NCBI GenBank assembly: GCA_965261345.1
Contig: OZ253449.1
Span: 2,176,001 to 2,240,000 of the forward strand
Source: Chloroflexota bacterium
GTDB taxonomy: Bacteria > Chloroflexota > UBA11872 > VXNJ01
DNA length: 64,000 bases
Direction of reading: 5' to 3'
In this document: positions 1-64,000 of the stretch, one piece after another
Layout: every line of letters starts with the position of its first letter
Numbering within the stretch: the stretch's first letter is position 1
Notes under the pieces: generated by a model
Seen by the model: the letters and a program-made list of their open reading frames with translations, nothing else
What the model was told of the DNA's origin: nothing
Databases searched by the model: none
Translations under genes and position numbers: made by a program

Positions 1-1715
1 TGGCCCACCGCCTTGAGCAGAACCGCCATGTCGGCAAATTCGCCCGTGGTGCGACTGGCAAACGGTTCTAGCAGTTGGAGCCGATCGCTGTCGGGCGCCA
101 CCGCAATCGCAGTCTGACTTCCGTTGGGGGCCAGATATCCGGTACCTCGGGCCAGGAACCCATTGGCCGGCACCTCCGGCGCCGGTTCGGGCGGATTGAG
201 CCGCACCCCGGCGGATCCCGCGATCGGATCGCGGCGCGGATCAAAGCCCAGCCGTCCGCCGATTGCCATGCTCACGGCAATCTCCGGGCTGGTGATGAAA
301 TTCATGGTTTGGGGATTGCCGTCGTTGCGACGGGGAAAATTGCGGTTAAACGAGGTAACGATCGAATTACGGGCTGGGACCGGATTGTGAGGAGCGTCGG
401 GATCGGCCCGCCGCCACTGACCGATGCACGGCCCGCAGGCGTTGGCCAGCACGGTAGCACCGATCGCTTCCAGATCGGCGATAAGTCCGTCGCGCTCCAG
501 GGTGGCACGTACCATCTCCGAACCCGGGGTGACCAGCAGCGGCGTGGCCACCCGGAGATCGGCCGCCTGGGCCTGGCGGGCTACCTGGGCGGCCCGTGAG
601 ATGTCCTCGTAGGAAGAGTTGGTGCAGCTACCAATGAGCACCGCCGACAGTTCCTCCGGAAAGCCTTCGGTGGCAATTTCGCTGGCCAGATCCGAGAGTG
701 GGCGGGCCCGGTCGGGCCGATGGGGGCCAACCACGTGCGGCTCCAGCGCCGAAAGATCGATGTCAATGACCTGGTCGTAGTAGCGATCGGGGTCTGCCGC
801 GGTTTCGGGGTCGGCAGTTAGGAATTCCGAATTGGCCAGCGCCAGATCGGCGGCGACCGAGCGTTCGGTGGACTGCAGATATGTAATCATCCGCCGGTCG
901 AGCGGGAAGACCGAGGTGGTAGCGCCGATTTCGGCCCCCATGTTGGTGATGGTGGCCTTACCGGTGCAGGAAATGGATTCGCAGCCTGGCCCGAAGTACT
1001 CAATGATTCGGTTGGTACCGCCGCTGGTTGTTAGCAGGCCCGCCAATTTCAGGATTACGTCTTTGGGAGCCGACCAGCCGCTGAGCGATCCGCTCAGTCG
1101 CACCCCCAGGATCGATGGCGCGAGCAGCTCCCATGGAAAGCCCACCATCACGTCTACGGCGTCGGCGCCGCCGACTCCGATTGCCAGAGTGCCAAGCCCG
1201 CCGGCATTGGGTGTGTGCGAATCGGTACCAATGATCAGCGATCCAGGGACCGCGTAGTTTTCCAGCACTACCTGGTGAATGATCCCAGAACCCGGTTCCC
1301 AGAATCCCAGCCCCCACTGGGCCGACGCCGAGCGCAGGAATGTGAAAACCTCGTCATTTTCAAGCCGGGAACGGGCCAGGTCGGGCGTGGCGCCGATCTG
1401 GGCCCGAATCAGGTGGTCGCAGTGCACGGTAGTTGGGACCTGGGTACGCGCCTGCCCGGCAAGACGGAACTGCAGCAGGGCCATCTGGCCGGTTACGTCC
1501 TGGAGCGCCACCCGATCGGGCCGCAGCATGATCCAGGCTCCCGGTTCCAGCTCGATTGTCTCCGGGTCGTCGGCGTGCGCCCAGAGGATCTTCTCGGCCA
1601 GGGTCAAGGGTCGTCCCGCCCGCCGCCGGATTGTATCGAGGCGCCCGGTCAGCCGACCGTACATTGCCGAAAGGGCCTCGGGGTCGGCACCGGTTTGATT
1701 CATCGCCGCAGACAT
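1..1715 (-). CDS. acn: Aconitate hydratase (mitochondrial-type aconitase); 3' end runs off the window start
   Basis: Not in the ORF track; read by hand on the minus strand from ATG at 1715 (alternative 1703): MSAAMNQ...RPLTLAEKILWAH...LRPDRVALQDVTGQMALLQF...TTVHCDHLI...GTDSHTPNAGGLG...GSCTNSSYED. These are aconitase signatures. Confidence 0.93.
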   Translation of the reverse strand, partial: MSAAMNQTGADPEALSAMYGRLTGRLDTIRRRAGRPLTLAEKILWAHADDPETIELEPGAWIMLRPDRVALQDVTGQMALLQFRLAGQARTQVPTTVHCDHLIRAQIGATPDLARSRLENDEVFTFLRSASAQWGLGFWEPGSGIIHQVVLENYAVPGSLIIGTDSHTPNAGGLGTLAIGVGGADAVDVMVGFPWELLAPSILGVRLSGSLSGWSAPKDVILKLAGLLTTSGGTNRIIEYFGPGCESISCTGKATITNMGAEIGATTSVFPLDRRMITYLQSTERSVAADLALANSEFLTADPETAADPDRYYDQVIDIDLSALEPHVVGPHRPDRARPLSDLASEIATEGFPEELSAVLIGSCTNSSYEDISRAAQVARQAQAADLRVATPLLVTPGSEMVRATLERDGLIADLEAIGATVLANACGPCIGQWRRADPDAPHNPVPARNSIVTSFNRNFPRRNDGNPQTMNFITSPEIAVSMAIGGRLGFDPRRDPIAGSAGVRLNPPEPAPEVPANGFLARGTGYLAPNGSQTAIAVAPDSDRLQLLEPFASRTTGEFADMAVLLKAVG

Positions 1716-1874
1716 TTTTGGATCGACATCTTTGTACTGATTAGTCCTCAGCGGATTCTAGATTCAACCGGGAATCGAGTCGACTGAGCCCGGCCGGGCG
1801 GGCGAGCTATCGATCCGACGGCGATAATAGACCGCCTGCCGCAAATCCCTCTTTACCGGGCCTCGCCAACCTCC

Positions 1875-3026
1875 TTGAAGCTGCACGAATACCAGTCCCG
1901 CGACCTGCTCGCCGGTCAGGCCATACCGCTGCCGCCGGCTCGATTGGTCGTAGACCCGGCCGGCGCGGCCGAGGCTGCCGCTGAGCTGGGCGGCCGGGTG
2001 GTGATAAAGGCCCAGGTCCTTTCGGGCGGTCGCGGCAAGGCCGGCGGGATCAAATTGGTTGGCGATCCAGCGGCTGCGGCCCGGTCTGCCGGCAACATCC
2101 TGGGGCGCACGATCGGGGGCCACCTGGTGCAAAAGGTTCTGGTGGCCAAGGCCGTCGATATCGCGGCCGAATATTACCTGGCGGTGCTGCCGGATCGCCG
2201 GTCGCGAAAACTGGTGGTTATGGCCTCGGCGGCTGGCGGCATCGACATCGAACTGACAGCGGCCGAAAACCCGGCGGCGATTCATCGCCGCCGCTGCCCG
2301 GCCGACGGCCAATTGGAGCCGTACCAAGGCCGCGAATTGGCGTTTGATCTCGGATTGCCCAAGGCGCTGGTGGGCCAGTTCGCCCAGATTGCCGCGTCAT
2401 TGGTCAAGTGCCTGCAAATCAACGACGCCTCGCTGGTCGAGGTCAACCCGTTGGTAATTAGCGGCGACCAACTGCTGGCGATCGATGCCAAGATCAGCAT
2501 CGACGATTCGGCACTCTTCCGCCAGCCGGGCATGGGCGCGCTGCGCAATCCGGAGGAAGAATCCGAATCGGAGGCGTTGGCCCGCGAGGCTGGAATCTCC
2601 TATGTGGAGTTGGATGGATCGCTGGGATGCATGGTCAACGGGGCCGGATTGGCGATGGCCTTGCTCGACGTAATAGTGGCTGAAGGCGGCCGCCCGGCGA
2701 ATTTCCTCGACATAGGTGGCGGAGCGGATGCCGACCAGGTTGCCCGGGCCATGCGGATCATCCTTTCCGACCCTTCGGTCCGAGCGGTGCTGGTCAATAT
2801 CTTCGGCGGAATTACCCGCTGCGACGACGTGGCCCGCGGCATCACCGCGGCCCTGGCTGAGATCGACAAGCCGCCGCCGCTAATTTCCCGCCTGGCGGGC
2901 ACCAATCAGGCGGAAGGGCTAGCGATCCTGCGGCAAGCTGGCATCAGCGCCCACCGTGACATGCTCGCGGCCGTGCGGGCGGCGGTGGCCCTGGCCCAGG
3001 GGCCGGCTGAGCGATGCACAACCTGA
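1875..3026 (+). CDS. sucC: Succinyl-CoA synthetase beta subunit
   Basis: MKLHEYQ start, KAQV..GGRGKAGG, EVNPL, NGAGLAMA, NFLDIGGGA, NIFGGITRCD. Confidence 0.97.
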   Translation: MKLHEYQSRDLLAGQAIPLPPARLVVDPAGAAEAAAELGGRVVIKAQVLSGGRGKAGGIKLVGDPAAAARSAGNILGRTIGGHLVQKVLVAKAVDIAAEYYLAVLPDRRSRKLVVMASAAGGIDIELTAAENPAAIHRRRCPADGQLEPYQGRELAFDLGLPKALVGQFAQIAASLVKCLQINDASLVEVNPLVISGDQLLAIDAKISIDDSALFRQPGMGALRNPEEESESEALAREAGISYVELDGSLGCMVNGAGLAMALLDVIVAEGGRPANFLDIGGGADADQVARAMRIILSDPSVRAVLVNIFGGITRCDDVARGITAALAEIDKPPPLISRLAGTNQAEGLAILRQAGISAHRDMLAAVRAAVALAQGPAERCTT

Positions 3027-3883
3027 TGATCGATGCCTCCACCCCGGTCCTGGTACAGGGCATCAGCGGCCGCCAGGGGTCATTCCACACCAGGTTAATG
3101 CTCGAGTACGGCACTTCGGTGGTGGCCGGGGTGGTGCCCGGTCGTGGTGGTCAACGGGTTCACGGGGTCGAGGTTTTCGACACTGTAAACCAGGCAGTTG
3201 AGGCCAGTGGAGCAAGCGCCGGGGTGGTCTTCGTGCCCCCATTTGCGGCGGCCGATGCGGTGTGCGAACAGGCCGCCTCCGGAATAAAGACGATCGTTAC
3301 GATCACCGAGGGAATTCCGGTTCTGGATGCGGCCCGGATGATCAATTTTGCCAATCGCCGCGGCGCCCGCGTTATCGGACCCAATTGCCCGGGGTTGATA
3401 CTGCCGGGCCAGACCAAATTGGGCATCATCCCTGGATCGATCGCCCGTCCCGGCCGGGTCGGAATCGTCTCGCGATCGGGAACGCTCACCTATGAGGTGA
3501 TCCAAGCGCTCACCGATCGCGGGATCGGGCAGGCGCTCTGCCTGGGAATCGGCGGTGACCCGCTGATCGGCTTTACATTCGTGGACGCGCTCGCCGAATT
3601 TGAGGGCGATCCGGGCACCGATGCGATTGTGTTGATCGGCGAAATTGGCGGTCAAGACGAAGAAATCGCCGCCGCCTACATCCGCGAAAAAGTGTCCAAG
3701 CCGGTGGTCGGGTTCATCGCCGGACGCTCTGCCCCGCCCGAACGGCAAATGGGTCACGCCGGCGCCATCGTGGCCGGGGGAATGGGTGCGGCGGTCGATA
3801 AGATCGCGGCGCTGCAGGCCGTCGATGTGCCGGTGGCCCAGCACCCCGAACAAGTGGGCGACCTGGTCGCTACCCGGCTTTGA
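3014..3883 (+). CDS. sucD: Succinyl-CoA synthetase alpha subunit
   Basis: GPNCPG, SRSGTLTYE, GIGGD, IGEIGG, phospho-His motif MGHAGA; overlaps sucC. Confidence 0.97.
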   Translation: MHNLMIDASTPVLVQGISGRQGSFHTRLMLEYGTSVVAGVVPGRGGQRVHGVEVFDTVNQAVEASGASAGVVFVPPFAAADAVCEQAASGIKTIVTITEGIPVLDAARMINFANRRGARVIGPNCPGLILPGQTKLGIIPGSIARPGRVGIVSRSGTLTYEVIQALTDRGIGQALCLGIGGDPLIGFTFVDALAEFEGDPGTDAIVLIGEIGGQDEEIAAAYIREKVSKPVVGFIAGRSAPPERQMGHAGAIVAGGMGAAVDKIAALQAVDVPVAQHPEQVGDLVATRL

Positions 3884-4005
3884 AGCAGGCGATGGCAAAC
3901 TGCCCCGCGCGCTCGTTATGATCATTGGGGTGGGATCGATAGCCGCCAACGGCGTTCTGGATCCCGCTTCGTTCATTCGGGCAATCCCGGTTCAAGGCCC
4001 TGTCT

Positions 4006-5571
4006 TTGATTGAATACGAACTGGTTGTGGTGGGCGGCGGGATCGCCGGTCTCAGGGCCGCCATCGCCGCTGCCGAGGCCGACCTGCGGGTGGCGGTCAT
4101 TTCGCGCACCAACCCAATTGCCCATCAAGACGCAAATCTTCGTGAAGGGTTCAACGCGCCCGACGGCGACCGGCTCAAGAACGCTTTTGCAGCCGATTGT
4201 GTGGCTGCCGGTTGCGGCCTGGCCGATCCCTCAGCGATCGCGGCGGCCGCCGACCGGGCGGTCGGCGAGGCGATTGCGGTCGAACACATGGGGGCGACAT
4301 TTGCCCGATCCGCCGATGGCGGCCTGGACGCCTTTCGCCTGGCCGGCAACTCGGCTGCCTACAGCTTGCAGGCCGGTTGGTGGTCCGGTCGAGCGGTGCA
4401 GAACGCGCTAATCGATCAGGCCGCAGCGTATGCGATTGACATATTTAGCGAATGGCTCGCTCTCGCGGTTGTAACCGACGATGCCGGAGTCTGCGGCCTG
4501 ACCGCGCTCAATATCCGCTCCGGTCAGGTCCAGGCGTTTAGCGCTGGAAACGTCCTGCTCACTGAAGGATCGGTCGGCGGCATCTTCACGACCAGCGGCA
4601 ATCCGCGCTGCGCTATCGGCAGTGGCCAGGCCTTAGCCGCTGCCGTCGGGGCGCCGTTGGTCGATATGGAATTCGTCGAATATTGCGCCGGCCTAAATTC
4701 AACTTCGCCATCAATGAACGGGGCGCTGATAGGCGATGCCGCCACTGTCGCCGCGGCGGCATACACCGGATTGCGCTCCCAACCTGATCCAGCTACTCCG
4801 GGAGGCCTGGCCCGCGCGCTTGATCCGGGCGGATCGACCCGAATCGACTTTTCCGGCAACCGCGAGGAGATTGAGCTGTTCGCCGGCGAAATCGGTCTTT
4901 TGCTCGGATCCGAGCTGTCCACCGAGGTCATTCCATCGGTTGCCTACTGCGTCGGCGGGATTGCTCCCGATACCGCCATCGACGGGCTGTGGGCTGCCGG
5001 CGAGGCGGCCGTCTCGCCGTTGCTGGGAGCGGGTCTGCTCGCGGGCAATACCCTGCTCGACCTCGTTCAGTCTGCCACTGCGGCGGTGATGCAAATTACC
5101 CGGCGGTCAGGCGGGGTGCCCGCGTCGCTGCGCCTAAAAACCCAGGAAGAGATTCAACTCACCTTCAGCGGCGATCGCCAGATCGACACCGCCGTCCTCT
5201 GGGATCGCCTGCGCGCGGTAATGACCCAGTCGGCCGGCCTGGCCCGCGAACGTGATGGCCTTGAGCGTGCCCGCGGCCAGATAGATGAGATTGCCGCACT
5301 TGCGGCGCGGTCCGCACCGGCATTTCCGGGCGCACATTTCAACCTCGAGTTGGTGCGCCTATTGGAGTTGCGCCAAGGGCTGGTTACCGCGGCCGCCATC
5401 GTAGCCGGATCGAGCGCCCGGTTGGAGTCGCGTGGCCCACATCAGCGAGTCGATTTCCCGGGACAATCTGTTGATTTTGATGACCATACTGTTCTGCGCC
5501 GCGGCGATGCTGGTTTCAATGTGCAACGCGAGCTGCGGGTAGGCCGATCGCCGGCCGGAGTTGCCCGATGA
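4006..5571 (+). CDS. SdhA/FrdA-like flavoprotein with a degenerate active site (probable pseudo-enzyme)
   Basis: Retains the GGGIAG Rossmann motif, DMEF, GLWAAGE, GNTLLD and ESRGPH..DFP. The covalent-FAD His and the catalytic His/Arg/Glu positions are substituted. Confidence 0.85.
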   Translation: MIEYELVVVGGGIAGLRAAIAAAEADLRVAVISRTNPIAHQDANLREGFNAPDGDRLKNAFAADCVAAGCGLADPSAIAAAADRAVGEAIAVEHMGATFARSADGGLDAFRLAGNSAAYSLQAGWWSGRAVQNALIDQAAAYAIDIFSEWLALAVVTDDAGVCGLTALNIRSGQVQAFSAGNVLLTEGSVGGIFTTSGNPRCAIGSGQALAAAVGAPLVDMEFVEYCAGLNSTSPSMNGALIGDAATVAAAAYTGLRSQPDPATPGGLARALDPGGSTRIDFSGNREEIELFAGEIGLLLGSELSTEVIPSVAYCVGGIAPDTAIDGLWAAGEAAVSPLLGAGLLAGNTLLDLVQSATAAVMQITRRSGGVPASLRLKTQEEIQLTFSGDRQIDTAVLWDRLRAVMTQSAGLARERDGLERARGQIDEIAALAARSAPAFPGAHFNLELVRLLELRQGLVTAAAIVAGSSARLESRGPHQRVDFPGQSVDFDDHTVLRRGDAGFNVQRELRVGRSPAGVAR

Positions 5572-6281
5572 TCGCGCAGCTGCACGTGAATGTTGCGCGC
5601 TACGATCCCGAAGTTGACCGGACGGTGCGCTGGCAAACGTTCCAGGTGCGGCACGAAGCGGGAATGATGGTTCAGGATGCGTTGATCCAGATTCGCGACG
5701 AGCAGGATGGGTCACTGCGTTTTCGCGAAGCCGAAGCGGGCGGATTCTCGGGCCTCGGCGCGGTCGCCTTGAACGGGCGTCCGGTGCTGGCAGTTCGCGA
5801 GGAACTTCCGTCAGATAACCGCGAAATCAGAATCGGCCCGCTCCCTAATCATGGAGTGATCGTCGACCTGGTGGTCGACCTAGAAGTCGGCGACCACCGC
5901 GCGGTGAGCCTTCGTCCCTGGTTGCAGCGGGTCAGCGGCGTTTCCGATGGGCACCCGTCGGCGATGACGCGTGAACAGCTGGACCGACTGCAGCGCAGCC
6001 AATTCTGCAACCGGTGCGGAATCTGTGATGGCGCCCTTCGTTCGACTGGTCCAGATTTTGTGGGTGCTGCGTTCCTGCTAAAGACCTATCGGCTGACGGC
6101 CGACGTGCGAGACGACTTCGACCGCGAGCGAATGATATTGGCGGTCGGCAAAAACGGGCTCTGGCGTGTGGATTCCTCACAATTGGCCGGAGACTGTTGC
6201 CCCTACGGCCTTGAACCATTTGCGCAGATTGATAAGCTCCGCCGCGCTGCCGCGTTAAACGGGTTCACCGACCCGGGCTAG
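5568..6281 (+). CDS. SdhB/FrdB-like iron-sulfur subunit, degenerate (only the 4Fe-4S ligands remain)
   Basis: SdhB scaffold (RYDPE, DALIQIR..QDGSL.FR, PLP....IVDLVVD, CNRCGIC, CCP); ATGA overlap with the upstream flavoprotein. Confidence 0.85.
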   Translation: MIAQLHVNVARYDPEVDRTVRWQTFQVRHEAGMMVQDALIQIRDEQDGSLRFREAEAGGFSGLGAVALNGRPVLAVREELPSDNREIRIGPLPNHGVIVDLVVDLEVGDHRAVSLRPWLQRVSGVSDGHPSAMTREQLDRLQRSQFCNRCGICDGALRSTGPDFVGAAFLLKTYRLTADVRDDFDRERMILAVGKNGLWRVDSSQLAGDCCPYGLEPFAQIDKLRRAAALNGFTDPG

Positions 6282-6344
6282 TCAATTTGGGCAATCCGGG
6301 TTCGTTGGTCTCTCATCCGACCCCCGCGCAAGATTGGAACCCCC

Positions 6345-7271
6345 ATGCGACCGAAAGTTACCGTTGTAGGCGCCGGTGCCACCGGCGGCTCCACCGCCCG
6401 GCGGGTTGCCGAGCGCGGCTACGCCGACGTGGTGCTAGTTGACATTGTGGCCGGGCTGCCACAGGGCAAAACCCTGGATCTCAACCATGCCGGGTCGCTG
6501 GGCGGGTATCCGCCCAACATCGTCGGCACCAATTCCTACGATCCCTCCGCCGGGTCCGACGTCTGCGTTATCACCTCGGGATTCCCACGCAAACCGGGCA
6601 TGAGCCGCGACGACCTGCTCCTTGCCAATAAAGCGATCGTCGAGCAGGTTACCACCGAGCTGGTGAGCCGATCCCCGGAAACGATCCTGGTCATCCTTTC
6701 CAACCCGATGGATGCCATGGCACAGCTGGCAATGCAGGTATCGGGACTTCCGCGCGAGCGCGTAATTGGGCAGGGTGGAATCTTAGATTCATCGCGCTAC
6801 CGGACCTTCCTGGCATGGGAACTGGGGGTGTCCCCGGCCGACATTACCGGGTTTGTCCTGGGAGGGCACGGCGACACGATGGTCCCGGTACCAAGCTATA
6901 CGACTGTGGCCGGTATGTCGGTTAAAGAGTTGATCGCGCCCGACCGGCTTGCGGCAATAGTTGATCGGACTCGCAACGGCGGCGGCGAGATCGTGGGCCT
7001 GATGAAAACGGGCGGGGCGTTCGAGGCTCCGGGCGAGGCCTGCGCGATGATGGTCGATGCGATCTTGCTCGATCAGAAGCGCCTCTACCCCTGTGCGGTA
7101 ATGCTCGACGGCCAGTACGGGATCGACGGTACGTTCGTCGGGGTTCTGGTCAAACTTGGCGCCGCCGGCGTCGAGCAGATCATGGACTTTCCGTTGAGCC
7201 AATCGGAGTTGGCCGAGCTGCAGCGATCGGCGGCATCGGTCGGCGAATTAGTGGAAATAATGGGAATTTAG
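6345..7271 (+). CDS. mdh: Malate dehydrogenase (LDH-like type)
   Basis: VVGAGATG, PRKPGMSRDDLL, SNPMD, LDSSR, LGGHGD. Confidence 0.96.
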   Translation: MRPKVTVVGAGATGGSTARRVAERGYADVVLVDIVAGLPQGKTLDLNHAGSLGGYPPNIVGTNSYDPSAGSDVCVITSGFPRKPGMSRDDLLLANKAIVEQVTTELVSRSPETILVILSNPMDAMAQLAMQVSGLPRERVIGQGGILDSSRYRTFLAWELGVSPADITGFVLGGHGDTMVPVPSYTTVAGMSVKELIAPDRLAAIVDRTRNGGGEIVGLMKTGGAFEAPGEACAMMVDAILLDQKRLYPCAVMLDGQYGIDGTFVGVLVKLGAAGVEQIMDFPLSQSELAELQRSAASVGELVEIMGI

Positions 7272-7713
7272 GCGCCCGATCAAGGCATGTGCCGAAAGCA
7301 TTGCAATTGGCTTTGGCGTCACCCAATCGAATTTGGTTCGACTTCTTTCGCTGAAATTTAAGCGGAAACGATTGGCTCCAGTTCTCTTCCGTTGATTCTT
7401 GACGAGGAAGGAAATATTCCGGTAGGAGTTGGCATCACTGTCACTTTGGTGCTGCTCCAGCGCAGGCGCCCAGATCAGGCGCCGGCAGCTCGCAAAACCC
7501 AAAAAGCTCCCGATCAACTGGGTCCGGCGCTAGGTTGATTGCCGCCTAGGGAGCGCCGATCGTTCTATCGAGGCCCGGCGACGGCGTCAGTCCAACTGCC
7601 CAGCGAATCCGTAGGTTAAGCGTTATTGCGTCGCCCTCAACCTGGTGATCATTCCCGATTAAATCTGGCCGCGCAGCGACTATTGATAAGTCCGGGACCC
7701 GAGCGCGGGGCGG

Positions 7714-9666
7714 TCAATGTGGAGTGTCGGTTTTAAAGCTCGCTGAATGGCGTCTATCCCACGCCAGCGCGCCCAGCCATCCCGCCAGCGCAACTGCCGC
7801 CAACGAACCGGCAACCCACCGGACACTGCCCACGAGATCTCCCGCCAAATCCTGAACCGCTCGCAGGACATAGTCCGCGGTCAACTGGCTCGTACCGGCG
7901 AACGGTCCGTCGGCGAGGTCGATCATTCCTTCCCGGGCCGCGGAAAATCCGGCCGCGGAGGCGGCTTCAAAGACCGGCCAGAGAAGAATTGTGAGCGTCA
8001 ACGCCGCAATGAACAAAACCGCTGATGCCCACGCAATCCTGCCGGGCCAGCTAACGCCACCTAATAACCCGATTACAACCAACATGCCCAGCGCCACCAG
8101 ATACGAAATCCACCCGTACTGGCGCACGGCCCTGGACGCATCGCCCAATGCCTGCAGCCCTGTCCCTATCGAATCCTTAGAAGCTTCGTCCTCCAAACTT
8201 CCAATCGAAAAGACATAACCGTCGGCAAAAAACGTACGGATGTCGTCAAAATCGGCCAGGTTTCCGCCCGCCGCGAGATCTTCCCGAAGATCTGTTTGGT
8301 CATATGAATACCCTTCGGCCAACAGCCGGCGCCATTCGTCCAAGGCTTTGAGCGCCCCTGGGCCGCCAGCGCTATTTACCACGTCCCGCAGGTGAGATTC
8401 CGAAAACACGACCGAGTCCGGAAGTGGGTCAAGGACCAGGGTCTGAACCAGGCTGGCGGTCCGGGCCGTAACCGAGTCCAGGAGCTGGCTTCTCAGGATT
8501 CCGGGAGGAAGGCAGGCGGGAAGGTCGGGATTTTCCAGCGTTAAGGTCAATTCGCCAAGATCGGGCCCGGATTCACAGTCGGGGAGGGAATTTACAACCG
8601 CTGTGACCTTTTGGTCGGCCAGTCCGGTCAGGCCCAACTGCGCCGCCTGTTTGTTGGGTTCAATCGAAATTTGGGTTGTGAAGCCATCCGACCGTCCCAG
8701 GAGATAGTCGCTGGCGTCCTCGATGAAAATTTCGGCTTGTCGATCGACCAGATCCGGCGGCGCGAACTCGAGCAGCGCGTCGGTGATTTCAGCGCTGGTT
8801 ATTACCTGTCCAAACGGAACCTCCACTCCGACACCCAGGATTGGCTCGATCGCTGGCGCAATAACGTATTGGCTCAGCAGGTCGATGGCGGCGTCGCCGC
8901 CCAGGATCGCCTTGAACTCGGCTGCGGTGGCATCCGTCAGCTCTTCGGTAATGCGGATCTGCACCTCGAAGCCGTCGGAATCGGCGATTAGATACGACGA
9001 AACCTGCCGCACGGAATGCTCGGTCAATCCCGCAATCCATTCAGGGGTGATCACCCGAACCGCGGACTCGGCCAACCGCTCGCTCGCGACCGCATTTCCC
9101 CCGAAGGAAAGGGTCGCAATGTTCGACGCCTCCGTGGAGCTGGCAAACGATTCAATCAATCGGTCGCGAACCAACGGGCGAATTTCGTTTCGGAGAAGCC
9201 ATTCATAAGTGCCCGCCTCACGCAGGAGCTCCAACGACCCGTCGACCATGCCCCGCACCGGCTCAGTGGCGTTGATCCGAATCGCCACCTGATCCTGTTC
9301 CCCGGCAATGATTTGACCGATCGCCAGCGCAATCGGCGCAACGATCGCCTCCAACTTTTGCGGCGAGAGGCCAAGATGCACGGCCTCCAAGATCTGTCGG
9401 TTCGTTAACCCGGATTCGGCAAGAACATTCCGTCGAACATCCACGCCAAGTTCGGCTGGATCGGCAGCACGCACGTCGTTGAGGACCGACGCCAACAAAT
9501 CAACCACCAGAAATTGATAAACACCGCGTTTTTCGAGCTGCTGCGGATAGAAGCTTGGCTTTAGAAATGTGTCGTTTAGTCCGAACACGAAAAGCGCAAC
9601 CATCAGGGTGGGAAGAAGGATCGTCCCCCCAAGGGCAGCTATGGAGCGACGGAATAGCAGCATCAC
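7714..9666 (-). CDS. Hypothetical integral membrane protein with a large extracytoplasmic domain
   Basis: 650-aa ORF with an N-terminal hydrophobic helix, a long acidic/helical region and about three C-terminal TM segments. Confidence 0.75.
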   Translation of the reverse strand: MMLLFRRSIAALGGTILLPTLMVALFVFGLNDTFLKPSFYPQQLEKRGVYQFLVVDLLASVLNDVRAADPAELGVDVRRNVLAESGLTNRQILEAVHLGLSPQKLEAIVAPIALAIGQIIAGEQDQVAIRINATEPVRGMVDGSLELLREAGTYEWLLRNEIRPLVRDRLIESFASSTEASNIATLSFGGNAVASERLAESAVRVITPEWIAGLTEHSVRQVSSYLIADSDGFEVQIRITEELTDATAAEFKAILGGDAAIDLLSQYVIAPAIEPILGVGVEVPFGQVITSAEITDALLEFAPPDLVDRQAEIFIEDASDYLLGRSDGFTTQISIEPNKQAAQLGLTGLADQKVTAVVNSLPDCESGPDLGELTLTLENPDLPACLPPGILRSQLLDSVTARTASLVQTLVLDPLPDSVVFSESHLRDVVNSAGGPGALKALDEWRRLLAEGYSYDQTDLREDLAAGGNLADFDDIRTFFADGYVFSIGSLEDEASKDSIGTGLQALGDASRAVRQYGWISYLVALGMLVVIGLLGGVSWPGRIAWASAVLFIAALTLTILLWPVFEAASAAGFSAAREGMIDLADGPFAGTSQLTADYVLRAVQDLAGDLVGSVRWVAGSLAAVALAGWLGALAWDRRHSASFKTDTPH

Positions 9667-10613
9667 CTAACCCTACGCCGAGCCTGCGCCGTTGGGCGGT
9701 GATGACCGACGACACTGGTTGGTGCCGGGTTCGCTGAGCAACAACAGGGTTCGCGTCCATTATTTTTACCCGGTTCAACCGGCTTTTTGCCCTCCATCAA
9801 CAGTTCAATCCGGTGACTGGGCACTGCAAATTTAAGTACTGGCACGCGGTGCGCGATGCGGTCCCTGACGGGTGCAGCAACCATCGGATTGGAATGGATC
9901 TTGCCCGAATGGAAAAGACCGGGCTTGGGGTGAATCCCCATTGGCGGTGTTAATAGCGCTCGGCAATCGGGGCGGAGAGGATCTCGGCCTCATCGGTTCC
10001 CTGAGGAAGACAACCCAGGTCGCAATTAATTGAGAATGTTGGCGTAGTCGAGCCTGCGCAGGACCCCCGGGGCAGCTCGAGGTCGCACTTTGCTGCCAGA
10101 AGGTCTAGGTCCCAAGCGGAAGGGCGCTGCAATCACGACTGACCGACCCGCTTCCACCAGCTATTGACCGATGGCGCGGAGGGCGCACGCTTTGCCGGTG
10201 CCGAGCAGGCCAAACGTTGGCGCGGCGGTGACGGTTCCGCCAGTAATTTCAGCCGAAACCCCGCAAAGCAGGGCCGGCACCATCTACATTGGCACCAACT
10301 GAAAATCTTGGCGCAAGCTGGGATTTGGGCCGCGCCCGCTGGAGACCGGGCGGGGCGAAACGCTCCAATCCGAAATGGGACCTTTGGAGCACGCAGGCCA
10401 ACGAGTGCCGTGGTAACCGGCAGCTACGAACGTCGGCCTATGCAATTTGGACACCCGCAACCGGTTGCGGTCCAGGTGGAAAAACTATGGCCCGGAAGCC
10501 CCAACTGCCCCTTCGTCGCGCAACCGGTCGCGCGGATATCGAAACAATTGTTCCGACCGGTCCCGATTCAATTCAACTTCCGGTTAGGGCCTTACCTGCC
10601 CGGTCCGTGCCCG

Positions 10614-11375
10614 CTAACGCCTGCCGCGAAATACCCGGCCAAGCAATCGCTGTAACGGATCATAGGCCTCATCGGCGACTCGTTCTTTGAGCGGGATTAT
10701 CGCGTTGTCGGTGATCTTAATCCCTTCCGGGCAGATGTCGGTGCAGCATTTGGTTATGTTGCAAAACCCCAACCCGTGGACTCGCTGCAACTCGTCGCGC
10801 CGATCGAGCGTGTCAAGTGGATGCATCTCGAGGGCGGCCGCATAGACCAACAGACGCGGCCCCACGAATTCTTCGTGCAAAGCGCTCGAACGAAGTACGT
10901 GGCATACGTCCTGACAGAGAAAGCACTCAATGCATTTCCTAAATTCCTGGACCCGGTCAATATCGCCCTGCTCCATGCGCCAACCGCCGGCGGCCTGTTC
11001 CTCGGTGGTCTGCGAGCGCGGTTCAAATTTGCGAATCGACTGTTTGGCGCGGTAATTCCAACTGACATCGGCGACCAGGTCGGTAAGGACCGGAAAGGCC
11101 TTCAGTGGAGTAACGTAGATTGGCGCTTCGATGTCCAGTTCGTGGAAACCGGTCATGCAGGCCAGCCGCGGGCGGCCGTTGATCTCCATCGAACAGGATC
11201 CGCATTTGCCGGCCTTGCAGTTCCAGCGACAGGCCAGCGAGGGGTCGGCGTTGGCCTGTATCCAATGCAGGGCGTCGAGGACCACCGTCCCCTCTTCGAG
11301 CGGCACCTGGAAATCCTCGAATCGGGTTTGACCGGCATCGCCGCGCTGGACCCGGAGGGTTGCTTGCTCAGACAT
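10614..11375 (-). CDS. sdhB: Succinate dehydrogenase/fumarate reductase iron-sulfur subunit (Sdh1/Rv0247c-like)
   Basis: CRWNCKAGKCGSC...LAC, CIECFLCQDVCH, CNITKCCTDICP: full Cys complement. Confidence 0.95.
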   Translation of the reverse strand: MSEQATLRVQRGDAGQTRFEDFQVPLEEGTVVLDALHWIQANADPSLACRWNCKAGKCGSCSMEINGRPRLACMTGFHELDIEAPIYVTPLKAFPVLTDLVADVSWNYRAKQSIRKFEPRSQTTEEQAAGGWRMEQGDIDRVQEFRKCIECFLCQDVCHVLRSSALHEEFVGPRLLVYAAALEMHPLDTLDRRDELQRVHGLGFCNITKCCTDICPEGIKITDNAIIPLKERVADEAYDPLQRLLGRVFRGRR

Positions 11376-11379
11376 GGTG

Positions 11380-13182
11380 CTAGGGCCCGTCGATGATGGC
11401 TTGGAGGTCGGCTGGCGGCTTGGGCAACGGTTCGGTGACCACGATCATTTCACCGCGCGAGTCCTGTTTGACGATTACCGACTTCTCGCTCCATTCGGGC
11501 AGGCTCGCGGGATAGTCGTCGCGGGTGTGGCCTCCACGACTTTCTTTGCGTTCCCGGCCGGCCAGCGCGCTGGCCCGGGCCAGGATCAGGACGTTATGAA
11601 AGTCGAGGGCTTGGTGCCAACCCACGTTGAAGGAGGAACCGCTGGGGATCGGCGCCCGGCTGGCCCAGCTGGCATATTGATCCAGTTCGCCGAGGGCCTC
11701 TTCGAGGTCGCTCGCGCGGCGGATTATTCCGACCTTGTTATCCATCATCGCCTGCAGGCTGCCCAGCAAAGCGAATGGGTTCTCCTTGCCGCGGGCTGAA
11801 AAAGGAGCCAACGCGTCGGCCTGGGCGGCGTCGATAGTCGATTGCGCCGGTTTTACCGGGTGCGGATTGGCCAGTGCCGCCCGGGCGGCGTATTCGCCGG
11901 CGCGCTTGCCAAATACCAGCAGATCGGTGAGCGAATTCCCGCCGAGGCGATTGGCGCCATGCATTCCTCCGGCAGCCTCCCCCGCGGCGAAGAGCCCCGG
12001 TATGCTGGCGGCCTGGGATTCGGACTCAACCCGGATCCCGCCCATGATGTAGTGGGCGGTGGGCCCCACCTCCATGGCGGTCTTGGTGATGTCGACCCTG
12101 GCCAGTTCGGAGAACTGGTGGTACATGGATGGAAGACGTGAGCGGATGTCCTGGGCCGATCGTTGCGAGGCAATATCGAGAAACACCCCACCGTGCGGTG
12201 ACCCCTCGCCGGCATCGACCTGGCGCAGGATTGCCCGCGCGACCTCGTCGCGGGTTAGCAGCTCGGGTGGACGACGGGCCTGTTTGTCGCCGGCCAGCCA
12301 ACGCCGGGTCTCGGCTTCGCCGTCGGCATATTCGCCCTGGAACATCTCGGGCACGTTGTCGAACATGAATCGCTGTCCGGATCGATTTCGCAACACCCCG
12401 CCCTCGCCGCGGACCGCTTCGGTGACCAGAATGCCGCGAACCGATGGTGGCCAGACCATGCCGGTCGGGTGGAACTGGATGAATTCCATGTCGATTAGTT
12501 CGGCCCCGGCCTTCCAGGCCAGGGCGTGACCGTCGCCGGTCCCTTCCCAGGAATTGGTGTTGATCGCCCACGCCCGGCAGGCCCCGCCGGTGGCAATTAC
12601 CACTGATTTGGCGGCGATTGCCAGCATTTTGCCGTCGGATCGCTGGTAGGCGAATACCCCGACAACTCCCGACTCCTCAACCAGCAGACTGGTCACCGCG
12701 CATTCCATGTGAACGGAAATTCCCTGGTGGATGCCGTGGTCTTGGAGGGTCCGGATCATCTCCAGGCCGGTGCGATCGCCAACGTGGGCCAGGCGCGGAT
12801 AGCGATGACCGCCGAAATTGCGCTGCAGGATCAGGCCGTCGGGGGTTCGGTCGAACACCGCTCCCCAGGCCTCCAATTCGCGGACCCGCGCGGGGGCCTC
12901 CTGCGCGTGGATCTGGGCCATCCGCCATTGCCCCAGGAGCTTGCCGCCGCGCATCGTATCGCGGAAATGGACTTCCCAGGAATCGCGCGGGTCGGTGTTG
13001 CGCAGAGCCGCGGCCATTCCGCCCTCAGCCATGACCGTGTGGGCCTTGCCAAGCAGCGATTTGCAGATTACCCCGACGCTGGCCCCCTCGGCGCGGGCGG
13101 CGATCGCCGCCCGCAGGCCGGCCCCGCCGGCCCCGACGATCAGGACGTCGTAGGCGAGTTGTTCGGGCGTCGGCGCATTCAT
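11380..13182 (-). CDS. sdhA: Succinate dehydrogenase/fumarate reductase flavoprotein (Sdh1/Rv0248c-like)
   Basis: GAGGAG, KAHTVMAEGG (FAD-His), QFHPTG, TEAVRGEG, LLTRDEV, HYIMGG, HGANRLGGNSL, ESRGGH. Confidence 0.96.
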   Translation of the reverse strand: MNAPTPEQLAYDVLIVGAGGAGLRAAIAARAEGASVGVICKSLLGKAHTVMAEGGMAAALRNTDPRDSWEVHFRDTMRGGKLLGQWRMAQIHAQEAPARVRELEAWGAVFDRTPDGLILQRNFGGHRYPRLAHVGDRTGLEMIRTLQDHGIHQGISVHMECAVTSLLVEESGVVGVFAYQRSDGKMLAIAAKSVVIATGGACRAWAINTNSWEGTGDGHALAWKAGAELIDMEFIQFHPTGMVWPPSVRGILVTEAVRGEGGVLRNRSGQRFMFDNVPEMFQGEYADGEAETRRWLAGDKQARRPPELLTRDEVARAILRQVDAGEGSPHGGVFLDIASQRSAQDIRSRLPSMYHQFSELARVDITKTAMEVGPTAHYIMGGIRVESESQAASIPGLFAAGEAAGGMHGANRLGGNSLTDLLVFGKRAGEYAARAALANPHPVKPAQSTIDAAQADALAPFSARGKENPFALLGSLQAMMDNKVGIIRRASDLEEALGELDQYASWASRAPIPSGSSFNVGWHQALDFHNVLILARASALAGRERKESRGGHTRDDYPASLPEWSEKSVIVKQDSRGEMIVVTEPLPKPPADLQAIIDGP

Positions 13183-13961
13183 GCCGCGATCAAGATCAAG
13201 CGCGGGTCGATGACGGTCTCGGTGGCCACCAGGCGGACGTAGACATCGACCAGAGCGACCCAGATGAGCGAGAACCAGGCCCAGTTGCCGTGGCGCAGGT
13301 TAAAGAATGTCGCGATTTTCCAGAGTCGACCGCGGGTTCGATTCACCAGTGAACAGGAGAAGCAATCGACCCGCCCACCGACCAGGTGGCGGAGCGAGTG
13401 GCATCCCAGTACGTAGCCGCCCAGCGAGACCGCATTAACGACCATGAGCACCGTGCCCAGTCCCACTCCGAAGCCCTCGCTAAAGAAGAAGGCCAGTATT
13501 GCGTCGTAGACGAAGATCACCACCAGGGCCAGCGCGAATGGCAGGGCATAGCGGTGCAGGTTCTGCCAAATCAGCAGTCGGCGCTCGCCCGAATAAGGAA
13601 GGTTGAGGCGGCCGACCGCGCAAGCCGGCGGCGAAAGGAAGTAGGAGCGGTAGTAGGACCGGCGGTAGTAGTAGCAGGTGATGCGAAAGGACAGCGGGGC
13701 CCAGAGGATTAGCAGGGCCGGCGTGCGCAGCCATCCAGGCCACCAATCGGGCCAGACAAACCCGGAAAAATGAGGTGAATAAAAGGGTGATAAATAGGGC
13801 TCGGCGACGTGATGTTCGTTTTGGGCACCCTGCAATATGACCCAACCCGAATAGAGGATGAACGCGCCAAAAATAAGACCGAAACGCAACGGTTCGACCC
13901 ACCATCGGTCAACCCGCAGGGTCTGCCCAAGGCGCGCGTTGGCGGCCGGTATGCTAGCCAT
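13179..13961 (-). CDS. Succinate dehydrogenase single membrane anchor (Rv0249c-like)
   Basis: Multi-TM protein with TLR.DRWW, SPFYSP, FRITCYYYRRSYY, N.HRY, GCHSLRHLVGG; overlaps the sdhA start; alternative start GTG at 14000. Confidence 0.88.
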   Translation of the reverse strand: MASIPAANARLGQTLRVDRWWVEPLRFGLIFGAFILYSGWVILQGAQNEHHVAEPYLSPFYSPHFSGFVWPDWWPGWLRTPALLILWAPLSFRITCYYYRRSYYRSYFLSPPACAVGRLNLPYSGERRLLIWQNLHRYALPFALALVVIFVYDAILAFFFSEGFGVGLGTVLMVVNAVSLGGYVLGCHSLRHLVGGRVDCFSCSLVNRTRGRLWKIATFFNLRHGNWAWFSLIWVALVDVYVRLVATETVIDPRLILIAA

Positions 13962-14081
13962 GGCGGAAATGCCCCACCTATCGCCTGGGAACGAATGCAC
14001 GAAATCTCCACTTAGGATAGTTTGTGCGGGCTTCCAGATTGGCCGCCGCCGCCCGGCACGGATAAGAAAATTGGGCTACCG

Positions 14082-14154
14082 GCCCCCGTAGCTCAGGGGA
14101 CAGAGCAGCTGCCTTCTAAGCAGCGGGCCGCGTGTTCGAATCACGCCGGGGGCA
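14082..14154 (+). tRNA. tRNA-Arg(TCT)
   Basis: Acceptor stem GCCCCCG/CGGGGGC, D-arm TAGCTCAGGGGACAGAGC, anticodon arm GCTGC-CTTCTAA-GCAGC, T-loop GTTCGAATC; followed by CCG, so CCA is not fully encoded. Confidence 0.96.
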
Positions 14155-14185
14155 CCGAAGTTAGCGCTCGCATTACGAGGCGAAA

Positions 14186-14818
14186 TTGAACATGGTGGAG
14201 GGGCGCTCGCCGCTATCTGATCAGGACCGCGAGATGTTGGCCAGCTGCGGGGCGCTGCGGCTGCGCGGGGCGTTGCTGCCCGAGATTGGCGAGCTGGAGG
14301 CCGGTTTCGAACGGGCCTGGGGCGGACGCGAACGCCGCCGGGCGGATGGGCGCCAGGCGGCGGCCCAGTTCCTTGATCTTGACCCGAGCCTTGCCGGCCT
14401 GCGCACGCACGCCTTGATCAATCATCTCCAGGCTGAACTGGTGGCCGGGACCATGCTTGCCCAGGTCGCCAGCACCGGCAATCTGCACGCCGGCGATACG
14501 CCCTGGCACGTTGACGGGGTGGGGCGTGTCGGGCCACAGATCCGGATCAATATCTACCTTGATCCGGTACGACGCGGTAAGGGCTGTCTCCTGGTGATAC
14601 CGGGTTCGCACCGGTTCGCGGGCCTGCAGATTGCGGGGCGGGTTGACCGCCCGGCAATCCTGCCGCTACCGAACTGGTATGACGAATCTTCCGGCTCGAT
14701 CGCCCTCGAATCGGATCCGGGCGACCTGATAATCATTGATCGTCGCGTAATTCACGCCGCCCTTGGCGGCGGCCGTCGTCGCCGAATGTTTAATCTGGAC
14801 CTAGCGGAGGTCGGATAA
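14186..14818 (+). CDS. Phytanoyl-CoA dioxygenase (PhyH)-family Fe(II)/2OG oxygenase
   Basis: PWHVD (HxD), GCLLVIPGSH, PGDLII.D.R..HA and a distal Arg. Confidence 0.85.
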   Translation: MNMVEGRSPLSDQDREMLASCGALRLRGALLPEIGELEAGFERAWGGRERRRADGRQAAAQFLDLDPSLAGLRTHALINHLQAELVAGTMLAQVASTGNLHAGDTPWHVDGVGRVGPQIRINIYLDPVRRGKGCLLVIPGSHRFAGLQIAGRVDRPAILPLPNWYDESSGSIALESDPGDLIIIDRRVIHAALGGGRRRRMFNLDLAEVG

Positions 14819-14819
14819 A

Positions 14820-15716
14820 TTGCCATTGAATATAAAAGTTGCCAGCAGTCCGACATCCTGGGGTGTTTCCTTTGCCTCAGATCCGCGCCAGACGCCGTGG
14901 GAGCGGTTCCTGGTCGAGGTCGCGCGGTCGGGTTATCGCTGGATTGAATCCGGCGGCTATGGCTACCTGCCGACCGATCCGACCCGTCTGCGTCCGATCC
15001 TGGCCGAGCACGAACTGGCGATCTGCGGCGGCCGCGTCATGCGGCACTACCTCTTTGACGAAGAACTGCCTTCGATCCGGCTCGAGTGTTTTCAATCGGC
15101 CGAGTTGCTCGCGGCAGTCGGGGCCGAAGCGATCATCCTGATCGAGGGTCTCTATCGGGAAAAGGAAACTGGCAGGCTGATCGATCAGACCGACCTAGAC
15201 GAGGGGCGCTTCAAGCTGCTAGTGGAGCGGGTCGTCGATCTGGCCGGCCAGCTGCGCGAGCGCTTTGACCTAAAGACCTACTTTCACCCGCACGCCGAGA
15301 CCCACGTTCGGACCGAGGAACAGATGGATCGATTCTTCGAATTGGCCGCCGATCCGCAACTGGGCCAGGTCCTCGATACCGGTCATCACGCCTACTGCGG
15401 CGGCGACCCCAATTCCTACATGGCCCGCAATTTCGCCCGCATACCCTACGTCCACCTAAAAAACATCCAACCCCAGGTTCACGCCCGCTGCGAGGCTGAG
15501 GGCATCGGATTTTTGGACAGCGTTCGCGCCGGGGTATTTTGCGAGCCCGAGCACGGTCTCTTCAACCTGCGTGACTTCCACCGTGTGCTCTCCGAAATCA
15601 ACTATTCTGGATACGCGGTTGTCGAGCAGGACCTGTACCCGGTGGCCAATTTCGAGGTTCCCGAACCGATCGCCACTCGCACCCGGCGTTGGCTGGCGGT
15701 CAACGGGTTCGGTTAG
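14820..15716 (+). CDS. iolE: IolE-like 2-keto-myo-inositol dehydratase / sugar phosphate isomerase TIM barrel
   Basis: SPTSWGV, GYGYLP, FHPHAET, LDTGH..Y.GGD, HLK, VVEQD; adjacent to iolD. Confidence 0.75.
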   Translation: MPLNIKVASSPTSWGVSFASDPRQTPWERFLVEVARSGYRWIESGGYGYLPTDPTRLRPILAEHELAICGGRVMRHYLFDEELPSIRLECFQSAELLAAVGAEAIILIEGLYREKETGRLIDQTDLDEGRFKLLVERVVDLAGQLRERFDLKTYFHPHAETHVRTEEQMDRFFELAADPQLGQVLDTGHHAYCGGDPNSYMARNFARIPYVHLKNIQPQVHARCEAEGIGFLDSVRAGVFCEPEHGLFNLRDFHRVLSEINYSGYAVVEQDLYPVANFEVPEPIATRTRRWLAVNGFG

Positions 15717-15734
15717 GCGGGGCGGCCCGCGCGC

Positions 15735-17633
15735 CTACCAGTAGTAGCGCTGGCGCGCCCGTCCGGCCTGGCTGTCGGCTGAGGTCTTGGCCACCACCGG
15801 GTCGTTGGTGACTTCGGCGGCGTAGACATCCCACCAGACGCCGGCCGGCGGCGCGGCGGCGTACTTGTCCATGTCCACCTCGATCAGGCAGGGCCGGCTT
15901 TCTTGCCGGGCTTCATCGAGGGCGGTGTCGAAATCTTCGGCGTTGGCCACCGCCCAGGTGGCCGCCCCCATGCCGGCGGCGATCTGGGCGAACGGGATCT
16001 CGACGAAGTCGCCCAATTCGAGGGTGTAGGACTCCGGATCGCGCCAGCGGAACTCATTGCCCAGGCTGCGGCCGACGGTTCGCCGCTGGAGCGCGTGAAT
16101 CGACTGGTACCCCAGGTTGCGAGTGATGATGACGGTTATCTTGGCCCGTTCCTGCAGGGCGGTTATCAACTCCGACGGGTGCATTAGGAATCCGCCGTCG
16201 CCGATCGAGACGAATACCTCGCCGGGCGGATCGCTCTTGCGGACCCCGATTGCCGCCGGAATTTCGTAGCCCATGCAGGAGTTCCCAAATTCGAGCATTA
16301 TCTTTCGTCCGCCGGTCCCGTTCCAGAGCTTGCACAGGTCACCCACCGGGGTTCCGGCGGCCGCGATCAGAATGTCGCCGGGTTGAGCATGCCGGTTGAG
16401 CACACCGATCATCTGGGTCTGGGTCAGCGGAGCGCCGTTGACCGGTTCTTGCATCGCGGCCACTTCACCAAGCCATTCGCGGCGCGCCAGGCCGGTTTCT
16501 GCCAGCCAGGCCTCCCGACGTCGCACGTCTGCTTGGCGGCAAGCCCGGGTGAGGGCCTCCAGGCTCAGGCGGGCATCGGCGACCACCGGATGGGCGCCCA
16601 GTTTGATGGAGTCGTGCGGGCACACGTTAAGCGAGATGAACCTGACTTCCCGGTTCTGGAAGATGGAATTGGATCCGGTGGTGTAGTCGGCCAGCCGGGT
16701 ACCGGCACAGATGACCAGGTCGGCCCGCTCGGCCGCCTGGGCAGATGCCCTGGTCCCGTTCATCCCGACCCCGCCCAGCAGCAGTTCGGAGTCGTCGTCG
16801 ATGACCGAGCGTCCGGCATAGGTCTCGGCCACCGGGATCCCGAACTCTCTGGAAAATTCGCCCAGCGCTGATTCGGCTTGCGAATAGCGAATCCCGCCGC
16901 CGGCGATGATCAGCGGCGCCTTGGCCGCGGCCAGCATCTGCGCGGCGACCCGGATTGACCGCTCGGTCGGCGGGCGACGTTCTATCACCCAGGTGTGTTC
17001 GCGGAAAAAATTGGTCGGGTAGTCGAACGCCCAATTCTGAATGTCCTGGGTCAGGGCAAGGCAGACTGCCCCGGTTTCGGCCGGATCGGTCAGGACCCGG
17101 AAGGCCTCGGGGAGCGAAAAAAGCAGTTGCTCGGGCCGGCTTATCCGGTCGAAAAACCTGACCACCGGCCGGAAGCAATCGGCGGCTGAAAAATCGTTGT
17201 TGACCGGGTGTTCGATGTCCTGGAGGATCTGGCCTTGGTGACGGGTCGCAAAGTAATCGGAGGGCAGCAGCAGCACCGGAATTCGGTCTATGGTCGCAGT
17301 GGCCGCTCCGGTGATCATGTTGGTGGCGCCCGGACCGATCGAGGTCGTGCAGGCCATCGTCGCCAGCCGTCGCTTGGCCTTGGCGAATCCGGCCGCGGCA
17401 TGTACCTGGGCCTGCTCGTTGAACGGTTGGTGATAGGGCAATCCGGGACCGCCGTATTCGTGGATCGCCTGGCTCAAGCCGGATACGTTGCCGTGCCCGA
17501 ATATCCCCCAGATCCCCTGGATGAAGCGTTGCCGCTGACCGTCGAATTCGCTGTGCTGGGCGTTGATGAATCTCACCACCGCCTGGGCCATCGTCAGCCG
17601 CACGGTCTCATGTGATTGGTAGGTCGTGTACAT
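15735..17633 (-). CDS. iolD: 3D-(3,5/4)-trihydroxycyclohexane-1,2-dione acylhydrolase
   Basis: RLTMAQA, GIFGHGNV, NEQ..H.A, TSIGPGATN, SCMGYEI, ThDP motif GDG, WWDV. Confidence 0.95.
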   Translation of the reverse strand: MYTTYQSHETVRLTMAQAVVRFINAQHSEFDGQRQRFIQGIWGIFGHGNVSGLSQAIHEYGGPGLPYHQPFNEQAQVHAAAGFAKAKRRLATMACTTSIGPGATNMITGAATATIDRIPVLLLPSDYFATRHQGQILQDIEHPVNNDFSAADCFRPVVRFFDRISRPEQLLFSLPEAFRVLTDPAETGAVCLALTQDIQNWAFDYPTNFFREHTWVIERRPPTERSIRVAAQMLAAAKAPLIIAGGGIRYSQAESALGEFSREFGIPVAETYAGRSVIDDDSELLLGGVGMNGTRASAQAAERADLVICAGTRLADYTTGSNSIFQNREVRFISLNVCPHDSIKLGAHPVVADARLSLEALTRACRQADVRRREAWLAETGLARREWLGEVAAMQEPVNGAPLTQTQMIGVLNRHAQPGDILIAAAGTPVGDLCKLWNGTGGRKIMLEFGNSCMGYEIPAAIGVRKSDPPGEVFVSIGDGGFLMHPSELITALQERAKITVIITRNLGYQSIHALQRRTVGRSLGNEFRWRDPESYTLELGDFVEIPFAQIAAGMGAATWAVANAEDFDTALDEARQESRPCLIEVDMDKYAAAPPAGVWWDVYAAEVTNDPVVAKTSADSQAGRARQRYYW

Positions 17634-17705
17634 TTACGGTGCTCCCGCGCCGGGCTGACTACTAGGCCCTGCCTTTTTTACCTTGCCGGAGCGCCGATTT
17701 GGCGG

Positions 17706-18902
17706 TTAGATGCTGGCGGTCACCTTTTCCCAGGCCCGCGAATCCCAAGATCGGGCCATCGCCGCGTTGACCTGGGACACCCGAAGGGTCGATTCGAAGT
17801 CCGGCGCCTGCGATTTCCCAGCGGCGATCGCCGCTAAAAAATTGTGGGCGCCGATGATCTGCAGGGCGTCGTAGTCGATGCTGCCGCCCGAACCGGTTGC
17901 GAAGCGACCGTGGTTGGGATGATTGCTGGTGGCGTAGATGTTGGTGCTGCCGGCGCGTTGGGGGTCCACGGAAGGAGTATAGAGTTCGAGCTCGTTTAAT
18001 CGCCGAAACTGCCAGGATGCCAGCCCGGCGCTGCCGTAGATCGTAAATCCGAATTCATTGGTCGGGATCCGCAGTATCCGCGAGGCCTCCAGTGTGGCGG
18101 TGGCCCCGGATTCGAATACGGCCTGGGCAATTACGGTGTCATCGTTGGTGACCGGCAATTTCGGGTCATCGGCCCTACCCTGCATGTAGTGGTCGGCCCC
18201 CGGTGCCGGCGCGGGCCGCTCGCGATAGATGATCTGGCTGCGCGAACTAACCTCGCTGATTGGTCCGCCCACCATGATCGCCATGTCAACCACGTGGGAC
18301 ATGAGGTCGCCCAACACGCCGAAGCCCGACTGCTGCGAATCAAAACGCCAGGTTCGCAGCCCCAGCGGTGAGGACGCGTAGGCGGCCATGAACTGCCCGC
18401 GAAAATGCAGAATCCTGCCCAGGTCGCCGGAGGCTGCCAGCTGTGCAGCATGGGCGACCATCGGCACCCAGCGGTAACAGAATCCGACGAACGTGACCAC
18501 CCCGCTGCGCCGCGCGGCGGCGGCGATCGCGGCGGTATCGGCCGGGGTGCGCCCGACCGGTTTTTCGCAAAACACATGCTTGCCGGCCTCGGCCGCGGCG
18601 ATGGCGATCTGACGATGCGAGTCGTTGCGGGTGGCGATGCTGACGGCGTCAATCGCCGGGTCCGCAAGCAGTTCGCGCCAATCCTCGGTAGATTCGGCGA
18701 TACCCAGCCGTCGGGCTTGTTCGGCGGCCCGCCCCGGGAGGCTGTCGGCGCAGGATACCACCGCGGCCGAAATCCCGCTCTCCGGGAATCGTTCGCCGAC
18801 TTCGCGGTAGGCGCGGCAGTGCACCGATCCCATCCAGCCGGCGCCGATGATTCCGATTGCAAACTTTTTTTTGTCCATTTGAACCGAGGCCAACGTCACC
18901 AT
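17706..18902 (-). CDS. Gfo/Idh/MocA-family oxidoreductase (inositol dehydrogenase-like)
   Basis: IGAGWMG, KHVFCEKP, GDLMSHVVD. Confidence 0.9.
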   Translation of the reverse strand: MVTLASVQMDKKKFAIGIIGAGWMGSVHCRAYREVGERFPESGISAAVVSCADSLPGRAAEQARRLGIAESTEDWRELLADPAIDAVSIATRNDSHRQIAIAAAEAGKHVFCEKPVGRTPADTAAIAAAARRSGVVTFVGFCYRWVPMVAHAAQLAASGDLGRILHFRGQFMAAYASSPLGLRTWRFDSQQSGFGVLGDLMSHVVDMAIMVGGPISEVSSRSQIIYRERPAPAPGADHYMQGRADDPKLPVTNDDTVIAQAVFESGATATLEASRILRIPTNEFGFTIYGSAGLASWQFRRLNELELYTPSVDPQRAGSTNIYATSNHPNHGRFATGSGGSIDYDALQIIGAHNFLAAIAAGKSQAPDFESTLRVSQVNAAMARSWDSRAWEKVTASI

Positions 18903-19052
18903 CCGGCCGGTTGGCCGGTTTGTCCGGCGCGGGCCAACCTCCTGGCTGTGGATGTGCTTGGTTAGGCGAATGCTAACGACCGACGCTGGGGGTTTAGGCT
19001 GAAAAACGCCGCGGATATTTAGCGCCCGGTCGGCGACCGGGAAGGCGGCGGC

Positions 19053-19772
19053 CTACATTGGGTTCTCTTTGGCCCAGGATTCGTATTCGGCCATCGTCTG
19101 GGCATCGGGTGGATAGGCCGTCGCCAGCGGGTAGTCGTGATGGAGCACGCGCTCGCGGATGAAAGTCTCTTTATGCTCGATCGCTGTCCCCTCGGCCGCA
19201 ATCTCGGCCGCCAGCGGAGGCGGGATCACGACCGCGCCGTCACTGTCGGCCACGATCCAGTCGCCGGGAAATACGCTGGTCCCGCAGCAACGCACCGGCA
19301 GGTCGCAGTCGATTGCCATGTAGGAGCGTTGCGATGCGGCCCCATGAATTCCCTTAACCAGACAGGGCAGGCCGACCAGTTCGCGGATCTGGACCCCGTC
19401 GCGCAGGCCGCCGTCCGATATCACCCCGACCCCGCCTTGGGCCTTGATCCGCGCCGCGATTATGTCGCCGATCGATCCGGCGGTGACCCCTCCGCCCGAG
19501 TCGATTACCAGAATGTCCCCGGGGTTGATGTTGTCGGCGACCTGTCGTTGTGGATTGGCACCAGATGCCACCATGGCGTCCGCGATGTCCTCGCGTTTGG
19601 GGATCAGGCGCAGGGTTCGGGCCCGTCCGACGACTACGCCGTCGAAGGGCACGACCGCGGAGAGCCCGGGCATGTAAGTGTTGGAGATTCCTTTCTGTTC
19701 GAGCAGATGGGTTGCCGTAGCCGGAGTGACTTTGGCCAGTTGGTCGGCCAGGGCCTGGGTGTTGCTGTCCAT
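19053..19772 (-). CDS. RraA/HMG-aldolase-family protein
   Basis: GRARTLR, PGDILVID, GD....R, DGGLRD, PGDWIVADSDGAVVIP; start taken as the ATG at 19772. Confidence 0.85.
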   Translation of the reverse strand: MDSNTQALADQLAKVTPATATHLLEQKGISNTYMPGLSAVVPFDGVVVGRARTLRLIPKREDIADAMVASGANPQRQVADNINPGDILVIDSGGGVTAGSIGDIIAARIKAQGGVGVISDGGLRDGVQIRELVGLPCLVKGIHGAASQRSYMAIDCDLPVRCCGTSVFPGDWIVADSDGAVVIPPPLAAEIAAEGTAIEHKETFIRERVLHHDYPLATAYPPDAQTMAEYESWAKENPM

Positions 19773-19941
19773 TGGCGGTTTGCTCCGATAAGACTTTGGT
19801 CGGGCCTGCCCGCGGGACGTTTCCCGCAATCCACGGAGAATCTGTTCCCGTTCGGGCCGGGGCACCTCCAAGTTTGCCCGCAAATTGTCCCCGGTAGGGT
19901 GCTTCAAACCCAAAATAGGGCAAGCCCAAGGAGAACACTAC

Positions 19942-20355
19942 ATGCGCGGAAAAGTCCTCTCAGTTGATTCAATGGAGCCGATCTCGCGTGGCGGCGGGAT
20001 CAGAAGCTACCCGTTTTTTGGTAATTGGACCGGAGCTAAACAAATGGTCTCGGGAATGAGTATTTTTCCGCCCGGCACCGTAATCCTCGAACACACCCAT
20101 AATGTCGAGGAGATAGTGGTGGTGATCGAGGGGACTGGCAATGCCATCATCGATGGCTGCAAAAATCCGGTCAACCCCATCTCAACGACCTGGATCCCGG
20201 CCGAGGTCCCGCACTACTTTGAAAACACCGGCAGCTCGAACCTGACGATCCTCTGGTTCTACGGCGAGATTGAAGTGGTCCGCAAGATCCTTTCTACCGG
20301 CGAGGTCATCCCTCATCTCTCCGATCGCGACCGCTCGATCGCTGCCAGTCCCTAG
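19942..20355 (+). CDS. Cupin-domain protein
   Basis: HTHNVEE....EG and PHYFEN cupin motifs; AAGGAG RBS before the ATG at 19942. Confidence 0.88.
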   Translation: MRGKVLSVDSMEPISRGGGIRSYPFFGNWTGAKQMVSGMSIFPPGTVILEHTHNVEEIVVVIEGTGNAIIDGCKNPVNPISTTWIPAEVPHYFENTGSSNLTILWFYGEIEVVRKILSTGEVIPHLSDRDRSIAASP

Positions 20356-20425
20356 CCGATCGCGCCCGCCGACTAACAAGCCCCCAGCTCCTCAACAGCC
20401 TCCCCGAACGCGAAAGTTCTCATCC

Positions 20426-21865
20426 ATGGCCAAGCCGCCCAATATCGTAATTTTTATGCCCGACCAGATGCGTTGGGACTGCACTTCGCAATCTGGCAAT
20501 TCCCTGCTGTCCATGCCCAACTTCGACCAGTTGGCCGATGACGGAGCCACGCTCTCCAATTTCTACGTAAACAACACCGTCTGCACACCCTCGCGCTGTG
20601 CGATGTTCACCGGCCAATACCCGCACGTTCGCGGCCACCGCTCACTCTGGTACCTGCTCCAAGATCACGAACCCAACGTTCTGCGCGAACTAAAGCAGGC
20701 GGGCTATCACGTCCACCTCACCGGTAAGAACCACCTCCTAACCGACACGGCGATTGAATCGAGCATCTCCAGCCGGACCCTCTCCGATCTGGGGGTTGAC
20801 CGACAGCGCCTCATGAACCCCCCCGACTGGCTCGATGAGCGCTACCGCTACACCCTCTATTACGGGGAGCGCCCCCAGGAGTTGGCCCGCGATTTTGATC
20901 GGGATTGGATCGATGGGGCGCTGGAGTTCTTGCGCTCTGGGCCGCCCGAACCGTTCTGCCTGGTGATCACCCTGTTCTTTCCCCACCCACCCTACTGGGT
21001 GGAAGAACCCTATTACTCGATGTACGACCGCAGCCAGGTACCGTTGCCGCGCCCGCCGCGCCAATCGGGGAGCCCAATCTACCACCGCGAAATTGCCGAA
21101 CGCTACGGTGTCGTTGATCTTTCCGAGGATGAACTGCGCGAGATCGTAGCCGTCTATTACGGCATGTGCACCCGAATCGATGACCAATTTGGCGAAGTTT
21201 GCGCCGCGCTTAAGGAACGTAACGTCTACGACGAGACGGCGATCGTATACCTCTCCGACCACGGCGACTACTGCGGCGACTGGTCGCTGACCGAAAAATG
21301 GCCGTCGGGGTTTGAGGACGTTCTATCCAATGTCCCGTTTGCCATCAAGGCGCCCGGGATCGTTGGCGGATCGCGCGTTGATCACCTGGCCGAGGCGGTC
21401 GACCTGACCGCGACCCTGCAGGACCTGGCCGGAATCGAATCGGGCCACGATCATTTCGGAAGGAGTCTGCTGCCGCTGCTCCGCGGCGAGGTCGCTTCAC
21501 ACAAGGACGCGGTTTTCTGCGAGGGTGGGCACCTGCCGCATGAAACCCAGGCCCTGGAGATGGTGACCGCCCACTCGAGCCTGCTCTGCTACCACCAGAA
21601 AGCGGCCATTCAAACCGACAACCGCGATTCGGTCTGCAAGTCGGTGATGGTGCGCAGCGGCCGTTGGAAATTCGTGATGCGGCTAACCGACCAGAGCGAG
21701 CTATACGATCTGGAAGCGGACCCGCGCGAGATGGTCAACCTGGCCGCCGATCCAGAGCACGCTGGAGTGGTTGCGGAGCTTTCCAACCGCATCGCCCGCT
21801 GGTACATTGAGACTGGTGACTACTTGCCGCGCCAAAAAGATGAGGCCGGCCGCCCGGTCCACTAA
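20426..21865 (+). CDS. Cys-type sulfatase
   Basis: PNIVIFMPDQ, CTPSR, GKNH, PHPPY, SDHGD, ELYDL..DP.E..NLA. Confidence 0.93.
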   Translation: MAKPPNIVIFMPDQMRWDCTSQSGNSLLSMPNFDQLADDGATLSNFYVNNTVCTPSRCAMFTGQYPHVRGHRSLWYLLQDHEPNVLRELKQAGYHVHLTGKNHLLTDTAIESSISSRTLSDLGVDRQRLMNPPDWLDERYRYTLYYGERPQELARDFDRDWIDGALEFLRSGPPEPFCLVITLFFPHPPYWVEEPYYSMYDRSQVPLPRPPRQSGSPIYHREIAERYGVVDLSEDELREIVAVYYGMCTRIDDQFGEVCAALKERNVYDETAIVYLSDHGDYCGDWSLTEKWPSGFEDVLSNVPFAIKAPGIVGGSRVDHLAEAVDLTATLQDLAGIESGHDHFGRSLLPLLRGEVASHKDAVFCEGGHLPHETQALEMVTAHSSLLCYHQKAAIQTDNRDSVCKSVMVRSGRWKFVMRLTDQSELYDLEADPREMVNLAADPEHAGVVAELSNRIARWYIETGDYLPRQKDEAGRPVH

Positions 21866-21880
21866 CTCAGCGCGGCCGCC

Positions 21881-22876
21881 TCAGGCTAAGCTGACCGCCA
21901 GTGTGCGGCCCTGGTGATGCGACTCGGTCGCGGCATCGGCCAGCAGGAGGGCGTTGAGCCCGTCGACGCCATCCGGGTTGCTCACTGACCCCCGCTCTAC
22001 GCCCTCGGCGAACAGTTCCAATTCACGCCGGTAAGACTCCCCGTAGCGGTCGATCGATGCATACGGGGGCGGGTCGAGGCGAGATCCGCTGGCGTCCGCC
22101 AGCCGCAGGCTGGTAGATAGTACGTTGTCGGCAAATAGCTTGGCTTTTGAGCCGTGGACCTCGATGCGCTGGTCATAGCCGGCAAGGTTGCGTCGTGAAC
22201 AGTTGATGTGGCAGAGCTTGCCCGATTCGGTTCGCATTACCACCATCGCGCTGTCCACGTCGCCGGCCTCGCCGATTTCCGGGTCGATTAGCACCGACCC
22301 TGTGGCAAAGACCTCCACCGGGTCCTCCCCGAGCACCCAGCGGGCCATATCAAAGTCATGAATCATCATGTCTCTAAAGAGGCCACCCGAGACCCTTACG
22401 TACGCCGGCCACGGGGGTTCGGGATCGTGGCTTACCAGCGAGACCATTTCAATATCGCCAGCCACCCCGTCGCGCAGCCGCCGCTTGAGCTCGGCAAAAT
22501 TTGGATCGAATCGCCGGTTAAACCCGATCGCCAGTTGCGCCTGTTCGGCTTCAACCGCCCGCAGGCAAGACCGCGCGCGGGCCGAATCCAGGTCGATCGG
22601 TTTCTCGCAGAAGATGAACTTGCCGGCACGGGCGGCGGCTTCGATTAGCTCGGCGTGGGTATTAGTCGATGAGGCGATCAGTACCGCGGCGATCGAATCG
22701 TCGGCAAAAATCTGGTCGCGCTCAAGCACCACGCAACCCAGTCGGTCGGCCAGCGCGCTGGCCGATTGGGCGACCGGATCGGAGATCCCGGCAAGGTCAA
22801 AACTCGAACTCCGAGCAAGGTTGGGTCCGTGAACGTGCCCTATCCGTCCGGCTCCAAACATCGCAATTCTTACCAT
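21881..22876 (-). CDS. iolG: Inositol 2-dehydrogenase
   Basis: GAGRIG.VH, CEKPID, GFNRRFDP, SGGLFRDMMIHDFD, GYDQRIEVHGSK. Confidence 0.92.
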   Translation of the reverse strand: MVRIAMFGAGRIGHVHGPNLARSSSFDLAGISDPVAQSASALADRLGCVVLERDQIFADDSIAAVLIASSTNTHAELIEAAARAGKFIFCEKPIDLDSARARSCLRAVEAEQAQLAIGFNRRFDPNFAELKRRLRDGVAGDIEMVSLVSHDPEPPWPAYVRVSGGLFRDMMIHDFDMARWVLGEDPVEVFATGSVLIDPEIGEAGDVDSAMVVMRTESGKLCHINCSRRNLAGYDQRIEVHGSKAKLFADNVLSTSLRLADASGSRLDPPPYASIDRYGESYRRELELFAEGVERGSVSNPDGVDGLNALLLADAATESHHQGRTLAVSLA

Positions 22877-23006
22877 CGCGTTTCTCCATCCTGCACCAGC
22901 AATATCGCCAACTAATTTTTGAGCATGTTAGTCGAATTTTTTCAACTGTCGGCGCCGCGCCGGTTCGGGCGTTCGTGTGGTGCGCGGGCGATTGATCTGA
23001 TTCATT

Positions 23007-26000
23007 TCAGCTGGGCGACGATTCCGAATCGTTGTCACGGTAAAGCTGGGCGTGCGATCGAGCCAGGTAGTCGGCCAGGTTGGCCGGATCATCGTCTCCG
23101 GGCGCCCGCTGTTTGCCGGCCGCCTGTCGACGAAGGCGGCGGAGCGCGTCCAGCGCCTCCGGCAAGGCAAACTGCTCACCGGTCAGGCCGCCGACGAATC
23201 GCCCGCCGCGGACCTGGCCGCGCGCTTCCAGCCGGCGCAGCACCCGCAACAGCAACCGCCAGGGCAAGCGCCAGCGTTCGCGGGCGGCAATCTCGCGAAA
23301 CACGACCCCGTAGCGCTGCAGCAATACGTTGGCGATCCCTTCGAGCAGTTCGTCCTTGCTGGTCGTTGACGGGGCCGGGACGTCGATGGCCGCCCAGCGC
23401 CCCGGGGGCCAGGCATCGTTTAGCAGACCCTGCCGCCGTCCGGAATAGTTGTGGCGGCGCAGGCGCCGCGCCAGCGGTCGATTGGCCAGCGCCCGGATTG
23501 AGGCGAACCCGTCCGAGTTCACCAAACCGGCGGCGACCAGTTCGAGCAGTCGTCGCTCAACGTCTTCGGGCAGCCGCCCCGATCGGGCGATTAGATCCTC
23601 GAAAAAAAGCGCACCGTGCAGCCGCATCAGCGCCAGCAGTTCCAAAGTTCCGGCGGTAAGACCGGCGGCGGGATCGCCCTCGCCGCGGGCCGATGGCAAA
23701 AGCAGTGGTAGTTGGCGGCGCGGAAAAAGGGCGATTCGGGTTGCTCGATTGGCCGAGCGCCGCCGCGGGCCGTCGCCGAGATTGCCCGGCAGGCTCAGGC
23801 GCAGCCACATCGCCTCGCCGGAGAGACATAGTTCGTCCAGCCAGGCCGGCTGGTAATCGGACACCCGGGCCGGCAGGAGGCTTGACTCCCAGGATCGGGC
23901 GGGTGCTTCGTAACCCTGCAAACGCCCGATCGCCTGGCGCAGCCCGGCCCGCCCGCGAAGCTGGGTATTTAGGCCCATGTACTGCCAATCCAATAGGAAC
24001 CGCAGGTAGTCCTGGCGTGTGACCGGTTCTATTTCGGAACGGAGCCGGGCCCTGGTGCGGCGGTGAATCCTCGCCAGCAGCTGGCGATCGCAAAATTCTT
24101 CGGTATCTGGCCGGTCGGGCCGGAACCGGCCGCGCAGCAGATGGCCCTGGGCTTCCAGCTGGGCCAAGCCGATCCGGGCGTCGGCCGGACTGAATCCGGA
24201 GTGCTCGGCGACTTCGGTCGCGGTTACCGGCCCCCAGATTTCACTGTGGCCCCGAACCGCCCTGATGCGGGCCGCATCGGGGCTCTCGACATCAATCAGC
24301 GCTGCCGGCGGGATGCCGGCCAGATCAACCCGGGCTTCGGGGAACAGCGCCGCCACCAGCGCTCCGGCCTCGCTGGCGTGCCAGTAACAGATCCCATTTA
24401 ATTGCAGGCGGCGGGCCCGGTTCTGGGCGACCAGCGCGTCCATCAACTCGCCAAAGATTTCCAGTTCGCCGGCCCTTATGACCACCAGGCCGACGAGGAG
24501 CTCGTGCAACTCGTCGGGATTGGCCGGGCTTGGGGCGATTTCTTTGCAGACCTGTTCGATCGCCGCCGCATCCAGGGCTCCCAGGTCGCGCTGGTGGGCG
24601 GGCAGGACCTGGCGTAGTTGGACCGCCCGCGAGCGCCGTTCCTCCAGTGGGGCGTCGTCGAGGAACGTAAACGGGCGGCCGTTGATGATTTCATGGCTCA
24701 TCGGCGATGGTTCGGTCACATCGCGCGCGTGCAGGCGGATCCGGCCGCCCTCGATCTCCCGCAATATCGCTTCCAGCCCCTCGATGTCATGGGCTTCAAA
24801 AAGGCAGTCGTTGACTGTCTGCTCAACCAACACGTGATCGGGGATCTCCAGCGGTCCGGTGACGTTCTCCTGGCACCCCACCTGTTCGGGGAATACCGCG
24901 GCCAGTAGGTCGTCGGCCCGCATCCGCTGAATCGGCGGGGGCACCCGCCGCCCGTGCTGGAAGCGCCGCACGAAGAGCGCGCGGGTGGCGTTCCAGCGCC
25001 AGCGGGTCGGGAACAACGGCGTGTAGAGGATTGCCTGGCGCAGGGCCGGCCGGGCATTGGCGGCGGTCACATAGCCGAAGGATTCCTCGAGCGGGAACGA
25101 ATGCTGCGGACCGAGCGAGAGCAGGATGCAGTTATCGTTGGCGGCGGCCTGCAGTTCAAAGTCAAAGCGCACACAGAAGCGCTTGCGCAGAGCCAGGCCC
25201 CAGGCACGGGTGATGCGTTGACCAAAGGGCGCGTGAACCACCAGCTGCATCCCACCGGCCTCATCGAAGAAACGCTCAAAAACCACGTCGCGGTCGGTCG
25301 GCACCATTCCCAGGCCGTCGCAGGTTGCCCCGACATATTCGACCAAGAGGGTGAGTGCGGCTTCGGTCAGGCCGCATTCGGCCGCCAGCTGATGGCGCGC
25401 ACCCTGGTCGGCGTCGATCGCGGCCGCCAGGTCGGCCCGCAGACGCGAGACCTGATGTGAGAGTTCTGGGGTTCGGCCCAGCCCCTCACCCAGCCAGAAG
25501 GGAATCGTCGGCGCGGCGCCATGGGCGTCGGCCACCCGCACCCGGCCCGATTCGACCCGCAGGATCCGCCAGGAGTTGGTGCCCAGGATGAAGATGTCGC
25601 CGGCCATGCTCTCGATGGCAAAGTCTTCATTGACGCTGCCGATGACCGCCCCATCGGGTTCGGCCACCACCAGATAATCGCCCTGCTCGGGGATGGTTCC
25701 GGCGTTGGTAGCGGCCACCATCCGGGCCGCTCGGCGGCCGCGTATCGAGCCGTTGATCTGGTCGCGGTGAATGAGCGGATAGCCGCGTCCGCCGCCCTCG
25801 CCCAGGCCATCGGCAAGCATGGTTAGGACCCGGTCGAAATCGGACCGGTGAAGGTCGGCGAATCCGCCTGCGTCGGCAAAGAGCGCAAACAGTTCGTCCT
25901 CCTGCCAGGATTGCGCGGCGGTCTCGGCAACCACGTGCTGGGCCAGTACGTCCAGCGGATGGGCTGGTTGGACGATTCGATCCAGGGTGCCCTCGCCGAC

Positions 26001-27203
26001 GGCTCGCACGATCGCACCGCATTCGAGCACATCGTCGCGCGAAGTGGGCAACAGGCGTCCCTTGGGAACTAGGCCGATGGCGTGACCGGAGCGGCCGATG
26101 CGCTGCAGAAAGGTGGCGATCGAACGCGGCGATCCGATCTGTAGGACCAGGTCTATGTGCCCAATATCGATGCCCAACTCAAGCGAGGCGGTCGCCACCA
26201 GGGCGCGCAGCTGACCGTCCTTTAGTTGCTGCTCGACCCTGAGGCGGCGTTCCTTGGCCAACGAGCCGTGGTGACTGGCAACGACTTCCTCCCCCAGTCG
26301 CTGCGAAAGATTGAAGGCCACCCGTTCCGACAGCGACCGGGTATTTACAAAAACCAGAGTGGTGCGATGGGCAGAGACCAGGTCGGCCACCCGGGCGTAG
26401 AGGGCAGCCATGTATTCGCCGGAGGCAACTGCTCCAAGCTCGACATCCATCACCTCGACCGCCAGGTCGATCTCGCGTTGGTGGCCAAAGTCCAGGATCT
26501 GGCAGGGGTGCGGTTGGCCCCGGTGGTATCCGCTGAGAAAACGGGCGATCGCCGGTAACGGTTTCTGGGTGGCCGAAAGGCCGATCCGCTGGGGACGATA
26601 GCCCAAATGGGCGTCCAGGCGTGCCAGTGACAGCGCCAGGTGAGAGCCGCGACGGTCGCGGGCCAGGGCGTGGATCTCGTCCACGATTACCGATTGGACC
26701 CCGGCAAGGGCCTTGCGCCCGCGCACCGATCCAAGTAGAAGGTAGAGCGATTCAGGCGTAGTTACCAGGATGTGCGGCGGGCGGCGGTAGATCGCTTCGC
26801 GTTGCGATTGGGTCGAATCGCCGGTGCGCACGGCGACTCGGATCTCGCCCATGACACCGCCGAGTGGGTCGTCGCTGTCCCGCATTTCAGCCAGCGGCTG
26901 GCGCAGATTGCGCGAAATGTCATTGGATAGGGCTTTGAGCGGAGATACGTAGACGATCGCGATCGCGTCGTCGTCGTGGGTGCGCCGCGCCAGCGTGTCA
27001 ATCCCCCACAGAAATGCCGCCAGGGTTTTGCCGGACCCGGTCGGGGCAGCCAGCAGCACATCCGATCCCTTAGCAATGGCTGGCCAGGCGGCGGCCTGGC
27101 CGGGGGTGGGGCCGGCAAAATTGCGATCGAACCAGTCAATGACTGCCGGGTGCGAGAAGAATTGGGCAGCTTTGCCGGGGTTGCCGCCGCAGGTGTCGGC
27201 CAA
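23007..27203 (-). CDS. lhr: Lhr-family ATP-dependent DEAD/H helicase
   Basis: APTGSGKT, SPLKAL, TTPESL, DEIH, SATQ, HHGSL, LELGID, QRIGRSGH, PFW.GE and a C-terminal winged-helix region. Confidence 0.93.
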   Translation of the reverse strand: MADTCGGNPGKAAQFFSHPAVIDWFDRNFAGPTPGQAAAWPAIAKGSDVLLAAPTGSGKTLAAFLWGIDTLARRTHDDDAIAIVYVSPLKALSNDISRNLRQPLAEMRDSDDPLGGVMGEIRVAVRTGDSTQSQREAIYRRPPHILVTTPESLYLLLGSVRGRKALAGVQSVIVDEIHALARDRRGSHLALSLARLDAHLGYRPQRIGLSATQKPLPAIARFLSGYHRGQPHPCQILDFGHQREIDLAVEVMDVELGAVASGEYMAALYARVADLVSAHRTTLVFVNTRSLSERVAFNLSQRLGEEVVASHHGSLAKERRLRVEQQLKDGQLRALVATASLELGIDIGHIDLVLQIGSPRSIATFLQRIGRSGHAIGLVPKGRLLPTSRDDVLECGAIVRAVGEGTLDRIVQPAHPLDVLAQHVVAETAAQSWQEDELFALFADAGGFADLHRSDFDRVLTMLADGLGEGGGRGYPLIHRDQINGSIRGRRAARMVAATNAGTIPEQGDYLVVAEPDGAVIGSVNEDFAIESMAGDIFILGTNSWRILRVESGRVRVADAHGAAPTIPFWLGEGLGRTPELSHQVSRLRADLAAAIDADQGARHQLAAECGLTEAALTLLVEYVGATCDGLGMVPTDRDVVFERFFDEAGGMQLVVHAPFGQRITRAWGLALRKRFCVRFDFELQAAANDNCILLSLGPQHSFPLEESFGYVTAANARPALRQAILYTPLFPTRWRWNATRALFVRRFQHGRRVPPPIQRMRADDLLAAVFPEQVGCQENVTGPLEIPDHVLVEQTVNDCLFEAHDIEGLEAILREIEGGRIRLHARDVTEPSPMSHEIINGRPFTFLDDAPLEERRSRAVQLRQVLPAHQRDLGALDAAAIEQVCKEIAPSPANPDELHELLVGLVVIRAGELEIFGELMDALVAQNRARRLQLNGICYWHASEAGALVAALFPEARVDLAGIPPAALIDVESPDAARIRAVRGHSEIWGPVTATEVAEHSGFSPADARIGLAQLEAQGHLLRGRFRPDRPDTEEFCDRQLLARIHRRTRARLRSEIEPVTRQDYLRFLLDWQYMGLNTQLRGRAGLRQAIGRLQGYEAPARSWESSLLPARVSDYQPAWLDELCLSGEAMWLRLSLPGNLGDGPRRRSANRATRIALFPRRQLPLLLPSARGEGDPAAGLTAGTLELLALMRLHGALFFEDLIARSGRLPEDVERRLLELVAAGLVNSDGFASIRALANRPLARRLRRHNYSGRRQGLLNDAWPPGRWAAIDVPAPSTTSKDELLEGIANVLLQRYGVVFREIAARERWRLPWRLLLRVLRRLEARGQVRGGRFVGGLTGEQFALPEALDALRRLRRQAAGKQRAPGDDDPANLADYLARSHAQLYRDNDSESSPS

Positions 27204-27266
27204 GGTTGGCTACCTATTGCTGTTTGCTATATATACGATAACCTGCCGCCTAATACAGTTGCGACC

Positions 27267-28442
27267 CTAGCCAATCGAAATTTGGTTTTGGGAAATAAAG
27301 TCCTCGTTTAACTCCCAACCGAAACCGGGGCCATCACCAAGGGTGATGTAGCCGTCGACCGGCCGCGGTTCGTTGCGCAGGGCTCCCCAGATCAATGAAT
27401 TCCCGGTGAGCGGCTCGCGCTGCGGGAAGTACTCACCGATCGGGCAGCAGGTCTTGGCGGTAATGAGGTGATATGAATGCAGCCAACCCTGATGCGGACA
27501 GACCGCGCGCGAATGGGCCGCCGCCAGCGCGCAGATGCGCAGCATCTCGGTGTACCCGCCGACCCGGTTGGTGTCGGGTTGGAGGTAGTCCACTCCGGCG
27601 TCGATGAAGGCCTGGTAATCAAAACGGGTGCGGCCGTGTTCACCGGCCGCGATCGGGATCGGCCCGTAGTCAACCAGGCGGGCGTGGCCGTCGATATCGT
27701 CGGGGGTCAGCGGTTCTTCTAGCCAGGCAATATCGTAGCGGGCGATCGCATCGATCATCTTCTTGGCATAGGTCACGTCCCACTGCATGTGGGCATCAAC
27801 CATCAGCTGCACATCGGGGCCGATCGCGTTGCGGATCTCCTTGATGACCTCGACCTCGCGGCGAAAGCCCACCGATCCGTGCGCGGGCCCGAGCGAGCAG
27901 AAATATTTCATGGCTCTGTACCCGTCAGCCGCGTCGGCGCGGGCGCGCTCGATCGTCTTGGCCAACCCAAAGTTGTTGCGCAGCAGACTCATGTAAACCG
28001 GTACGCGTGCCTTACTCTTGCCGCCGATGAGGTTGTAGACCGGCTGGTTGCAGGCCTTGGCCAGGATGTCCCATAGGGCCAGGTCGATGCCCGACATCGC
28101 CATGATGACCGCTCCGCGGAGCCCGTACTGCTGGCTCTGGTGGTACATGTGGTCCCAGATCGCCTCGATTTGCAGCGGATCGCGGCCGATCAGCAGCGGA
28201 GCCAGATGGGCGGTTATGACCGGTTCGGCGGCGGTGTTGAATCCGCCGACGGTGCCGATCCCGGCGATGCCGGCATCGGTTTTGATCTCAACGACGGTTA
28301 GGGCGGCCGGTTCGGGGTGGGTAAACGACCCATCCCGGAACGGTCCGGTCCCACCCAGGGCGCTGGGCGGCGGCGGGTCATAGAGGGGTCGTGAACTTTC
28401 AGTCGTGCCGAGGGTCCGAGCTGAAATTGCGGTGATTTTCAT
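27267..28442 (-). CDS. Mandelate racemase/enolase-superfamily sugar-acid dehydratase (L-rhamnonate dehydratase-like)
   Basis: SGIDLALWDI, LMVDAH, WLEEP, AAGEH, QPD, CPHQ. Confidence 0.88.
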   Translation of the reverse strand: MKITAISARTLGTTESSRPLYDPPPPSALGGTGPFRDGSFTHPEPAALTVVEIKTDAGIAGIGTVGGFNTAAEPVITAHLAPLLIGRDPLQIEAIWDHMYHQSQQYGLRGAVIMAMSGIDLALWDILAKACNQPVYNLIGGKSKARVPVYMSLLRNNFGLAKTIERARADAADGYRAMKYFCSLGPAHGSVGFRREVEVIKEIRNAIGPDVQLMVDAHMQWDVTYAKKMIDAIARYDIAWLEEPLTPDDIDGHARLVDYGPIPIAAGEHGRTRFDYQAFIDAGVDYLQPDTNRVGGYTEMLRICALAAAHSRAVCPHQGWLHSYHLITAKTCCPIGEYFPQREPLTGNSLIWGALRNEPRPVDGYITLGDGPGFGWELNEDFISQNQISIG

Positions 28443-28454
28443 AGCGTCCGCCGC

Positions 28455-28868
28455 CTACTCGTTGCTGCCGGTCTGGCGGTCGCTGGCGGAGAGGTGCTTG
28501 AACGTTTTTCCGCTGTCGGCCACGGTCCGGGTCACGTCGGCGCTGCCATACATCCACAGGATCCGCATCTGCCCGACGCCGCTGTTGTAGAAGCGGTGCG
28601 GGACCCCGGCGGGAATCCAGGAAGTCGACCAGGTCCGCACCGGCAGTTCCTCGCTATCGATTACCGCGGTTCCCTCGCCCTCGATCACGGTCACGCATTC
28701 CTCAACGTTATGGGAGTGCATCACCACTCCACCACCCGGCGGAAACACGGTCATACCGGTGGCCATTTCCACGGCCCCAGACCAGTCGCCAAAGAAGGGC
28801 AGGGTTGTGATTCCGCCACCGCGGGTTACCGCGGCGACGTCGTCTGGATGGGTCAATTTGCCACGCAT
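28455..28868 (-). CDS. Cupin-domain protein (paralog of 19942..20355)
   Basis: HSHNVEE, PHRF; N-terminus MRGK...RGGGI...PFFG.W.GA shared with the first cupin. Confidence 0.88.
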   Translation of the reverse strand: MRGKLTHPDDVAAVTRGGGITTLPFFGDWSGAVEMATGMTVFPPGGGVVMHSHNVEECVTVIEGEGTAVIDSEELPVRTWSTSWIPAGVPHRFYNSGVGQMRILWMYGSADVTRTVADSGKTFKHLSASDRQTGSNE

Positions 28869-28934
28869 TGGCTTTGGTGATCCTTCGGATATGGAACTGA
28901 TTTGTTGCCGGACTATTACAGTTTGCCGGCCCGG

Positions 28935-29948
28935 CTAGGGTTTTTGCGGTGGCAAGCCCACCTTGCGTTCTTCGCGCGCCGACTCTCTAAGCGCGTCGAG
29001 CACCCGGGCCTGGGCGATCGCGTCGGCGTGGTCGAAGGGCAGGGCGGCAGTGCCCTGGATCGCGTCGGCCATCGCATCGAATTCGGCGCGATATACCAGG
29101 TCGGCGGGAAAGCGTTCTATCCGCTCGGTGTTACTGCCGTGACGGCGTAACCGAATGGCGCCCGGTTCGCGAGCCGAGACAACAAATTGGTCGATGAACA
29201 GGCTGCCTTCGGATCCCACCAATTCGATCTGCTGGGTGGCCGAGTCCTCGATTGAATAGGCGATCAGTCCGGTCGACCGATCGGGGAACTCAAGAATTCC
29301 AGATCCAGACATATCGACCTCAAATTCAGGGTCGTACTTCATCGAGGAAAGCACCGCGACCGGTTCCTGGCCGCTTAGGAACCGGCAGGCCGCAACCGTA
29401 TAGCAACCGGCATCAGCCAGCGCGCCGCCGGCAAGATCGGGGCGGTGGCGAATATTGCGCGGACTGCGCGGAATGTTGAACGAAAACGAGGCGGTGATTC
29501 GCCAGGGACGCCCGACCTCGCCGGCCGCGATCAGCTCGCGGGCGCGAAGATTGCGCTCGGCAAAGCGAAACATGAATGCCTCGCACAACAGCACATTTGC
29601 CTCGGCGCAGGTCGCTGCCATCGCGGCGGCCTGGTCGGCGTCGTCGCCGAGCGGCTTCTCGCAGAGGCTGTGCTTGCCCGCTGCGGCGGTCTTTACGACC
29701 CACTCGGCGTGCAGCCCGTTGGGCAGGGCGTTGTAGACGACGTCAATCTGGGGGTCCGCGAGCAACTCCTGATACGACCCGTAGGCGCGTGGAATCTGAT
29801 GTCGATCGGCGTAGGCGCGGGCGGCAGCCAGGCTGCGACTTGCCACGGCAACCGGCTCGACCTTCTCCGATCCCAGGATTTCCGGACTTACCCGGGTCGA
29901 ATAGTTAAGTGAGGTGGAAAGCACCCCAACGCGGATTTTTCGGGGCAT
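28935..29948 (-). CDS. Gfo/Idh/MocA-family oxidoreductase (xylose/glucose dehydrogenase-like)
   Basis: VASRS, YGSYQELL.DP.ID, LPNGLHAEW, LCEKP, GGAL.D.GCY. Confidence 0.9.
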   Translation of the reverse strand: MPRKIRVGVLSTSLNYSTRVSPEILGSEKVEPVAVASRSLAAARAYADRHQIPRAYGSYQELLADPQIDVVYNALPNGLHAEWVVKTAAAGKHSLCEKPLGDDADQAAAMAATCAEANVLLCEAFMFRFAERNLRARELIAAGEVGRPWRITASFSFNIPRSPRNIRHRPDLAGGALADAGCYTVAACRFLSGQEPVAVLSSMKYDPEFEVDMSGSGILEFPDRSTGLIAYSIEDSATQQIELVGSEGSLFIDQFVVSAREPGAIRLRRHGSNTERIERFPADLVYRAEFDAMADAIQGTAALPFDHADAIAQARVLDALRESAREERKVGLPPQKP

Positions 29949-30141
29949 GGCGCCTCGCAGGGTAATTTTGGGAAACGTTTTTGGGCAAGCTCACTGCCCG
30001 GCCACATTTTTGCGCATGAGCCGCGGCAGTTCCATCATGTTTGGCCGGGATCGCCGGGCGGGCCGATGGCCGGCGGCCAATAAAATTGCGTTCGGGAGGG
30101 ATTTGCCCCTTCGACCGTCCGTATCGATTAAGGATGCCCGC

Positions 30142-31665
30142 TTGCAGATCATGGTCAGTTCGGGTGATATCACCAGATCGCCTGCCGACACCATCATCGT
30201 CAATCTCTTTGCCGGGGTAACCGATCCGGGCGGCGCAACCGGCGCGGTCGATCGCCGACTCGGCGGCCAGATCGCCAGCGTGATCGCGCTGGGAGATTTC
30301 AGCGGCCAAGCCAACAAGGTATTGACGCTGTATCCGGGAGCGCAGTTGGCGGCCGACCGAATCATCGTCGTGGGCCTCGGCGATCGCGAAAGGTATTCAG
30401 CCGAGATTGCCGCCCAAGCCGCCGCGGCCGGAGTTGGGGCGGCCGAAAGCGCCGGCGCCAAACGGATTGCCACTATCGCCTTCGGCGCCGGGACCGGCGG
30501 TTTCGGGGTTGCCGAAGCGGCTGAATCCACCGCCCTGGGCGCACGGCTGGCGACCTACCGCTTTGATAAATACAAGACGATCGCGAGCGATGACGATCCC
30601 AAAAACCGGATCGAACAGGTCGAACTGATCGAGGCTGATCCGGAAAAATTGGCTCAACTTGAATCCGGCGTGGCGATTGGCAATGCCTTGGCCGACGGGA
30701 TAATTCTGGCCCGAAATCTGCAAAACAGCCCGCCCAATCACATGACCCCGAGCGCGATCGCCGAAGCGGCGATCGAGATGTCGCGGCGCGAGGAGATCTC
30801 CTGCTCGACCCTAAACCAGGACCAGATGCGCGAAGCCGGGATGGGATCGCTGCTGGCGGTTGCCCAGGGATCAGACCAACCGCCCCACCTCATAACCATG
30901 GTCTACGAGCCAGCCGGCCCGGCGATCGGTACGCTGGCGGTGGTCGGCAAGGGTGTCTCGTTCGACACCGGGGGAATTTCGATAAAACCCAGCGCCCGGA
31001 TGGAGGAGATGAAATTCGACATGTCGGGGGCGGCTGCGGCGATCGGGACGATGCTGGCGGTCGCTCGCCTCAAGCCCGATCTCAAGGTCGTGGGTATCGT
31101 TCCCACGGTTGAAAACATGCCATCGGCACGGGCACTACGGCCTTCGGACGTTGTAACCGCCGCCAACGGCAAGACGGTGGAGGTCATATCGACCGACGCC
31201 GAGGGACGGATGATCCTGGCCGACGCGCTCTGTCATGCGCAGACGTTTGAGCCCGATGCGATCGTCGACCTGGCCACCCTGACCGGTGCCGTGATCATCG
31301 CCTTGGGACACTTTGCCACCGGCATGATGGTCACCAATCCGGAATTGGCCGATCGGCTCTCGGCGGCCGGCCTGAAAGTGGACGAGCGGGTCTGGGAGCT
31401 GCCATTGTGGGACGAATACGAGGAGAACATCAAGGCTAAGACTGGAGACCTGGACAACACCGGCGGCCGCGCGGCTGGGACGATTAACGGCGGAATGTTT
31501 CTCAAACACTTTGTCGGCGATTACCCGTTCGCGCATCTCGACATCGCTGGGACTGCCTGGGAGGGCAAGAAGACCCCGCTCTGGCAGGGCGGCGGTAAAG
31601 GCGTCGGGGTCCGTCTGATCACCCAGTTGGTGCGTGACTGGGCCGGACCGCTCGCGCGCGGCTAG
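30142..31665 (+). CDS. pepA: Leucyl aminopeptidase (M17)
   Basis: VGKGVSFDTGGISIK, MKFDM.G, ENMP, STDAEGR..LAD, ATLTGA, HLDIAG; start inferred at TTG 30142 after AAGGA. Confidence 0.95.
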   Translation: MQIMVSSGDITRSPADTIIVNLFAGVTDPGGATGAVDRRLGGQIASVIALGDFSGQANKVLTLYPGAQLAADRIIVVGLGDRERYSAEIAAQAAAAGVGAAESAGAKRIATIAFGAGTGGFGVAEAAESTALGARLATYRFDKYKTIASDDDPKNRIEQVELIEADPEKLAQLESGVAIGNALADGIILARNLQNSPPNHMTPSAIAEAAIEMSRREEISCSTLNQDQMREAGMGSLLAVAQGSDQPPHLITMVYEPAGPAIGTLAVVGKGVSFDTGGISIKPSARMEEMKFDMSGAAAAIGTMLAVARLKPDLKVVGIVPTVENMPSARALRPSDVVTAANGKTVEVISTDAEGRMILADALCHAQTFEPDAIVDLATLTGAVIIALGHFATGMMVTNPELADRLSAAGLKVDERVWELPLWDEYEENIKAKTGDLDNTGGRAAGTINGGMFLKHFVGDYPFAHLDIAGTAWEGKKTPLWQGGGKGVGVRLITQLVRDWAGPLARG

Positions 31666-31682
31666 GTCCGGCCAGCCCACCG

Positions 31683-32399
31683 GTGAAATCGATTTCGGTC
31701 CAGTGGACGCCCGAGGTGACGATAACCGAGGCCCGGGCGGTCATCGAGGGTGTGGCCGACGCGCTTGAGCACGCCTTCCTACTGGCGGCCGACAGTGGGA
31801 TCGGGCTGGCCCGCCCGCACCTGCGTCCGCTCGGAACCTGGCACATTCCTTCAGTGGACCGCGACACTCCGTACTGGTCCACGCAGTATTACATCGAGCA
31901 GAGCCTGGACGAGATCTCGGGAATCATCGACGGACGCCGATTTATCGAAATCATCCGCCAGGAACCCTGGCAACAAATGGGTGCCCATTACGACCTGGCG
32001 ATCGTCCATTACGAGCTCTCCGATGACCCGGTGCGGATGGCCGATGACGAAGACCCCTTCGCCCTGTCGGCCACCGAGCCGAACCTGGCCAGCGTGATTT
32101 CGGTCAATCGATTACGCCAGATCGGCCGATCGGCCGATCGCAAATTGGCCCTGGCGCGGCTGGCGATGCACTCGCTTGGCCATGTTTTTGAGGCGGTTCC
32201 CGAGGGTCGCGACAACTCCGAACTGACCTGGGGTGACTGGCACTGCCGCAACGAGGGCTGCGTGATGCGCCACGCCGCCACCGTCGAGACCCTGCTCGAC
32301 CTTGCCCATGCCGAAGACGAATACGACCCCAGTTATTGCGATGATTGCTCCGACGCGATTTTTGAGCACCTACTGGCCAACCATTTCATCCCCAACTAG
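31683..32399 (+). CDS. Archaemetzincin (M54)-like zinc protein with the catalytic Glu replaced (HSLGH)
   Basis: VISVNRL, HSLGH...HC....CVM...YCDDC pattern typical of archaemetzincins. Confidence 0.65.
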   Translation: MKSISVQWTPEVTITEARAVIEGVADALEHAFLLAADSGIGLARPHLRPLGTWHIPSVDRDTPYWSTQYYIEQSLDEISGIIDGRRFIEIIRQEPWQQMGAHYDLAIVHYELSDDPVRMADDEDPFALSATEPNLASVISVNRLRQIGRSADRKLALARLAMHSLGHVFEAVPEGRDNSELTWGDWHCRNEGCVMRHAATVETLLDLAHAEDEYDPSYCDDCSDAIFEHLLANHFIPN

Positions 32400-32412
32400 C
32401 GGCACTTCGGCA

Positions 32413-33414
32413 ATGACTAAACCATCTCCCGCGCTGCGCGTCCTTTCGGGGATCCAGCCGACCGGCAACGTTCATCTCGGCAATTACTTGGGGGCGATCC
32501 GGCACTGGGTGGCCCAGCAGGACAGTTTCGAGAATTTCTTTCCGATCGTCGACCTGCACGCCCTCACCGTTCCCCAGGACCCGCAACGGTTGCGGTCAAA
32601 CATATTCGAACTGGCCGGGATCCTCGTGGCCGCCGGGATCGATCCGGCCAAGTCGGTGTTGTTTCAGCAATCGCAGATTCCTGCCCACGCCGAGCTGGCC
32701 TGGATCCTCAATTGCTTTATCCCGGTGGGTTGGCTGGAACGAATGACCCAGTTCAAGGACAAGACTGGATCGAACCGCGAACGCGCCTCCAGCGGCCTTT
32801 TTAGTTACCCGGCGCTGATGGCTGCCGATATCCTGCTCTACGATGCCACGCACGTGCCGGTTGGTGATGACCAGCGGCAGCATCTCGAACTGACCCGTGA
32901 CGTGGCCCTGCGTCTTAACAGCCTCTTTGGCGCCGACACGGTTGTGGTTCCAGAAGCGGCTATCCCGCCCAAGGCCGCGCGGGTCATGTCACTGGCCAAT
33001 CCCGAAGCCAAGATGAGCAAATCGGATGCCGATCCGGCCGGAACCCTGCTGGTGCTAGATGATCCCGACACGATCTGGCGGAAGCTGCGCCGCGCGCGGA
33101 CGGATTCGGCCGCCGCGATCGCCTTCGATCCCGACCGTCCCGGCGTTAACAACCTGCTCACCATCTACCAGGCGTTGACCGGCCAACCCGAATCGGCAAT
33201 CGAGGATGAATTTTCCGGATGTGGCTATGGCGTCCTCAAACGCCGCCTGGCTGACGCCTTGGTCGAAACCTTACGGCCGCTGCAGCAAGCCTACCGATCG
33301 CTGGCCGACGACCCCGGGCAGATCGGCCAGCTGCTGGAGACCGGTCGCGATCGGGCCGCTCCGGTCGCCAATGCCACCCGCGACCGCATCTACCAGCGAA
33401 TCGGGATCGGCTGA
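32413..33414 (+). CDS. trpS: Tryptophan--tRNA ligase
   Basis: SGIQPTG..HLGNYLGA, YPALMAADIL, VPVGDDQ.QHLE, KMSKS. Confidence 0.97.
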   Translation: MTKPSPALRVLSGIQPTGNVHLGNYLGAIRHWVAQQDSFENFFPIVDLHALTVPQDPQRLRSNIFELAGILVAAGIDPAKSVLFQQSQIPAHAELAWILNCFIPVGWLERMTQFKDKTGSNRERASSGLFSYPALMAADILLYDATHVPVGDDQRQHLELTRDVALRLNSLFGADTVVVPEAAIPPKAARVMSLANPEAKMSKSDADPAGTLLVLDDPDTIWRKLRRARTDSAAAIAFDPDRPGVNNLLTIYQALTGQPESAIEDEFSGCGYGVLKRRLADALVETLRPLQQAYRSLADDPGQIGQLLETGRDRAAPVANATRDRIYQRIGIG

Positions 33415-33446
33415 TCCGACCGGGCTGTGACCTGGCCCCGAACCGA

Positions 33447-33944
33447 TCAGGCCGCCAACCAGATTTCGATTAAACCCCCCAGGCTGGCCCCGTAAAGAGC
33501 GTGTGCGGGCATTCCCAATTTGATTACCCGCTGGCGCGTCTGCTCGCTGCGGGTGGCCAGTTCGCTGCGCAGGCCCGATACCGGGTGCCAGAGCGCCAAC
33601 TTGAATACGAGCAGAATGGCCGCCAGGCAAAGCCCCCAGACCCACAGCCAACTCTCAATTCCAAAAACGTCAATTGCCAGCAACGCTGCCAGCAACCCCA
33701 CCAGACTGCCGTAGGCGAAATGCGAGGCGATCCCCAGCAACCGCATCGCGATAGCGTTGTGGTCGCCCCCCAGAAAGCGGGCCAGCAGCATCGCCGAAAT
33801 TCGGTTGGTCTGGTGCGGGTCGTAGGTGCTTACCACGGTCATGATCACCGTGGCTAGGAAGCCGGCCAGCAGGCCGGCGAGCCAAGTCTCCAATTCCGGC
33901 GACCTTTCCTTTTGCGGTTGCGGCGGCCCGGTTGGGCCGTCCAA
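33447..33944 (-). CDS. Hypothetical membrane protein
   Basis: About four hydrophobic segments; GF.AT..MT, HFAYG, HALYG. Confidence 0.7.
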   Translation of the reverse strand: MDGPTGPPQPQKERSPELETWLAGLLAGFLATVIMTVVSTYDPHQTNRISAMLLARFLGGDHNAIAMRLLGIASHFAYGSLVGLLAALLAIDVFGIESWLWVWGLCLAAILLVFKLALWHPVSGLRSELATRSEQTRQRVIKLGMPAHALYGASLGGLIEIWLAA

Positions 33945-33991
33945 TATGCTTTAACTAATTTGCGACCGGTAATTTCAACTTGAGGGCAACC

Positions 33992-33999
33992 AATGCAAC
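33992..33999 (+). repeat. Left 8-bp target-site duplication AATGCAAC
   Basis: Identical 8-mer at 36448..36455, immediately outside the right inverted repeat. Confidence 0.93.
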
Positions 34000-34034
34000 G
34001 GGGATTATATATTTAACTATAGTAGGCACATCCA

Positions 34035-34361
34035 ATGACTAATGAGGAACACCGCGAGCCTGCGGACGATCTCTGGGAAACTGATTCGGGTTGCGATTAC
34101 TGCGACAGTCCTGGTGGTTTTAAGACTATTAAAAACGCAGTATCGATGCCGATCCGAGGCCGTGTATGCAGTATCGACTACTGCATTCACAAATTAGTAG
34201 CGGCGCTAAACGCAGGTGGCATTACAACAGTGATGAGCTGTTGTGGACACAATAAATTAAATGGCATTATTTCGTTAGACAATGGCCAAACATTAGTAAT
34301 TGTCCAAACACCCGATTCAGTAGAACAAGGTAACAAGTTATCCCGTATGGCACGCGGGTGA
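34035..34361 (+). CDS. IS passenger: small Cys-rich protein with an ID.CI..LV.ALN..G..T..SCCGH motif
   Basis: 108-aa ORF starting just inside the left IR; CxxC plus SCCGH. Confidence 0.65.
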   Translation: MTNEEHREPADDLWETDSGCDYCDSPGGFKTIKNAVSMPIRGRVCSIDYCIHKLVAALNAGGITTVMSCCGHNKLNGIISLDNGQTLVIVQTPDSVEQGNKLSRMARG

Positions 34362-34544
34362 GCACCAGCGACACCCATCTGCGTTTGAGTAGTGATCCTT
34401 TTTGGCTTTTGCTACTGCCGGATAACAAGTCGCAAAATCGCCCAAGTAAATGCGATTTTCAGGATTGGGGTAATAGTCACAACCACGTTTATGGACTTCA
34501 TGCTGCCCATTGCGCTCAATCGTGCTTACCGAGTACTGCGCCAC
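34338..34544 (-). CDS. IS passenger: small putative metal-binding protein
   Basis: 68 aa; HEVH..GC, YLG.F..C, DGC..C...CH; AAGGAG RBS upstream. Confidence 0.75.
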   Translation of the reverse strand: MAQYSVSTIERNGQHEVHKRGCDYYPNPENRIYLGDFATCYPAVAKAKKDHYSNADGCRWCSPACHTG

Positions 34545-34727
34545 TCGTTTCTCCTTGGCGAGCCAAATCTTCCAAACTTAAGCCACCGGCGGACAATAAC
34601 ATGTTAATAGCTCGCCAAAGCCATACGCATTCAGCGCACCAGGAGCGGTTGTCCGTTTCCTTGTGGCCGCTGGGTGCTTATTTAGCTTTGGCGAGCTTAA
34701 TCACTCCCTTGCCGCAAGGAGACACCA

Positions 34728-35252
34728 ATGTCCATTTATGCAGTTCGTACTGCGCTTTTATTGCTAGGAATCATTGCCGCCAGTGGTTGGTTTGCCGCTA
34801 TTTGGTTGGCGATGAGTGTTTCCAGCCCAGCCGTAGTTGAAAAAATGATTACCGTAAAGGTACCAGTAGAAGTGCCCGTAAAAGTGCCTGTGTTAGTCGA
34901 GCGCACCGTAACTGTTCAAGCGCCGCTCTCTGTTCAACAGGCTACGCCCTCGACAAAACAAGCTCTGCCGACGTCGATTGGGGCCGCCTCTGAATACTGT
35001 CGTGAAGCCGTGTTGGAGTTAGCTAGGCAGCGCGGCAGCCCTTGGTTAACTGATAGCCCTTGGTATGCGTGCATGTATGAAGTGTTTGGGCCAGAGCAGT
35101 TGGAAAAATGGTGCGGTAGTACACGGTTTTATCTGTACGGTCGAAGCATGGATCAGCGCCAAATTGATAAATATACCCAGGGCAAGGGAATTTCAACGGT
35201 ATGGTGGTGCACAGTCATACGTGCGCCGTCAGGAATAAGTTCAGGGCGATAA
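34728..35252 (+). CDS. IS passenger: membrane-anchored/secreted hypothetical protein
   Basis: AAGGAG RBS; N-terminal TM helix, VKVPVEVPVKVPV linker, C-terminal domain with four Cys. Confidence 0.7.
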   Translation: MSIYAVRTALLLLGIIAASGWFAAIWLAMSVSSPAVVEKMITVKVPVEVPVKVPVLVERTVTVQAPLSVQQATPSTKQALPTSIGAASEYCREAVLELARQRGSPWLTDSPWYACMYEVFGPEQLEKWCGSTRFYLYGRSMDQRQIDKYTQGKGISTVWWCTVIRAPSGISSGR

Positions 35253-35262
35253 GGAGACTCAA

Positions 35263-35445
35263 ATGGCAAAACCTGATCCTAATTACCCCGAAGACCCAAA
35301 GGTGCTAGCACAGGCTATTTTTAGGGCTGCTGATCGCAAGCGCAGTAGACAACCCGAGCCCGTTGCTAAAGCCCCTACACGAGCAGGGGCAGCAGGAGAT
35401 ACTGGTGCCTCCGAAGCCCCTGTCGTAAGCGAGCAGGATGACTAG
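35263..35445 (+). CDS. IS passenger: small hypothetical protein
   Basis: AAGGAG RBS overlapping the upstream stop; its stop overlaps the convergent transposase stop (CTAG 35442-35445). Confidence 0.55.
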   Translation: MAKPDPNYPEDPKVLAQAIFRAADRKRSRQPEPVAKAPTRAGAAGDTGASEAPVVSEQDD

Positions 35446-36413
35446 TGATGAGAGTCAGCAACCAAATCGGTGTACCTCAATCGGCGCCCGTCCATTGTGC
35501 GGGCCATAACTCGCATCTGTTCCAGCGTGCCCAGGTCGCGCCGGGACTGCCGGCCCGCAAACTCGTTCACGTAACGACCCAGATGCTTTTCACTCACGTG
35601 GTGAAACGTGCCGTGATAACCGCGCTTAAGCATCGCCCAAAACGACTCCATGCCATTTATGTGCGCTTGCCCATTAACATACTGCCCAGTGCTATGACGA
35701 ACAGAGCCATGCTGGACGTTTGGAAGGCCTCGGTAGCCTCGGTGTTCGTCAGTGTAAACAGTCGCGCCAACAGGCACATTGTCAGCCACGAATTTATGCA
35801 AGGTTTTGCGGTTAGTGCGGTCAATTGGTTGTGCTCTGATCTCGCCGTCACGCGAGTAAGCGCCAACAACAATGGCCTTGCCCGACGGGCCGCGGATACC
35901 GCTTCTGCGCCGCGGATGCTTGTTGCGTTCCTTGCCGCCGATGTAGGTTTCATCAACCTCGATTTTTCCGGTCATTTCGCGTCGTCCAGTAAGCCAGCCT
36001 TCGCGAATGCGCTGAGCCATAAACCATGCCGACTTTTGCGTAATTCCAAGATCGCGGTGCAGCTTCATGCTGCTAACGCCCTTGAGCGATGTCGTCATAA
36101 GGTACAAGCCCACAACCCATTTGCGCAGCGGCAAACGGGACGATTCCATAATCGTGCCGAGCTTTACCGAAAAGTACTTGCCGCAGCCCTTGCACCAGTA
36201 AGGTTGCGGCTTAGCGGATTTGATCTTTGCAATCTCGGTGCTATTGCAGCGCGGGCAAATCAGGCCGTTAGGCCAGCGGCTTTCCTCAAACCACTCACGA
36301 GCCGATTTCTCGTTCGGGAATTTGTCGAAAAGCTCAATAACAGTCAAGCCCGTTCGGTAACTGCGTCCGGGTCCAGATCGACTCACTTTGGAGGTCCTTG
36401 TGTTTGCTTTCAT
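35442..36413 (-). CDS. IS1595-family DDE transposase
   Basis: Zn ribbon CPRC..CKGC, GVSSMKL.RDLGITQKSAW, EVDETYIGG, YTDE...Y, HINGMESFW..LKR, HL.RY..EF. Confidence 0.95.
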   Translation of the reverse strand: MKANTRTSKVSRSGPGRSYRTGLTVIELFDKFPNEKSAREWFEESRWPNGLICPRCNSTEIAKIKSAKPQPYWCKGCGKYFSVKLGTIMESSRLPLRKWVVGLYLMTTSLKGVSSMKLHRDLGITQKSAWFMAQRIREGWLTGRREMTGKIEVDETYIGGKERNKHPRRRSGIRGPSGKAIVVGAYSRDGEIRAQPIDRTNRKTLHKFVADNVPVGATVYTDEHRGYRGLPNVQHGSVRHSTGQYVNGQAHINGMESFWAMLKRGYHGTFHHVSEKHLGRYVNEFAGRQSRRDLGTLEQMRVMARTMDGRRLRYTDLVADSHH

Positions 36414-36447
36414 ACCTAATTGTACTATAACTAAGTATATAAGCCCC

Positions 36448-36455
36448 AATGCAAC
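36448..36455 (+). repeat. Right 8-bp target-site duplication AATGCAAC
   Basis: Matches 33992..33999 and contains the ATG of the GYD gene. Confidence 0.93.
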
Positions 36456-36727
36456 GCTACATAGTTTTCGGCAAATGCACCGCTTCGGTCACCACCGAGA
36501 CGCTAACCGAAGGTACCCCTCAGATCAGCAAGATTTGCCGATCGCGTGGCGGGAACGTAATCGATGCCTATTTGACCCTGGGCTCCGTCGACATCGTGCT
36601 GGTGCTTGAATTTCCCAGCAACGAGGCCTGCGTCGCCGCAATGGTCGAGTACGGCCAACTGGGCCTGTTAACGACCCAGACGATGCCGGCGTTCCCTGTG
36701 AGCAGCGCGGCCGACCTGATCGGATAG
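36449..36727 (+). CDS. GYD-domain protein, separated from its native RBS by the IS
   Basis: 92 aa; GG..I..Y.TLG.VD.V.V.EFP...T.T..AF pattern of the GYD family. Confidence 0.8.
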   Translation: MQRYIVFGKCTASVTTETLTEGTPQISKICRSRGGNVIDAYLTLGSVDIVLVLEFPSNEACVAAMVEYGQLGLLTTQTMPAFPVSSAADLIG

Positions 36728-36814
36728 GCAATGGCGGCCTGAGCTTTCCGGGCTCAATCCCGCCGATTGGTCGGTTCCAGCGCGGCGCCGGCCGGCAATG
36801 ATGCGAACCGGGCC

Positions 36815-37687
36815 TTAACCGGCGAAGGTGGCGGCCGGCCGGCCTTTGGCGCCCGGTCGACAGACAAACAGCCCTCCGGACCCGGTTTCGGCGTCCAGCT
36901 GCGAGGGCGCGAGGTTCTTAGCCGAACTGGTGATGTAGAGGTCCATGTAGTCGTCACCGCCGAACGCCACCGAGGTGATCTGACTGGCCGGCATCTCGAT
37001 TACCTCTAGGAGCTTGCCCGCGGGGCTGTAGCAGCGCACCGCCGAACCGTGATAGAGTGCGAGCCAGATGTTGCCCTCGGCATCGACGGTGAGCCCGTCC
37101 GGCCAGACTCCCGCCTCGACCTGGAACAGTGGCCGCCGATTGGCGGCGCCGCCGGTCGCCGGGTTGAAGTCGAAAACATCAACCGTCAGGGTGGGGGTGT
37201 CGATGTAGTACATGAGCGAATCATCGAGGCTCCAGTCGGTGCCGTTCGAGATCGTAACGTTCTCAAGAATTGTGGTCACCGAGGCATCGGTGTCGATCCG
37301 GTAAAACTTGCCGGCGCCAGGGATGTTTTCGGCGTGGGCCATGGTCCCGGCCCAGATCCGGCCAAAGCGATCACATTTCCCGTCGTTCATGCGGGTGACC
37401 GGGTCGGCGGCCTCGATCGAACAGATTTCGGTTAGCACATTGGAGTCCGACATTCCAAAAAAACCGTGCTGGGTCCCAACCGCGTAGCCGCCCGAATCGC
37501 GTATCAGGATGCAGCCGGGCATTCTCCCACCGAGGTCGATGGCCAGGTCCGAACCGGTCGCCGGATCGTAATGGTGAACTGCGCAGCCGGGAATGTCCAC
37601 CCAGACCAGGCGCTTGCTGCGTTCGTCCCAGACCGGTCCTTCGCCGGTACCGGCGCGGGCATCGACGATCAACTCAACCTTGGTCAC
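36815..37687 (-). CDS. SMP-30/gluconolactonase/LRE-family protein
   Basis: GEGPVW, RMNDGKCD..GRIWAGTM, ISNG, PDGLTVDAEG, TSVAFGG. Confidence 0.93.
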   Translation of the reverse strand: MTKVELIVDARAGTGEGPVWDERSKRLVWVDIPGCAVHHYDPATGSDLAIDLGGRMPGCILIRDSGGYAVGTQHGFFGMSDSNVLTEICSIEAADPVTRMNDGKCDRFGRIWAGTMAHAENIPGAGKFYRIDTDASVTTILENVTISNGTDWSLDDSLMYYIDTPTLTVDVFDFNPATGGAANRRPLFQVEAGVWPDGLTVDAEGNIWLALYHGSAVRCYSPAGKLLEVIEMPASQITSVAFGGDDYMDLYITSSAKNLAPSQLDAETGSGGLFVCRPGAKGRPAATFAG

Positions 37688-37784
37688 TACCTACCTCTTT
37701 TTCAAATGATCAATTGCGGTCAATTTTCAAATACCGACTCATGCACCGGGCCGGGATTGATCCCGGCCCGGTGAGCCGGCCGGC

Positions 37785-39269
37785 CTAGCGCAGGTTAATT
37801 CGCTCAAACTGCTCTGGCGGGGCCCCGTTGGCCTCCATCAGATCAATCATTCGTGCGCTGAGCTTGGCCTCCAATGCATCGTCGCGAATTTCGTTTTCCT
37901 GATCCGGATCGCTTTTCAGGTCAAAGAGCCTGGACGTTAGGTCGACCGGCCAGACCGCCCCGGCCGCATTGTTCGCGGGGGCGGCAATCTTGGCGGTGCG
38001 CACACCCTTGGTGAAGTCGAATGGCTCGGCCAACTCGATGTCCTGGAGCTCTTCCGCCGGCCAGCGCTGGCGCATGTGGGTGACCATCAGGGTGTAGTTA
38101 TAGAGTTCGGACTCGGCCGCCGGGTCGGTTGGGCCGCGCATATAGACGTAACGCCCGTCGGTGATGTTCACGTGCGAGCCAAAGATCCCAAACAGGATCG
38201 CGTCGCGGGTCTTGGACCCGTCGGCGATCGTCTTGCCCAGCGCCACTCCCTGCATCGCGGTCGGGCGCTCGATCCCGAAATAGTCGAGCAGGGTGGCCGG
38301 CACGTCGATGTTTTGGACCAGGTTCGAGTTGCGTTCACCGGCCTTGCCCGAGCGCGGGTCCCAGACGAAGAAGGGAATCCGGGCCACTTCGTTGTAGAAC
38401 GGCTGGACGCACTTGGCCCACCAGTTGTGTTCGCCGAGCAGAAATCCGTGATCGGTGTTGACGATCAGCATCGTATCGTCCCACATCTGGTGTCGGTCCA
38501 TGGCGTCCAGAATCGTACCCAGATAGTGATCGCACATCGAGACCGTAGCGGCGTACTCCTGGCGCATGTGCTCGACCATGTGATCGGGTTCGGTCACCCG
38601 GCCGTAGCTGGGCCAGTCGAAGTGCGGTCCGTCATATTCGTGCGGATAGCGGTCTTTGAATTCCTCAAGCGTGTAGAAGGGTTCGTGCGGGTCAAATGTC
38701 TCGACCTGGAGGAACCAGTTGTCTTCGTTTACGTTGGTCTCGATGAATTCCAGACCCTCGGCGAACGTCTTGGCCTGTGGTAGCTGTTCCTGTTCGGTTA
38801 GATATTTGCGGTTGACCCAATCCTGGCGCCAGGTGTATCCGGCGCGTTGGTTGAGCGAAAGGCCCTTGGGCAATTCGGGATCGGCGACCTCGCCCTTCCA
38901 GGCATCGCCCTCGTGCCCGCGGTGGAAGCCCCAGGTGTTGTAGCGCGAATGGTAGGTGCCGCCGCCATCTTCGAAATAGTGCTGGTGGTCGGTGGAAAAA
39001 TGGCAGTAGGTACCGGATTTTTTTAGGATCTCGGGAGTGGAATCGTCAAATGGTTCCAGCGGTCCCCAGGCGCGGTGCAGGAAGTTGTAGCGCCCAGTAT
39101 GGAGTTCGCGCCGCGCTGGCATGCAGGGCATGCTGCCGATCCAGGCCTGGTCGAAGGTCACCGTCTTTCGGCCCAAACGCTCGAAGTTGGGGGCGTGGGT
39201 CCAGGTGCAGCCGTAGTTGGGGAGGAAGTGTCGATTTAGCGAATCGAACATGACCATGATGGCGCGCAT
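37785..39269 (-). CDS. Cys-type sulfatase
   Basis: MRAIMVMFDSLNR, CMPARRE..TGR, FDPHEPF, TDHG. Confidence 0.93.
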   Translation of the reverse strand: MRAIMVMFDSLNRHFLPNYGCTWTHAPNFERLGRKTVTFDQAWIGSMPCMPARRELHTGRYNFLHRAWGPLEPFDDSTPEILKKSGTYCHFSTDHQHYFEDGGGTYHSRYNTWGFHRGHEGDAWKGEVADPELPKGLSLNQRAGYTWRQDWVNRKYLTEQEQLPQAKTFAEGLEFIETNVNEDNWFLQVETFDPHEPFYTLEEFKDRYPHEYDGPHFDWPSYGRVTEPDHMVEHMRQEYAATVSMCDHYLGTILDAMDRHQMWDDTMLIVNTDHGFLLGEHNWWAKCVQPFYNEVARIPFFVWDPRSGKAGERNSNLVQNIDVPATLLDYFGIERPTAMQGVALGKTIADGSKTRDAILFGIFGSHVNITDGRYVYMRGPTDPAAESELYNYTLMVTHMRQRWPAEELQDIELAEPFDFTKGVRTAKIAAPANNAAGAVWPVDLTSRLFDLKSDPDQENEIRDDALEAKLSARMIDLMEANGAPPEQFERINLR

Positions 39270-39321
39270 TGGCAGTCGGCCTTTCGTTGCAGCGATGCTG
39301 CAAGCGGCTAGTTGGAGCCGG

Positions 39322-39333
39322 TAACTTAAGTTA
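39322..39333. promoter_or_regulatory. Putative operator: perfect palindrome TAACTTAAGTTA in a divergent promoter region
   Basis: 12-bp AT-rich palindrome between the divergent sulfatase and dehydratase genes, in otherwise GC-rich DNA. Confidence 0.35.
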
Positions 39334-39486
39334 TTTAATGATCCCCAACGGTCGGTTGCAAAATCGCGTTGGAACGGTGCCGACCGGCAATGCTGGTTGC
39401 AGGCTGCGCCGATAATGGGCGCGGCAGTTTCGGCAACGACCACTCACCGCGCAACCCCAGTACGCATGCTTAAGGAAACAGCGGCC

Positions 39487-40689
39487 ATGAAGATAACCGA
39501 CATCTGGTTCGAACAGCTATCTGGACGGATGCAGCCCGAATACCCAATGTTTCAGGAGCGCTTGATCCGCCCGATTGACGTATATCCGGAACATCGCGCC
39601 GAAGGTGGCTTTGCGATGTGGCAGGGACGCTTTGCACCGGTAGCGGATGGGACGATCGAAGTGTCAACGGTCGTCTGCCACGTGGAAACCGACGCGGGGA
39701 TCAGCGGTATTGCCGGTCCTTGTTCGATAAACGAAGCATTTTTCGTCCGCCACCAGCTACTCGATCTGCTCAAGGGTGAGGACCCGCTGGCCACCGAACG
39801 GGCGTGGGACAAGATGTACCGCTACCTCATCCACGGCCGCAAGGGCGAGGCGATGTTCGCGGTTTCAGCGGTAGATTCGGCCCTCTGGGACATCCGCGGC
39901 AAGGCCGCCGGCCTGCCGCTCTACCGTCTGCTGGGCGGGCCGGTGCGCAAATCCTTTCCCGCCTACGCCTCAGCGCTCGGATTTTCGATCGCGCCCGACG
40001 ATGTCGCCAAGGTCGCCCGCCAGTTCATCGACCAGGGCTACACCGCCACCAAGTGGTTTGTCCGCAATGGACCAATGCAGGGCGAAGCCGGCGCCCGCGC
40101 CAATCTGGATTTGGCCGCGGTATTGCGCGAGACCATCGGCGACGAAAACGAGATCATGATCGACGCCTGGAGCTCCTGGGACGTTCGCTACGCGATCGAT
40201 ATGGGCAACCGCTTGGCCGACTATCGCGTGCGCTGGATCGAGGAAGTGGTCAAGGCCGACGACATCCCTGGCCAGGCCGAGGTCCGGCGGCGGTCGCCCA
40301 CTCCGGTATCGGGAGGCGAACACGAATACACCCGTTGGGGTGCCCGCGAATACCTGGAGGCCGGAGCGGTCGATCTCTATCAGGCCGATACGATCTGGGC
40401 CGGCGGGGTATCGGAAATGATGAAAATCTTCGCCCTCTGCTCAGCCTACGGCATCCCGCTGATACCGCACGGCGGATCGGTGCCGATTAACGCCCACCTG
40501 ACCGCGGCGGTCTCGCCGACCGATGCGCCGTACATTGAATATCTCGTCCAGTGGAACGAATTTACCCAGTACTTTTGGAAATACCAGACCAAGCCGGTTA
40601 ACGGGCAGATCTCGCCCACCGAGGGACCGGGACTGGGCCTGGAAATCGATGAGGGAAAAGTAACCTCCCGAAAACGGCTCGACTATTGA
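39487..40689 (+). CDS. Mandelate racemase/enolase-superfamily sugar-acid dehydratase
   Basis: SAVDSALWDI.GK, IMIDAW, WIEE, GGEHEYTRWG, IPHG; AAGGA RBS. Confidence 0.9.
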   Translation: MKITDIWFEQLSGRMQPEYPMFQERLIRPIDVYPEHRAEGGFAMWQGRFAPVADGTIEVSTVVCHVETDAGISGIAGPCSINEAFFVRHQLLDLLKGEDPLATERAWDKMYRYLIHGRKGEAMFAVSAVDSALWDIRGKAAGLPLYRLLGGPVRKSFPAYASALGFSIAPDDVAKVARQFIDQGYTATKWFVRNGPMQGEAGARANLDLAAVLRETIGDENEIMIDAWSSWDVRYAIDMGNRLADYRVRWIEEVVKADDIPGQAEVRRRSPTPVSGGEHEYTRWGAREYLEAGAVDLYQADTIWAGGVSEMMKIFALCSAYGIPLIPHGGSVPINAHLTAAVSPTDAPYIEYLVQWNEFTQYFWKYQTKPVNGQISPTEGPGLGLEIDEGKVTSRKRLDY

Positions 40690-41813
40690 TGGCCAAGGCT
40701 GCGCCGATGCGGGCGGAGGCCGAGGAGTTGCTTGCCGCCGCCGGCATCCAGATCGACGGTCCCAATCCCTGGGACATGCAGGTAAAAGACCAGCGTCTGT
40801 TTAAGCGAATATTTCGGCAGGGGTCGCTGGCCCTGGGCGAGTCCTACATGGACGGCTGGTGGGGATGCGAACAGCTGGATGAGCTAATCGCCAGGGTGCT
40901 GCGCAGCCAGATAGACCAGCTGGTGCCACGGAATCTCAAGGTTGCCGCCTACCGCCTCTCGGGGATTGCGTTAAATCGCCAGTCCAAGGCGCGCGCCTGG
41001 ATCGTGGGGCGCGAGCACTACGACCTGGGCAATGACGTTTTCGCGGCGACCTTCGATACCCGGATCACCGGCAGCTGCGGCTATTGGGCCCGGGCTGACA
41101 ACCTCGATGACGCCCAAACCGCCAAGCTGGATCTTATCTGCCGCAAGATTGGCCTGAAACCGGGCCAGCATGTGCTCGACATCGGGTGCGGCTGGGGCGC
41201 GTTCATGCATTTTGCGGCCAGCGAATACGGGGCCCGCTGTACCGGGGTTACGGTTTCGCAAAACCAGGTCGACCACGGACGAGAACGCTGCCGCGACCTG
41301 CCGGTGGAGTTTCGCCTGATGGACTACCGCGACCTGACCGGGAGCTTTGACCACGTGGTGTCGATGGGCATGTTCGAGCACGTGGGCTTTAAGAACTACG
41401 CCGCCTACTTCGACGTGGCCCGGCGCTGCCTCAAGGACGATGGGCTGTTCCTGCTGCACAGCATCGGGGCCAACCGGACCTCGCCGGTCATCGACCCCTG
41501 GATCGACAAGTACATTTTTCCCAATGGCGCGCTTCCCTCAATTAGCGCCCTGGGTGGGGCGCTGGAGAATCGCTTCGTGGTCGAGGACTGGCACAACTTT
41601 GGCCCCGACTACGACAAAACGCTGTGCGCCTGGATGGAGAAATTCGACTTCAACTGGCCAGATCTCCGGGCCAAATACGGTGATCGCTTTTACCGCATGT
41701 GGCGCTACTATCTGCTCTCCTGCGCCGGCGGTTTTCGGGCCCGAAATATCCACCTCTGGCAGCTGGTTCTTTCCAAGCGCGGCCTGGTCGGCGGTTATGT
41801 TCCGGTCCGTTGA
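40689..41813 (+). CDS. cfa: Cyclopropane-fatty-acyl-phospholipid synthase
   Basis: GESYMDGWW, HYDLGND, LDIGCGWG, SMGMFEHVG.KNY, WIDKYIFPNG, RMWRYYL. Confidence 0.96.
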   Translation: MAKAAPMRAEAEELLAAAGIQIDGPNPWDMQVKDQRLFKRIFRQGSLALGESYMDGWWGCEQLDELIARVLRSQIDQLVPRNLKVAAYRLSGIALNRQSKARAWIVGREHYDLGNDVFAATFDTRITGSCGYWARADNLDDAQTAKLDLICRKIGLKPGQHVLDIGCGWGAFMHFAASEYGARCTGVTVSQNQVDHGRERCRDLPVEFRLMDYRDLTGSFDHVVSMGMFEHVGFKNYAAYFDVARRCLKDDGLFLLHSIGANRTSPVIDPWIDKYIFPNGALPSISALGGALENRFVVEDWHNFGPDYDKTLCAWMEKFDFNWPDLRAKYGDRFYRMWRYYLLSCAGGFRARNIHLWQLVLSKRGLVGGYVPVR

Positions 41814-42003
41814 AATCCCAACCATGGGCAACCGGTAAGGGCGCTAGGTCCCTGGCCCAGTTGTTTGAATTGACGACCTGGGCGCACATTGCCATCGGGT
41901 TCGTCTATTTTTCCGCCTTCCGGGCAGGGTCTCCCCGGCTACCGCGGGGCGGCTGCGACATAGCTCCGGTTGGCATCCTTGTTTCCCCATCGGAAGTCTC
42001 CGT

Positions 42004-42675
42004 ATGACGCTGAATAGCATATTGCTCGTCATCCACATTTCAGCCGGGTCAGTCGCCCTGCTGGCGGCAGTCATCGCCCTGGTTACAGCGAAGGGTAGGC
42101 GTCGTCACATACTGGCGGGAAGGGTTTACGCCTCCGCCATGACGGTGATATTTATTACCGCATTGCCGCTGGCGATACTCGGCTCAAGCGTGCTCTTGCT
42201 ACTTATTGCCTTTTTCAGCTTCTATCTGGTGTTTGCCGGTTGGCGCCTGGCCCGCAACCGCTCAGGACGTCCTCGGCCGGTTGACTGGTTTGCCGTCGCG
42301 GCAATGGGGGTAACCGGCCTGGCGATGTGGGGCTACGGAGCAGTCCTGGCCGGCGACGGCGACGATCAGTGGGTGACCATGCTCCTCCTCGGCGGCATCG
42401 CAGTGGCCCTTGGCCTGGCTGACGCCCGATACTTTTTTCTCCAATCCAGGGAGCAGGGGCCGCCCGGCATTGGCCGCATCGGCCGACACCTTACCAATAT
42501 GCTCGCCGGAACCATCAGCACCGTTACCGCCGTATTTGTCGTAAACGTAGCCACGAACCCGGTGTGGCTGGCGTGGATTCTGCCCACTCTCGTAATCACT
42601 CCGCTGATCGTCTGGTGGAACCTGCGCGTCCGCAGGCAGATGCACGGACCGGGGCCGCGGCACCAGCACGGCTAA
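42004..42675 (+). CDS. Integral membrane protein (DUF2306-like)
   Basis: HI.AG...L, KG...H...GRVY, H...M.AG.I..TA; about seven TM helices. Confidence 0.75.
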   Translation: MTLNSILLVIHISAGSVALLAAVIALVTAKGRRRHILAGRVYASAMTVIFITALPLAILGSSVLLLLIAFFSFYLVFAGWRLARNRSGRPRPVDWFAVAAMGVTGLAMWGYGAVLAGDGDDQWVTMLLLGGIAVALGLADARYFFLQSREQGPPGIGRIGRHLTNMLAGTISTVTAVFVVNVATNPVWLAWILPTLVITPLIVWWNLRVRRQMHGPGPRHQHG

Positions 42676-42727
42676 TCACCCCCTCGGGCGGTGATCTCTG
42701 AAGGTGCGCTTCATCTGCCGTGCGGCC

Positions 42728-42751
42728 GTCATCCCGGCGAAAGTTGGAATC
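42728..42751 (+). repeat. Possible REP/dRS3-like short palindromic element
   Basis: GTCATCCCGGCGAAAGTTGGAATC resembles GTCATTCC-GCGAAAG-GGAATC hairpin repeats; lies between convergent genes; only one copy seen. Confidence 0.35.
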
Positions 42752-42991
42752 GAATCCCTTTACAAAGCTCAGCACACATCCGATAACGGCCTTTGCCGTG
42801 TCCGCCGGGCCCCAAAACCGCAGGCGACGTGGAGCAGTCAAGCATGCGCGGAGTGCGCCGCTCTGGGCAATTGCTGCCCTCCAGATTGCCTGGCGAGGAG
42901 ATCTCCAATATCGCCGCAAATTTTCTCAGCGCCCCCCGCGGGTTGCGCCCGCCCTGGTAATTGCACCGGCCAGTGGATTGGTGGTGCTCAC

Positions 42992-44464
42992 CTATTGGAA
43001 GGGATTCTTTACCGGTGCGAAGGCCGTTGGGGCCGGGGTGTAAGGGATCTTGACATAGTTGGCGATGATGTGCTCCTCGCCGCCGTTGGCGTTCACCAAG
43101 GTGCGCTGGTCGGCGAACGCGCGCGCGTTTTCAGTCTCTGGATCACAGATCTTTAGCAGCTCGCCGTGCAGGCGCGCCCGAACCGCCGCATGGTCGGGGT
43201 CGGCCCCCAGATCGACCAGTTCGCGCGGATCGGCCCGCAAATCGTAGAGGTGGGGTGGAAACTGATCGTCGCTGTAATAGATGTATTTGTGGCGGTCATC
43301 GCGGACCATGTACGAGCCGCAGATCGACAGGGCGGCATGGTATTCGGCAAATACGATCCGCTCCGGCGACTCGTCGCCATTCACGATCGGCCAGATCGAG
43401 CTCCCGGGAAGGTCGGCGTCGGCAGGTTCCAATTGCGCCCCGACCGCTTCGACCACGCTCGGAAAGAAATCTACAAAGGAGACATTGGATTTCCGTACCT
43501 GGCCCTTTGGTAGATCGGGCCCGGCCACGATGAAGGGCACGCTGACCGCGTCCTCGTAATGCGCACTCTTGCCCCAGAGGCCGAAACTGCCGGCCATCTC
43601 ACCGTGATCGGAGGTGTAAATGATGCGCGTATTGGGGCCAAACCCGTTCTGCTTGAGCGCGTCCAGGATTCGGCCCACCTGTTCGTCCATAAATGAGATC
43701 AAGCCCCAATACGCGGTTATCCCGCGGCGCACCGCCTCGTCGGGCAGGCGATCGGAGCCATCGGGTGGGCTGAGCCGCAGCGGCCGGACGCGGTTCCAGT
43801 AGGGGTGGTCGGGGTATTGTTCGTGCGCCAGCGGCATTTCCACGGTTTCCGGGTCGTAGAGGTCCCAGTGGCGCGGCGGGCAGATGAACGGGAAATGCGG
43901 AGTGACCACCGAGGCGAAAAGCACCCAGGGTTTGCTTTGTCGCTTGGCTTCGTCGCCCAGCCAGCGCACCGTTTCGTCGCCCACCGCGGTGTCAAAGCGA
44001 ATGTATTCGGAGTCGCCGCCGTGGGCCTGGAGCACATCGCGGGCGGCGGCCTGGTTGGGATTGGTATTCCAACGGATGGATCCGCGCACGTCGCCGATTC
44101 CGTCTTTGACGTTCATTGAAACTCTTTTTTCGGCGATCCCGTTGTCGTCCGAATCGGCCCGGTAATGCAATTTACCGATCGAGGTGACCTGGTTGCCGTT
44201 GGCGGCCAGGCGGTGACCCCAGCTGGCCGCCTCGGTTCCGATGTATGGGTGGGCGTTGTCCCAGTGGCCGGTCTGGTGGCAGTAGCGGCCGGTTAGGAAA
44301 TTGGCGCGCGAGGGTACGCAGATCGGAAAGTTGCAATAGGCGTTGTCGAAACGCACGCCGTCGGCCGCCAGGCGGTCCAGGTTGGGGGTCTGCACCTGCG
44401 GGTGACCGTAGCAACCGGTCATCCGGCGGGTGTGCTCATCGGACATGATGATGAGCAGGTTCAT
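42992..44464 (-). CDS. Cys-type sulfatase (choline-sulfatase-like)
   Basis: NLLIIMSDEH, CVPSR, WDNA, IGKLH, PHFP, SDHGEM. Confidence 0.93.
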   Translation of the reverse strand: MNLLIIMSDEHTRRMTGCYGHPQVQTPNLDRLAADGVRFDNAYCNFPICVPSRANFLTGRYCHQTGHWDNAHPYIGTEAASWGHRLAANGNQVTSIGKLHYRADSDDNGIAEKRVSMNVKDGIGDVRGSIRWNTNPNQAAARDVLQAHGGDSEYIRFDTAVGDETVRWLGDEAKRQSKPWVLFASVVTPHFPFICPPRHWDLYDPETVEMPLAHEQYPDHPYWNRVRPLRLSPPDGSDRLPDEAVRRGITAYWGLISFMDEQVGRILDALKQNGFGPNTRIIYTSDHGEMAGSFGLWGKSAHYEDAVSVPFIVAGPDLPKGQVRKSNVSFVDFFPSVVEAVGAQLEPADADLPGSSIWPIVNGDESPERIVFAEYHAALSICGSYMVRDDRHKYIYYSDDQFPPHLYDLRADPRELVDLGADPDHAAVRARLHGELLKICDPETENARAFADQRTLVNANGGEEHIIANYVKIPYTPAPTAFAPVKNPFQ

Positions 44465-44599
44465 GGGCTCCAAGGGGCGACCTTTCACAATTGCGCGGCG
44501 GATTAGAGGGTCGAGAGTTCGCCGCTTATTTACTACCAATAGTTTCCTGTGGGAGGCCGGATGCGGCCGGTTTGGTGGCCCGGCACCCGGGCGGGACCG

Positions 44600-46111
44600 T
44601 CAGCGCTGGATACCATCCTCGTAGAAATCGGCTGGCGTCGGCGTGGCGCCGATTAGCGGGCCCTCGGCGATGACCTTTGCCTCGCCGCCGTAGCTATCAA
44701 TCAGCGCCCGCTGGTCGGCAAACGCCCGGGCGTTGACCTTTTCGGGATCGCAGACGGCCAGCAGCTGAGCGTGCATCCGGTCGCGAATTGCCCGATGGGC
44801 TGGATCCTGCCCTAGGTCGCATCTCTCCTGCGGGTCGTTTTGCAGGTCGAACAGCTGTGCCGGATAGCCCTCGCCGGCGTAGTAAACGTACTTATGGCGC
44901 TGGTCGCAGATCATGAAATTGCCAGTGAGTGACTTGGCGGCATGATATTCGGAAAAAGCGATCCGCTCCAGGTCTTCGTCCCCGGCCGCCAGCGGCCAGA
45001 GCGAGGATCCCGGCAGATTGGCGTCGCCGTCGGCCGGTTGGGCGCCGACCGCTTCAAGGACGGTGGGGAATATGTCGGCCCAGGTAACTATGCTCGACCG
45101 GGTCTGACCCGCCGGCAGATCCGGACCGGCCATGATGAGCGGGACGCCGACCGAGTCCTCGTACATGCACATCTTGCCCCACAGCCCGAATCCGCCCAGC
45201 ATTTCACCGTGGTCGGAGGTGTAAATGATGCGGGTGTTTTCGGCCTGGCCGGAGTCCTTAAGCGCTGCCAGTACCTTGCCGAGGTTGTCGTCCATGAAGG
45301 TGGTGATCCCGTAGTAAGCGGCGATCGCCCGGCGGATTTCGTCCTCGTCGAAATACTCGCCCGGAGCGGCCGGGACCCTCCAGCGGCGCGCTTCGTTCCA
45401 GTACGGGTGGTCGGGCCACTCCTGCTCGCGCCAATTGATTGGTAGATCGACCTGGTCATGTGGATACATATCGTAGAAGTTCGTCGGCGCGGTGAGCGGC
45501 GGATGCGGGCAGAGCAGGGATACCATCATTGCCCAGGGACGATCGTGGCCTTGCGATTCGTTTGCCAGCCAGCTGCAGGCTTCCTCGGTTACGGCCCGGT
45601 CGAACCGGGTGTAATGGCTTTCCCCGGGTCCGGCCAGGTTGACCATGTCGCCCTGCAGTCCGCCCTTGGGCGGGAGCCGGTGCCAGCGCAGCGATCCGTG
45701 ATAGTCGCCCTTGCCCTGGAAGATGTTCATCGCGATCCGCGATTCGGTCAGCCCGTTGGGATCGGCAACATCGTGGAAATGCAGTTTGCCAATCGTGGTG
45801 GCAACATGGTCCTGGGCGGTGAGGCGATGACTCCAACCCTCGGGCTGGCCCTGCCAGGCGTGGGCGTTATCCCAGTGGCCGGATTGGTGGATGTACCGGC
45901 CGGTCATGAAGTTGGCGCGCGACGGCACGCAGATCGGGCAGTTGACATAAGCGCGGTCAAAGCGGACCCCGCGGGCGGCTAAGGCATCGATGTTGGGGGT
46001 CTTGACGACTTCGTGTCCGTAGCAACCAGTCATCCTGCGGGTGTGTTCATCAGACATGAGAATTAGCAGGTTCATCGGTTGCATGGTCGGGGTCGGTCCT
46101 ATTTGGGGCAT
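44600..46111 (-). CDS. Cys-type sulfatase (choline-sulfatase-like), tandem paralog
   Basis: NLLILMSDEHTRRMTGCYGH, CVPSR, WDNAH, SDHGEM; alternative starts at 46084 or 46075. Confidence 0.93.
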   Translation of the reverse strand: MPQIGPTPTMQPMNLLILMSDEHTRRMTGCYGHEVVKTPNIDALAARGVRFDRAYVNCPICVPSRANFMTGRYIHQSGHWDNAHAWQGQPEGWSHRLTAQDHVATTIGKLHFHDVADPNGLTESRIAMNIFQGKGDYHGSLRWHRLPPKGGLQGDMVNLAGPGESHYTRFDRAVTEEACSWLANESQGHDRPWAMMVSLLCPHPPLTAPTNFYDMYPHDQVDLPINWREQEWPDHPYWNEARRWRVPAAPGEYFDEDEIRRAIAAYYGITTFMDDNLGKVLAALKDSGQAENTRIIYTSDHGEMLGGFGLWGKMCMYEDSVGVPLIMAGPDLPAGQTRSSIVTWADIFPTVLEAVGAQPADGDANLPGSSLWPLAAGDEDLERIAFSEYHAAKSLTGNFMICDQRHKYVYYAGEGYPAQLFDLQNDPQERCDLGQDPAHRAIRDRMHAQLLAVCDPEKVNARAFADQRALIDSYGGEAKVIAEGPLIGATPTPADFYEDGIQR

Positions 46112-46240
46112 CGTATCTCTCTAAATGTTGCCGTAGGGAGCACCCACCGCCCCCGGAATTTTTTTTGGTACCTTGGACTATCGGGTCGGTGCTCACACGG
46201 CCTGGAATCATGGGCGCTCTCTAGAGAGATCGGCTTGGCA

Positions 46241-46903
46241 ATGTGCGGACGCTTCGGGCTCTTTTCCGACCTCGATCATCTGGCCGAGCAATTCGGCTTT
46301 GAGCCGCTGGCGTTGCGCGAGCTTTACCAGACCTCCTACAACGTTGCCCCGACCCAGGATGTGTTGACGGTTTCCGCTCCCGGGCTAACCCTGGAACCGA
46401 TATGGATGCGCTGGGGGCTGGTGGCCCCCTGGCTGGCCGCCGGGCGGCCGCTGGGCAAACCGATCTTCAACGCCCGGTCGGAGACGATCGCGCAGAAACC
46501 GATGTTTCGCAGTGCCTTCCGCCGCCGCCGCGGCCTGGTGCTCGCCGATGGCTTCTATGAGTGGCAGCGGATCGGCGCGCGCCGGCAAGCGCACTGGATT
46601 CGCCGGCGCGACCGGGCGCCGCTGGCGCTGGCAGCGATATGGGAGCGGCAGGCCGGATCGGGGCTCCGCTCCTGTGCGGTCGCCACCACCACCGCCAACG
46701 AACTTATGGCGCCGGTCCACCAGCGGATGCCGGTTCTATTGGATCCGACGACGGTTTCGCGCTGGCTGGACCCGGGCGCTGGCCGCGATGAGTTGCTCTC
46801 CCTCTGCGATCCCCGGGCGTGGCCGGACATGGAGGTGCTGGCGGTCTCAGATAGGGTTGGCCGGGTGGCCAACAACGACCCCAGCCTCATCGATCCGATT
46901 TAG
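46241..46903 (+). CDS. SOS response-associated peptidase (SRAP/HMCES/YedK family)
   Basis: Begins MCGRF (Cys2 nucleophile); YNVAPTQ, MRWGL, FNARSET, DGFYEW, H.RMPV. Confidence 0.95.
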   Translation: MCGRFGLFSDLDHLAEQFGFEPLALRELYQTSYNVAPTQDVLTVSAPGLTLEPIWMRWGLVAPWLAAGRPLGKPIFNARSETIAQKPMFRSAFRRRRGLVLADGFYEWQRIGARRQAHWIRRRDRAPLALAAIWERQAGSGLRSCAVATTTANELMAPVHQRMPVLLDPTTVSRWLDPGAGRDELLSLCDPRAWPDMEVLAVSDRVGRVANNDPSLIDPI

Positions 46904-46928
46904 GCGGTAGGGCGGCCGCTGGCGCCGC

Positions 46929-49900
46929 TTAACCCCAATCGCGGCTTGGTTCATTGACCACCAGTTCGGCCGACCAGGGCGGGGCCAGGGCCCGGGCCCG
47001 GTCGACCATGATGTTGGCGCAACCGTCGCGGCGTGACATCTCTCCCTCCACCAGCACCAGCGGGGCACAGAGGGCGTCGCGGTGCCTGTCCCAGGTCGAC
47101 GGCCAGACCGCCAGCGGGACCATCCCGAATTCATCCTGCAGGGTCATAAAGATCATCTGCCCCAGCGGCCGCTGCCGCCGCAGCACCTTGCCGGCGACGC
47201 TGATCCGGACACCGTCAGGGACGTGGGCAAGCTGGCGGCTGCTTAGCACCGACCCGGCCAGCTGCGGGCGCAGGACCGACATCACATGACCATCGGTCCA
47301 GAGCCCCAGGGTTTGGTACTCGTAGGCCATCCGGCTAGATGCCGGCAACGGCGCGAGATTGGCCATCGTCGCTCCAAGCGGCAGCGGCAGGGGAGCCTGG
47401 GCCGAGGGCGGGCGGTAGCGCAGACCCACCTCCCAGAGGGCTTGCCGGCGATCGTCAAATCCGGCCAGCCGGTCGCAGGCCCCGGCCTTGACCAGGGCTT
47501 CCAGGGCCCCCTGGTAGAGCCCGCTGCGAGCCACCAGGTCGCCCAGCGAGCGGAAATTTCCGCTCTTTACGCGCGCGTCCAGCATTCGCTGGGCGCTGGT
47601 CTGTTCTACGCCGGCCACAAACGTTAAGCCCATCCGGAAGGCCGCCTTGCCCGCGGGACTGCAGCGCAGCTGGCTGCGGTTAACGTCCGGCCCAAGGACG
47701 CTGACCCCGCGTTGGTGGGCATCTTCCTTGAGGGTCTCGATCGACCAGAAGCCCATCGGCTGAGCATTAAAGATCGCACAGTAAAACTCAACCGGAAAGT
47801 AATGCCGCACCCAGGCCATGTGATAGGCGGTGGCGCCGAAGGCCAGGGCATGGGCCTCGGGGAACATGTAATGCGGGTTGAATTTCTTAAATATCCGATC
47901 GGCTATCGCGGTCGGCACCCCGCGCGCCCTGGCGCCATCGCGGAAGCGCTCCCAGTAGGAACGGAGCAGGTCGGTGTTGTTGCGGCGCTGAAAGGCCCGC
48001 CGCAGCAGATCAGATTCCGAGGCCGACAGACCGCCCACGTCCATCCCCAGCTGGACCACCTGGTCCTGGAAGAGAATGATCCCCAGCGACTTGGCCAATG
48101 CCCGCTCCTCCAAGGGGTGGTCATAGTCCCAGGCCCGTCCACCGCGGCGGCGCAGGAATTCCGATACCCCGTCATTGGCTCCCACCCCGGGCCGCACGGC
48201 GGCCACCTCCAGGGCCATGTCGTAGAGATGGCGGGGCTTCATGCGCGCGATCGTCTGCATCTGCGCGGCGCTCTCGACCTGGAACACCCCCACCGTGTCG
48301 CCGCGACCCAGGTCGGCATAGACCGCCGGATCGGCATGATCAATCCGGCTCAGATCGAGTCGCCGGTGGTGGCGGGCCTCGATCAGCTGCAGGCACTCCT
48401 GTAGCTGCGAGAGCGCGCCGAGAGCTAGGAAATCGATCTTGACAAAGCCGGCATCCTCGATCGTGTGTTTGTCCCACTGGCAGATGTAGCGTCCGGCAAT
48501 TGCCGACGGCTGCACCGGCACCATCTCGCTAAGTGGCCGCGAACTGATGATCATCCCGCCCGGATGCTGCGCCAGCCCCTTGGGAAACCCCTGCAACTGA
48601 CCGCCCAGCTCGATCAGGTCGCGCCAGCCGCGGTGATCGCGCTTGCCCGCCAGCTGCGGTATCTTGGTCAGCGCCTCCTCCAGGTCGGCCGCCGATCGCG
48701 ATTCGGCGCGGCGGGCCAGGAGTTCAAGCTCGGTGGCCGGCAACCCCAGCGCCCGGCCGACATCGCGGACCGCGCCCTTGAGGCGGTAGGTGGGGATCAT
48801 CGCGGTGAGCGCGGCGCGCTCGGGGCCCAACTCGGCAAACACCTTCAGGATCAGTTTTTCGCGGATGTCGCGCGGAAAATCCAGATCGATGTCGGGTGGA
48901 CCAACCAGCCGGTCCTCGGGCAGGAACCGCTCCAGTGGCAGATCGTATTGCAGGGGGTCGACATGTGAGAGCCCGATCAGGGTGCCGGTGAGCATGGCCA
49001 CCGATGAGCCGCGCCCGCGCCCGGGTGCGCGTTCAGCCAGCGGGGCTCCCGCCGGCAGGTGTCCCAACTCGACGGCAACCTGCCTGGCCCACTCGATGAT
49101 TTGGCGGTAGAGCAGAAAGAATCCGGCCAGGTCGTGTTTGGCAATCAGGCGGAATTCCTCGTCCAGGCGCGCCTGGACGGCGGGGCCGATCCGGCCGTAG
49201 CGCTGCCGGGCGGCGGCCCGGCAGACATGCTCGAAATAGGCCTGCCCACTGGCAAAACCGGGCGGGATCGGGTAGCTGGGGAAGGAATAGCGGATCTGCT
49301 TGGCGGCAAAGGCCATGCAGCGCCGGGCGATCAGGTCGTTGTTGGCCAGCGCCTGCGGCCAGCGCCTGAACAGGCGGGCCAATTCGGAGCGCTCGCGCAG
49401 GTGGTAGTTGCGGTTTGGGTGCCGCTGGCGATGACAGCCGTCAAGGGTGGTATTGAGGCGAATTGCGGTCAGGACGTCGCAGAGTCGATGGCGGCTGCGG
49501 TCGTGATAGCAGGCCCCATTGGTTGCGACGATGCCAATTCCCAGGTGGCCGGCCAGCTGGGCCCGGTCACGATTGCCGGCCAGCTCGCCGGGGGCAAGAT
49601 GGCGCTGCAGTTGCACAAAGACCGCCTCGTTGCCCAGCATCTGGCAGTAGCTGCCCAGCAATCGGCGGGCGGCGGCGATGTTGCCGGCCGCAAGCAGTTG
49701 CGCCAGATGTCCACCCGGGGCCCCCACCAGGGCGATGAGTCCCTGCCCGTGCTCGGCCAATTGCCCGCGATCGAGTACCGGATCGCGGCGATCGCCCCGC
49801 TGGTGGGCGTTGCTGATCAGGCGGCACAAATTGGCATAGCCGATTCCGGTTTCGGCCAGCAGGGTGATGGGGGCGGGCTTGAGCTGGTCGTGCGCAATTG

Positions 49901-50111
49901 CCAGCTCGGCGCCGATGATCGGCTTTATCCCCACCGCCTGGGCGGCCGCGGCCAGTTCCAGCGCCCCGGTCAGGTTATTGCGGTCGGTAAGGGCCAGCGC
50001 CCGATAGCCCAGCTGGGCCGCGCGGGCGACCAGTTCGTCAACCGATGAGGCTCCCCGCCCGAACGAGTACCAGCTCCGGCAGGCCAGCTCGCTGTAGCTT
50101 GGCAGCTCCAT
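46929..50111 (-). CDS. dnaE2: Error-prone DNA polymerase DnaE2 (ImuC)
   Basis: PHP domain, GRGS, PPDIDLDF, QHPGG, KIDFLALG, GVFQVES.AQ, FPEAHA..F, N.QPMGFW, C-terminal SRDW. Confidence 0.95.
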   Translation of the reverse strand: MELPSYSELACRSWYSFGRGASSVDELVARAAQLGYRALALTDRNNLTGALELAAAAQAVGIKPIIGAELAIAHDQLKPAPITLLAETGIGYANLCRLISNAHQRGDRRDPVLDRGQLAEHGQGLIALVGAPGGHLAQLLAAGNIAAARRLLGSYCQMLGNEAVFVQLQRHLAPGELAGNRDRAQLAGHLGIGIVATNGACYHDRSRHRLCDVLTAIRLNTTLDGCHRQRHPNRNYHLRERSELARLFRRWPQALANNDLIARRCMAFAAKQIRYSFPSYPIPPGFASGQAYFEHVCRAAARQRYGRIGPAVQARLDEEFRLIAKHDLAGFFLLYRQIIEWARQVAVELGHLPAGAPLAERAPGRGRGSSVAMLTGTLIGLSHVDPLQYDLPLERFLPEDRLVGPPDIDLDFPRDIREKLILKVFAELGPERAALTAMIPTYRLKGAVRDVGRALGLPATELELLARRAESRSAADLEEALTKIPQLAGKRDHRGWRDLIELGGQLQGFPKGLAQHPGGMIISSRPLSEMVPVQPSAIAGRYICQWDKHTIEDAGFVKIDFLALGALSQLQECLQLIEARHHRRLDLSRIDHADPAVYADLGRGDTVGVFQVESAAQMQTIARMKPRHLYDMALEVAAVRPGVGANDGVSEFLRRRGGRAWDYDHPLEERALAKSLGIILFQDQVVQLGMDVGGLSASESDLLRRAFQRRNNTDLLRSYWERFRDGARARGVPTAIADRIFKKFNPHYMFPEAHALAFGATAYHMAWVRHYFPVEFYCAIFNAQPMGFWSIETLKEDAHQRGVSVLGPDVNRSQLRCSPAGKAAFRMGLTFVAGVEQTSAQRMLDARVKSGNFRSLGDLVARSGLYQGALEALVKAGACDRLAGFDDRRQALWEVGLRYRPPSAQAPLPLPLGATMANLAPLPASSRMAYEYQTLGLWTDGHVMSVLRPQLAGSVLSSRQLAHVPDGVRISVAGKVLRRQRPLGQMIFMTLQDEFGMVPLAVWPSTWDRHRDALCAPLVLVEGEMSRRDGCANIMVDRARALAPPWSAELVVNEPSRDWG

Positions 50112-50113
50112 GA

Positions 50114-50407
50114 TTAGTAGCTTTGCTGGTACCAGCGCCCGCTGACCAGGTCGCAGAACACGGTCAGCAACTGTCCGCTGGCTAGCAACAGCTGGAAATA
50201 ACGGCGGCGGATCGGCTCATCGCGCCACCATTCATCATCTAGTTCCCATACGTCCAGCAGCGCCCGCACCGGAATTTGCCGGCCAGGGTGTGGTGCAACC
50301 GCCAGCGGGAGGCCGCGATCATCACTGTGCACACCGGTGGCGCGCGGCAGGTTTACGGGGCGGTAAAACGGACCAGCGCCTGGCGCCGTTCCGGAATGCG
50401 TGACCAT
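50114..50407 (-). CDS. Stand-alone ImuB C-terminal-like protein
   Basis: W...DEWW....RRRYFQL......VF.D...GRW pattern; lies between imuB and dnaE2. Confidence 0.75.
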   Translation of the reverse strand: MVTHSGTAPGAGPFYRPVNLPRATGVHSDDRGLPLAVAPHPGRQIPVRALLDVWELDDEWWRDEPIRRRYFQLLLASGQLLTVFCDLVSGRWYQQSY

Positions 50408-51552
50408 GGTTCTACTTCAATTACCCGCAGCAACGCCTCGCCGGCGAGGCGTTTACCCAGCCGGGCTACCGCGACCTGCAGGTCGGTTTTGCGCGATTGC
50501 GACCAGAGTTCGGCCTGGATGGTGGGCACCGTATCAAGCTGGCCCAGTTCGACCTGGAGGTTCTCGACCGGACCGGGCAGGCCCAGTGGCCCATCGCCCA
50601 GCCCCGCCAGTCCTGCCTGGATGGCTGAGTGGGCGGCGGCGGGGCTGGCGGCCAACTCCTTGAAAGTGTGCCTAAAAGACCAGGTCGGGTGATCGCTGAT
50701 CTGCCCGATCAGGACCGCTTGACCAGCTGCCCTTCCCTCCATTGCCGGGAGGCGGTATAGGCGCTGCAACAGGGCCAGCAGCCCACTGCTGAAGGCCTCT
50801 ACACTCACCGCTGGAAATGGAAACTCGAGCCGGTCGGCAGCCGTTGGCGTGGCCGGCAATGGCCTTAAAGGGGCGTGGTCGCGACCCTGGGCCAGCTCCC
50901 AGGCCCGGGCCCCGTCGGGACCGAAGCGCGCGCGCAGGGCCGCTTGCGGCTGGGCGGCCAGGTCGCCGATGCACTGTAGGCCGAAATCCTCAAGCAGTCG
51001 ACGCGTTGCCTCCGGCAACGGCAGCAGCGATAGCGGCAGATCAGCCAGGAAGGACCGCAAGGCCTCCGGACTGGTCGGAGCCGGCAGCATCTGATTGGCG
51101 CCCGACTGCTCGGCCGCACAATAGGCTGCGAATTTCCCCGTGCCCATCCCCAGCCGAACCTCCCAGTCGCCCGCGACGGCAGCGCGCAGGCGGCCGGTTA
51201 GGCCGCCAATGCCCCCGTAGAGCGCGGCCAGCCCACCTATATCGATGTAGGCATGACCCGGATCGGTGCTTTCAACCCCGGGAAAGCAGTTGGCCAGATG
51301 ACCGATTACGCGTTCCCAACAGAGGCGGTAATGGACCGGGTCGGCGGCAATGAGGGCCACATCCGGGTAACTGGCCAGAATCTGGCTGAGCGGGGTTCCC
51401 GGCCGGGCGCCGATTGTCGGACTTGCCTCGCGTAGCCGCGGGCGCGAGGCGATGCCGTCGTAGATTACCAGCGGGCGTCCGGCCAGCTCGCGATGGCGTG
51501 CTGATTCGGCCTGCAGGGCCAGCCGGGGAATGATCAAACAAGCTACATACAT
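50353..51552 (-). CDS. imuB: ImuB-like inactive Y-family polymerase
   Basis: Y-family fold with degenerate catalytic motifs (VES...G.AYID), GKFAA, FGL..IGDL, RFG; C-terminal SRIPERR; start ATG 51552. Confidence 0.85.
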   Translation of the reverse strand: MYVACLIIPRLALQAESARHRELAGRPLVIYDGIASRPRLREASPTIGARPGTPLSQILASYPDVALIAADPVHYRLCWERVIGHLANCFPGVESTDPGHAYIDIGGLAALYGGIGGLTGRLRAAVAGDWEVRLGMGTGKFAAYCAAEQSGANQMLPAPTSPEALRSFLADLPLSLLPLPEATRRLLEDFGLQCIGDLAAQPQAALRARFGPDGARAWELAQGRDHAPLRPLPATPTAADRLEFPFPAVSVEAFSSGLLALLQRLYRLPAMEGRAAGQAVLIGQISDHPTWSFRHTFKELAASPAAAHSAIQAGLAGLGDGPLGLPGPVENLQVELGQLDTVPTIQAELWSQSRKTDLQVAVARLGKRLAGEALLRVIEVEPWSRIPERRQALVRFTAP

Positions 51553-51837
51553 AGTCCATGATGATATCAAAACAAGATATGAAAGATGCATACGTTTAGC
51601 TAACGCAATAATGCAATTACCGCCCACGTCCGGGTAGCCCGATGCCCGGATCCGATTTGCCAATAGCCGGCTCTCCCCTGCCGGTCCGGTCCGCCAGCGG
51701 CGGCTTTTTTAAAAAATCCCTTGTAAGGTCGGGTAATTTGGAGCGCAAATTGATAATTTGGAGGCTGAGCGTTTCAAACTGTCCGTTTTGTGCTGGAATG
51801 CCCTGGCCTAAAGCACCGATTCGTCCTGGGAGCTGCC

Positions 51838-52878
51838 GTGCCGTTGACTGACGACTTTCAAATTCCGGTATCAGATGCGCCGTTTTGCGCCGAGACCGAC
51901 CTGTCTGCCCAGCAGGACTGGCGGACCCCCATCGATCGTTTCTTCGTGCGCAGCCACTTTGCCGAGCCGACGCTTGGCACCGACCATCAGATTTCCATCC
52001 GGGGCGCGGTTGCCCGACCCTACTCGCTCGGCAGCGATCAGCTGCTGGAAATGGAATCGGTGACCCATACGGTCACCATCGAGTGCGCCGGCAACAGCCG
52101 ATCGTATCTCTCACCGCCGGCGGCGGGCCTGCAGTTCCAGCATGGTGCGGCCGGCAACGCCAGCTGGGAAGGGGTGCCGCTGGCCGTGCTGCTGGAGTCG
52201 GCCGAGATCCTGCCCGGAGCGCTGGAGGTCCTGTTCCGCGGGGCCGATGCCGGTATGGAGGGCGGCGAGCACATGAGCTTTGAGCGCTCGCTGCCACTTG
52301 ACCGGGCGCTTTCACCCGATACGATCGTTGCGCATTCGATGAATGGTCGCCTGCTTACCCGGTCCCATGGGTTCCCGGCCCGCCTGATCGTGCCCGGCTG
52401 GTACGGGATGGCCTCGGTCAAATGGCTAACCGATATCGAGGTGATCGATTACCATTTTGACGGCCACTTCCAGTCCGATGCCTACACCTTTATTAATCCC
52501 GGCGCCGGCTCGGGCCCCAATCCCCCGGTTACGACCATGGCGATCAAGTCGGTCATCACCCGGCCGAACCAGGGCGCCAGGTTGCGGGGTCCGGTTACGA
52601 TTTCCGGTTTTGCCTGGTCGGGCAATGGCTTGGTAGACCTGGTCGAGGTGAGCCCCGACCAGGGCGAAAGCTGGATTGCCGCCGATTTGGCGCCGACCGA
52701 TTCCCCGCGTGCCTGGCGCGGGTGGAGCCTGGACTGGCATCCGCCGGGCAGCGGACACTATGTTCTTTCCGCCCGGGCCCGCGATGCGGCCGGCAACATG
52801 CAACCGCGACGAGCCAGCTGGAATTACCGCGGCTACGTAAATAACGCGATGCAGGCCATCTCGGTCATTGTTGAATAG
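51838..52878 (+). CDS. Sulfite oxidase-family molybdoenzyme
   Basis: TP...FFVRSH, ECAGN (Mo-ligating Cys), MNG..L...HGFPARL.VPGWYG..SVKWL, KSVI, G.AWSG; no Tat signal; start inferred at GTG 51838. Confidence 0.92.
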   Translation: MPLTDDFQIPVSDAPFCAETDLSAQQDWRTPIDRFFVRSHFAEPTLGTDHQISIRGAVARPYSLGSDQLLEMESVTHTVTIECAGNSRSYLSPPAAGLQFQHGAAGNASWEGVPLAVLLESAEILPGALEVLFRGADAGMEGGEHMSFERSLPLDRALSPDTIVAHSMNGRLLTRSHGFPARLIVPGWYGMASVKWLTDIEVIDYHFDGHFQSDAYTFINPGAGSGPNPPVTTMAIKSVITRPNQGARLRGPVTISGFAWSGNGLVDLVEVSPDQGESWIAADLAPTDSPRAWRGWSLDWHPPGSGHYVLSARARDAAGNMQPRRASWNYRGYVNNAMQAISVIVE

Positions 52879-52939
52879 CCCGGGGCACCCACAAGGCCCT
52901 CGCCGATTGGCCGGGGTTCCGCCGGCGCCGGCGTCGGCT

Positions 52940-53013
52940 TGGCTGGGGTAGAAGGATTCGAACCTCCGCTACGTGGGCCAGAACCACGCGTCCTACCGCT
53001 AGACGATACCCCA
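52940..53013 (-). tRNA. tRNA-Gln(CTG)
   Basis: Reverse complement TGGGGTATCGTCTAGCGGTAGGACGCGTGGTTCTGGCCCACGTAGCGGAGGTTCGAATCCTTCTACCCCAGCCA; anticodon loop TTCTGGC; CCA encoded. Confidence 0.96.
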
Positions 53014-53093
53014 ATTGGCGCCGGGTTGAATCAGCGTTGAAAATGTTAGCAAGCAACCTACCGCCAATCAGCCCCACCGACAGGCCCGCCTAA

Positions 53094-55529
53094 GTGATCC
53101 GAACGAGTCCGATTTACCACGCCGGGCGGCCCGCAGCGGGCCGATTGCTGCTGTTTGCCCTAGCGCTCTTTTCAGCGCTGGCGCTGGCGGGCGGGGCCGC
53201 CGCGGTCGCGGTGCGGGCGCTGGGTGAAGAAAACGAGGGGATTTGCAATTACTCGGCGCCGATGCGCAATGCCCTGCTTGCGCACGAGGAAAAGGAATTC
53301 TTCCTGTGTGATTCGTCTCCGTTTACCGATGATGATCAGGACTTTATCTGGGCCGGCGATCTGGACCTGGCAAGCCATGTGGGCTCGTACTTTACCCCCG
53401 GCCAGGGCGAGCTGGACGGCTATGCTGCAGGGTCACGCGTGGATTTGATCAGGCCCGGCTTTGCGGTAGACGACATAAATGCCGACGCGGCGCTGGAGTC
53501 GTACCGGAACAACGAGGATTACCGTGAGTTCGGCATCGATTCCCAAGGGTCGGAGGCCGATCGGCAAAACTCCGACGGAGTGCTGGGTCTAACCTTCCTG
53601 CTGGACGGTTCACCGCCGGCCCGCAGCGGATTGACCAGCGACAGGTTCTTCGGCACCGAGGGCGAACTGGTGTGGATTACCTTCCAGATGGGGGATCCGC
53701 CGGATGGATTCTCCAACTGGAAGGATTCTGATCTCGATGGCGATGGTTTTTATCTAACGCTTGAGCTGGAAATTGAAACGTCCGGCGATTCGCGCTCGGT
53801 TTTCTTCCTGGTCAATTCGGATGATCCGCCCGATACCCTCTATGCAATCCCATTCTTAATTCCCGAAAACGATGAGATCGAATCGACCCAACGGGTTGAC
53901 GTGAACCTGACCCCAGTCGGCGTATACGACACCCGCGTGGACGCCGCCGACCTGGCGCCGACCGACTACATCGACGATGAGGAAGATCGATTCGAAGAGA
54001 TCGAGCGGGCGCTCGCGCGCGGCGATCGGGCAACCCTTGAGGTGAGCGACGACGACCTGCCGGCCAATCGGGTTTGTGACCGCAGCCGGGTGGTAACCGA
54101 GGCGCTGGAGGCGGCCACCGGTGATGATTGCGATGAAATCAGCGTCGCCGACCTGGCCGGCATCGCCGACCTTGATCTTTCGGAGCTGGGAATCGAGACA
54201 CTGGCCGCCGATGATTTCGCCGGCCTCGCAAAGTTGCGGAGATTGGACTTGGCTGGAAATGACATCTCCAGCCTGCCGGCCGGCGTTTTTTCCGGGGTCG
54301 GCTCCGAACTGACCGCGCCGACGGTGGCAGTGATTGACATAAGTGACAATGCCGGTCCCGCCGATCGCGGATTTTCACTGGCCAACGTGTCAAGCCGATT
54401 TCGCGCGAGCATGAAAGCGCGCCAGGCCGTCCGGCTCAATTCGTTCGTTAACATAAGCGACCCCAGCTACGGTTTCGAAGATTCCTCGTATTCGGTTCGC
54501 GAGGGGCAAAACCTGGTTGTCGGGCTCTCGGCCTTCCGCGATAGCACTATCACGTTCCGGGCGTTTGCGCGCGACAGCGGGCGCTATTCCGACACCGATT
54601 GCCAAGCCCCCTGTGAGGCCCCCGGGGCAGCGGTGATCGATGAGGACGGAGAGTATCTGCTCGGGTTTTCGGTACCGATCGACGAAGACGAGAACGACGA
54701 TACCTTCACCATGCTTTACGGAGCGGGCATTGATCCCGACTCACTGGACTCGATCGCCGGCCTGGCAAAGCTCACCGTGACCGAAGCGGCGGTTGTGCTA
54801 CCCAGCGAATTTGATTCGATCGTGGTATTGGCGGGCACCGAACTGATTACGGCCCCGAACAATCCCGACTTAGACCACAACCTCTCTGATCTATCAGTTA
54901 CCCGCGGCCGGCTGCGCCTGAACGCTCCTTTCCGGCAGTTCTACTACGACACCGGCGGCCTTACACGCTGGGGCTACCCGACCTCGGAAGTCCTTATGCT
55001 TGAACCTGGCACGCTTTCGCAGTTCTTCCAGCGCGGTGTGGTCGACTTTCACGATGTCGGCTTCGGCTGGATCCTGGAACGGCGATTGACCTGGGACTAC
55101 GTAGGTGGTGGAGCCGGCGGAAGCTTTGACCAGGGGGTCGAACCGGCGCCGGTTCAACCGGGCGGCGGACCGGTGGTCGGATTCGGTCACGCAGTGACCA
55201 ACCAGACCGCCAGCGGGGGTCGCACCGGATTCCTCGACACCTACAACGAACTCGGCGGAGTGGACAGTTTCGGCTATGCCAAGACGGCTGCGCGGGTGGA
55301 CACCAACCTGCCGGGGACGCTATTCGAACCCGGTACAACCCCAGGATTTATTCGACAGTACTTCCAGGCGGCAATCTTCCAGCGCTCTGCGGCGGGCACC
55401 GTCGAAATTACCCTGCTGGGCGATACGCTGCGCAATCAGTTGGTGCCGCAGCACTCCAGCATCCCCGCCTTCAGGCGCGCCAACCGGCTGCTGGAAGGTC
55501 AGGTCCTGAATCTGCAGCTGATCAATTGA
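53094..55529 (+). CDS. Secreted acidic leucine-rich-repeat protein with C-terminal cell-surface repeats
   Basis: Signal/TM N-terminus; Cys cap plus LRR (LDLS..GIETL..DDFAGL..LRRLDL.GN.ISSLP.GVF); two C-terminal F...GG....GY....Q.FQ repeats. Confidence 0.8.
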   Translation: MIRTSPIYHAGRPAAGRLLLFALALFSALALAGGAAAVAVRALGEENEGICNYSAPMRNALLAHEEKEFFLCDSSPFTDDDQDFIWAGDLDLASHVGSYFTPGQGELDGYAAGSRVDLIRPGFAVDDINADAALESYRNNEDYREFGIDSQGSEADRQNSDGVLGLTFLLDGSPPARSGLTSDRFFGTEGELVWITFQMGDPPDGFSNWKDSDLDGDGFYLTLELEIETSGDSRSVFFLVNSDDPPDTLYAIPFLIPENDEIESTQRVDVNLTPVGVYDTRVDAADLAPTDYIDDEEDRFEEIERALARGDRATLEVSDDDLPANRVCDRSRVVTEALEAATGDDCDEISVADLAGIADLDLSELGIETLAADDFAGLAKLRRLDLAGNDISSLPAGVFSGVGSELTAPTVAVIDISDNAGPADRGFSLANVSSRFRASMKARQAVRLNSFVNISDPSYGFEDSSYSVREGQNLVVGLSAFRDSTITFRAFARDSGRYSDTDCQAPCEAPGAAVIDEDGEYLLGFSVPIDEDENDDTFTMLYGAGIDPDSLDSIAGLAKLTVTEAAVVLPSEFDSIVVLAGTELITAPNNPDLDHNLSDLSVTRGRLRLNAPFRQFYYDTGGLTRWGYPTSEVLMLEPGTLSQFFQRGVVDFHDVGFGWILERRLTWDYVGGGAGGSFDQGVEPAPVQPGGGPVVGFGHAVTNQTASGGRTGFLDTYNELGGVDSFGYAKTAARVDTNLPGTLFEPGTTPGFIRQYFQAAIFQRSAAGTVEITLLGDTLRNQLVPQHSSIPAFRRANRLLEGQVLNLQLIN

Positions 55530-55605
55530 CCGGGCCGGTTAGCGCCGGCCAGGCAGCGCCCGCCGCAGTCTGGCTGGCAATTGGTCGCGTCGCGTTGACG
55601 GGAGG

Positions 55606-56172
55606 GTGCGAGTCGTGCAATTAGGCTGGCGGACGGTGGCTTCGCGATTGGCCTGGAGCGGCCGCTTTCCGGTGTTTGAGGATGAGATCGAAGCCGAATT
55701 CGACGGACGCCGCCACACCTACACCTACCTTGCCTCGCGGGCCCGGGCGGTTTCCATCCTGGCCCAGGGCGTGGACGGTCGGATATTAACGGTGCGCGAA
55801 TACCGTCACCCGCTCGGACAGGTCGTGCGCGACCTGCCGATGGGGTCGCTGCGCAAGGATGAGGACCCGTTGGCGGGGGCGGCCCGCGAACTGCGTGAAG
55901 AAACCGGGTACCGCGCCGGTAAGCTCGCATGGTTTGGCGCGGTGCATCCGATTCCGGCGCTCACCCGCCTTCGTTTGGAGTATTTTTTCGCCCAAAACCT
56001 CGAATTCGTCGGCGCCCAGCGCGATGAATCAGAAATCATGGAAACCGATTGGCTAGAACTGGGGCAAGTGGTCGCTGGAATCGAGGCCGGCAACCTGCAG
56101 GCCGGTTCGATCCAGTTGGGGGTCCTAATGGCCGCCCAGCGCGGTTTGATCTGCCTGCCCGCGCCGGCATGA
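55606..56172 (+). CDS. NUDIX hydrolase (ADP-ribose pyrophosphatase-like)
   Basis: EYRHP, LP.G.....E....AARELREETG Nudix box. Confidence 0.9.
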   Translation: MRVVQLGWRTVASRLAWSGRFPVFEDEIEAEFDGRRHTYTYLASRARAVSILAQGVDGRILTVREYRHPLGQVVRDLPMGSLRKDEDPLAGAARELREETGYRAGKLAWFGAVHPIPALTRLRLEYFFAQNLEFVGAQRDESEIMETDWLELGQVVAGIEAGNLQAGSIQLGVLMAAQRGLICLPAPA

Positions 56173-57695
56173 AGCCCGAAACGCCTACCCGGCCGCGCTA
56201 TCGGATCGCCCCCAGCCCCACCGGCTCGATCCACATCGGCACCGCCCGGACGGCGCTTTACAACTACCTGCTAGCCCGTCAAAGCGGTGGAGATTTCGTG
56301 TTACGGGTCGAGGACACCGCCCGCGATCGAAACCGGCCTGAATGGGAAGCGGCGATATATTCGGGGCTTGCCTGGTTGGGCCTGGATTGGGATGAGGGTC
56401 CCGATATCGGCGGGCCCTATGGGCCCTACCGCCAGAGCGAACGCTTAGAACAACATCGCGTCTGGCTTGATCGCCTCATTTGCAGCGGCCGGGTCTATCG
56501 CTGTTTTTGCAGCCCGGAAGAGCTGGCTCAGGAACGCTGGGACGCCCAGCGGGCCAAACTACCGCCGCGCTATTCCGGGCGCTGCCGGCGGCTGTCGGAT
56601 GCTCAGGTTTCCGCCCGCCTGGCGGGCGGTGAACCTGCCACCTACCGCTTTGCGGTCCCGCAAAAAAGCGTTGGCTACCCGGATTTGATAATGGGTAACC
56701 TGGAGGAAGACGCGGCCCTGTGGGGTGATTTCATCGTGGCCCGTTCCGACCACTCACCGGTCTACAACTTCGCCGTGGTGGCCGACGACTGCGACATGGC
56801 CATTACCTGCGTTCTGCGGGGGGCCGACCACATCTCCAACACGTTCAAGCAACTGGTGCTCTATGAGGCGCTCGGGGTTGAGGCTCCGCAGTTTGGGCAC
56901 ATCCCCTTGGCGCTTAATGCAAAACGGCAAAAGCTCTCCAAACGGGACGGATCGGTCTCGATTGCCGAATACCGCGATCTGGGCTATCTCCCCGAGGCGG
57001 CAAACAATTTCATGGCCCTCCTGGGGTGGAACCCCGGCGATGAACGTGAGTTTTTCACCCTTGACCAACTGGTGTCCGAGTTCTCCGTGGCGCGCATCAA
57101 TCGCTCCAACGGGGTCTTCGACAACGATCGCCTGGACTGGTTCAACGGTCAATATCTGCGCCAGTTGAAGCTCCCGCAACTGGCCGAACGGGCCTGGACC
57201 TGGCTGCAGGCGAGTGGCTACTTTGACGGTGCGGGTTCCCCGCGGAAATCGATCGGCGATGGAACCCTCGACTTCCAGCCGGTGGACCGCCCCGAGCGCG
57301 AGTACTTTTCCTCCGCCCTGGGCCTGGAACAGGAGCGGATCAAGAAACTGGCCGATCTGCCGGCGGTCATTTCGTTCTTTTTCGTCGATCGCGTCGATCC
57401 CGAGTTAAAGGATCTGGTGGCCCGCCGGCAGAGCCCCCAGGACACCGCGGCCGCGCTTACCCGGGTGGCCGATTGGACCCGCGGGCGCGATCTTTCCGAT
57501 CTGGCCGCCACCGAAGATTTCCTCCGCAGCCTGGCCGCAAGTCTGGGTTGGAAGGCCGGAGTATTGTTCATGCCAATCCGGATCGCGCTGACCGGTTCGA
57601 AGGCGACTCCGCCGCTATTTGAAACGATGGCCGTCCTGGGCGCCGGTCGGGTCCAGGACCGGCTCCGCCGGGCCGTTGCGGGCCTTGATGGCTAG
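56169..57695 (+). CDS. gltX: Glutamate--tRNA ligase
   Basis: APSPTG..HIG, RVEDT, YRQSER, RGADH, KLSKR, LLGW, P.R.ALTG; ATGA overlap with the NUDIX gene. Confidence 0.96.
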   Translation: MKPETPTRPRYRIAPSPTGSIHIGTARTALYNYLLARQSGGDFVLRVEDTARDRNRPEWEAAIYSGLAWLGLDWDEGPDIGGPYGPYRQSERLEQHRVWLDRLICSGRVYRCFCSPEELAQERWDAQRAKLPPRYSGRCRRLSDAQVSARLAGGEPATYRFAVPQKSVGYPDLIMGNLEEDAALWGDFIVARSDHSPVYNFAVVADDCDMAITCVLRGADHISNTFKQLVLYEALGVEAPQFGHIPLALNAKRQKLSKRDGSVSIAEYRDLGYLPEAANNFMALLGWNPGDEREFFTLDQLVSEFSVARINRSNGVFDNDRLDWFNGQYLRQLKLPQLAERAWTWLQASGYFDGAGSPRKSIGDGTLDFQPVDRPEREYFSSALGLEQERIKKLADLPAVISFFFVDRVDPELKDLVARRQSPQDTAAALTRVADWTRGRDLSDLAATEDFLRSLAASLGWKAGVLFMPIRIALTGSKATPPLFETMAVLGAGRVQDRLRRAVAGLDG

Positions 57696-58083
57696 TCCGG
57701 GCAGTAGTCCGCCAGGGGGCGCCGAGATGGGCTGCAATATCGGCCCTGCGCACCGCCGCCGCAGATTGATCAGCGGGTTCATCATGATCCAATTGACGAT
57801 CATCGGGTTTGCCATCCTGCTGGCCGTCGGGGCCGAACCTTGGCAGCGGGCACTTGTAGGGATTCCGCTCTGGGCTGGCTTGGTATGGATTGGACAGTTC
57901 CAGCAGCGAATCTGCATCTATTTCGTTTTTGCCGGAATATCCGACCCCGCGCTTGGGATATCGGCAGAGCAGCTTCAATCCGCGGCCTACCGGCGTGCCG
58001 TGCGCGCCCGCACGCGAACGCTGGTTGGGGTCAGCTTTCTGATCGCCTTGGCGGTTGCGGCCCTTTCGCTGCTAGTTCCCTAG
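57688..58083 (+). CDS. Small hypothetical membrane protein
   Basis: Overlaps the gltX stop; CNIG...RRRR followed by about three TM helices. Confidence 0.65.
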   Translation: MASPGSSPPGGAEMGCNIGPAHRRRRLISGFIMIQLTIIGFAILLAVGAEPWQRALVGIPLWAGLVWIGQFQQRICIYFVFAGISDPALGISAEQLQSAAYRRAVRARTRTLVGVSFLIALAVAALSLLVP

Positions 58084-58847
58084 GGATCTAGCAGCCACAG
58101 TTTCGCCCGACCGATCGGGTCGCTCGGGACTCGAAGATGACTGGGGTGCGTAATGGTTCCCGCCACCGCCCCAGCTTGGCCACTCCAACCATTCCACCAA
58201 CCCGGGGCCTTCGCCCATCGCTCCCCTCGGCACCAGGGAGGGATCGAACTCATCCTCGATAACCGGTTCGATTGGAGCATTAAACGAGGGATGCTCGGCA
58301 AAGTCGGGTATTTAAAGTGACCACATAGGGTTTCGCCCAAGAGGGTCAGCGGCAGGCGCAGCGGTCGCTTTGGGAGGTCGCTGGGGATTGAAAGATTGCG
58401 CCGGTTCAGCGCTTGGATTGACCACGGCGGCCATCTGGGTCGAGTCGGCGGTGGGGTTCGAGTTATCGACTACAGACTGCCCGGTCGCAAATTCAACGTC
58501 GATTAGGGATCGGTGCAACTGGCCCACAGTACGGATCGGGCAATCGCTGCGGCCGGCAGTGCCAGGGCGCCTCCGTCGGGGGCCGAAATTGTGCGTTTGA
58601 TGGGCACTTGCAACATTTGCGGCATATTTTGCGCAGTTGGCTGCGGCCTGAACGGTAGCCGATGCGGTTTACCCTCGGGCGCGGTGCAATTGAACTCAGT
58701 TTTTTGGAAGATCGGTCCGAATAACTTGTACCGGGCGGCATGGTGCGAATAATTTTTGACCAGTGGCGCTGGGACCCCAACTGTCGGGTTGATCGCCACC
58801 GGAATCGGGACGGCTCGGTACGAACGCTTGAGCGGGTGGCCGGACTG

Positions 58848-60275
58848 CTACCAGCCCGGGAGGTAATCGGCCTCGGCGTTGAACAGCTCATCGGTCATCT
58901 TGGCGATCTCGTCGGTACTGCAGACCGCGGCGGTCAGCGGATCGAGCATGAGCGCCTGTTTGGCCAGATCGCGGTCACGGCGCAGTCCGGCCAGGGTCCC
59001 CAGTTCGACAATGCTCATGTTGCTGCGGCAGACCGCCGCCATCTGCGGCGGCAGGGCCCCGTAGGCGGTGGGGGTAACCGATTGGGCGTGGGCCAAACAG
59101 GCCAATTCGACGATCCCGTCGGATGGCAGATTTGAAATCAAGGCGCCGGCGCCGGACCAGTTGTTGGGCACGTTGCCGTGGAAGACGAACGGCTCGTTCT
59201 TGGCCGATGCCTCAATGATCCAGGAGGCATATTCGAAGCTGCGGCGGGTCTCGATCGGCGCGCGGCCGTCGGCCATTGCCCGGCGCGAAGCTTCATCGGC
59301 GGCCCGCCGACTTGGCCAATTGGTCAAGAGGAACCCGGTCTGTCCGTGGTAGCCGCCTCGCATGAAGCGCTCCCTGGTCGTTGCCCGTTTCCGATACCAG
59401 GGCAGGTATTCGGAAAGGTGCCCGGAGCTCTCGGTGATGAAGGCGCCGAAATGGAGCATCATGTCCTTGCGCACCAGATCGAGCGAATCATCGCCCGGTT
59501 CGGCCCGCTCCAGATCGCGGCGCGCCTGGGCCTTTAGCAGCGGATACAGATCGCGCTCCCCGTGTTGGAGCCTTGTAAACCAGGCCAAGTGGTTGATCCC
59601 GGCACATTCCCAGGTCATCTGGTCGTATTCGATCCCGGCCTGCTGAGCCAGCAGCCGGCTGGTGCCCTGGACCGAATGGCAGAGGCCGACGACCCGCATG
59701 TCTGAGGCTTGAGCGGCCGCCTGGCAGAGCATTCCCATCGGGTTGGTGTAGTTGAGGACGATCGCCTCGGGGCAGAATCGCTCGCAGTCGGTAAGGATCT
59801 GCAGAAACGCCGGCAAGGTCCTAAATGTTTTGAAAAGACCGCCCGGTCCGATCGTGTCGCCGATGCACTGATCAACTCCGTAGCGAGCCGGAATCGCGTT
59901 TTCGAATTCGATTGTCTGCAGGCCGGAAACCTCTATCGTTACCACGATCCAATCGGCCCCGGCCAGCAAATTACACCGGTCGGTGTCGGCTTGCAGGTCC
60001 CACTTGATACCAGCTCCGGCCTGGCCGATTAGGGCGCCGATCAACCGGCGCATCGTTGCCAGCCGATCGGGATCGACGTCCACCAAACGGATCTGGCCGC
60101 CGGCGTTGTCGGGGATGGCCAGGATGTCGGCAACTAGCTTGGGGGTGAAATGGCTACCGGCGCCGACGATAACTACGTTGATGGGGGTCGGCATCGCTCC
60201 GGGAAGGCCGCGCTGGTTTTCCGAAACCATCGTTTCGGTCCCGATTGCCGGCACAGTTACGGTTGGGTCAGGCAT
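58848..60275 (-). CDS. melA: Glycoside hydrolase family 4 alpha-galactosidase/glucosidase
   Basis: VGAGS, IP.RYGVDQCIGDT.GPGG, LNYTNPM, GLCHSVQ, AGINH.AW, TESS.H.SEY.PWY, DPLT. Confidence 0.9.
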   Translation of the reverse strand: MPDPTVTVPAIGTETMVSENQRGLPGAMPTPINVVIVGAGSHFTPKLVADILAIPDNAGGQIRLVDVDPDRLATMRRLIGALIGQAGAGIKWDLQADTDRCNLLAGADWIVVTIEVSGLQTIEFENAIPARYGVDQCIGDTIGPGGLFKTFRTLPAFLQILTDCERFCPEAIVLNYTNPMGMLCQAAAQASDMRVVGLCHSVQGTSRLLAQQAGIEYDQMTWECAGINHLAWFTRLQHGERDLYPLLKAQARRDLERAEPGDDSLDLVRKDMMLHFGAFITESSGHLSEYLPWYRKRATTRERFMRGGYHGQTGFLLTNWPSRRAADEASRRAMADGRAPIETRRSFEYASWIIEASAKNEPFVFHGNVPNNWSGAGALISNLPSDGIVELACLAHAQSVTPTAYGALPPQMAAVCRSNMSIVELGTLAGLRRDRDLAKQALMLDPLTAAVCSTDEIAKMTDELFNAEADYLPGW

Positions 60276-60363
60276 TGCGGTCGTTATTCCTTAGCGTCGC
60301 CGGCGGAAGATCGGAGCGGTCGCTCGCGGCACCGATCGGATGTGTGCCTTCGCGGTTGGACAC

Positions 60364-61143
60364 CTAAAAGATCGTAAACCCGCCATCGACGACGAGGTCC
60401 AGGCCGACCGTGAAATTCGAGGCCGCAGACGCCAAGTAAATCACCGCACCCTGAAGGTCCTCGACCGAACCCATGCGCCCGATCGGAGTGTCGCGCAGCC
60501 AGATCGGCTGACAGTGCTCGCGGATCCGGGGGTTGTCGGCCATATCGGTGGTAATGTAGCCGGGGCTGAGGGCGTTGACATAAATGCCATGCGCGATCCA
60601 TTCGGCCGCCAGCGAGCGGGTCAGGTGAATCAGGCCGGCTTTGGAGGTGTTGTAGTGCGCCTGCCACTGCGGGCGGTTGACTATGCTGCCCGACATCGAG
60701 GCGTTGTTGATGATCTTGCCGCCCCCGGTGGGAATCATGGCCCGGGCTTCGGCCTGCATGCATAAGAACGGCCCCTTGAGGTTGGTGTCAATTACCCAGT
60801 CCCAACCCGCTTCCGAGGTGTCCAGGGTGGCGGCGTGCTCGCCGACGCCGGCATTGTTGACTGCAATGTCAAGGCGATCCCAGCGGGCCACTATATCCTC
60901 GACGAATCCATCAACCTCTGATTTTTGGGTCACGTCCGCCGGCAATACCAGGGTGCGTCGCCCAAGGCCGTCGATCGCCGCGGCGGTCTCTTCCAACGGC
61001 GCCTGGCGGCGCCCGACCAGGGCGACGTCGGCCCCGGCTTCAGCCAGCCCAATCGCCAGTGCCCGCCCGATGCCAGAACCGGCGCCGGTTACCACGGCGT
61101 TCTTGTCGGCCAGCGAAAATCGATCGAGTACACCCATCAGCAT
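60364..61143 (-). CDS. SDR-family oxidoreductase (sugar/polyol dehydrogenase-like)
   Basis: TGAGSGIG, NNAG, ASMSG, YNTSK, VNALSPG, VDGG. Confidence 0.93.
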   Translation of the reverse strand: MLMGVLDRFSLADKNAVVTGAGSGIGRALAIGLAEAGADVALVGRRQAPLEETAAAIDGLGRRTLVLPADVTQKSEVDGFVEDIVARWDRLDIAVNNAGVGEHAATLDTSEAGWDWVIDTNLKGPFLCMQAEARAMIPTGGGKIINNASMSGSIVNRPQWQAHYNTSKAGLIHLTRSLAAEWIAHGIYVNALSPGYITTDMADNPRIREHCQPIWLRDTPIGRMGSVEDLQGAVIYLASAASNFTVGLDLVVDGGFTIF

Positions 61144-61236
61144 CTCCTATTTAAGTTGCCTGCCGTCTAACTTTTGCATTAACGCGCTCCTAGAATTTTT
61201 AATGAGTCGGCAGCACCCGGAACGAAAAAATAACCA

Positions 61237-61548
61237 ATGGCAAAAACTGGACCGCGGATCAAGGCCCTCAGCCTGAACCCCGACGCCAAGCCAACCAGAA
61301 TCGATACCGACCGTTACTACCAGATGAAGGCGGCGATCCTGTCCGAAATCTGCGGCCGCAAGCTGGCCATCGCCTTCTCCGATCTGGCTCCGACCCTGGT
61401 GACCAGGCTCCGTGGTCCAGTCTGGCGCGGCGCCTCGATCAAATGGCATGCCACGACCGTAAAGTTGGATCTTGAGGCCCGTGGCCTGATCCACCGGACT
61501 CAGATTCGCAATCGCCAATACCTAAATCCTGGACCCGGATCGCGATGA
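61237..61548 (+). CDS. Small conserved hypothetical protein (winged-helix-like)
   Basis: 103 aa; W....VKLDLEARG.I motif; overlaps the next gene via ATGA. Confidence 0.7.
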   Translation: MAKTGPRIKALSLNPDAKPTRIDTDRYYQMKAAILSEICGRKLAIAFSDLAPTLVTRLRGPVWRGASIKWHATTVKLDLEARGLIHRTQIRNRQYLNPGPGSR

Positions 61549-61943
61549 CAGGCACGGCCTGGTCAAGGCGCCTGGTGCGCTATCTCTATCTACTGGGCGG
61601 CCTGCTGTGCCTGCTGTTGGCAGGCATTGGCGTGGTGGTCCCGGGAATGCCGACCACGGTGTTTCTGTTGCTGGCGGCCGGAGCGTTTGCGCGCAGCTGC
61701 CCGGTTATGTATCGCTGGCTGATCGACAACCGGCTATTTGGCCCTTACCTGCGCGCCTGGCAGGAAAATCCTTCGCTTCCGCGCTGGCTGAAGGCCTACA
61801 TCGTCGCGGTAATACTTTTCAGCGTTACCGCGTCGCTGCTGCTGGCAAACCCGCCGTTCCTGATCGGGGTACCGGCGGTCGGACTGGCGCTGGTGGGCTG
61901 TTATTGGGTCTCGCTCAGGGTTCCCACCCGGACGGCTGGTTGA
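61545..61943 (+). CDS. ybaN: YbaN/DUF454 inner membrane protein
   Basis: GIG.V.PG.PTTVFLLLAA..F.RS.P....WL.....FG. Confidence 0.88.
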   Translation: MTGTAWSRRLVRYLYLLGGLLCLLLAGIGVVVPGMPTTVFLLLAAGAFARSCPVMYRWLIDNRLFGPYLRAWQENPSLPRWLKAYIVAVILFSVTASLLLANPPFLIGVPAVGLALVGCYWVSLRVPTRTAG

Positions 61944-61961
61944 GGCCGGCAAATAACCGCT

Positions 61962-62663
61962 CTAAGCCTTAATCGCCGAGGGACAGAGTTCGGCCAGTTG
62001 GCAGTTAGGGCAATCAGCCCGGCGGGCCTTGCAGATCCGGCGGCCGTGCCAAATCAAGCTATGCCCAAAGAAAACCCACTCGGCCTGGTCCACCAGCGCC
62101 ATTAGGTCCTTTTCAATCCTTACTGGGTCCTGGGCGGTGGTCAATCCCAAGCGTTGGGCGAGCCGGCTGATATGGGTATCTACGACGATCCCGCTGGCGA
62201 TTCCAAACGCGGTTCCAAGCACCACGTTGGCTGTCTTACGGGCTACTCCGCGAAGGGTCAGCAACTCGTCCATCGAGGCGGGCAACCGGCCGTCGTACTC
62301 CTCAACCACCCTGGTCGCGGCGGCCTTGATCGCCCGCGCCTTATTGCGGAAGAACCCGGTGCGCCGAACCAACTCTTCAATTTCAGCAAGATCGGCGGCG
62401 GCAAAGTCGGTCGGCGAGGGAAAGCGGGCAAACAAGGCCGGAGTCTCGGCGTTGACCCGTTCGTCGGTGCATTGCGCCGAAAGAATCGTGGCAACGGTAA
62501 GCTCCCATGCGCTGGAATATTGCAGTTCGCAGTCGGCATCGGGGTACAGCGCCCTGAGTTGGGCCACGATCGTTGCGGTCCGCTCGGTTCGCTTGGCTCG
62601 GCTTTCGCGCCAGCGCCGAATCTTGACTGCGCCGGATTTAGGTTTGGCATTGCGGGCGGCCAA
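61962..62663 (-). CDS. nth: Endonuclease III
   Basis: LSAQCTD.RVN, GFFRNKA, HhH motif L.GVARKTANVVL, VDTH, C......C..C.....C 4Fe-4S motif. Confidence 0.96.
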   Translation of the reverse strand: MAARNAKPKSGAVKIRRWRESRAKRTERTATIVAQLRALYPDADCELQYSSAWELTVATILSAQCTDERVNAETPALFARFPSPTDFAAADLAEIEELVRRTGFFRNKARAIKAAATRVVEEYDGRLPASMDELLTLRGVARKTANVVLGTAFGIASGIVVDTHISRLAQRLGLTTAQDPVRIEKDLMALVDQAEWVFFGHSLIWHGRRICKARRADCPNCQLAELCPSAIKA

Positions 62664-62770
62664 TTAACGCTACCTTTGGTACTTTGCTACATGTCGTGAT
62701 TATCTTGGTAGATTGCCAATCTGCCCGGTTATTGTGAAGGCTGGCGAAAAAGATTTGGAGCTGGCCAGAG

Positions 62771-63637
62771 TTGAGTGGATGGACATTTGAACAGGTTTCG
62801 ACGGGCCACGCCTTTAGCGAAGGGCCCCAGTGGACCGGCGATTCGATCCTGTTTACCGATCTGTACAACCATCGGATCCTCAGATTTGACCCGGCCAGCG
62901 GCCGGACCGAGTGTTACTTTCAGGGCGTGCTGCAGGGCAACGGCCTGCTGTATTCGCAATCTCGCCGGCTCTACTGTTGCGAGATGGTCGGCCGCTGCGT
63001 CTCCGAAATTGGACCCGGCCGTCGGGTGGTGGTCGACTCACATGCCGGTCGCCGGCTCAATTCACCCAACGACATAACCGAGGATTCGGCCGGCCGGCTA
63101 TGGTTTACCGATCCTCGCTACGGCCATATCCGCCGCGATATGGAACTGGATCACGAGTCGATTTTTCGCTATGACCCCGCCGGCGATGGCCTCAAGCGCC
63201 TCACCTTCGATACAACTCGCCCCAATGGTCTGCTGCTGTCGGCCGACGAGAAAACCCTCTACGTGGCCCAGAGCGATTACGGAGAGGCGGCCAAGCGCGA
63301 ACTGCGCGCCTATCCGGTCCTGCCCGACCAGACCCTCGGGCCCCACCGGGTGCTGCACAATTTTTTTCCGGGGCGCGGGGTTGATGGGATGGCCCTTAGT
63401 GACACCGACCACGTCCTGGCGGTCTCGGGTTGGGCGGTGAGCGGGCAGGGCCCGATGATTACGGTTTTTGAAGATTCCGGGCGGGTGACCGAGACCCAGC
63501 CGACACCCTATCCGGTGCCCACCAATATCTGTTTTGGGGGCCCCGATCTTTCCGATCTATACCTGACCGCCGGTGATGGCTGCCTTTACCGGGTCGCCGA
63601 CTCCGGTTACCGTGGCGCCGAACGCTACCGCCGCTGA
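62771..63637 (+). CDS. SMP-30/gluconolactonase-family protein
   Basis: FSEGP.W, NGL, LNSPND, WFTDP, PNGL..S.DE, DGM, TNICFGG. Confidence 0.92.
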   Translation: MSGWTFEQVSTGHAFSEGPQWTGDSILFTDLYNHRILRFDPASGRTECYFQGVLQGNGLLYSQSRRLYCCEMVGRCVSEIGPGRRVVVDSHAGRRLNSPNDITEDSAGRLWFTDPRYGHIRRDMELDHESIFRYDPAGDGLKRLTFDTTRPNGLLLSADEKTLYVAQSDYGEAAKRELRAYPVLPDQTLGPHRVLHNFFPGRGVDGMALSDTDHVLAVSGWAVSGQGPMITVFEDSGRVTETQPTPYPVPTNICFGGPDLSDLYLTAGDGCLYRVADSGYRGAERYRR

Positions 63638-63708
63638 TCGCGGCGGTAGCGAAGAAAATACTGGCCCCAAAAACAGGTAGGCGGTGACCGGGTGATTGGA
63701 TTGGATTC

Positions 63709-64000
63709 TTAGTCGCGATTGGTTCCGGATCGGACGTTGCGGCCGGGCGCGTAGCGGGAAAGCAGGGCCGACCGGTCGATCCACATCTCGCCGACCTGGA
63801 ATGCGAAACCGCCTTGATGGAGTGGCGCCATATCGGCCTGGCCGGTGTCCGCGTGGTCTCTATTGCGGCGCAGGTGCGCGGTTCGTTCTGGCATGTAGAG
63901 AGAGAGCAGGCCGAGCATGTAGGCCCGATCTAGTTCACGGCGCCAGGTTGGCGGTTGCTCGCGGATTGAAAATCCCAACCGCCGAGCTCCCCGAAAAAGT
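63709..64000 (-). CDS. Hypothetical protein; 5' end lies outside the window
   Basis: The frame stays open to the window edge; no recognisable motif. Confidence 0.35.
   Translation of the reverse strand, partial: LFRGARRLGFSIREQPPTWRRELDRAYMLGLLSLYMPERTAHLRRNRDHADTGQADMAPLHQGGFAFQVGEMWIDRSALLSRYAPGRNVRSGTNRD

Follow-up and report, generated by a model that had tools for sequence, protein, structure and literature searches.

Few enzymes are as conserved or as well studied as succinate dehydrogenase, whose catalytic A/B dimer is usually regarded as a functional unit that does not change. The tricarboxylic acid (TCA) operon of a Chloroflexota bacterium holds a pair of SdhA- and SdhB-like genes, here called A' and B', that have lost the signature residues of that unit, which raises the question of what the pair is and whether selection still maintains it. 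We addressed this question in the window, the whole 64,000-nucleotide stretch of contig OZ253449.1 that was analysed, and in related genomes.

An anchor-less SdhA/SdhB-like pair lies between sucD and mdh

The operon reads sucC, sucD, A', B' and mdh, all on the plus strand, with profile matches for succinate-CoA ligase beta subunit (sucC, 1875-3026; NF001913, 437 bits versus a cutoff of 370), its alpha subunit (sucD, 3014-3883; NF004230, 387 bits versus 336) and malate dehydrogenase (mdh, 6345-7271; TIGR01763, 408 bits versus 352). A' (4006..5571) encodes a 521-aa homolog of SdhA/FrdA-fold flavoproteins from a TTG start and matches PF00890 and PF02910, and B' (5568..6281) encodes a 237-aa SdhB/FrdB-fold protein from an ATG start and matches PF13085 only. 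Both frames are intact, with no internal stop in either open reading frame, and the sequence itself shows translational coupling through an ATGA overlap at 5568-5571, with GGAG 9-12 nt upstream. Reading of the operon's frames and domains revealed no membrane-anchor gene between sucD and mdh, leaving A'B' without the anchor of a complex II; the sole anchor homolog belongs to a separate, canonical sdh operon. The intact, coupled and anchor-less pair that a sequence-only reading had described is thus reproduced in frames, overlap and domains.

A complete succinate dehydrogenase is encoded 4 kb away

The canonical operon (10614..14000, minus strand) is of the Sdh1-type SdhC-A-B kind and consists of an anchor (SdhC, 13179-14000), which matches the M. 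smegmatis Sdh1 anchor 7d6v_C (E 1.6e-46), an SdhA (11380-13182; NF005866, 897 bits versus a cutoff of 819) with 8/8 signature positions, and an SdhB (10614-11375; NF009052, 371 bits versus 256) with all cluster cysteines, each on the minus strand. In each of the six genus loci read at full length it adjoins A'B', and its subunits are 25% identical to A' and 30% identical to B'. The genome also carries a FumC-like gene that scores 491 bits, under its 665-bit cutoff, and might instead encode an aspartase; a search of the genome for class I fumarase domains was negative. Since an intact SdhCAB and a FumC-like gene are present, A'B' is not needed for the cycle. We rejected the pair as a substitute for a missing fumarase, given the FumC-like gene. 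A separate NadB-like gene occupies a 540-aa frame elsewhere in the genome.

A' keeps the complex II flavoprotein fold and none of its signature residues

An AF2 model of A' (pLDDT 87.9, pTM 0.91) retrieved complex II flavoproteins at the top of a Foldseek search (TMq 0.83-0.89, with 0.88 quoted for the SdhA fold), and model and search together support the four-domain SdhA fold (FAD-binding, capping, helical and C-terminal) with a shortened capping domain. The best PDB sequence match is FrdA-type (E 5e-35); HMMER aligns residues 4-245 and 308-499 of A' to 6-252 and 351-556 of FrdA, whose capping domain exceeds that of A' by about 36 residues. Against TIGR01812, A' scores 206 bits where the cutoff is 567, and it falls far below cutoff for all equivalogs.

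The dinucleotide-binding GxGxxG (VVVGGGIAGL) and the C-terminal LESRGPHQRVD are both kept, as the sequence-only reading had stated, and the FAD-motif residues G10, G12, G188, G332, E333 and N348 do not vary in a set of 28 sequences, both canonical and stripped. In the FAD-motif ATGG, one glycine has become Glu or Asp in the window's genus (LTEG/LTDG).

At the signature catalytic positions A' keeps 0/8, compared to 8/8 in the 20 canonical rows of the same alignment. The substitutions listed by the earlier reading all reappeared when we compared A' with the nearby intact SdhA (11380-13182, minus strand) and a FrdA-type reference: QFHPT has become EYCAG, TEAxRGEGG has become IGDAATVAAA, the RD loop has become QPDPATP, HYxMGG has become AYCVGG, and HGANRL has become LGAGLL. 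The residues that we take to bind the dicarboxylate and transfer protons (His232, Thr244, Glu245, Arg287, His355 and Arg390 in FrdA numbering) have no kept equivalent in the window's A' and are all kept in the 20 canonical rows. The covalent 8-alpha-FAD linkage is made by the histidine of an R-S-H-[ST] motif, and the motif around it, HTxxAxGG, reads HQDANLREG in A'. That this histidine is displaced, as had been claimed, stands in the form that "displaced or lost" is a fair description; the exact residue is not certain and depends on the alignment, with HMMER placing Q41 in register (H40 falls one residue earlier) and MAFFT aligning H40.

Within the window's genus the His232 position is C, L, V or A, and the His355 position is A in the window's genome and H in the other members. 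This variability argues against a conserved new use of the former catalytic positions. Elsewhere in A' new polar or aromatic residues have become fixed: D42, N44, R46, W125, W126 and R129, which fall in loops whose canonical counterparts line the flavin, are shared by 15/15 genus sequences, where they form two motifs, D42-x-N44-x-R46-[ED]-G48-x-N-A-P in place of the HTxxAxGG loop and WW[ST]GR (125-129) in place of D[KR]TG.

B' retains the ligands of one iron-sulfur cluster

The best PDB sequence match of B' has an E value of 5e-27, with 3e-20 against FrdB. B' scores above the cutoff of the subfamily model TIGR00384 (137 bits, cutoff 88); with all the other listed SdhB/FrdB models it stays under the cutoff, as with NF004616 (137 bits versus 228). 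Mapping of its cysteines onto solved SdhB chains and 15 aligned sequences showed that the [4Fe-4S] ligands are complete (C147, C150, C153 and C211, together with P212, invariant in 15/15 sequences), that the four [2Fe-2S] cysteines are replaced by E, S, G and V, and that none of the three [3Fe-4S] cysteines is present at the aligned positions. An additional Cys210 beside C211 occurs in the window's genome only. The former 2Fe-2S loop is cysteine-free and highly conserved in the genus (SLRFRE.EPGGFSG.GAV.LNGRPVL). Because the 2Fe-2S relay cluster is missing, FAD and [4Fe-4S] are probably not wired together; going by the distances in solved complex II structures, they would lie too far apart.

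The least probable of the readings that we considered is that A'B' still works as a succinate dehydrogenase (SDH) or fumarate reductase (FRD) with an unusual active site. Its overall fold and its place in a TCA operon fit such an enzyme, as does the TIGR00384 score of B', but the 0/8 positions, the absence of 2Fe-2S, 3Fe-4S and anchor, an A' score far under every SdhA, FrdA and NadB cutoff, and the complete canonical enzyme already present argue strongly to the contrary. The earlier claim that this is not a succinate dehydrogenase thus gains support from the lost positions, the two lost clusters and the 206 bits where 567 are needed. Some A' proteins carry the source labels [quoted passage not shown] or "FAD-binding protein", and metabolic reconstructions of these Chloroflexota could be led by such labels to include an additional SDH/FRD that is almost certainly not there.

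Selection preserves both genes

A' is present in 7/7 genomes of the window's genus. In the six read at full length it measures 520-521 aa and begins with TTG, across about 50% protein divergence. The seventh, a draft contig, has a TAA inside A', likely a sequencing error because acn, sucC and sucD are also split on the same contig. A set of 5.8 billion proteins yielded 15 distinct A' proteins at 51-93% identity, a level of conservation among relatives that indicates more than chance, and the genomes of the genus that keep the pair are small (1.9-2.4 Mb).

We then estimated dN/dS (NG86) on the closest trio of genus genomes, in which dS is unsaturated (0.36-0.62). Values of 0.14-0.16 for A' and 0.09-0.10 for B' indicate purifying selection similar to that on the neighbouring enzymes (sucC 0.11-0.18, sucD 0.10-0.13, mdh 0.06-0.08, sdhA 0.095 and sdhB 0.08-0.11). 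All four regions of A' fall between 0.09 and 0.27, with the shortened capping domain at 0.09-0.16. A near-identical strain, from another study's contigs, differs at 16 bases, of which 15 are synonymous and 1 is non-synonymous, with 0 indels, over 599 synonymous and 1675 non-synonymous sites; a second strain-level contig shows 13 synonymous and 4 non-synonymous changes. A' evolves faster than its neighbours, with the window's genome showing 57-59% identity to other genus members in A' versus 69-83% in sucC, sucD, mdh, sdhA and sdhB, and dN of 0.35-0.37 versus 0.11-0.25.

This faster evolution, together with drift at the former catalytic positions and the TAA in one draft genome, is what would be expected if A'B' were a functionless remnant in slow decay that has not yet been disrupted. 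That reading is largely refuted and, in our judgement, very improbable: dN/dS stays at 0.09-0.27 in every region and strain changes are overwhelmingly synonymous, length and TTG start are constant, the pair is kept in small genomes, and the contig with the TAA has other split genes that point to sequencing errors. A'B' is not decaying, and selection preserves both genes. Canonical SdhAB or frameshifted remnants in place of the pair, which the sequence-only reading had named as contrary evidence, are absent from the relatives, all seven genus genomes carrying a stripped A', and dN/dS is not near the value of 1 that it had also named. As judged from sequence, A'B' appears to combine the general marks of a pseudo-enzyme, namely homology to an enzyme, loss of catalytic residues and purifying selection. 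The earlier proposal, in which the pair is either a pseudo-enzyme that selection maintains or an enzyme that has acquired a new substrate, is therefore supported as to maintenance, and the sequence would fit either form.

Sister genera hold graded intermediates in the same operon slot

The order sucC-sucD-A'-B'-mdh is found in 12 of the 13 loci fetched, the contig of the 13th stopping after A', so that the synteny whose conservation the earlier reading had proposed to test is conserved. These loci include the window's genus (g1) and sister genera (g2 and g3/g4) with A'B' in the same slot between sucD and mdh. The number of signature positions kept falls from 8/8 in canonical proteins to 5/8 in g3/g4, 1/8 in g2 and 0-2/8 in g1 (0/8 in the window's genome), and TIGR01812 scores fall along the same series from 754 to 552, 359 and 206 bits. 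The 3Fe-4S ligands are already absent in g3/g4; g2 and g1 have lost 2Fe-2S as well. In g3/g4, A' has G or A at the covalent-FAD histidine position and two swapped substrate-binding positions (His to Asn, Arg to Pro/Ser).

In the tree, the sister-genus and window pairs fall on one side of a branch with support 92/83, together with the non-syntenic P0249, and the stem branch of the genus measures 1.71 substitutions per site. A'B' derives from a different SdhA lineage from the canonical enzyme, that of roughly 560-aa TIGR01812/PRK06069-like proteins. The graded intermediates in the same slot of sister genera point to A'B' as the last stage of an ancient SdhAB paralog, soluble and without an anchor, that is confined to four genera within a single Chloroflexota family. 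The series (8/8, 5/8, 1/8, 0/8; three, two, one cluster) illustrates a possible stepwise route for such a conversion.

Stripped SdhA-like proteins also occur elsewhere: 9 of the 25 nearest distant relatives keep no more than 5/8 signature positions, and these nine occupy at least four separate places in the tree. A search for related loci with P0001 returned one 23%-identical archaeal SdhA only, and a search with P0256, from a stripped lineage, yielded 80 loci, all of them canonical SdhA/TfrA at 33-42% identity and none closely related. The graded series, the 2Fe-2S loss and these stripped lineages lie beyond what the sequence-only reading had covered.

The series bears on the possibility that A'B' has been neo-functionalised into an active flavoenzyme or small-molecule binder, with a pocket rebuilt for a substrate that is not a C4-dicarboxylate, with direct use of O2 or a diffusible acceptor at the flavin, and with B' serving for stability or in a cluster role other than relay. 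The two new motifs shared by 15/15 genus sequences, purifying selection on every A' domain including the capping remnant, the swap of exactly two substrate-binding positions in g3/g4 (which resembles altered specificity, not decay) and a burst of change on the genus stem followed by constraint, as would be expected if function had changed, are all consistent with it. However, the family's acid-base and hydride-transfer residues are all gone, the sites that they occupied differ among genus members, the capping domain is reduced in length, and in profile searches no curated family claims A'. An oxidase-type enzyme, moreover, needs no B', yet B' is the more constrained subunit (dN/dS 0.09-0.10) and the flavin-adjacent cluster is lost. 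On balance we regard neo-functionalisation as unlikely.

The spacers flanking A'B' contain conserved blocks and a repeated 15-mer

The sucD-A' spacer (3884..4005, plus strand) spans 122 nt and contains conserved blocks; in the 5 other genus genomes read it spans 127-133 nt. An AGG/GAGG ribosome-binding-like site lies about 10 nt 5' of the conserved TTG start of A', and an internal promoter or 5' leader in this spacer is possible. The 15-mer GGGCAATCCSGGTTC occurs on the plus strand at 3979..3993, 13 nt 5' of the A' start, and again at 6289..6303, 8 nt 3' of the B' stop and 42 nt 5' of the mdh start. These are its only 2 exact copies in the 2.39 Mb genome, and both flank A'B'; it was not found after B' in other genus genomes. 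Three one-mismatch copies elsewhere in the genome were set aside, as they lie within long open frames and look like chance. An Rfam search of 1600-7800 gave zero matches at E<=1, and a promoter and terminator scan found no sigma-70-like or terminator-like sites on the plus strand of the spacers. The same scan placed one weak terminator-like site inside A' (4882-4896); terminator-like sites totalled 2, below the shuffle expectation of 5.0.

A proposed reading of A'B' as a maintained, probably non-catalytic heterodimer

Taken together, we cautiously favour the reading that A'B' is a maintained, cofactor-bearing heterodimer that is not a succinate dehydrogenase, is probably non-catalytic, and derives from an old anchor-less paralog. 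Chemistry on succinate and fumarate, or any use of the ancestral site, appears to be gone in the genus because the eight positions, the capping length, 2Fe-2S and 3Fe-4S have been lost. A' would still bind FAD non-covalently through its kept dinucleotide-binding motifs, B' would still bind one [4Fe-4S] through CxxCxxC...CP, and the two would form the usual A-B heterodimer, in which flavin and cluster would be electronically unconnected for lack of the relay cluster. We infer that the dimer may act as a non-catalytic partner in a structural or regulatory role, which could include the sensing of cofactors or redox state, with the co-made proteins SucCD, Mdh or the canonical Sdh subunits as likely targets. 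Counting against this reading, the invariant D42, N44, R46, W125, W126 and R129 and the constrained capping remnant fit a remodelled pocket equally well, and the Glu or Asp in ATGG counts against FAD binding.

A special case of the maintained heterodimer is that A'B' supplies decoy or alternative subunits to the real Sdh, A' joining the canonical SdhB or B' joining the canonical SdhA, and so modulates its assembly, membrane attachment or activity. Pseudo-enzymes often regulate their own active paralogs, A' and B' each retain their subunit fold, the B' loop that once carried 2Fe-2S, and that faces the flavoprotein in canonical enzymes, is conserved without its cysteines, and the canonical operon adjoins the pair throughout the full-length genus loci. 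We nonetheless consider this special case improbable: A' and B' are only distantly similar to the canonical subunits, and g2 retains A'B' although its canonical enzyme belongs to another, FrdA-like type, which argues against tight co-adaptation with one partner.

We put forward more tentatively, as somewhat short of probable, a bolder form of the maintained-heterodimer reading. A'B' would be a true pseudo-enzyme, a dead complex II module carrying FAD and [4Fe-4S] that serves as a structural or regulatory, possibly sensing, subunit of the co-expressed TCA enzymes, and it would stand as the extreme case within a broader group of stripped SdhA-like proteins, so far unrecognised, with several separate origins among bacteria and archaea. 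What sets the locus apart is that a full A/B pair without any catalytic residue, and without two of its three clusters, is still under selection inside the TCA operon of small genomes.

Comparison with known systems

A full-text literature search, covering main texts, found no description of a catalytically stripped SdhAB pair. If A'B' proves non-catalytic, we know of no other complex II catalytic core reused as a non-enzyme.

The best PDB sequence and fold matches are E. coli FrdA/FrdB (1kf6, 3cir) and SdhA/SdhB (1nek), which share with A'B' the two-subunit architecture and folds, the FAD dinucleotide motifs, the C-terminal ESRGxHxRxD and the [4Fe-4S] ligands CxxCxxC...CP. Compared to the E. 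coli dimer, A'B' lacks an in-register covalent-FAD histidine, the substrate and proton-transfer positions, 2Fe-2S, 3Fe-4S, the anchor and the quinone site, and has a shorter capping domain. M. smegmatis Sdh1 (class F complex II, 7d6v) is the type of the intact window enzyme and likewise shares the SdhA and SdhB folds; A' (25%) and B' (30%) are distant from this enzyme in identity, and A' belongs to a different SdhA lineage.

NadB (L-aspartate oxidase; 1knp, 1chu) resembles A' in being soluble and anchor-less, in having no covalent-FAD histidine and in its similar length (E 1e-21 to 1e-23). However, NadB keeps the catalytic His/Arg set (7/8 in rows P0049, P0086 and P0104, versus 0/8 in A') and has no Fe-S subunit, and the 162 bits of A' against TIGR00551, whose cutoff is 453, indicate that A' is not NadB.

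A review describes Tim18 as a paralog of SDHD whose partner within the yeast TIM22 translocase is SDHC, heme-free and in a non-respiratory, structural role (PMC10238741). Tim18 thereby offers the decoy-subunit reading a precedent for non-redox roles of complex II paralogs; it concerns eukaryotic membrane subunits, whereas A'B' is the catalytic A/B pair, and the precedent is conceptual only. The closest counterparts are the g3/g4 and g2 pairs, orthologous by synteny and, like the window pair, anchor-less and without the covalent histidine and 3Fe-4S ligands, which differ in that g3/g4 keep 5/8 positions and the 2Fe-2S cysteines and g2 keeps 1/8 with 2Fe-2S lost, while the window's genus keeps 0-2/8 and has the shorter capping domain.

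Gene order around A'B' and the neighbouring succinate dehydrogenase

In the window (G000:C1:2176001-2240000, part of a 2.39 Mb single-contig genome), the SdhA-like ORF A' (4006-5571, + strand; 521 aa, TTG start) and the SdhB-like ORF B' (5568-6281, +; 237 aa) lie downstream of sucC (1875-3026, +) and sucD (3014-3883, +) and upstream of mdh (6345-7271, +), with the aconitase gene acn (3-1715, -) divergent and upstream of the sucC-sucD operon. A' and B' share an ATGA overlap at 5568-5571, a GGAG stands 9-12 nt 5' of the B' ATG, and no membrane-anchor gene was found in the operon from sucC to mdh. About 4 kb downstream of this operon, the minus strand encodes a complete canonical succinate dehydrogenase, consisting of an anchor homologous to the M. 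smegmatis Sdh1 anchor 7d6v_C (13179-14000, -; E 1.6e-46), SdhA (11380-13182, -; NF005866, 897 bits versus a cutoff of 819) and SdhB (10614-11375, -; NF009052, 371 bits versus a cutoff of 256).

The sole fumarase candidate in the genome is a class II FumC-like gene (G000:C1:569460-570821), which scores 491 bits against TIGR00979 (cutoff 665) and could be an aspartase instead; a search of the same genome for class I fumarase domains returned none. Because the canonical SdhCAB and the FumC-like gene are both present, the cycle does not need A'B'.

Between mdh and the canonical sdhB, the segment 7714-9941 (-) carries two ORFs of 650 and 92 aa, the longer with hydrophobic segments at each end. Neither matches Pfam or NCBIfam, and neither has a homolog in the five other full-length loci of the window's genus (g1), four of which place sdhB within ~40 nt of mdh and the fifth (G003) at ~1 kb. 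With a lower G+C as well (0.58-0.60 versus 0.64), the segment looks like an insertion specific to the window's genome.

A' and B' keep the scaffold and one cluster's ligands

A' contains Pfam domains PF00890 and PF02910, and by sequence its top PDB hits are chains of E. coli FrdA (E 5e-35), aligned in two stretches (residues 4-245 with FrdA 6-252, and 308-499 with FrdA 351-556) that flank a capping domain of ~62 residues where FrdA has ~98. An AlphaFold2 model built from a 28-sequence alignment (pLDDT 87.9, pTM 0.91) found complex II flavoproteins as its best fold matches, with TMq up to 0.89. Nevertheless, A' reached only 206 bits against TIGR01812 versus a cutoff of 567, and every SdhA, FrdA, TfrA and NadB equivalog cutoff lies far above its score. 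For eight signature positions we compared A' with a FrdA-type reference, using numbering and residue roles that we take to be those of E. coli FrdA; the positions are the covalent-FAD His, His232, Thr244, Glu245, the TEAxRGEGG Arg, Arg287, His355 and Arg390. A' keeps none of the eight, versus all eight in 20 canonical rows of the same alignment. At the covalent His, HMMER and MAFFT differ by one residue (Q41 and H40, respectively), which leaves the register there ambiguous. Invariant across stripped and canonical sequences alike are the dinucleotide-binding motifs and the C-terminal ESRGxHxRxD (G10, G12, G188, G332, E333, N348, R472-D483), and one glycine of the ATGG motif is E or D in the A' proteins of g1. 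Since these motifs are kept, A' would still bind FAD, non-covalently.

The sole Pfam domain recognised in B' is the N-terminal Fer2_3, and B' scores above the broad TIGR00384 cutoff (137 bits versus 88) and below that of every other SdhB/FrdB model. Mapping of its cysteines onto solved SdhB chains and 15 aligned sequences showed that all four 2Fe-2S cysteines are gone (E, S, G and V stand in their place), as are all three of the 3Fe-4S cluster. All four [4Fe-4S] cysteines (C147, C150, C153 and C211-P212) are retained, and these are invariant in 15/15 sequences. B' is thus predicted to bind one [4Fe-4S] cluster. The cysteine-free form of its flavoprotein-facing loop is strongly conserved and, together with the translational coupling of the two genes, suggests that A' and B' form the usual dimer. 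Residual succinate dehydrogenase or fumarate reductase activity would have to arise from this dimer with none of the signature residues in place; we give that reading the least credence of all and regard it as essentially excluded.

The 2Fe-2S cluster relays electrons from FAD to [4Fe-4S] in solved structures of complex II, and physiological electron tunnelling has a limit of ~14 A. Without that cluster, the gap from FAD to [4Fe-4S] should exceed ~14 A, going by the distances in such structures, and A'B' would hardly be a wired dehydrogenase. On this expected lack of wiring, and on a cycle that can run independently of the pair, we lean towards reading A'B' as a non-catalytic, cofactor-bearing dimer with a structural or regulatory action on co-expressed proteins. 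The main rival, possible if doubtful in our estimate, is that the A' pocket has been rebuilt for a new ligand or substrate; in its favour, the flavin-lining loops of A' carry new invariant residues (D42, N44, R46, W125, W126 and R129), and the capping remnant is also constrained.

A'B' is maintained by purifying selection

Among 41 related genomes searched, all seven of g1, the window's own included, carry a strong A' ortholog (E <= 8e-151, 52-60% identity), and one sister genus has an ortholog at 36% identity. A collection of 5.8 billion proteins yielded 15 distinct full-length A' proteins, query included, with mutual identities of 51-93%, beyond which identity falls to 32%. In all six g1 genes read full length, again counting the window's, A' is 520-521 aa with a TTG start.

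Nei-Gojobori estimates from the three closest genomes, for which dS is unsaturated (0.36-0.62 for A' and B'), gave dN/dS of 0.14-0.16 for A' and 0.09-0.10 for B'. Corresponding values are 0.11-0.18 for sucC, 0.10-0.13 for sucD and 0.06-0.08 for mdh among the operon neighbours, and 0.095 for sdhA (G004 omitted, its ORF being split) and 0.08-0.11 for sdhB of the canonical enzyme. Regional values within A' stay at 0.09-0.27 throughout, the shortened capping domain included. A' does evolve faster than its neighbours, with dN of 0.35-0.45 between the window's genome and the rest of g1 versus 0.16 for canonical sdhA.

A strain-level comparison with a contig from another study shows 16 differences and no indels across 3900-6400, all within the two ORFs, 15 of them synonymous and one non-synonymous, against 599 synonymous and 1675 non-synonymous sites. 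Another run from that study has 13 synonymous and four non-synonymous differences, and is not independent of the first, as the two share 13 differences. Contig X9, from a more distant strain, differs at 101 positions without a gap, with at least 18 synonymous and at least five non-synonymous among the 23 in-gene differences listed.

One g1 genome (G001) has a TAA within A'. That gene lies on a 6-kb draft contig (L018) on which acn, sucC and sucD are also split, so we read the TAA as a sequencing error rather than decay and excluded G001 when estimating rates. On another draft contig (L016, from G004) the sdhA and acn ORFs are split, and the split ORFs on both contigs are likely assembly or sequencing frameshifts. 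Given the low dN/dS of both genes, decay is highly improbable and essentially excluded. Derived from SdhAB, the A'B' pair lacks both the ancestral active site and the electron wire, and selection keeps it.

Sister genera form a graded series

We fetched the locus from 13 relatives and found acn divergent from sucC-sucD-A'-B'-mdh in 12, the contig of the 13th stopping after A'. Among sister genera carrying the pair in the same slot, g3 and g4 (six genomes, A' of 561-584 aa) keep five of the eight signature positions and the 2Fe-2S cysteines; the covalent-FAD His is Gly or Ala, QFHPT has become QFNPT, HGANRL has become HGAGPL, HGAGSL or HGASSL, and two of three (g3) or all three (g4) 3Fe-4S ligands are lost. 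Sister genus g2 keeps one position of eight and has lost the covalent-FAD His, 2Fe-2S cysteines and 3Fe-4S ligands. Members of g1 keep zero to two positions, with the covalent-FAD His lost or shifted by one residue (register ambiguous), both sets of cluster ligands lost and the capping domain shorter. TIGR01812 scores drop in parallel, from 754 bits for the canonical FrdA of g2 through 552 and 359 to 206.

In a fifth genus of the family (g5; L027:4691-10399 and L028), the order is sucC-sucD-mdh-frdA-frdB, with a fully canonical FrdA-type pair, and A'B' is absent, the sucD-mdh interval being empty. Judged by residues kept, the family's mdh-adjacent slot thus ranges from an apparently working enzyme (one genus) through graded intermediates (other genera) to the stripped pair, and A'B' is the end of this graded series. 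Among canonical proteins, the closest relatives of the g3 form are SdhA/TfrA-like and ~560 aa long, at <=46% identity. Of 98 genomes sampled from the class, 13 encode a B'-like protein (E <= 1e-32), and all 13 belong to g1-g4; G001, whose contig stops before B', is among the 85 that had no match at this threshold.

A maximum-likelihood tree of 53 hand-chosen rows (10 from the loci, the best 26 of the distant representatives less one fragment, and 17 proteins of canonical or NadB-like type) clusters the g1 and g2 A' proteins with support of 99/94. Those of g3 and g4 fall on the same side of a 92/83 branch, with the long-branched metagenomic protein P0249 interposed. Synteny is firmer evidence of orthology than the tree, given the long stems of g1 (1.71 substitutions per site) and g2 (0.96) beside a median of 0.53 for terminal branches.

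Flanking elements of A'B'

The sucD-A' spacer (3884-4005) is of similar length, 122-133 nt, in the six g1 genomes read (equivalents in L013-L017), and contains conserved blocks, including an AT-rich TTA.(A/G/C)AT...GTGGG stretch. It has no match in Rfam, and could contain an internal promoter or leader for A'B'(-mdh). The 15-mer GGGCAATCCSGGTTC occurs exactly twice in the genome, once on each side of A'B': at 3979-3993 (+), 13 nt 5' of the A' start, and at 6289-6303 (+), 8 nt 3' of the B' stop. Three one-mismatch copies elsewhere all lie within long open frames. Four of the five other g1 genomes read have a related motif, CGGGC(C)AA..CGGG, ahead of A', and none of the five has a similar one 3' of B'.

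Stripped SdhA-like proteins elsewhere

A HMMER search with A' against all 1.84 billion representatives returned 5616 matches at E <= 1e-3 and 52 at E <= 1e-30. After setting aside P0003 (g1's own), P0244 (g2-like), P0123 (g3) and P0262 (a fragment), nine of the 25 best remaining matches keep five or fewer signature positions (P0246, P0249, P0252, P0254, P0255, P0256, P0260, P0266 and P0269), a proportion that is not a frequency estimate, as a stripped query may favour stripped matches. The nine are scattered at several separate places among canonical SdhA sequences in the tree. All of those scanned, a set excluding P0269, fall below the TIGR01812 cutoff except P0266, and no other curated family claims them. 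This pattern suggests that SdhA-like proteins have lost catalysis repeatedly across metagenomes.

An Armatimonadia MAG contig (L031:7001-9405) carries a stripped SdhA-like gene, 62% identical to P0249 (two of eight positions kept), coupled to an SdhB with the cysteines of all three clusters; the locus has no anchor and no TCA neighbours, and adjoins LptF/G and T2SSF-like genes. Separately, a clade of ~540-aa proteins (P0018, P0021, P0033 and P0251) has Asn for the covalent-FAD histidine and HGAGRLAGN for HGANRLGGN, and keeps His232, Thr/Ser244, Glu245, Arg287, His355 and Arg390; it looks like a distinct, putatively non-covalent-FAD group between NadB and SdhA.

Comparison with known complex II homologs

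A full-text literature search found no description of a stripped SdhAB pair. A'B', so far limited to a few uncultured genera, would surprise complex II specialists and is open to experiment. A review from 2023 on non-canonical forms of complex II (PMC10238741) describes soluble SDHA homologs with other redox roles, and Tim18, an SDHD paralog that partners SDHC in TIM22 without heme; that text does not use the term 'pseudoenzyme'.

Follow-up and report, generated by a model that had tools for sequence, protein, structure and literature searches.

A conserved degenerate succinate dehydrogenase paralog in a Chloroflexota TCA operon, with an iron-sulfur subunit that keeps the [4Fe-4S] ligand set alone

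Introduction

The iron-sulfur subunit of succinate dehydrogenase (SDH), SdhB, is the textbook three-cluster electron wire. In the E. coli SdhB and FrdB proteins the ligands of the [4Fe-4S] cluster are the CxxCxxC of motif 1 together with the second CP cysteine, and those of the [3Fe-4S] cluster are the first CP cysteine together with the first two cysteines of motif 2. The proximal [2Fe-2S] cluster is held by four Cys, or by three Cys and an Asp, and a fourth Cys joins the distal set in types that have a second 4Fe-4S cluster in place of the [3Fe-4S] one.

A departure from this arrangement has been described in Syntrophobacter fumaroxidans. Its SdhAB-1 pair (Sfum_0172-0174) is characterized, in an excerpt of PMC3570798, as soluble, as neither a conventional Sdh nor a conventional Frd and as having no membrane anchor, with an SdhA that is said to keep its catalytic residues and an SdhB from which the 4Fe-4S motif is also missing; an excerpt of PMC5947623 gives SdhAB-1 as not detected in proteomes. 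Our alignment of P0151, the representative whose 90% cluster contains this SdhB, shows all four 4Fe-4S cysteines present, contrary to the statement in that excerpt of PMC3570798.

Here we describe an SdhB/FrdB homolog, SdhB', encoded in a 64,000-nucleotide stretch of a Chloroflexota genome (contig OZ253449.1; hereafter the window). The best reading of its sequence makes SdhB' the iron-sulfur subunit of a degenerate but conserved SDH paralog, which one Chloroflexota lineage encodes in its TCA operon. Public records name the protein "2Fe-2S iron-sulfur cluster-binding protein" or "hypothetical", and a search of titles and abstracts for degenerate or paralogous SdhB, SdhB pseudoenzymes and the classification of complex II in Chloroflexi, with subscription journals outside its coverage, returned no paper on an SdhB with the 4Fe-4S site alone.

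Results

Genome context

The genes for SdhA' (a flavoprotein homolog) and SdhB' lie between sucCD and mdh (Table 1). Judging by their sequence the two are translationally coupled, the TGA of SdhA' overlapping the ATG of SdhB' (ATGA). The order acn-sucCD-A'-B'-mdh is conserved in all six related loci (L001-L006, of which L006 is the same place in genome G007 as L020), and the order acn-sucCD-A-B-mdh is also found in four loci with listed ORFs (L021, L022, L024, L025) that encode a two-cluster form of the pair (see below). A promoter and terminator scan of positions 1600-7800 returned sites no more numerous than in shuffled sequences; between sucD and mdh it gave no terminator but a weak match inside SdhA'.

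Table 1. Positions of the features discussed, counted from the first nucleotide of the window
Feature	Position	Strand	Description	Basis
sucC + sucD	1875..3883	+	succinyl-CoA synthetase; upstream, same direction	ORF list, synteny
SdhA'	4006..5571	+	521-aa degenerate SdhA/FrdA-like flavoprotein	TIGR01812, AF2, Foldseek
SdhB'	5568..6281	+	237-aa SdhB/FrdB homolog with the [4Fe-4S] ligand set alone; ATG at 5568, TAG at 6279-6281	TIGR00384, AF2, Foldseek
ex-[2Fe-2S] loop of SdhB'	5721..5795	+	residues 52-76, without Cys	alignments
motif 1 of SdhB'	6006..6026	+	C147-x2-C150-x2-C153, three of four [4Fe-4S] ligands; TGC 6006-6008, TGC 6015-6017, TGT 6024-6026	alignments
C211-P212 of SdhB'	6198..6203	+	fourth [4Fe-4S] ligand and its Pro; TGC 6198-6200, CCC 6201-6203	alignments
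mdh	6345..7271	+	malate dehydrogenase; 63 nt downstream of SdhB'	Ldh_1_N, Ldh_1_C
sdhC-sdhA-sdhB	10614..14000	-	genuine Sdh1-type SDH; 4 kb from SdhB'	NCBIfam, anchor match

In the genuine sdhCAB of the window the set of 11 Fe-S ligands is complete, and the flavoprotein motifs are intact. This SDH scores 371.5 bits against NF009052 (cut-off 256) and 897.5 bits against NF005866 (cut-off 819), and its membrane anchor matches 7d6v_C (E 1.6e-46). This anchor is the sole one nearby, the sucCD-A'-B'-mdh unit containing no membrane-anchor gene.

Two simple accounts of the additional pair were rejected. A recent duplication of the resident SDH does not fit the tree, which sets SdhA'B' apart from the Sdh1-type as well as from the FrdB-like resident enzymes. 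A substitute for a missing fumarase was discarded because the window's genome (G000) carries fumC elsewhere (569451-570839), 72% identical to the gene of L021.

Fold and ligand positions of SdhB'

SdhB' passes TIGR00384 (dhsB) with 137.4 bits (cut-off 88), and all ten more specific NCBIfam SdhB/FrdB models stay under their own cut-offs. Pfam assigns Fer2_3 alone (63.5 bits) and detects no Fer4 family, in contrast to the genuine SdhB of the same window. The AF2 model (pLDDT 92, pTM 0.87) matches E. coli FrdB (1kf6_B) in Foldseek with TM 0.89 and rmsd 2.1 Å over 233 columns, showing SdhB' as full-length with a complete predicted two-domain SdhB fold. An ESM Atlas search gave generic Frd/Sdh iron-sulfur clusters and nothing else.

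The motifs were placed by phmmer alignments to solved SdhB chains and by MAFFT alignments. The canonical 2Fe-2S loop, R-S-C-R-x-G-x-C-G-S-C ... L-A-C, corresponds to FREAEAGGFSGLGAVALNGRPVLAV in SdhB', with E56, S61, G64 and V76 at the four ligand positions and no Cys; the loop is strongly conserved in its new form (14 invariant positions in residues 50-77 among 11 sequences). Motif 1 reads C147-N-R-C150-G-I-C153-D-G-A-L157, the canonical fourth Cys-Pro being replaced by L157-R. Motif 2 reads W-R-V-D-S-S-Q-L-A-G-D-C-C211-P212, its first two cysteines being replaced by V and A and its terminal Cys-Pro kept; the three [3Fe-4S] positions are accordingly occupied by L, V and A. The neighbouring C210 is confined to close kin of the window's sequence. 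These alignments bear out the initial annotation, which had described a 2Fe-2S region free of Cys, a motif 1 that keeps CxxCxxC but loses its CP and a motif 2 that retains CP but not its first cysteines. The motif alignment and the predicted fold together give a ferredoxin-type signature, CxxCxxC plus a distant Cys-Pro on a folded helix pair.

SdhB' resembles canonical SdhB/FrdB (1kf6_B, 1nek_B) in its two-domain fold, its match to TIGR00384, its [4Fe-4S] motif, the position of its gene directly 3' of a flavoprotein gene and its predicted A-B interface. Unlike them, it has neither [2Fe-2S] nor [3Fe-4S] ligands, its operon has no anchor gene, its partner flavoprotein appears to be catalytically dead (see below), and its residues at the Trp and His positions of the quinone site are not conserved.

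Conservation and selection

All four [4Fe-4S] cysteines and the following Pro are kept in 38 out of 38 distinct full-length members of the one-cluster family, all with intact reading frames. The family spans two genera, and identity among its members falls to 46-49%. The four 2Fe-2S positions hold no Cys in 32 of these sequences and a single one in the other 6, the three 3Fe-4S positions none in 35 and one in 3, and in 23 of the 38 the entire protein has exactly four Cys. In an alignment of 110 sequences of the SdhB superfamily the six invariant columns are D100, L101, C147, C150, C153 and C211; in alignments of the SdhB' family G151 and D154 are invariant as well, alongside the Pro.

The dN/dS ratio (Nei-Gojobori, three pairs with dS 0.36-0.51) is about 0.09 for SdhB' and 0.14-0.16 for SdhA', as compared to 0.06-0.08 for mdh and 0.08-0.11 for canonical sdhB in the same three pairs; sucD gave 0.13 in one pair only (L002-L004, dS 0.56). 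Purifying selection is strong on both genes, and this comparison supports selection on SdhB' as strong as that on mdh.

The initial annotation had argued that so selective a loss is unlikely to be random and had proposed an alignment of homologs as a check. This alignment upholds the argument, the four cysteines being invariant throughout the family and the other sites retaining at most one relic Cys each, as do the low dN/dS of SdhB' and simple arithmetic, by which a random loss of 7 out of 11 ligands would leave exactly the [4Fe-4S] set in 1 of 330 cases.

Among 18 metagenome loci the one-cluster form was found in two (L038, L039), both of the known g2 type. The other 16 keep all 2Fe-2S cysteines and those 4Fe-4S and 3Fe-4S cysteines that are present in their sequence: three complete sets are seen in 10, the last 3Fe-4S position is Ala in 4, and the remaining 2 are fragments. 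The SdhA'B' pair is dispensable in g5, as this genus of the same family is devoid of it.

The flavoprotein partner and the predicted heterodimer

SdhA' scores 205.7 bits against TIGR01812, under its cut-off of 567.3, and its AF2 model (pLDDT 91.4) matches complex II flavoproteins in Foldseek with TMq 0.86-0.90. Of the dicarboxylate-binding and catalytic residues of FrdA (His232, Thr244, Glu245, Arg287, His355 and Arg390), Arg287 has no counterpart in the window's SdhA', and the other five are replaced in this order by C, G, D, A and L. In the 15 genus-level sequences His232, Thr244-Glu245, Arg287 and Arg390 are never present (the last is Leu in all), and His355 is found in 13, with Ala in the window's. 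Within the window's genus the former active site varies (C/L/V/I/A at the His232 position, A/H at the His355 position). The position of the covalent-FAD His is occupied by Gln in the window's SdhA', and the capping domain is ~60 residues shorter. The Rossmann GxGxxG is intact in 14 of the 15 sequences and the GE motif is also kept; the ATGG flavin motif is changed to T-E/D-G in 14 and to A-E-G in one, and AEGG to REG or RDG. By these sequence criteria SdhA' appears to be catalytically dead for succinate/fumarate.

The modelled SdhA'-SdhB' complex reached an ipSAE of 0.94 in 3 out of 3 runs, the best of three controls giving 0.00 (58 of 80 solved complexes attain the mark applied, as do 2 of 110 mismatched pairs), although this score may reflect memorization of structures by the predictor and shows likeness rather than binding, since complex II structures have been solved. 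At least 89% of contacts recur between the runs, the partner pLDDT is at least 83, and SdhB' residues 54-63 and 76-77 lie against SdhA' residues 197-203 and 229-241. The two proteins are thus predicted to form a canonical A-B heterodimer, with the Cys-free ex-2Fe-2S loop in the interface.

Stepwise loss of clusters in related forms

Two further genera of this family, g3 and g4, carry a sister form with [2Fe-2S] and [4Fe-4S] ligands (P0041; L021-L026). It shares with SdhA'B' the operon position (sucCD-A-B-mdh), the loss of the [3Fe-4S] ligands and the retention of the [4Fe-4S] ligands (16 of 16 full-length sequences). On the other hand, all four [2Fe-2S] cysteines remain in its SdhB (252 aa), as do Thr-Glu, Arg287 and His355 in its SdhA, and its operon has fumC after mdh. 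In the tree, the one-cluster and the two-cluster clades are each supported at 100/99, and both together at 96/92. As these sister genera retain both the 2Fe-2S and the 4Fe-4S ligands, the ligands were lost stepwise, cluster by cluster. The pattern supports the view that the surviving ligand set marks the sole cluster likely to be still under selection.

P0151, the representative for the SdhB of S. fumaroxidans SdhAB-1, falls together with the Chloroflexota forms in the tree (88/92, not starred). Like SdhB' it has no 3Fe-4S ligands; unlike SdhB', SdhAB-1 keeps those of the 2Fe-2S cluster. In NCBIfam no model but the generic TIGR00384 passes for the other 3Fe-4S-less representatives.

Discussion

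We lean towards reading SdhA'B' as a selected, non-catalytic soluble pair whose [4Fe-4S] cluster is isolated from electron flow and probably structural. C147, C150, C153 and C211 would still bind this cluster, which, with neither the 2Fe-2S relay nor the 3Fe-4S/quinone end, would lie too far from the flavin to exchange electrons by the old path; SdhB', left with the four ligands of the middle cluster alone, should therefore be unable to carry electrons. The break in the FAD-to-quinone wire that the initial annotation had proposed does follow from the sequence, and the wire is also broken at its source by the loss of the SdhA' catalytic residues. Because of this loss the pair would be a dead paralog and not a crippled respiratory enzyme. 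The cluster may have been retained chiefly as a structural cofactor that fastens the two helices of the C-terminal domain to each other. A single Cys4 cubane that takes no part in electron transfer and probably supports a fold element is known from enzymes of the endonuclease III/MutY type, which are unrelated to SdhB' in fold and function and comparable by analogy only. SdhA'B' would then be soluble, without activity on succinate or fumarate, and under selection for a TCA-linked role, e.g. as a scaffold or a regulator. The very strictness of the retention may nevertheless mean an active role of the cluster in sensing or redox chemistry, since a mere staple could be replaced, as illustrated by the E/S/G/V loop.

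Of such active roles, a sensor appears unlikely to us, yet deserves consideration. A complex II module would have turned into a pseudoenzyme whose isolated [4Fe-4S] cluster senses iron, oxygen or redox state, its oxidation, loss or iron-dependent assembly altering SdhA'B' and thereby modulating TCA enzymes or their expression and tuning the cycle; such a device would be akin to aconitase/IRP1 and FNR, which use a labile cluster. The strict conservation of the 4Fe-4S site alone, with the other sites turned into cluster-free loops, the location of the pair in a TCA operon beside aconitase, sucCD and mdh, and strong purifying selection despite the absence of catalytic residues are all in line with this idea. 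However, Pfam and NCBIfam give no domain for DNA binding, RNA binding or signalling in either SdhA' or SdhB', the medial cluster of canonical SdhB is buried and stable, and genus g5 lives without the pair.

Somewhat harder to sustain is the view that SdhA'B' remains active in redox chemistry, with an FAD-bearing SdhA' acting on a substrate other than succinate or fumarate or with the 4Fe-4S cluster fed by a ferredoxin-like partner at the former anchor site. The GxGxxG, GLxAAGE and ESRGxHxR motifs of SdhA' are kept, and related SdhAB pairs with neither an anchor nor a 3Fe-4S cluster do exist, as in S. fumaroxidans SdhAB-1 (excerpt of PMC3570798). The two-cluster sister keeps its Thr-Glu, Arg287 and His355 as well as the ligand path from FAD through 2Fe-2S to 4Fe-4S; the lineage therefore probably was once a soluble redox enzyme. 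What speaks against a present-day enzyme is that the flavin motifs ATGG and AEGG are altered, that the capping domain is truncated and that the former active-site positions vary within the window's genus, whereas a new active site under conservation should not vary. Moreover, loss of the 2Fe-2S cluster leaves two relay steps, of ~10-12 Å each, between the flavin and the 4Fe-4S cluster.

It is improbable, too, that the four cysteines hold zinc or another metal, or make up a mere structural knot. Cys4 sites can bind Zn, but CxxCxxC with a distant Cys-Pro is the signature of a ferredoxin-type 4Fe-4S site, the invariance extends to the Pro, G151 and D154, and the fold around the site is confidently predicted and superposes on FrdB. 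The ligands of a cubane are spaced farther apart than those of Zn, therefore a switch to Zn would need a remodelling of which the AF2 model suggests no trace. Finally, a decaying relic of a redundant SDH, caught at a random stage of decay, would be understandable next to a complete SDH 4 kb away and with so many functional residues gone from both subunits, but is already contradicted, and left with hardly any probability, by the universally intact frames, the low dN/dS of both genes, the same four cysteines across two genera at 46-49% identity and the confident folding of both models.

In the selected, non-catalytic pair that we favour, the SdhB wire would have been dismantled from both ends, the middle site alone being kept under housekeeping-level selection beside a gutted flavoprotein. 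Provided that its cluster is bound, SdhB' offers a natural experiment on the contribution of the medial cluster to the SdhB fold beyond electron transfer, and would let one SdhB cluster be studied spectroscopically without the other two. For annotation, the name "2Fe-2S iron-sulfur cluster-binding protein" points to the very cluster that SdhB' cannot bind, and metabolic reconstructions could miscount SdhA'B' as a second SDH. Should the sensor reading prove true, bacteria would have their own parallel to the aconitase-to-IRP1 story, its stepwise series of three, two and one clusters being preserved in living genera. The three-, two- and one-cluster forms in related genera show a route by which a respiratory enzyme can be converted into something else.

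Gene context and iron-sulfur ligands of SdhB'

The sdhB-like gene in question (product SdhB') directly follows that of an SdhA-like protein (SdhA') in a 2.39-Mb single-contig genome, the stop codon of the latter (TGA) and the start codon of the former (ATG) overlapping as ATGA.

Gene layout in the first 14 kb of the window
Feature	Position	Strand	Remark
aconitase	3-1715	minus	
sucC	1875-3026		
sucD	3014-3883		
SdhA'	4006-5571	plus	521-aa SdhA-like ORF
SdhB'	5568-6281	plus	237 aa
mdh	6345-7271		
predicted membrane protein	7714-9666	minus	650 aa, no Pfam/family match
sdhB-sdhA-sdhC	10614-14000	minus	complete set

SdhB' passed the general SdhB/FrdB model TIGR00384 (137.4 bits, cut-off 88) and fell under the cut-off of 10 out of 10 more specific SdhB/FrdB models. 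In Pfam it matched the N-terminal Fer2_3 alone and no Fer4 family, which sets it apart from the window's genuine SdhB. Ligand positions were read from alignments to solved SdhB chains and to homologs: the four [2Fe-2S] positions are occupied by E, S, G and V, motif 1 reads C147-x2-C150-x2-C153-x3-L, and motif 2 keeps C211-P212, with V and A replacing its first two Cys. Under the Cys-to-cluster assignment established for E. coli SdhB/FrdB, the surviving Cys are exactly the [4Fe-4S] set. The SdhA'B' unit has neither a membrane anchor nor quinone-site residues.

The minus-strand set encodes a genuine SDH, as its SdhB retains 11/11 Fe-S ligands (NF009052, 371.5 bits vs a cut-off of 256), its SdhA scores 897.5 bits against NF005866 (cut-off 819), and its 273-aa anchor is similar to the membrane subunit of Mycobacterium smegmatis Sdh1 (7d6v_C, E 1.6e-46). 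With a complete SDH next door, SdhA'B' is therefore an extra pair and not the SDH of the cell. The genuine enzyme is of this mycobacterial Sdh1 type in the genus of the window (g1), whereas other genera of the family and order carry an FrdB-like enzyme (SdhB of 247-258 aa); g1 thus seems to have exchanged its resident SDH for another type at an unchanged position downstream of mdh. Only in the genome of the window does the 650-aa membrane protein lie between mdh and the genuine sdhB; in genus-level loci with readable layout (L002-L005) sdhB directly follows mdh. Elsewhere in the genome are fumC and a third SdhA-family gene (G000:C1:1791747-1793225, outside the window; tblastn identity of 27-32% to the others), which is probably nadB (L-aspartate oxidase). 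An 80-nt ARAGORN call for tRNA-Gly(tcc) at 36717-36796 (+), for which the Rfam tRNA model gave no match at gathering score, could represent an unusual tRNA or a spurious prediction.

Conservation and selection

A word-indexed search returned ten clusters (236-237 aa, 46-95% identity, Fer2_3 domain only). HMMER, run exhaustively against 1.84 billion representatives, gave 1404 hits at E up to 0.001, of which only three had E up to 1e-30. With cluster members and loci added, the set grew to 57 distinct sequences, including 38 full-length one-cluster forms (only the [4Fe-4S] Cys kept). Without exception these 38 carry the four [4Fe-4S] Cys, the fourth followed by Pro, and in 23 there is no further Cys in the protein; the [2Fe-2S] positions hold no Cys in 32/38 and one in 6/38, the [3Fe-4S] positions none in 35/38 and one in 3/38. 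The invariant columns of a superfamily-wide alignment of 110 sequences are D100, L101 and the four [4Fe-4S] Cys, with no others. In the three pairs with the lowest saturation (dS 0.36-0.51), the Nei-Gojobori dN/dS was 0.09 for SdhB' and 0.14-0.16 for SdhA'; over these pairs mdh gave 0.06-0.08 and genuine sdhB 0.08-0.11, and sucD gave 0.13 (one pair available).

The initial annotation had held that exactly the [4Fe-4S] ligands are retained, that the other two sets are lost and that this is unlikely to be random, and had called for an alignment of homologs; the first two points are confirmed by the alignments and the third is borne out by the invariance of the four Cys and the low dN/dS. The ligand pattern is the product of neither chance nor decay.

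The partner flavoprotein and the predicted complex

SdhA' falls below the TIGR01812 cut-off (205.7 bits vs 567.3). It was aligned to E. coli FrdA and to relatives; residue numbers are those of FrdA. The protein of the window has Gln at the covalent-FAD His position, Cys at His232, Gly-Asp at Thr244-Glu245, Ala at His355 and Leu at Arg390, and has no residue at Arg287 because some 60 capping-domain residues are absent. Among 15 genus-level sequences His232, Thr-Glu, Arg287 and Arg390 are each found in 0/15 and His355 in 13/15, the former active-site residues differing from species to species. The Rossmann GxGxxG (14/15), GLxAAGE and ESRGxHxR motifs are kept, and ATGG has become T-E/D-G in 14/15 and A-E-G in one. 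Judged from these alignments, SdhA' is predicted to be dead with respect to the succinate/fumarate machinery.

The model of SdhB' (pLDDT 92) has a TM of 0.89 to 1kf6_B, and that of SdhA' (pLDDT 91.4) a TMq of 0.86-0.90 to complex II flavoproteins. The complex, modelled together with FAD and a 4Fe-4S cluster, reached an ipSAE of 0.94 in three runs (at least 89% of contacts in common, partner pLDDT at least 83), and the best of three controls scored 0.00; the mark for this score is attained by 58/80 solved complexes and 2/110 mismatched pairs. As complex II has been solved many times over, this pass may reflect memory, and the model shows that the pair still resembles an A-B heterodimer, that is, likeness and not binding. 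The Cys-less former 2Fe-2S loop (residues 54-63) sits in the modelled interface, a location that fits its high conservation.

Distribution and evolutionary history

A family profile searched across 41 genomes of the order gave matches at E up to 1e-100 in six genomes of g1 (G000, G002-G006) and one of genus g2 (G007), with a fragment at a contig end in G001. Matches at about 1e-60 to 1e-64 came from genera g3 and g4 (G008, G009, G011, G013, G015, G017), and only canonical SdhB was found in genus g5 and the second family, f2. In g3/g4 the protein (252-253 aa) is a two-cluster form, all [2Fe-2S] and [4Fe-4S] Cys being kept and the [3Fe-4S] set lost (16/16 full-length). Their SdhA partners keep Thr-Glu, Arg287 and His355 and have lost the covalent His, His232 (Asn) and Arg390 (Pro or Ser), and the pair may act as a soluble oxidoreductase whose substrate binding has changed. 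It lies at about 6300-8750 in each of the loci L021-L026, within the TCA operon. The order acn-sucCD-A-B-mdh is common to one- and two-cluster loci, with fumC added 3' of mdh in g3 and g4; g5 has sucCD-mdh-sdhA-sdhB, a canonical enzyme and no extra pair.

In a maximum-likelihood tree of 56 SdhB sequences, the one-cluster clade (100/99) and the two-cluster clade (100/99) group together (96/92). Other 3Fe-4S-less representatives (P0050, P0087, P0151, P0108) join both at 88/92, a support that is not starred, and the resident FrdB-like and Sdh1-type enzymes are placed elsewhere. The simplest history would start from a soluble SdhAB-like lineage with two clusters; the 2Fe-2S site and whatever catalytic residues were left would then have been lost in the ancestor of g1 and g2.

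Several unrelated-looking SdhB representatives from the HMMER search (P0050, P0075, P0087, P0108, P0151, P0186) likewise combine intact 2Fe-2S and 4Fe-4S Cys with the absence of the 3Fe-4S set. Flavoproteins P0203-P0208 (about 540 aa; no covalent His; His232, His355 and Arg390 in 6/6, Arg287 in 5/6) may be their partners. The P0151 cluster includes SdhB of Syntrophobacter fumaroxidans, whose genome paper (PMC3570798) describes sdhAB-1 (Sfum_0172-0174) as having no membrane subunit and incomplete cluster motifs, and calls it "not a conventional Sdh or Frd". The same paper lists the 4Fe-4S motif as also missing, whereas our alignment shows its four Cys; in a proteome study sdhAB-1 was undetected (PMC5947623). 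At the level of listings and abstracts, we found no paper on an SdhB retaining solely the 4Fe-4S site. Public names for the one-cluster protein (P0312 and kin) are "hypothetical protein" or "2Fe-2S iron-sulfur cluster-binding protein", the latter contradicted by the lack of any 2Fe-2S ligand; SdhA' is named "FAD-binding protein".

A conserved candidate pseudoenzyme

These results show that SdhB' folds like SdhB, is subject to purifying selection and retains a single intact ferredoxin-type Cys4-Pro site; the SdhA-like protein to which it is coupled is folded as well and devoid of succinate/fumarate machinery. The site would bind a [4Fe-4S] cluster. A relay step between clusters spans roughly 10-12 A; because the proximal relay and the distal exit are gone, the predicted cluster would lie about two such steps from the flavin pocket and hence beyond useful tunnelling distance. 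It would therefore be retained as the element around which the C-terminal helical domain is organised, whereas the N-terminal loop could regain stability after losing its own cluster.

A sensor role for the cluster, which would also account for four invariant Cys, seems unlikely. A new redox activity of the pair, set against the distance between flavin and cluster, is slightly less probable still, and a metal other than Fe-S at the Cys4 site, a ferredoxin-type one, we regard as improbable. Decay, given the selection on both genes, can be practically dismissed.

The earlier proposal that one cluster is kept while the electron wire is broken is supported and extends to the whole pair, a conserved, degenerate unit that belongs to a stepwise series. 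Overall, we lean towards reading SdhA'B' as a pseudoenzyme maintained by selection for some role connected with the TCA cycle, its cluster isolated and probably structural.
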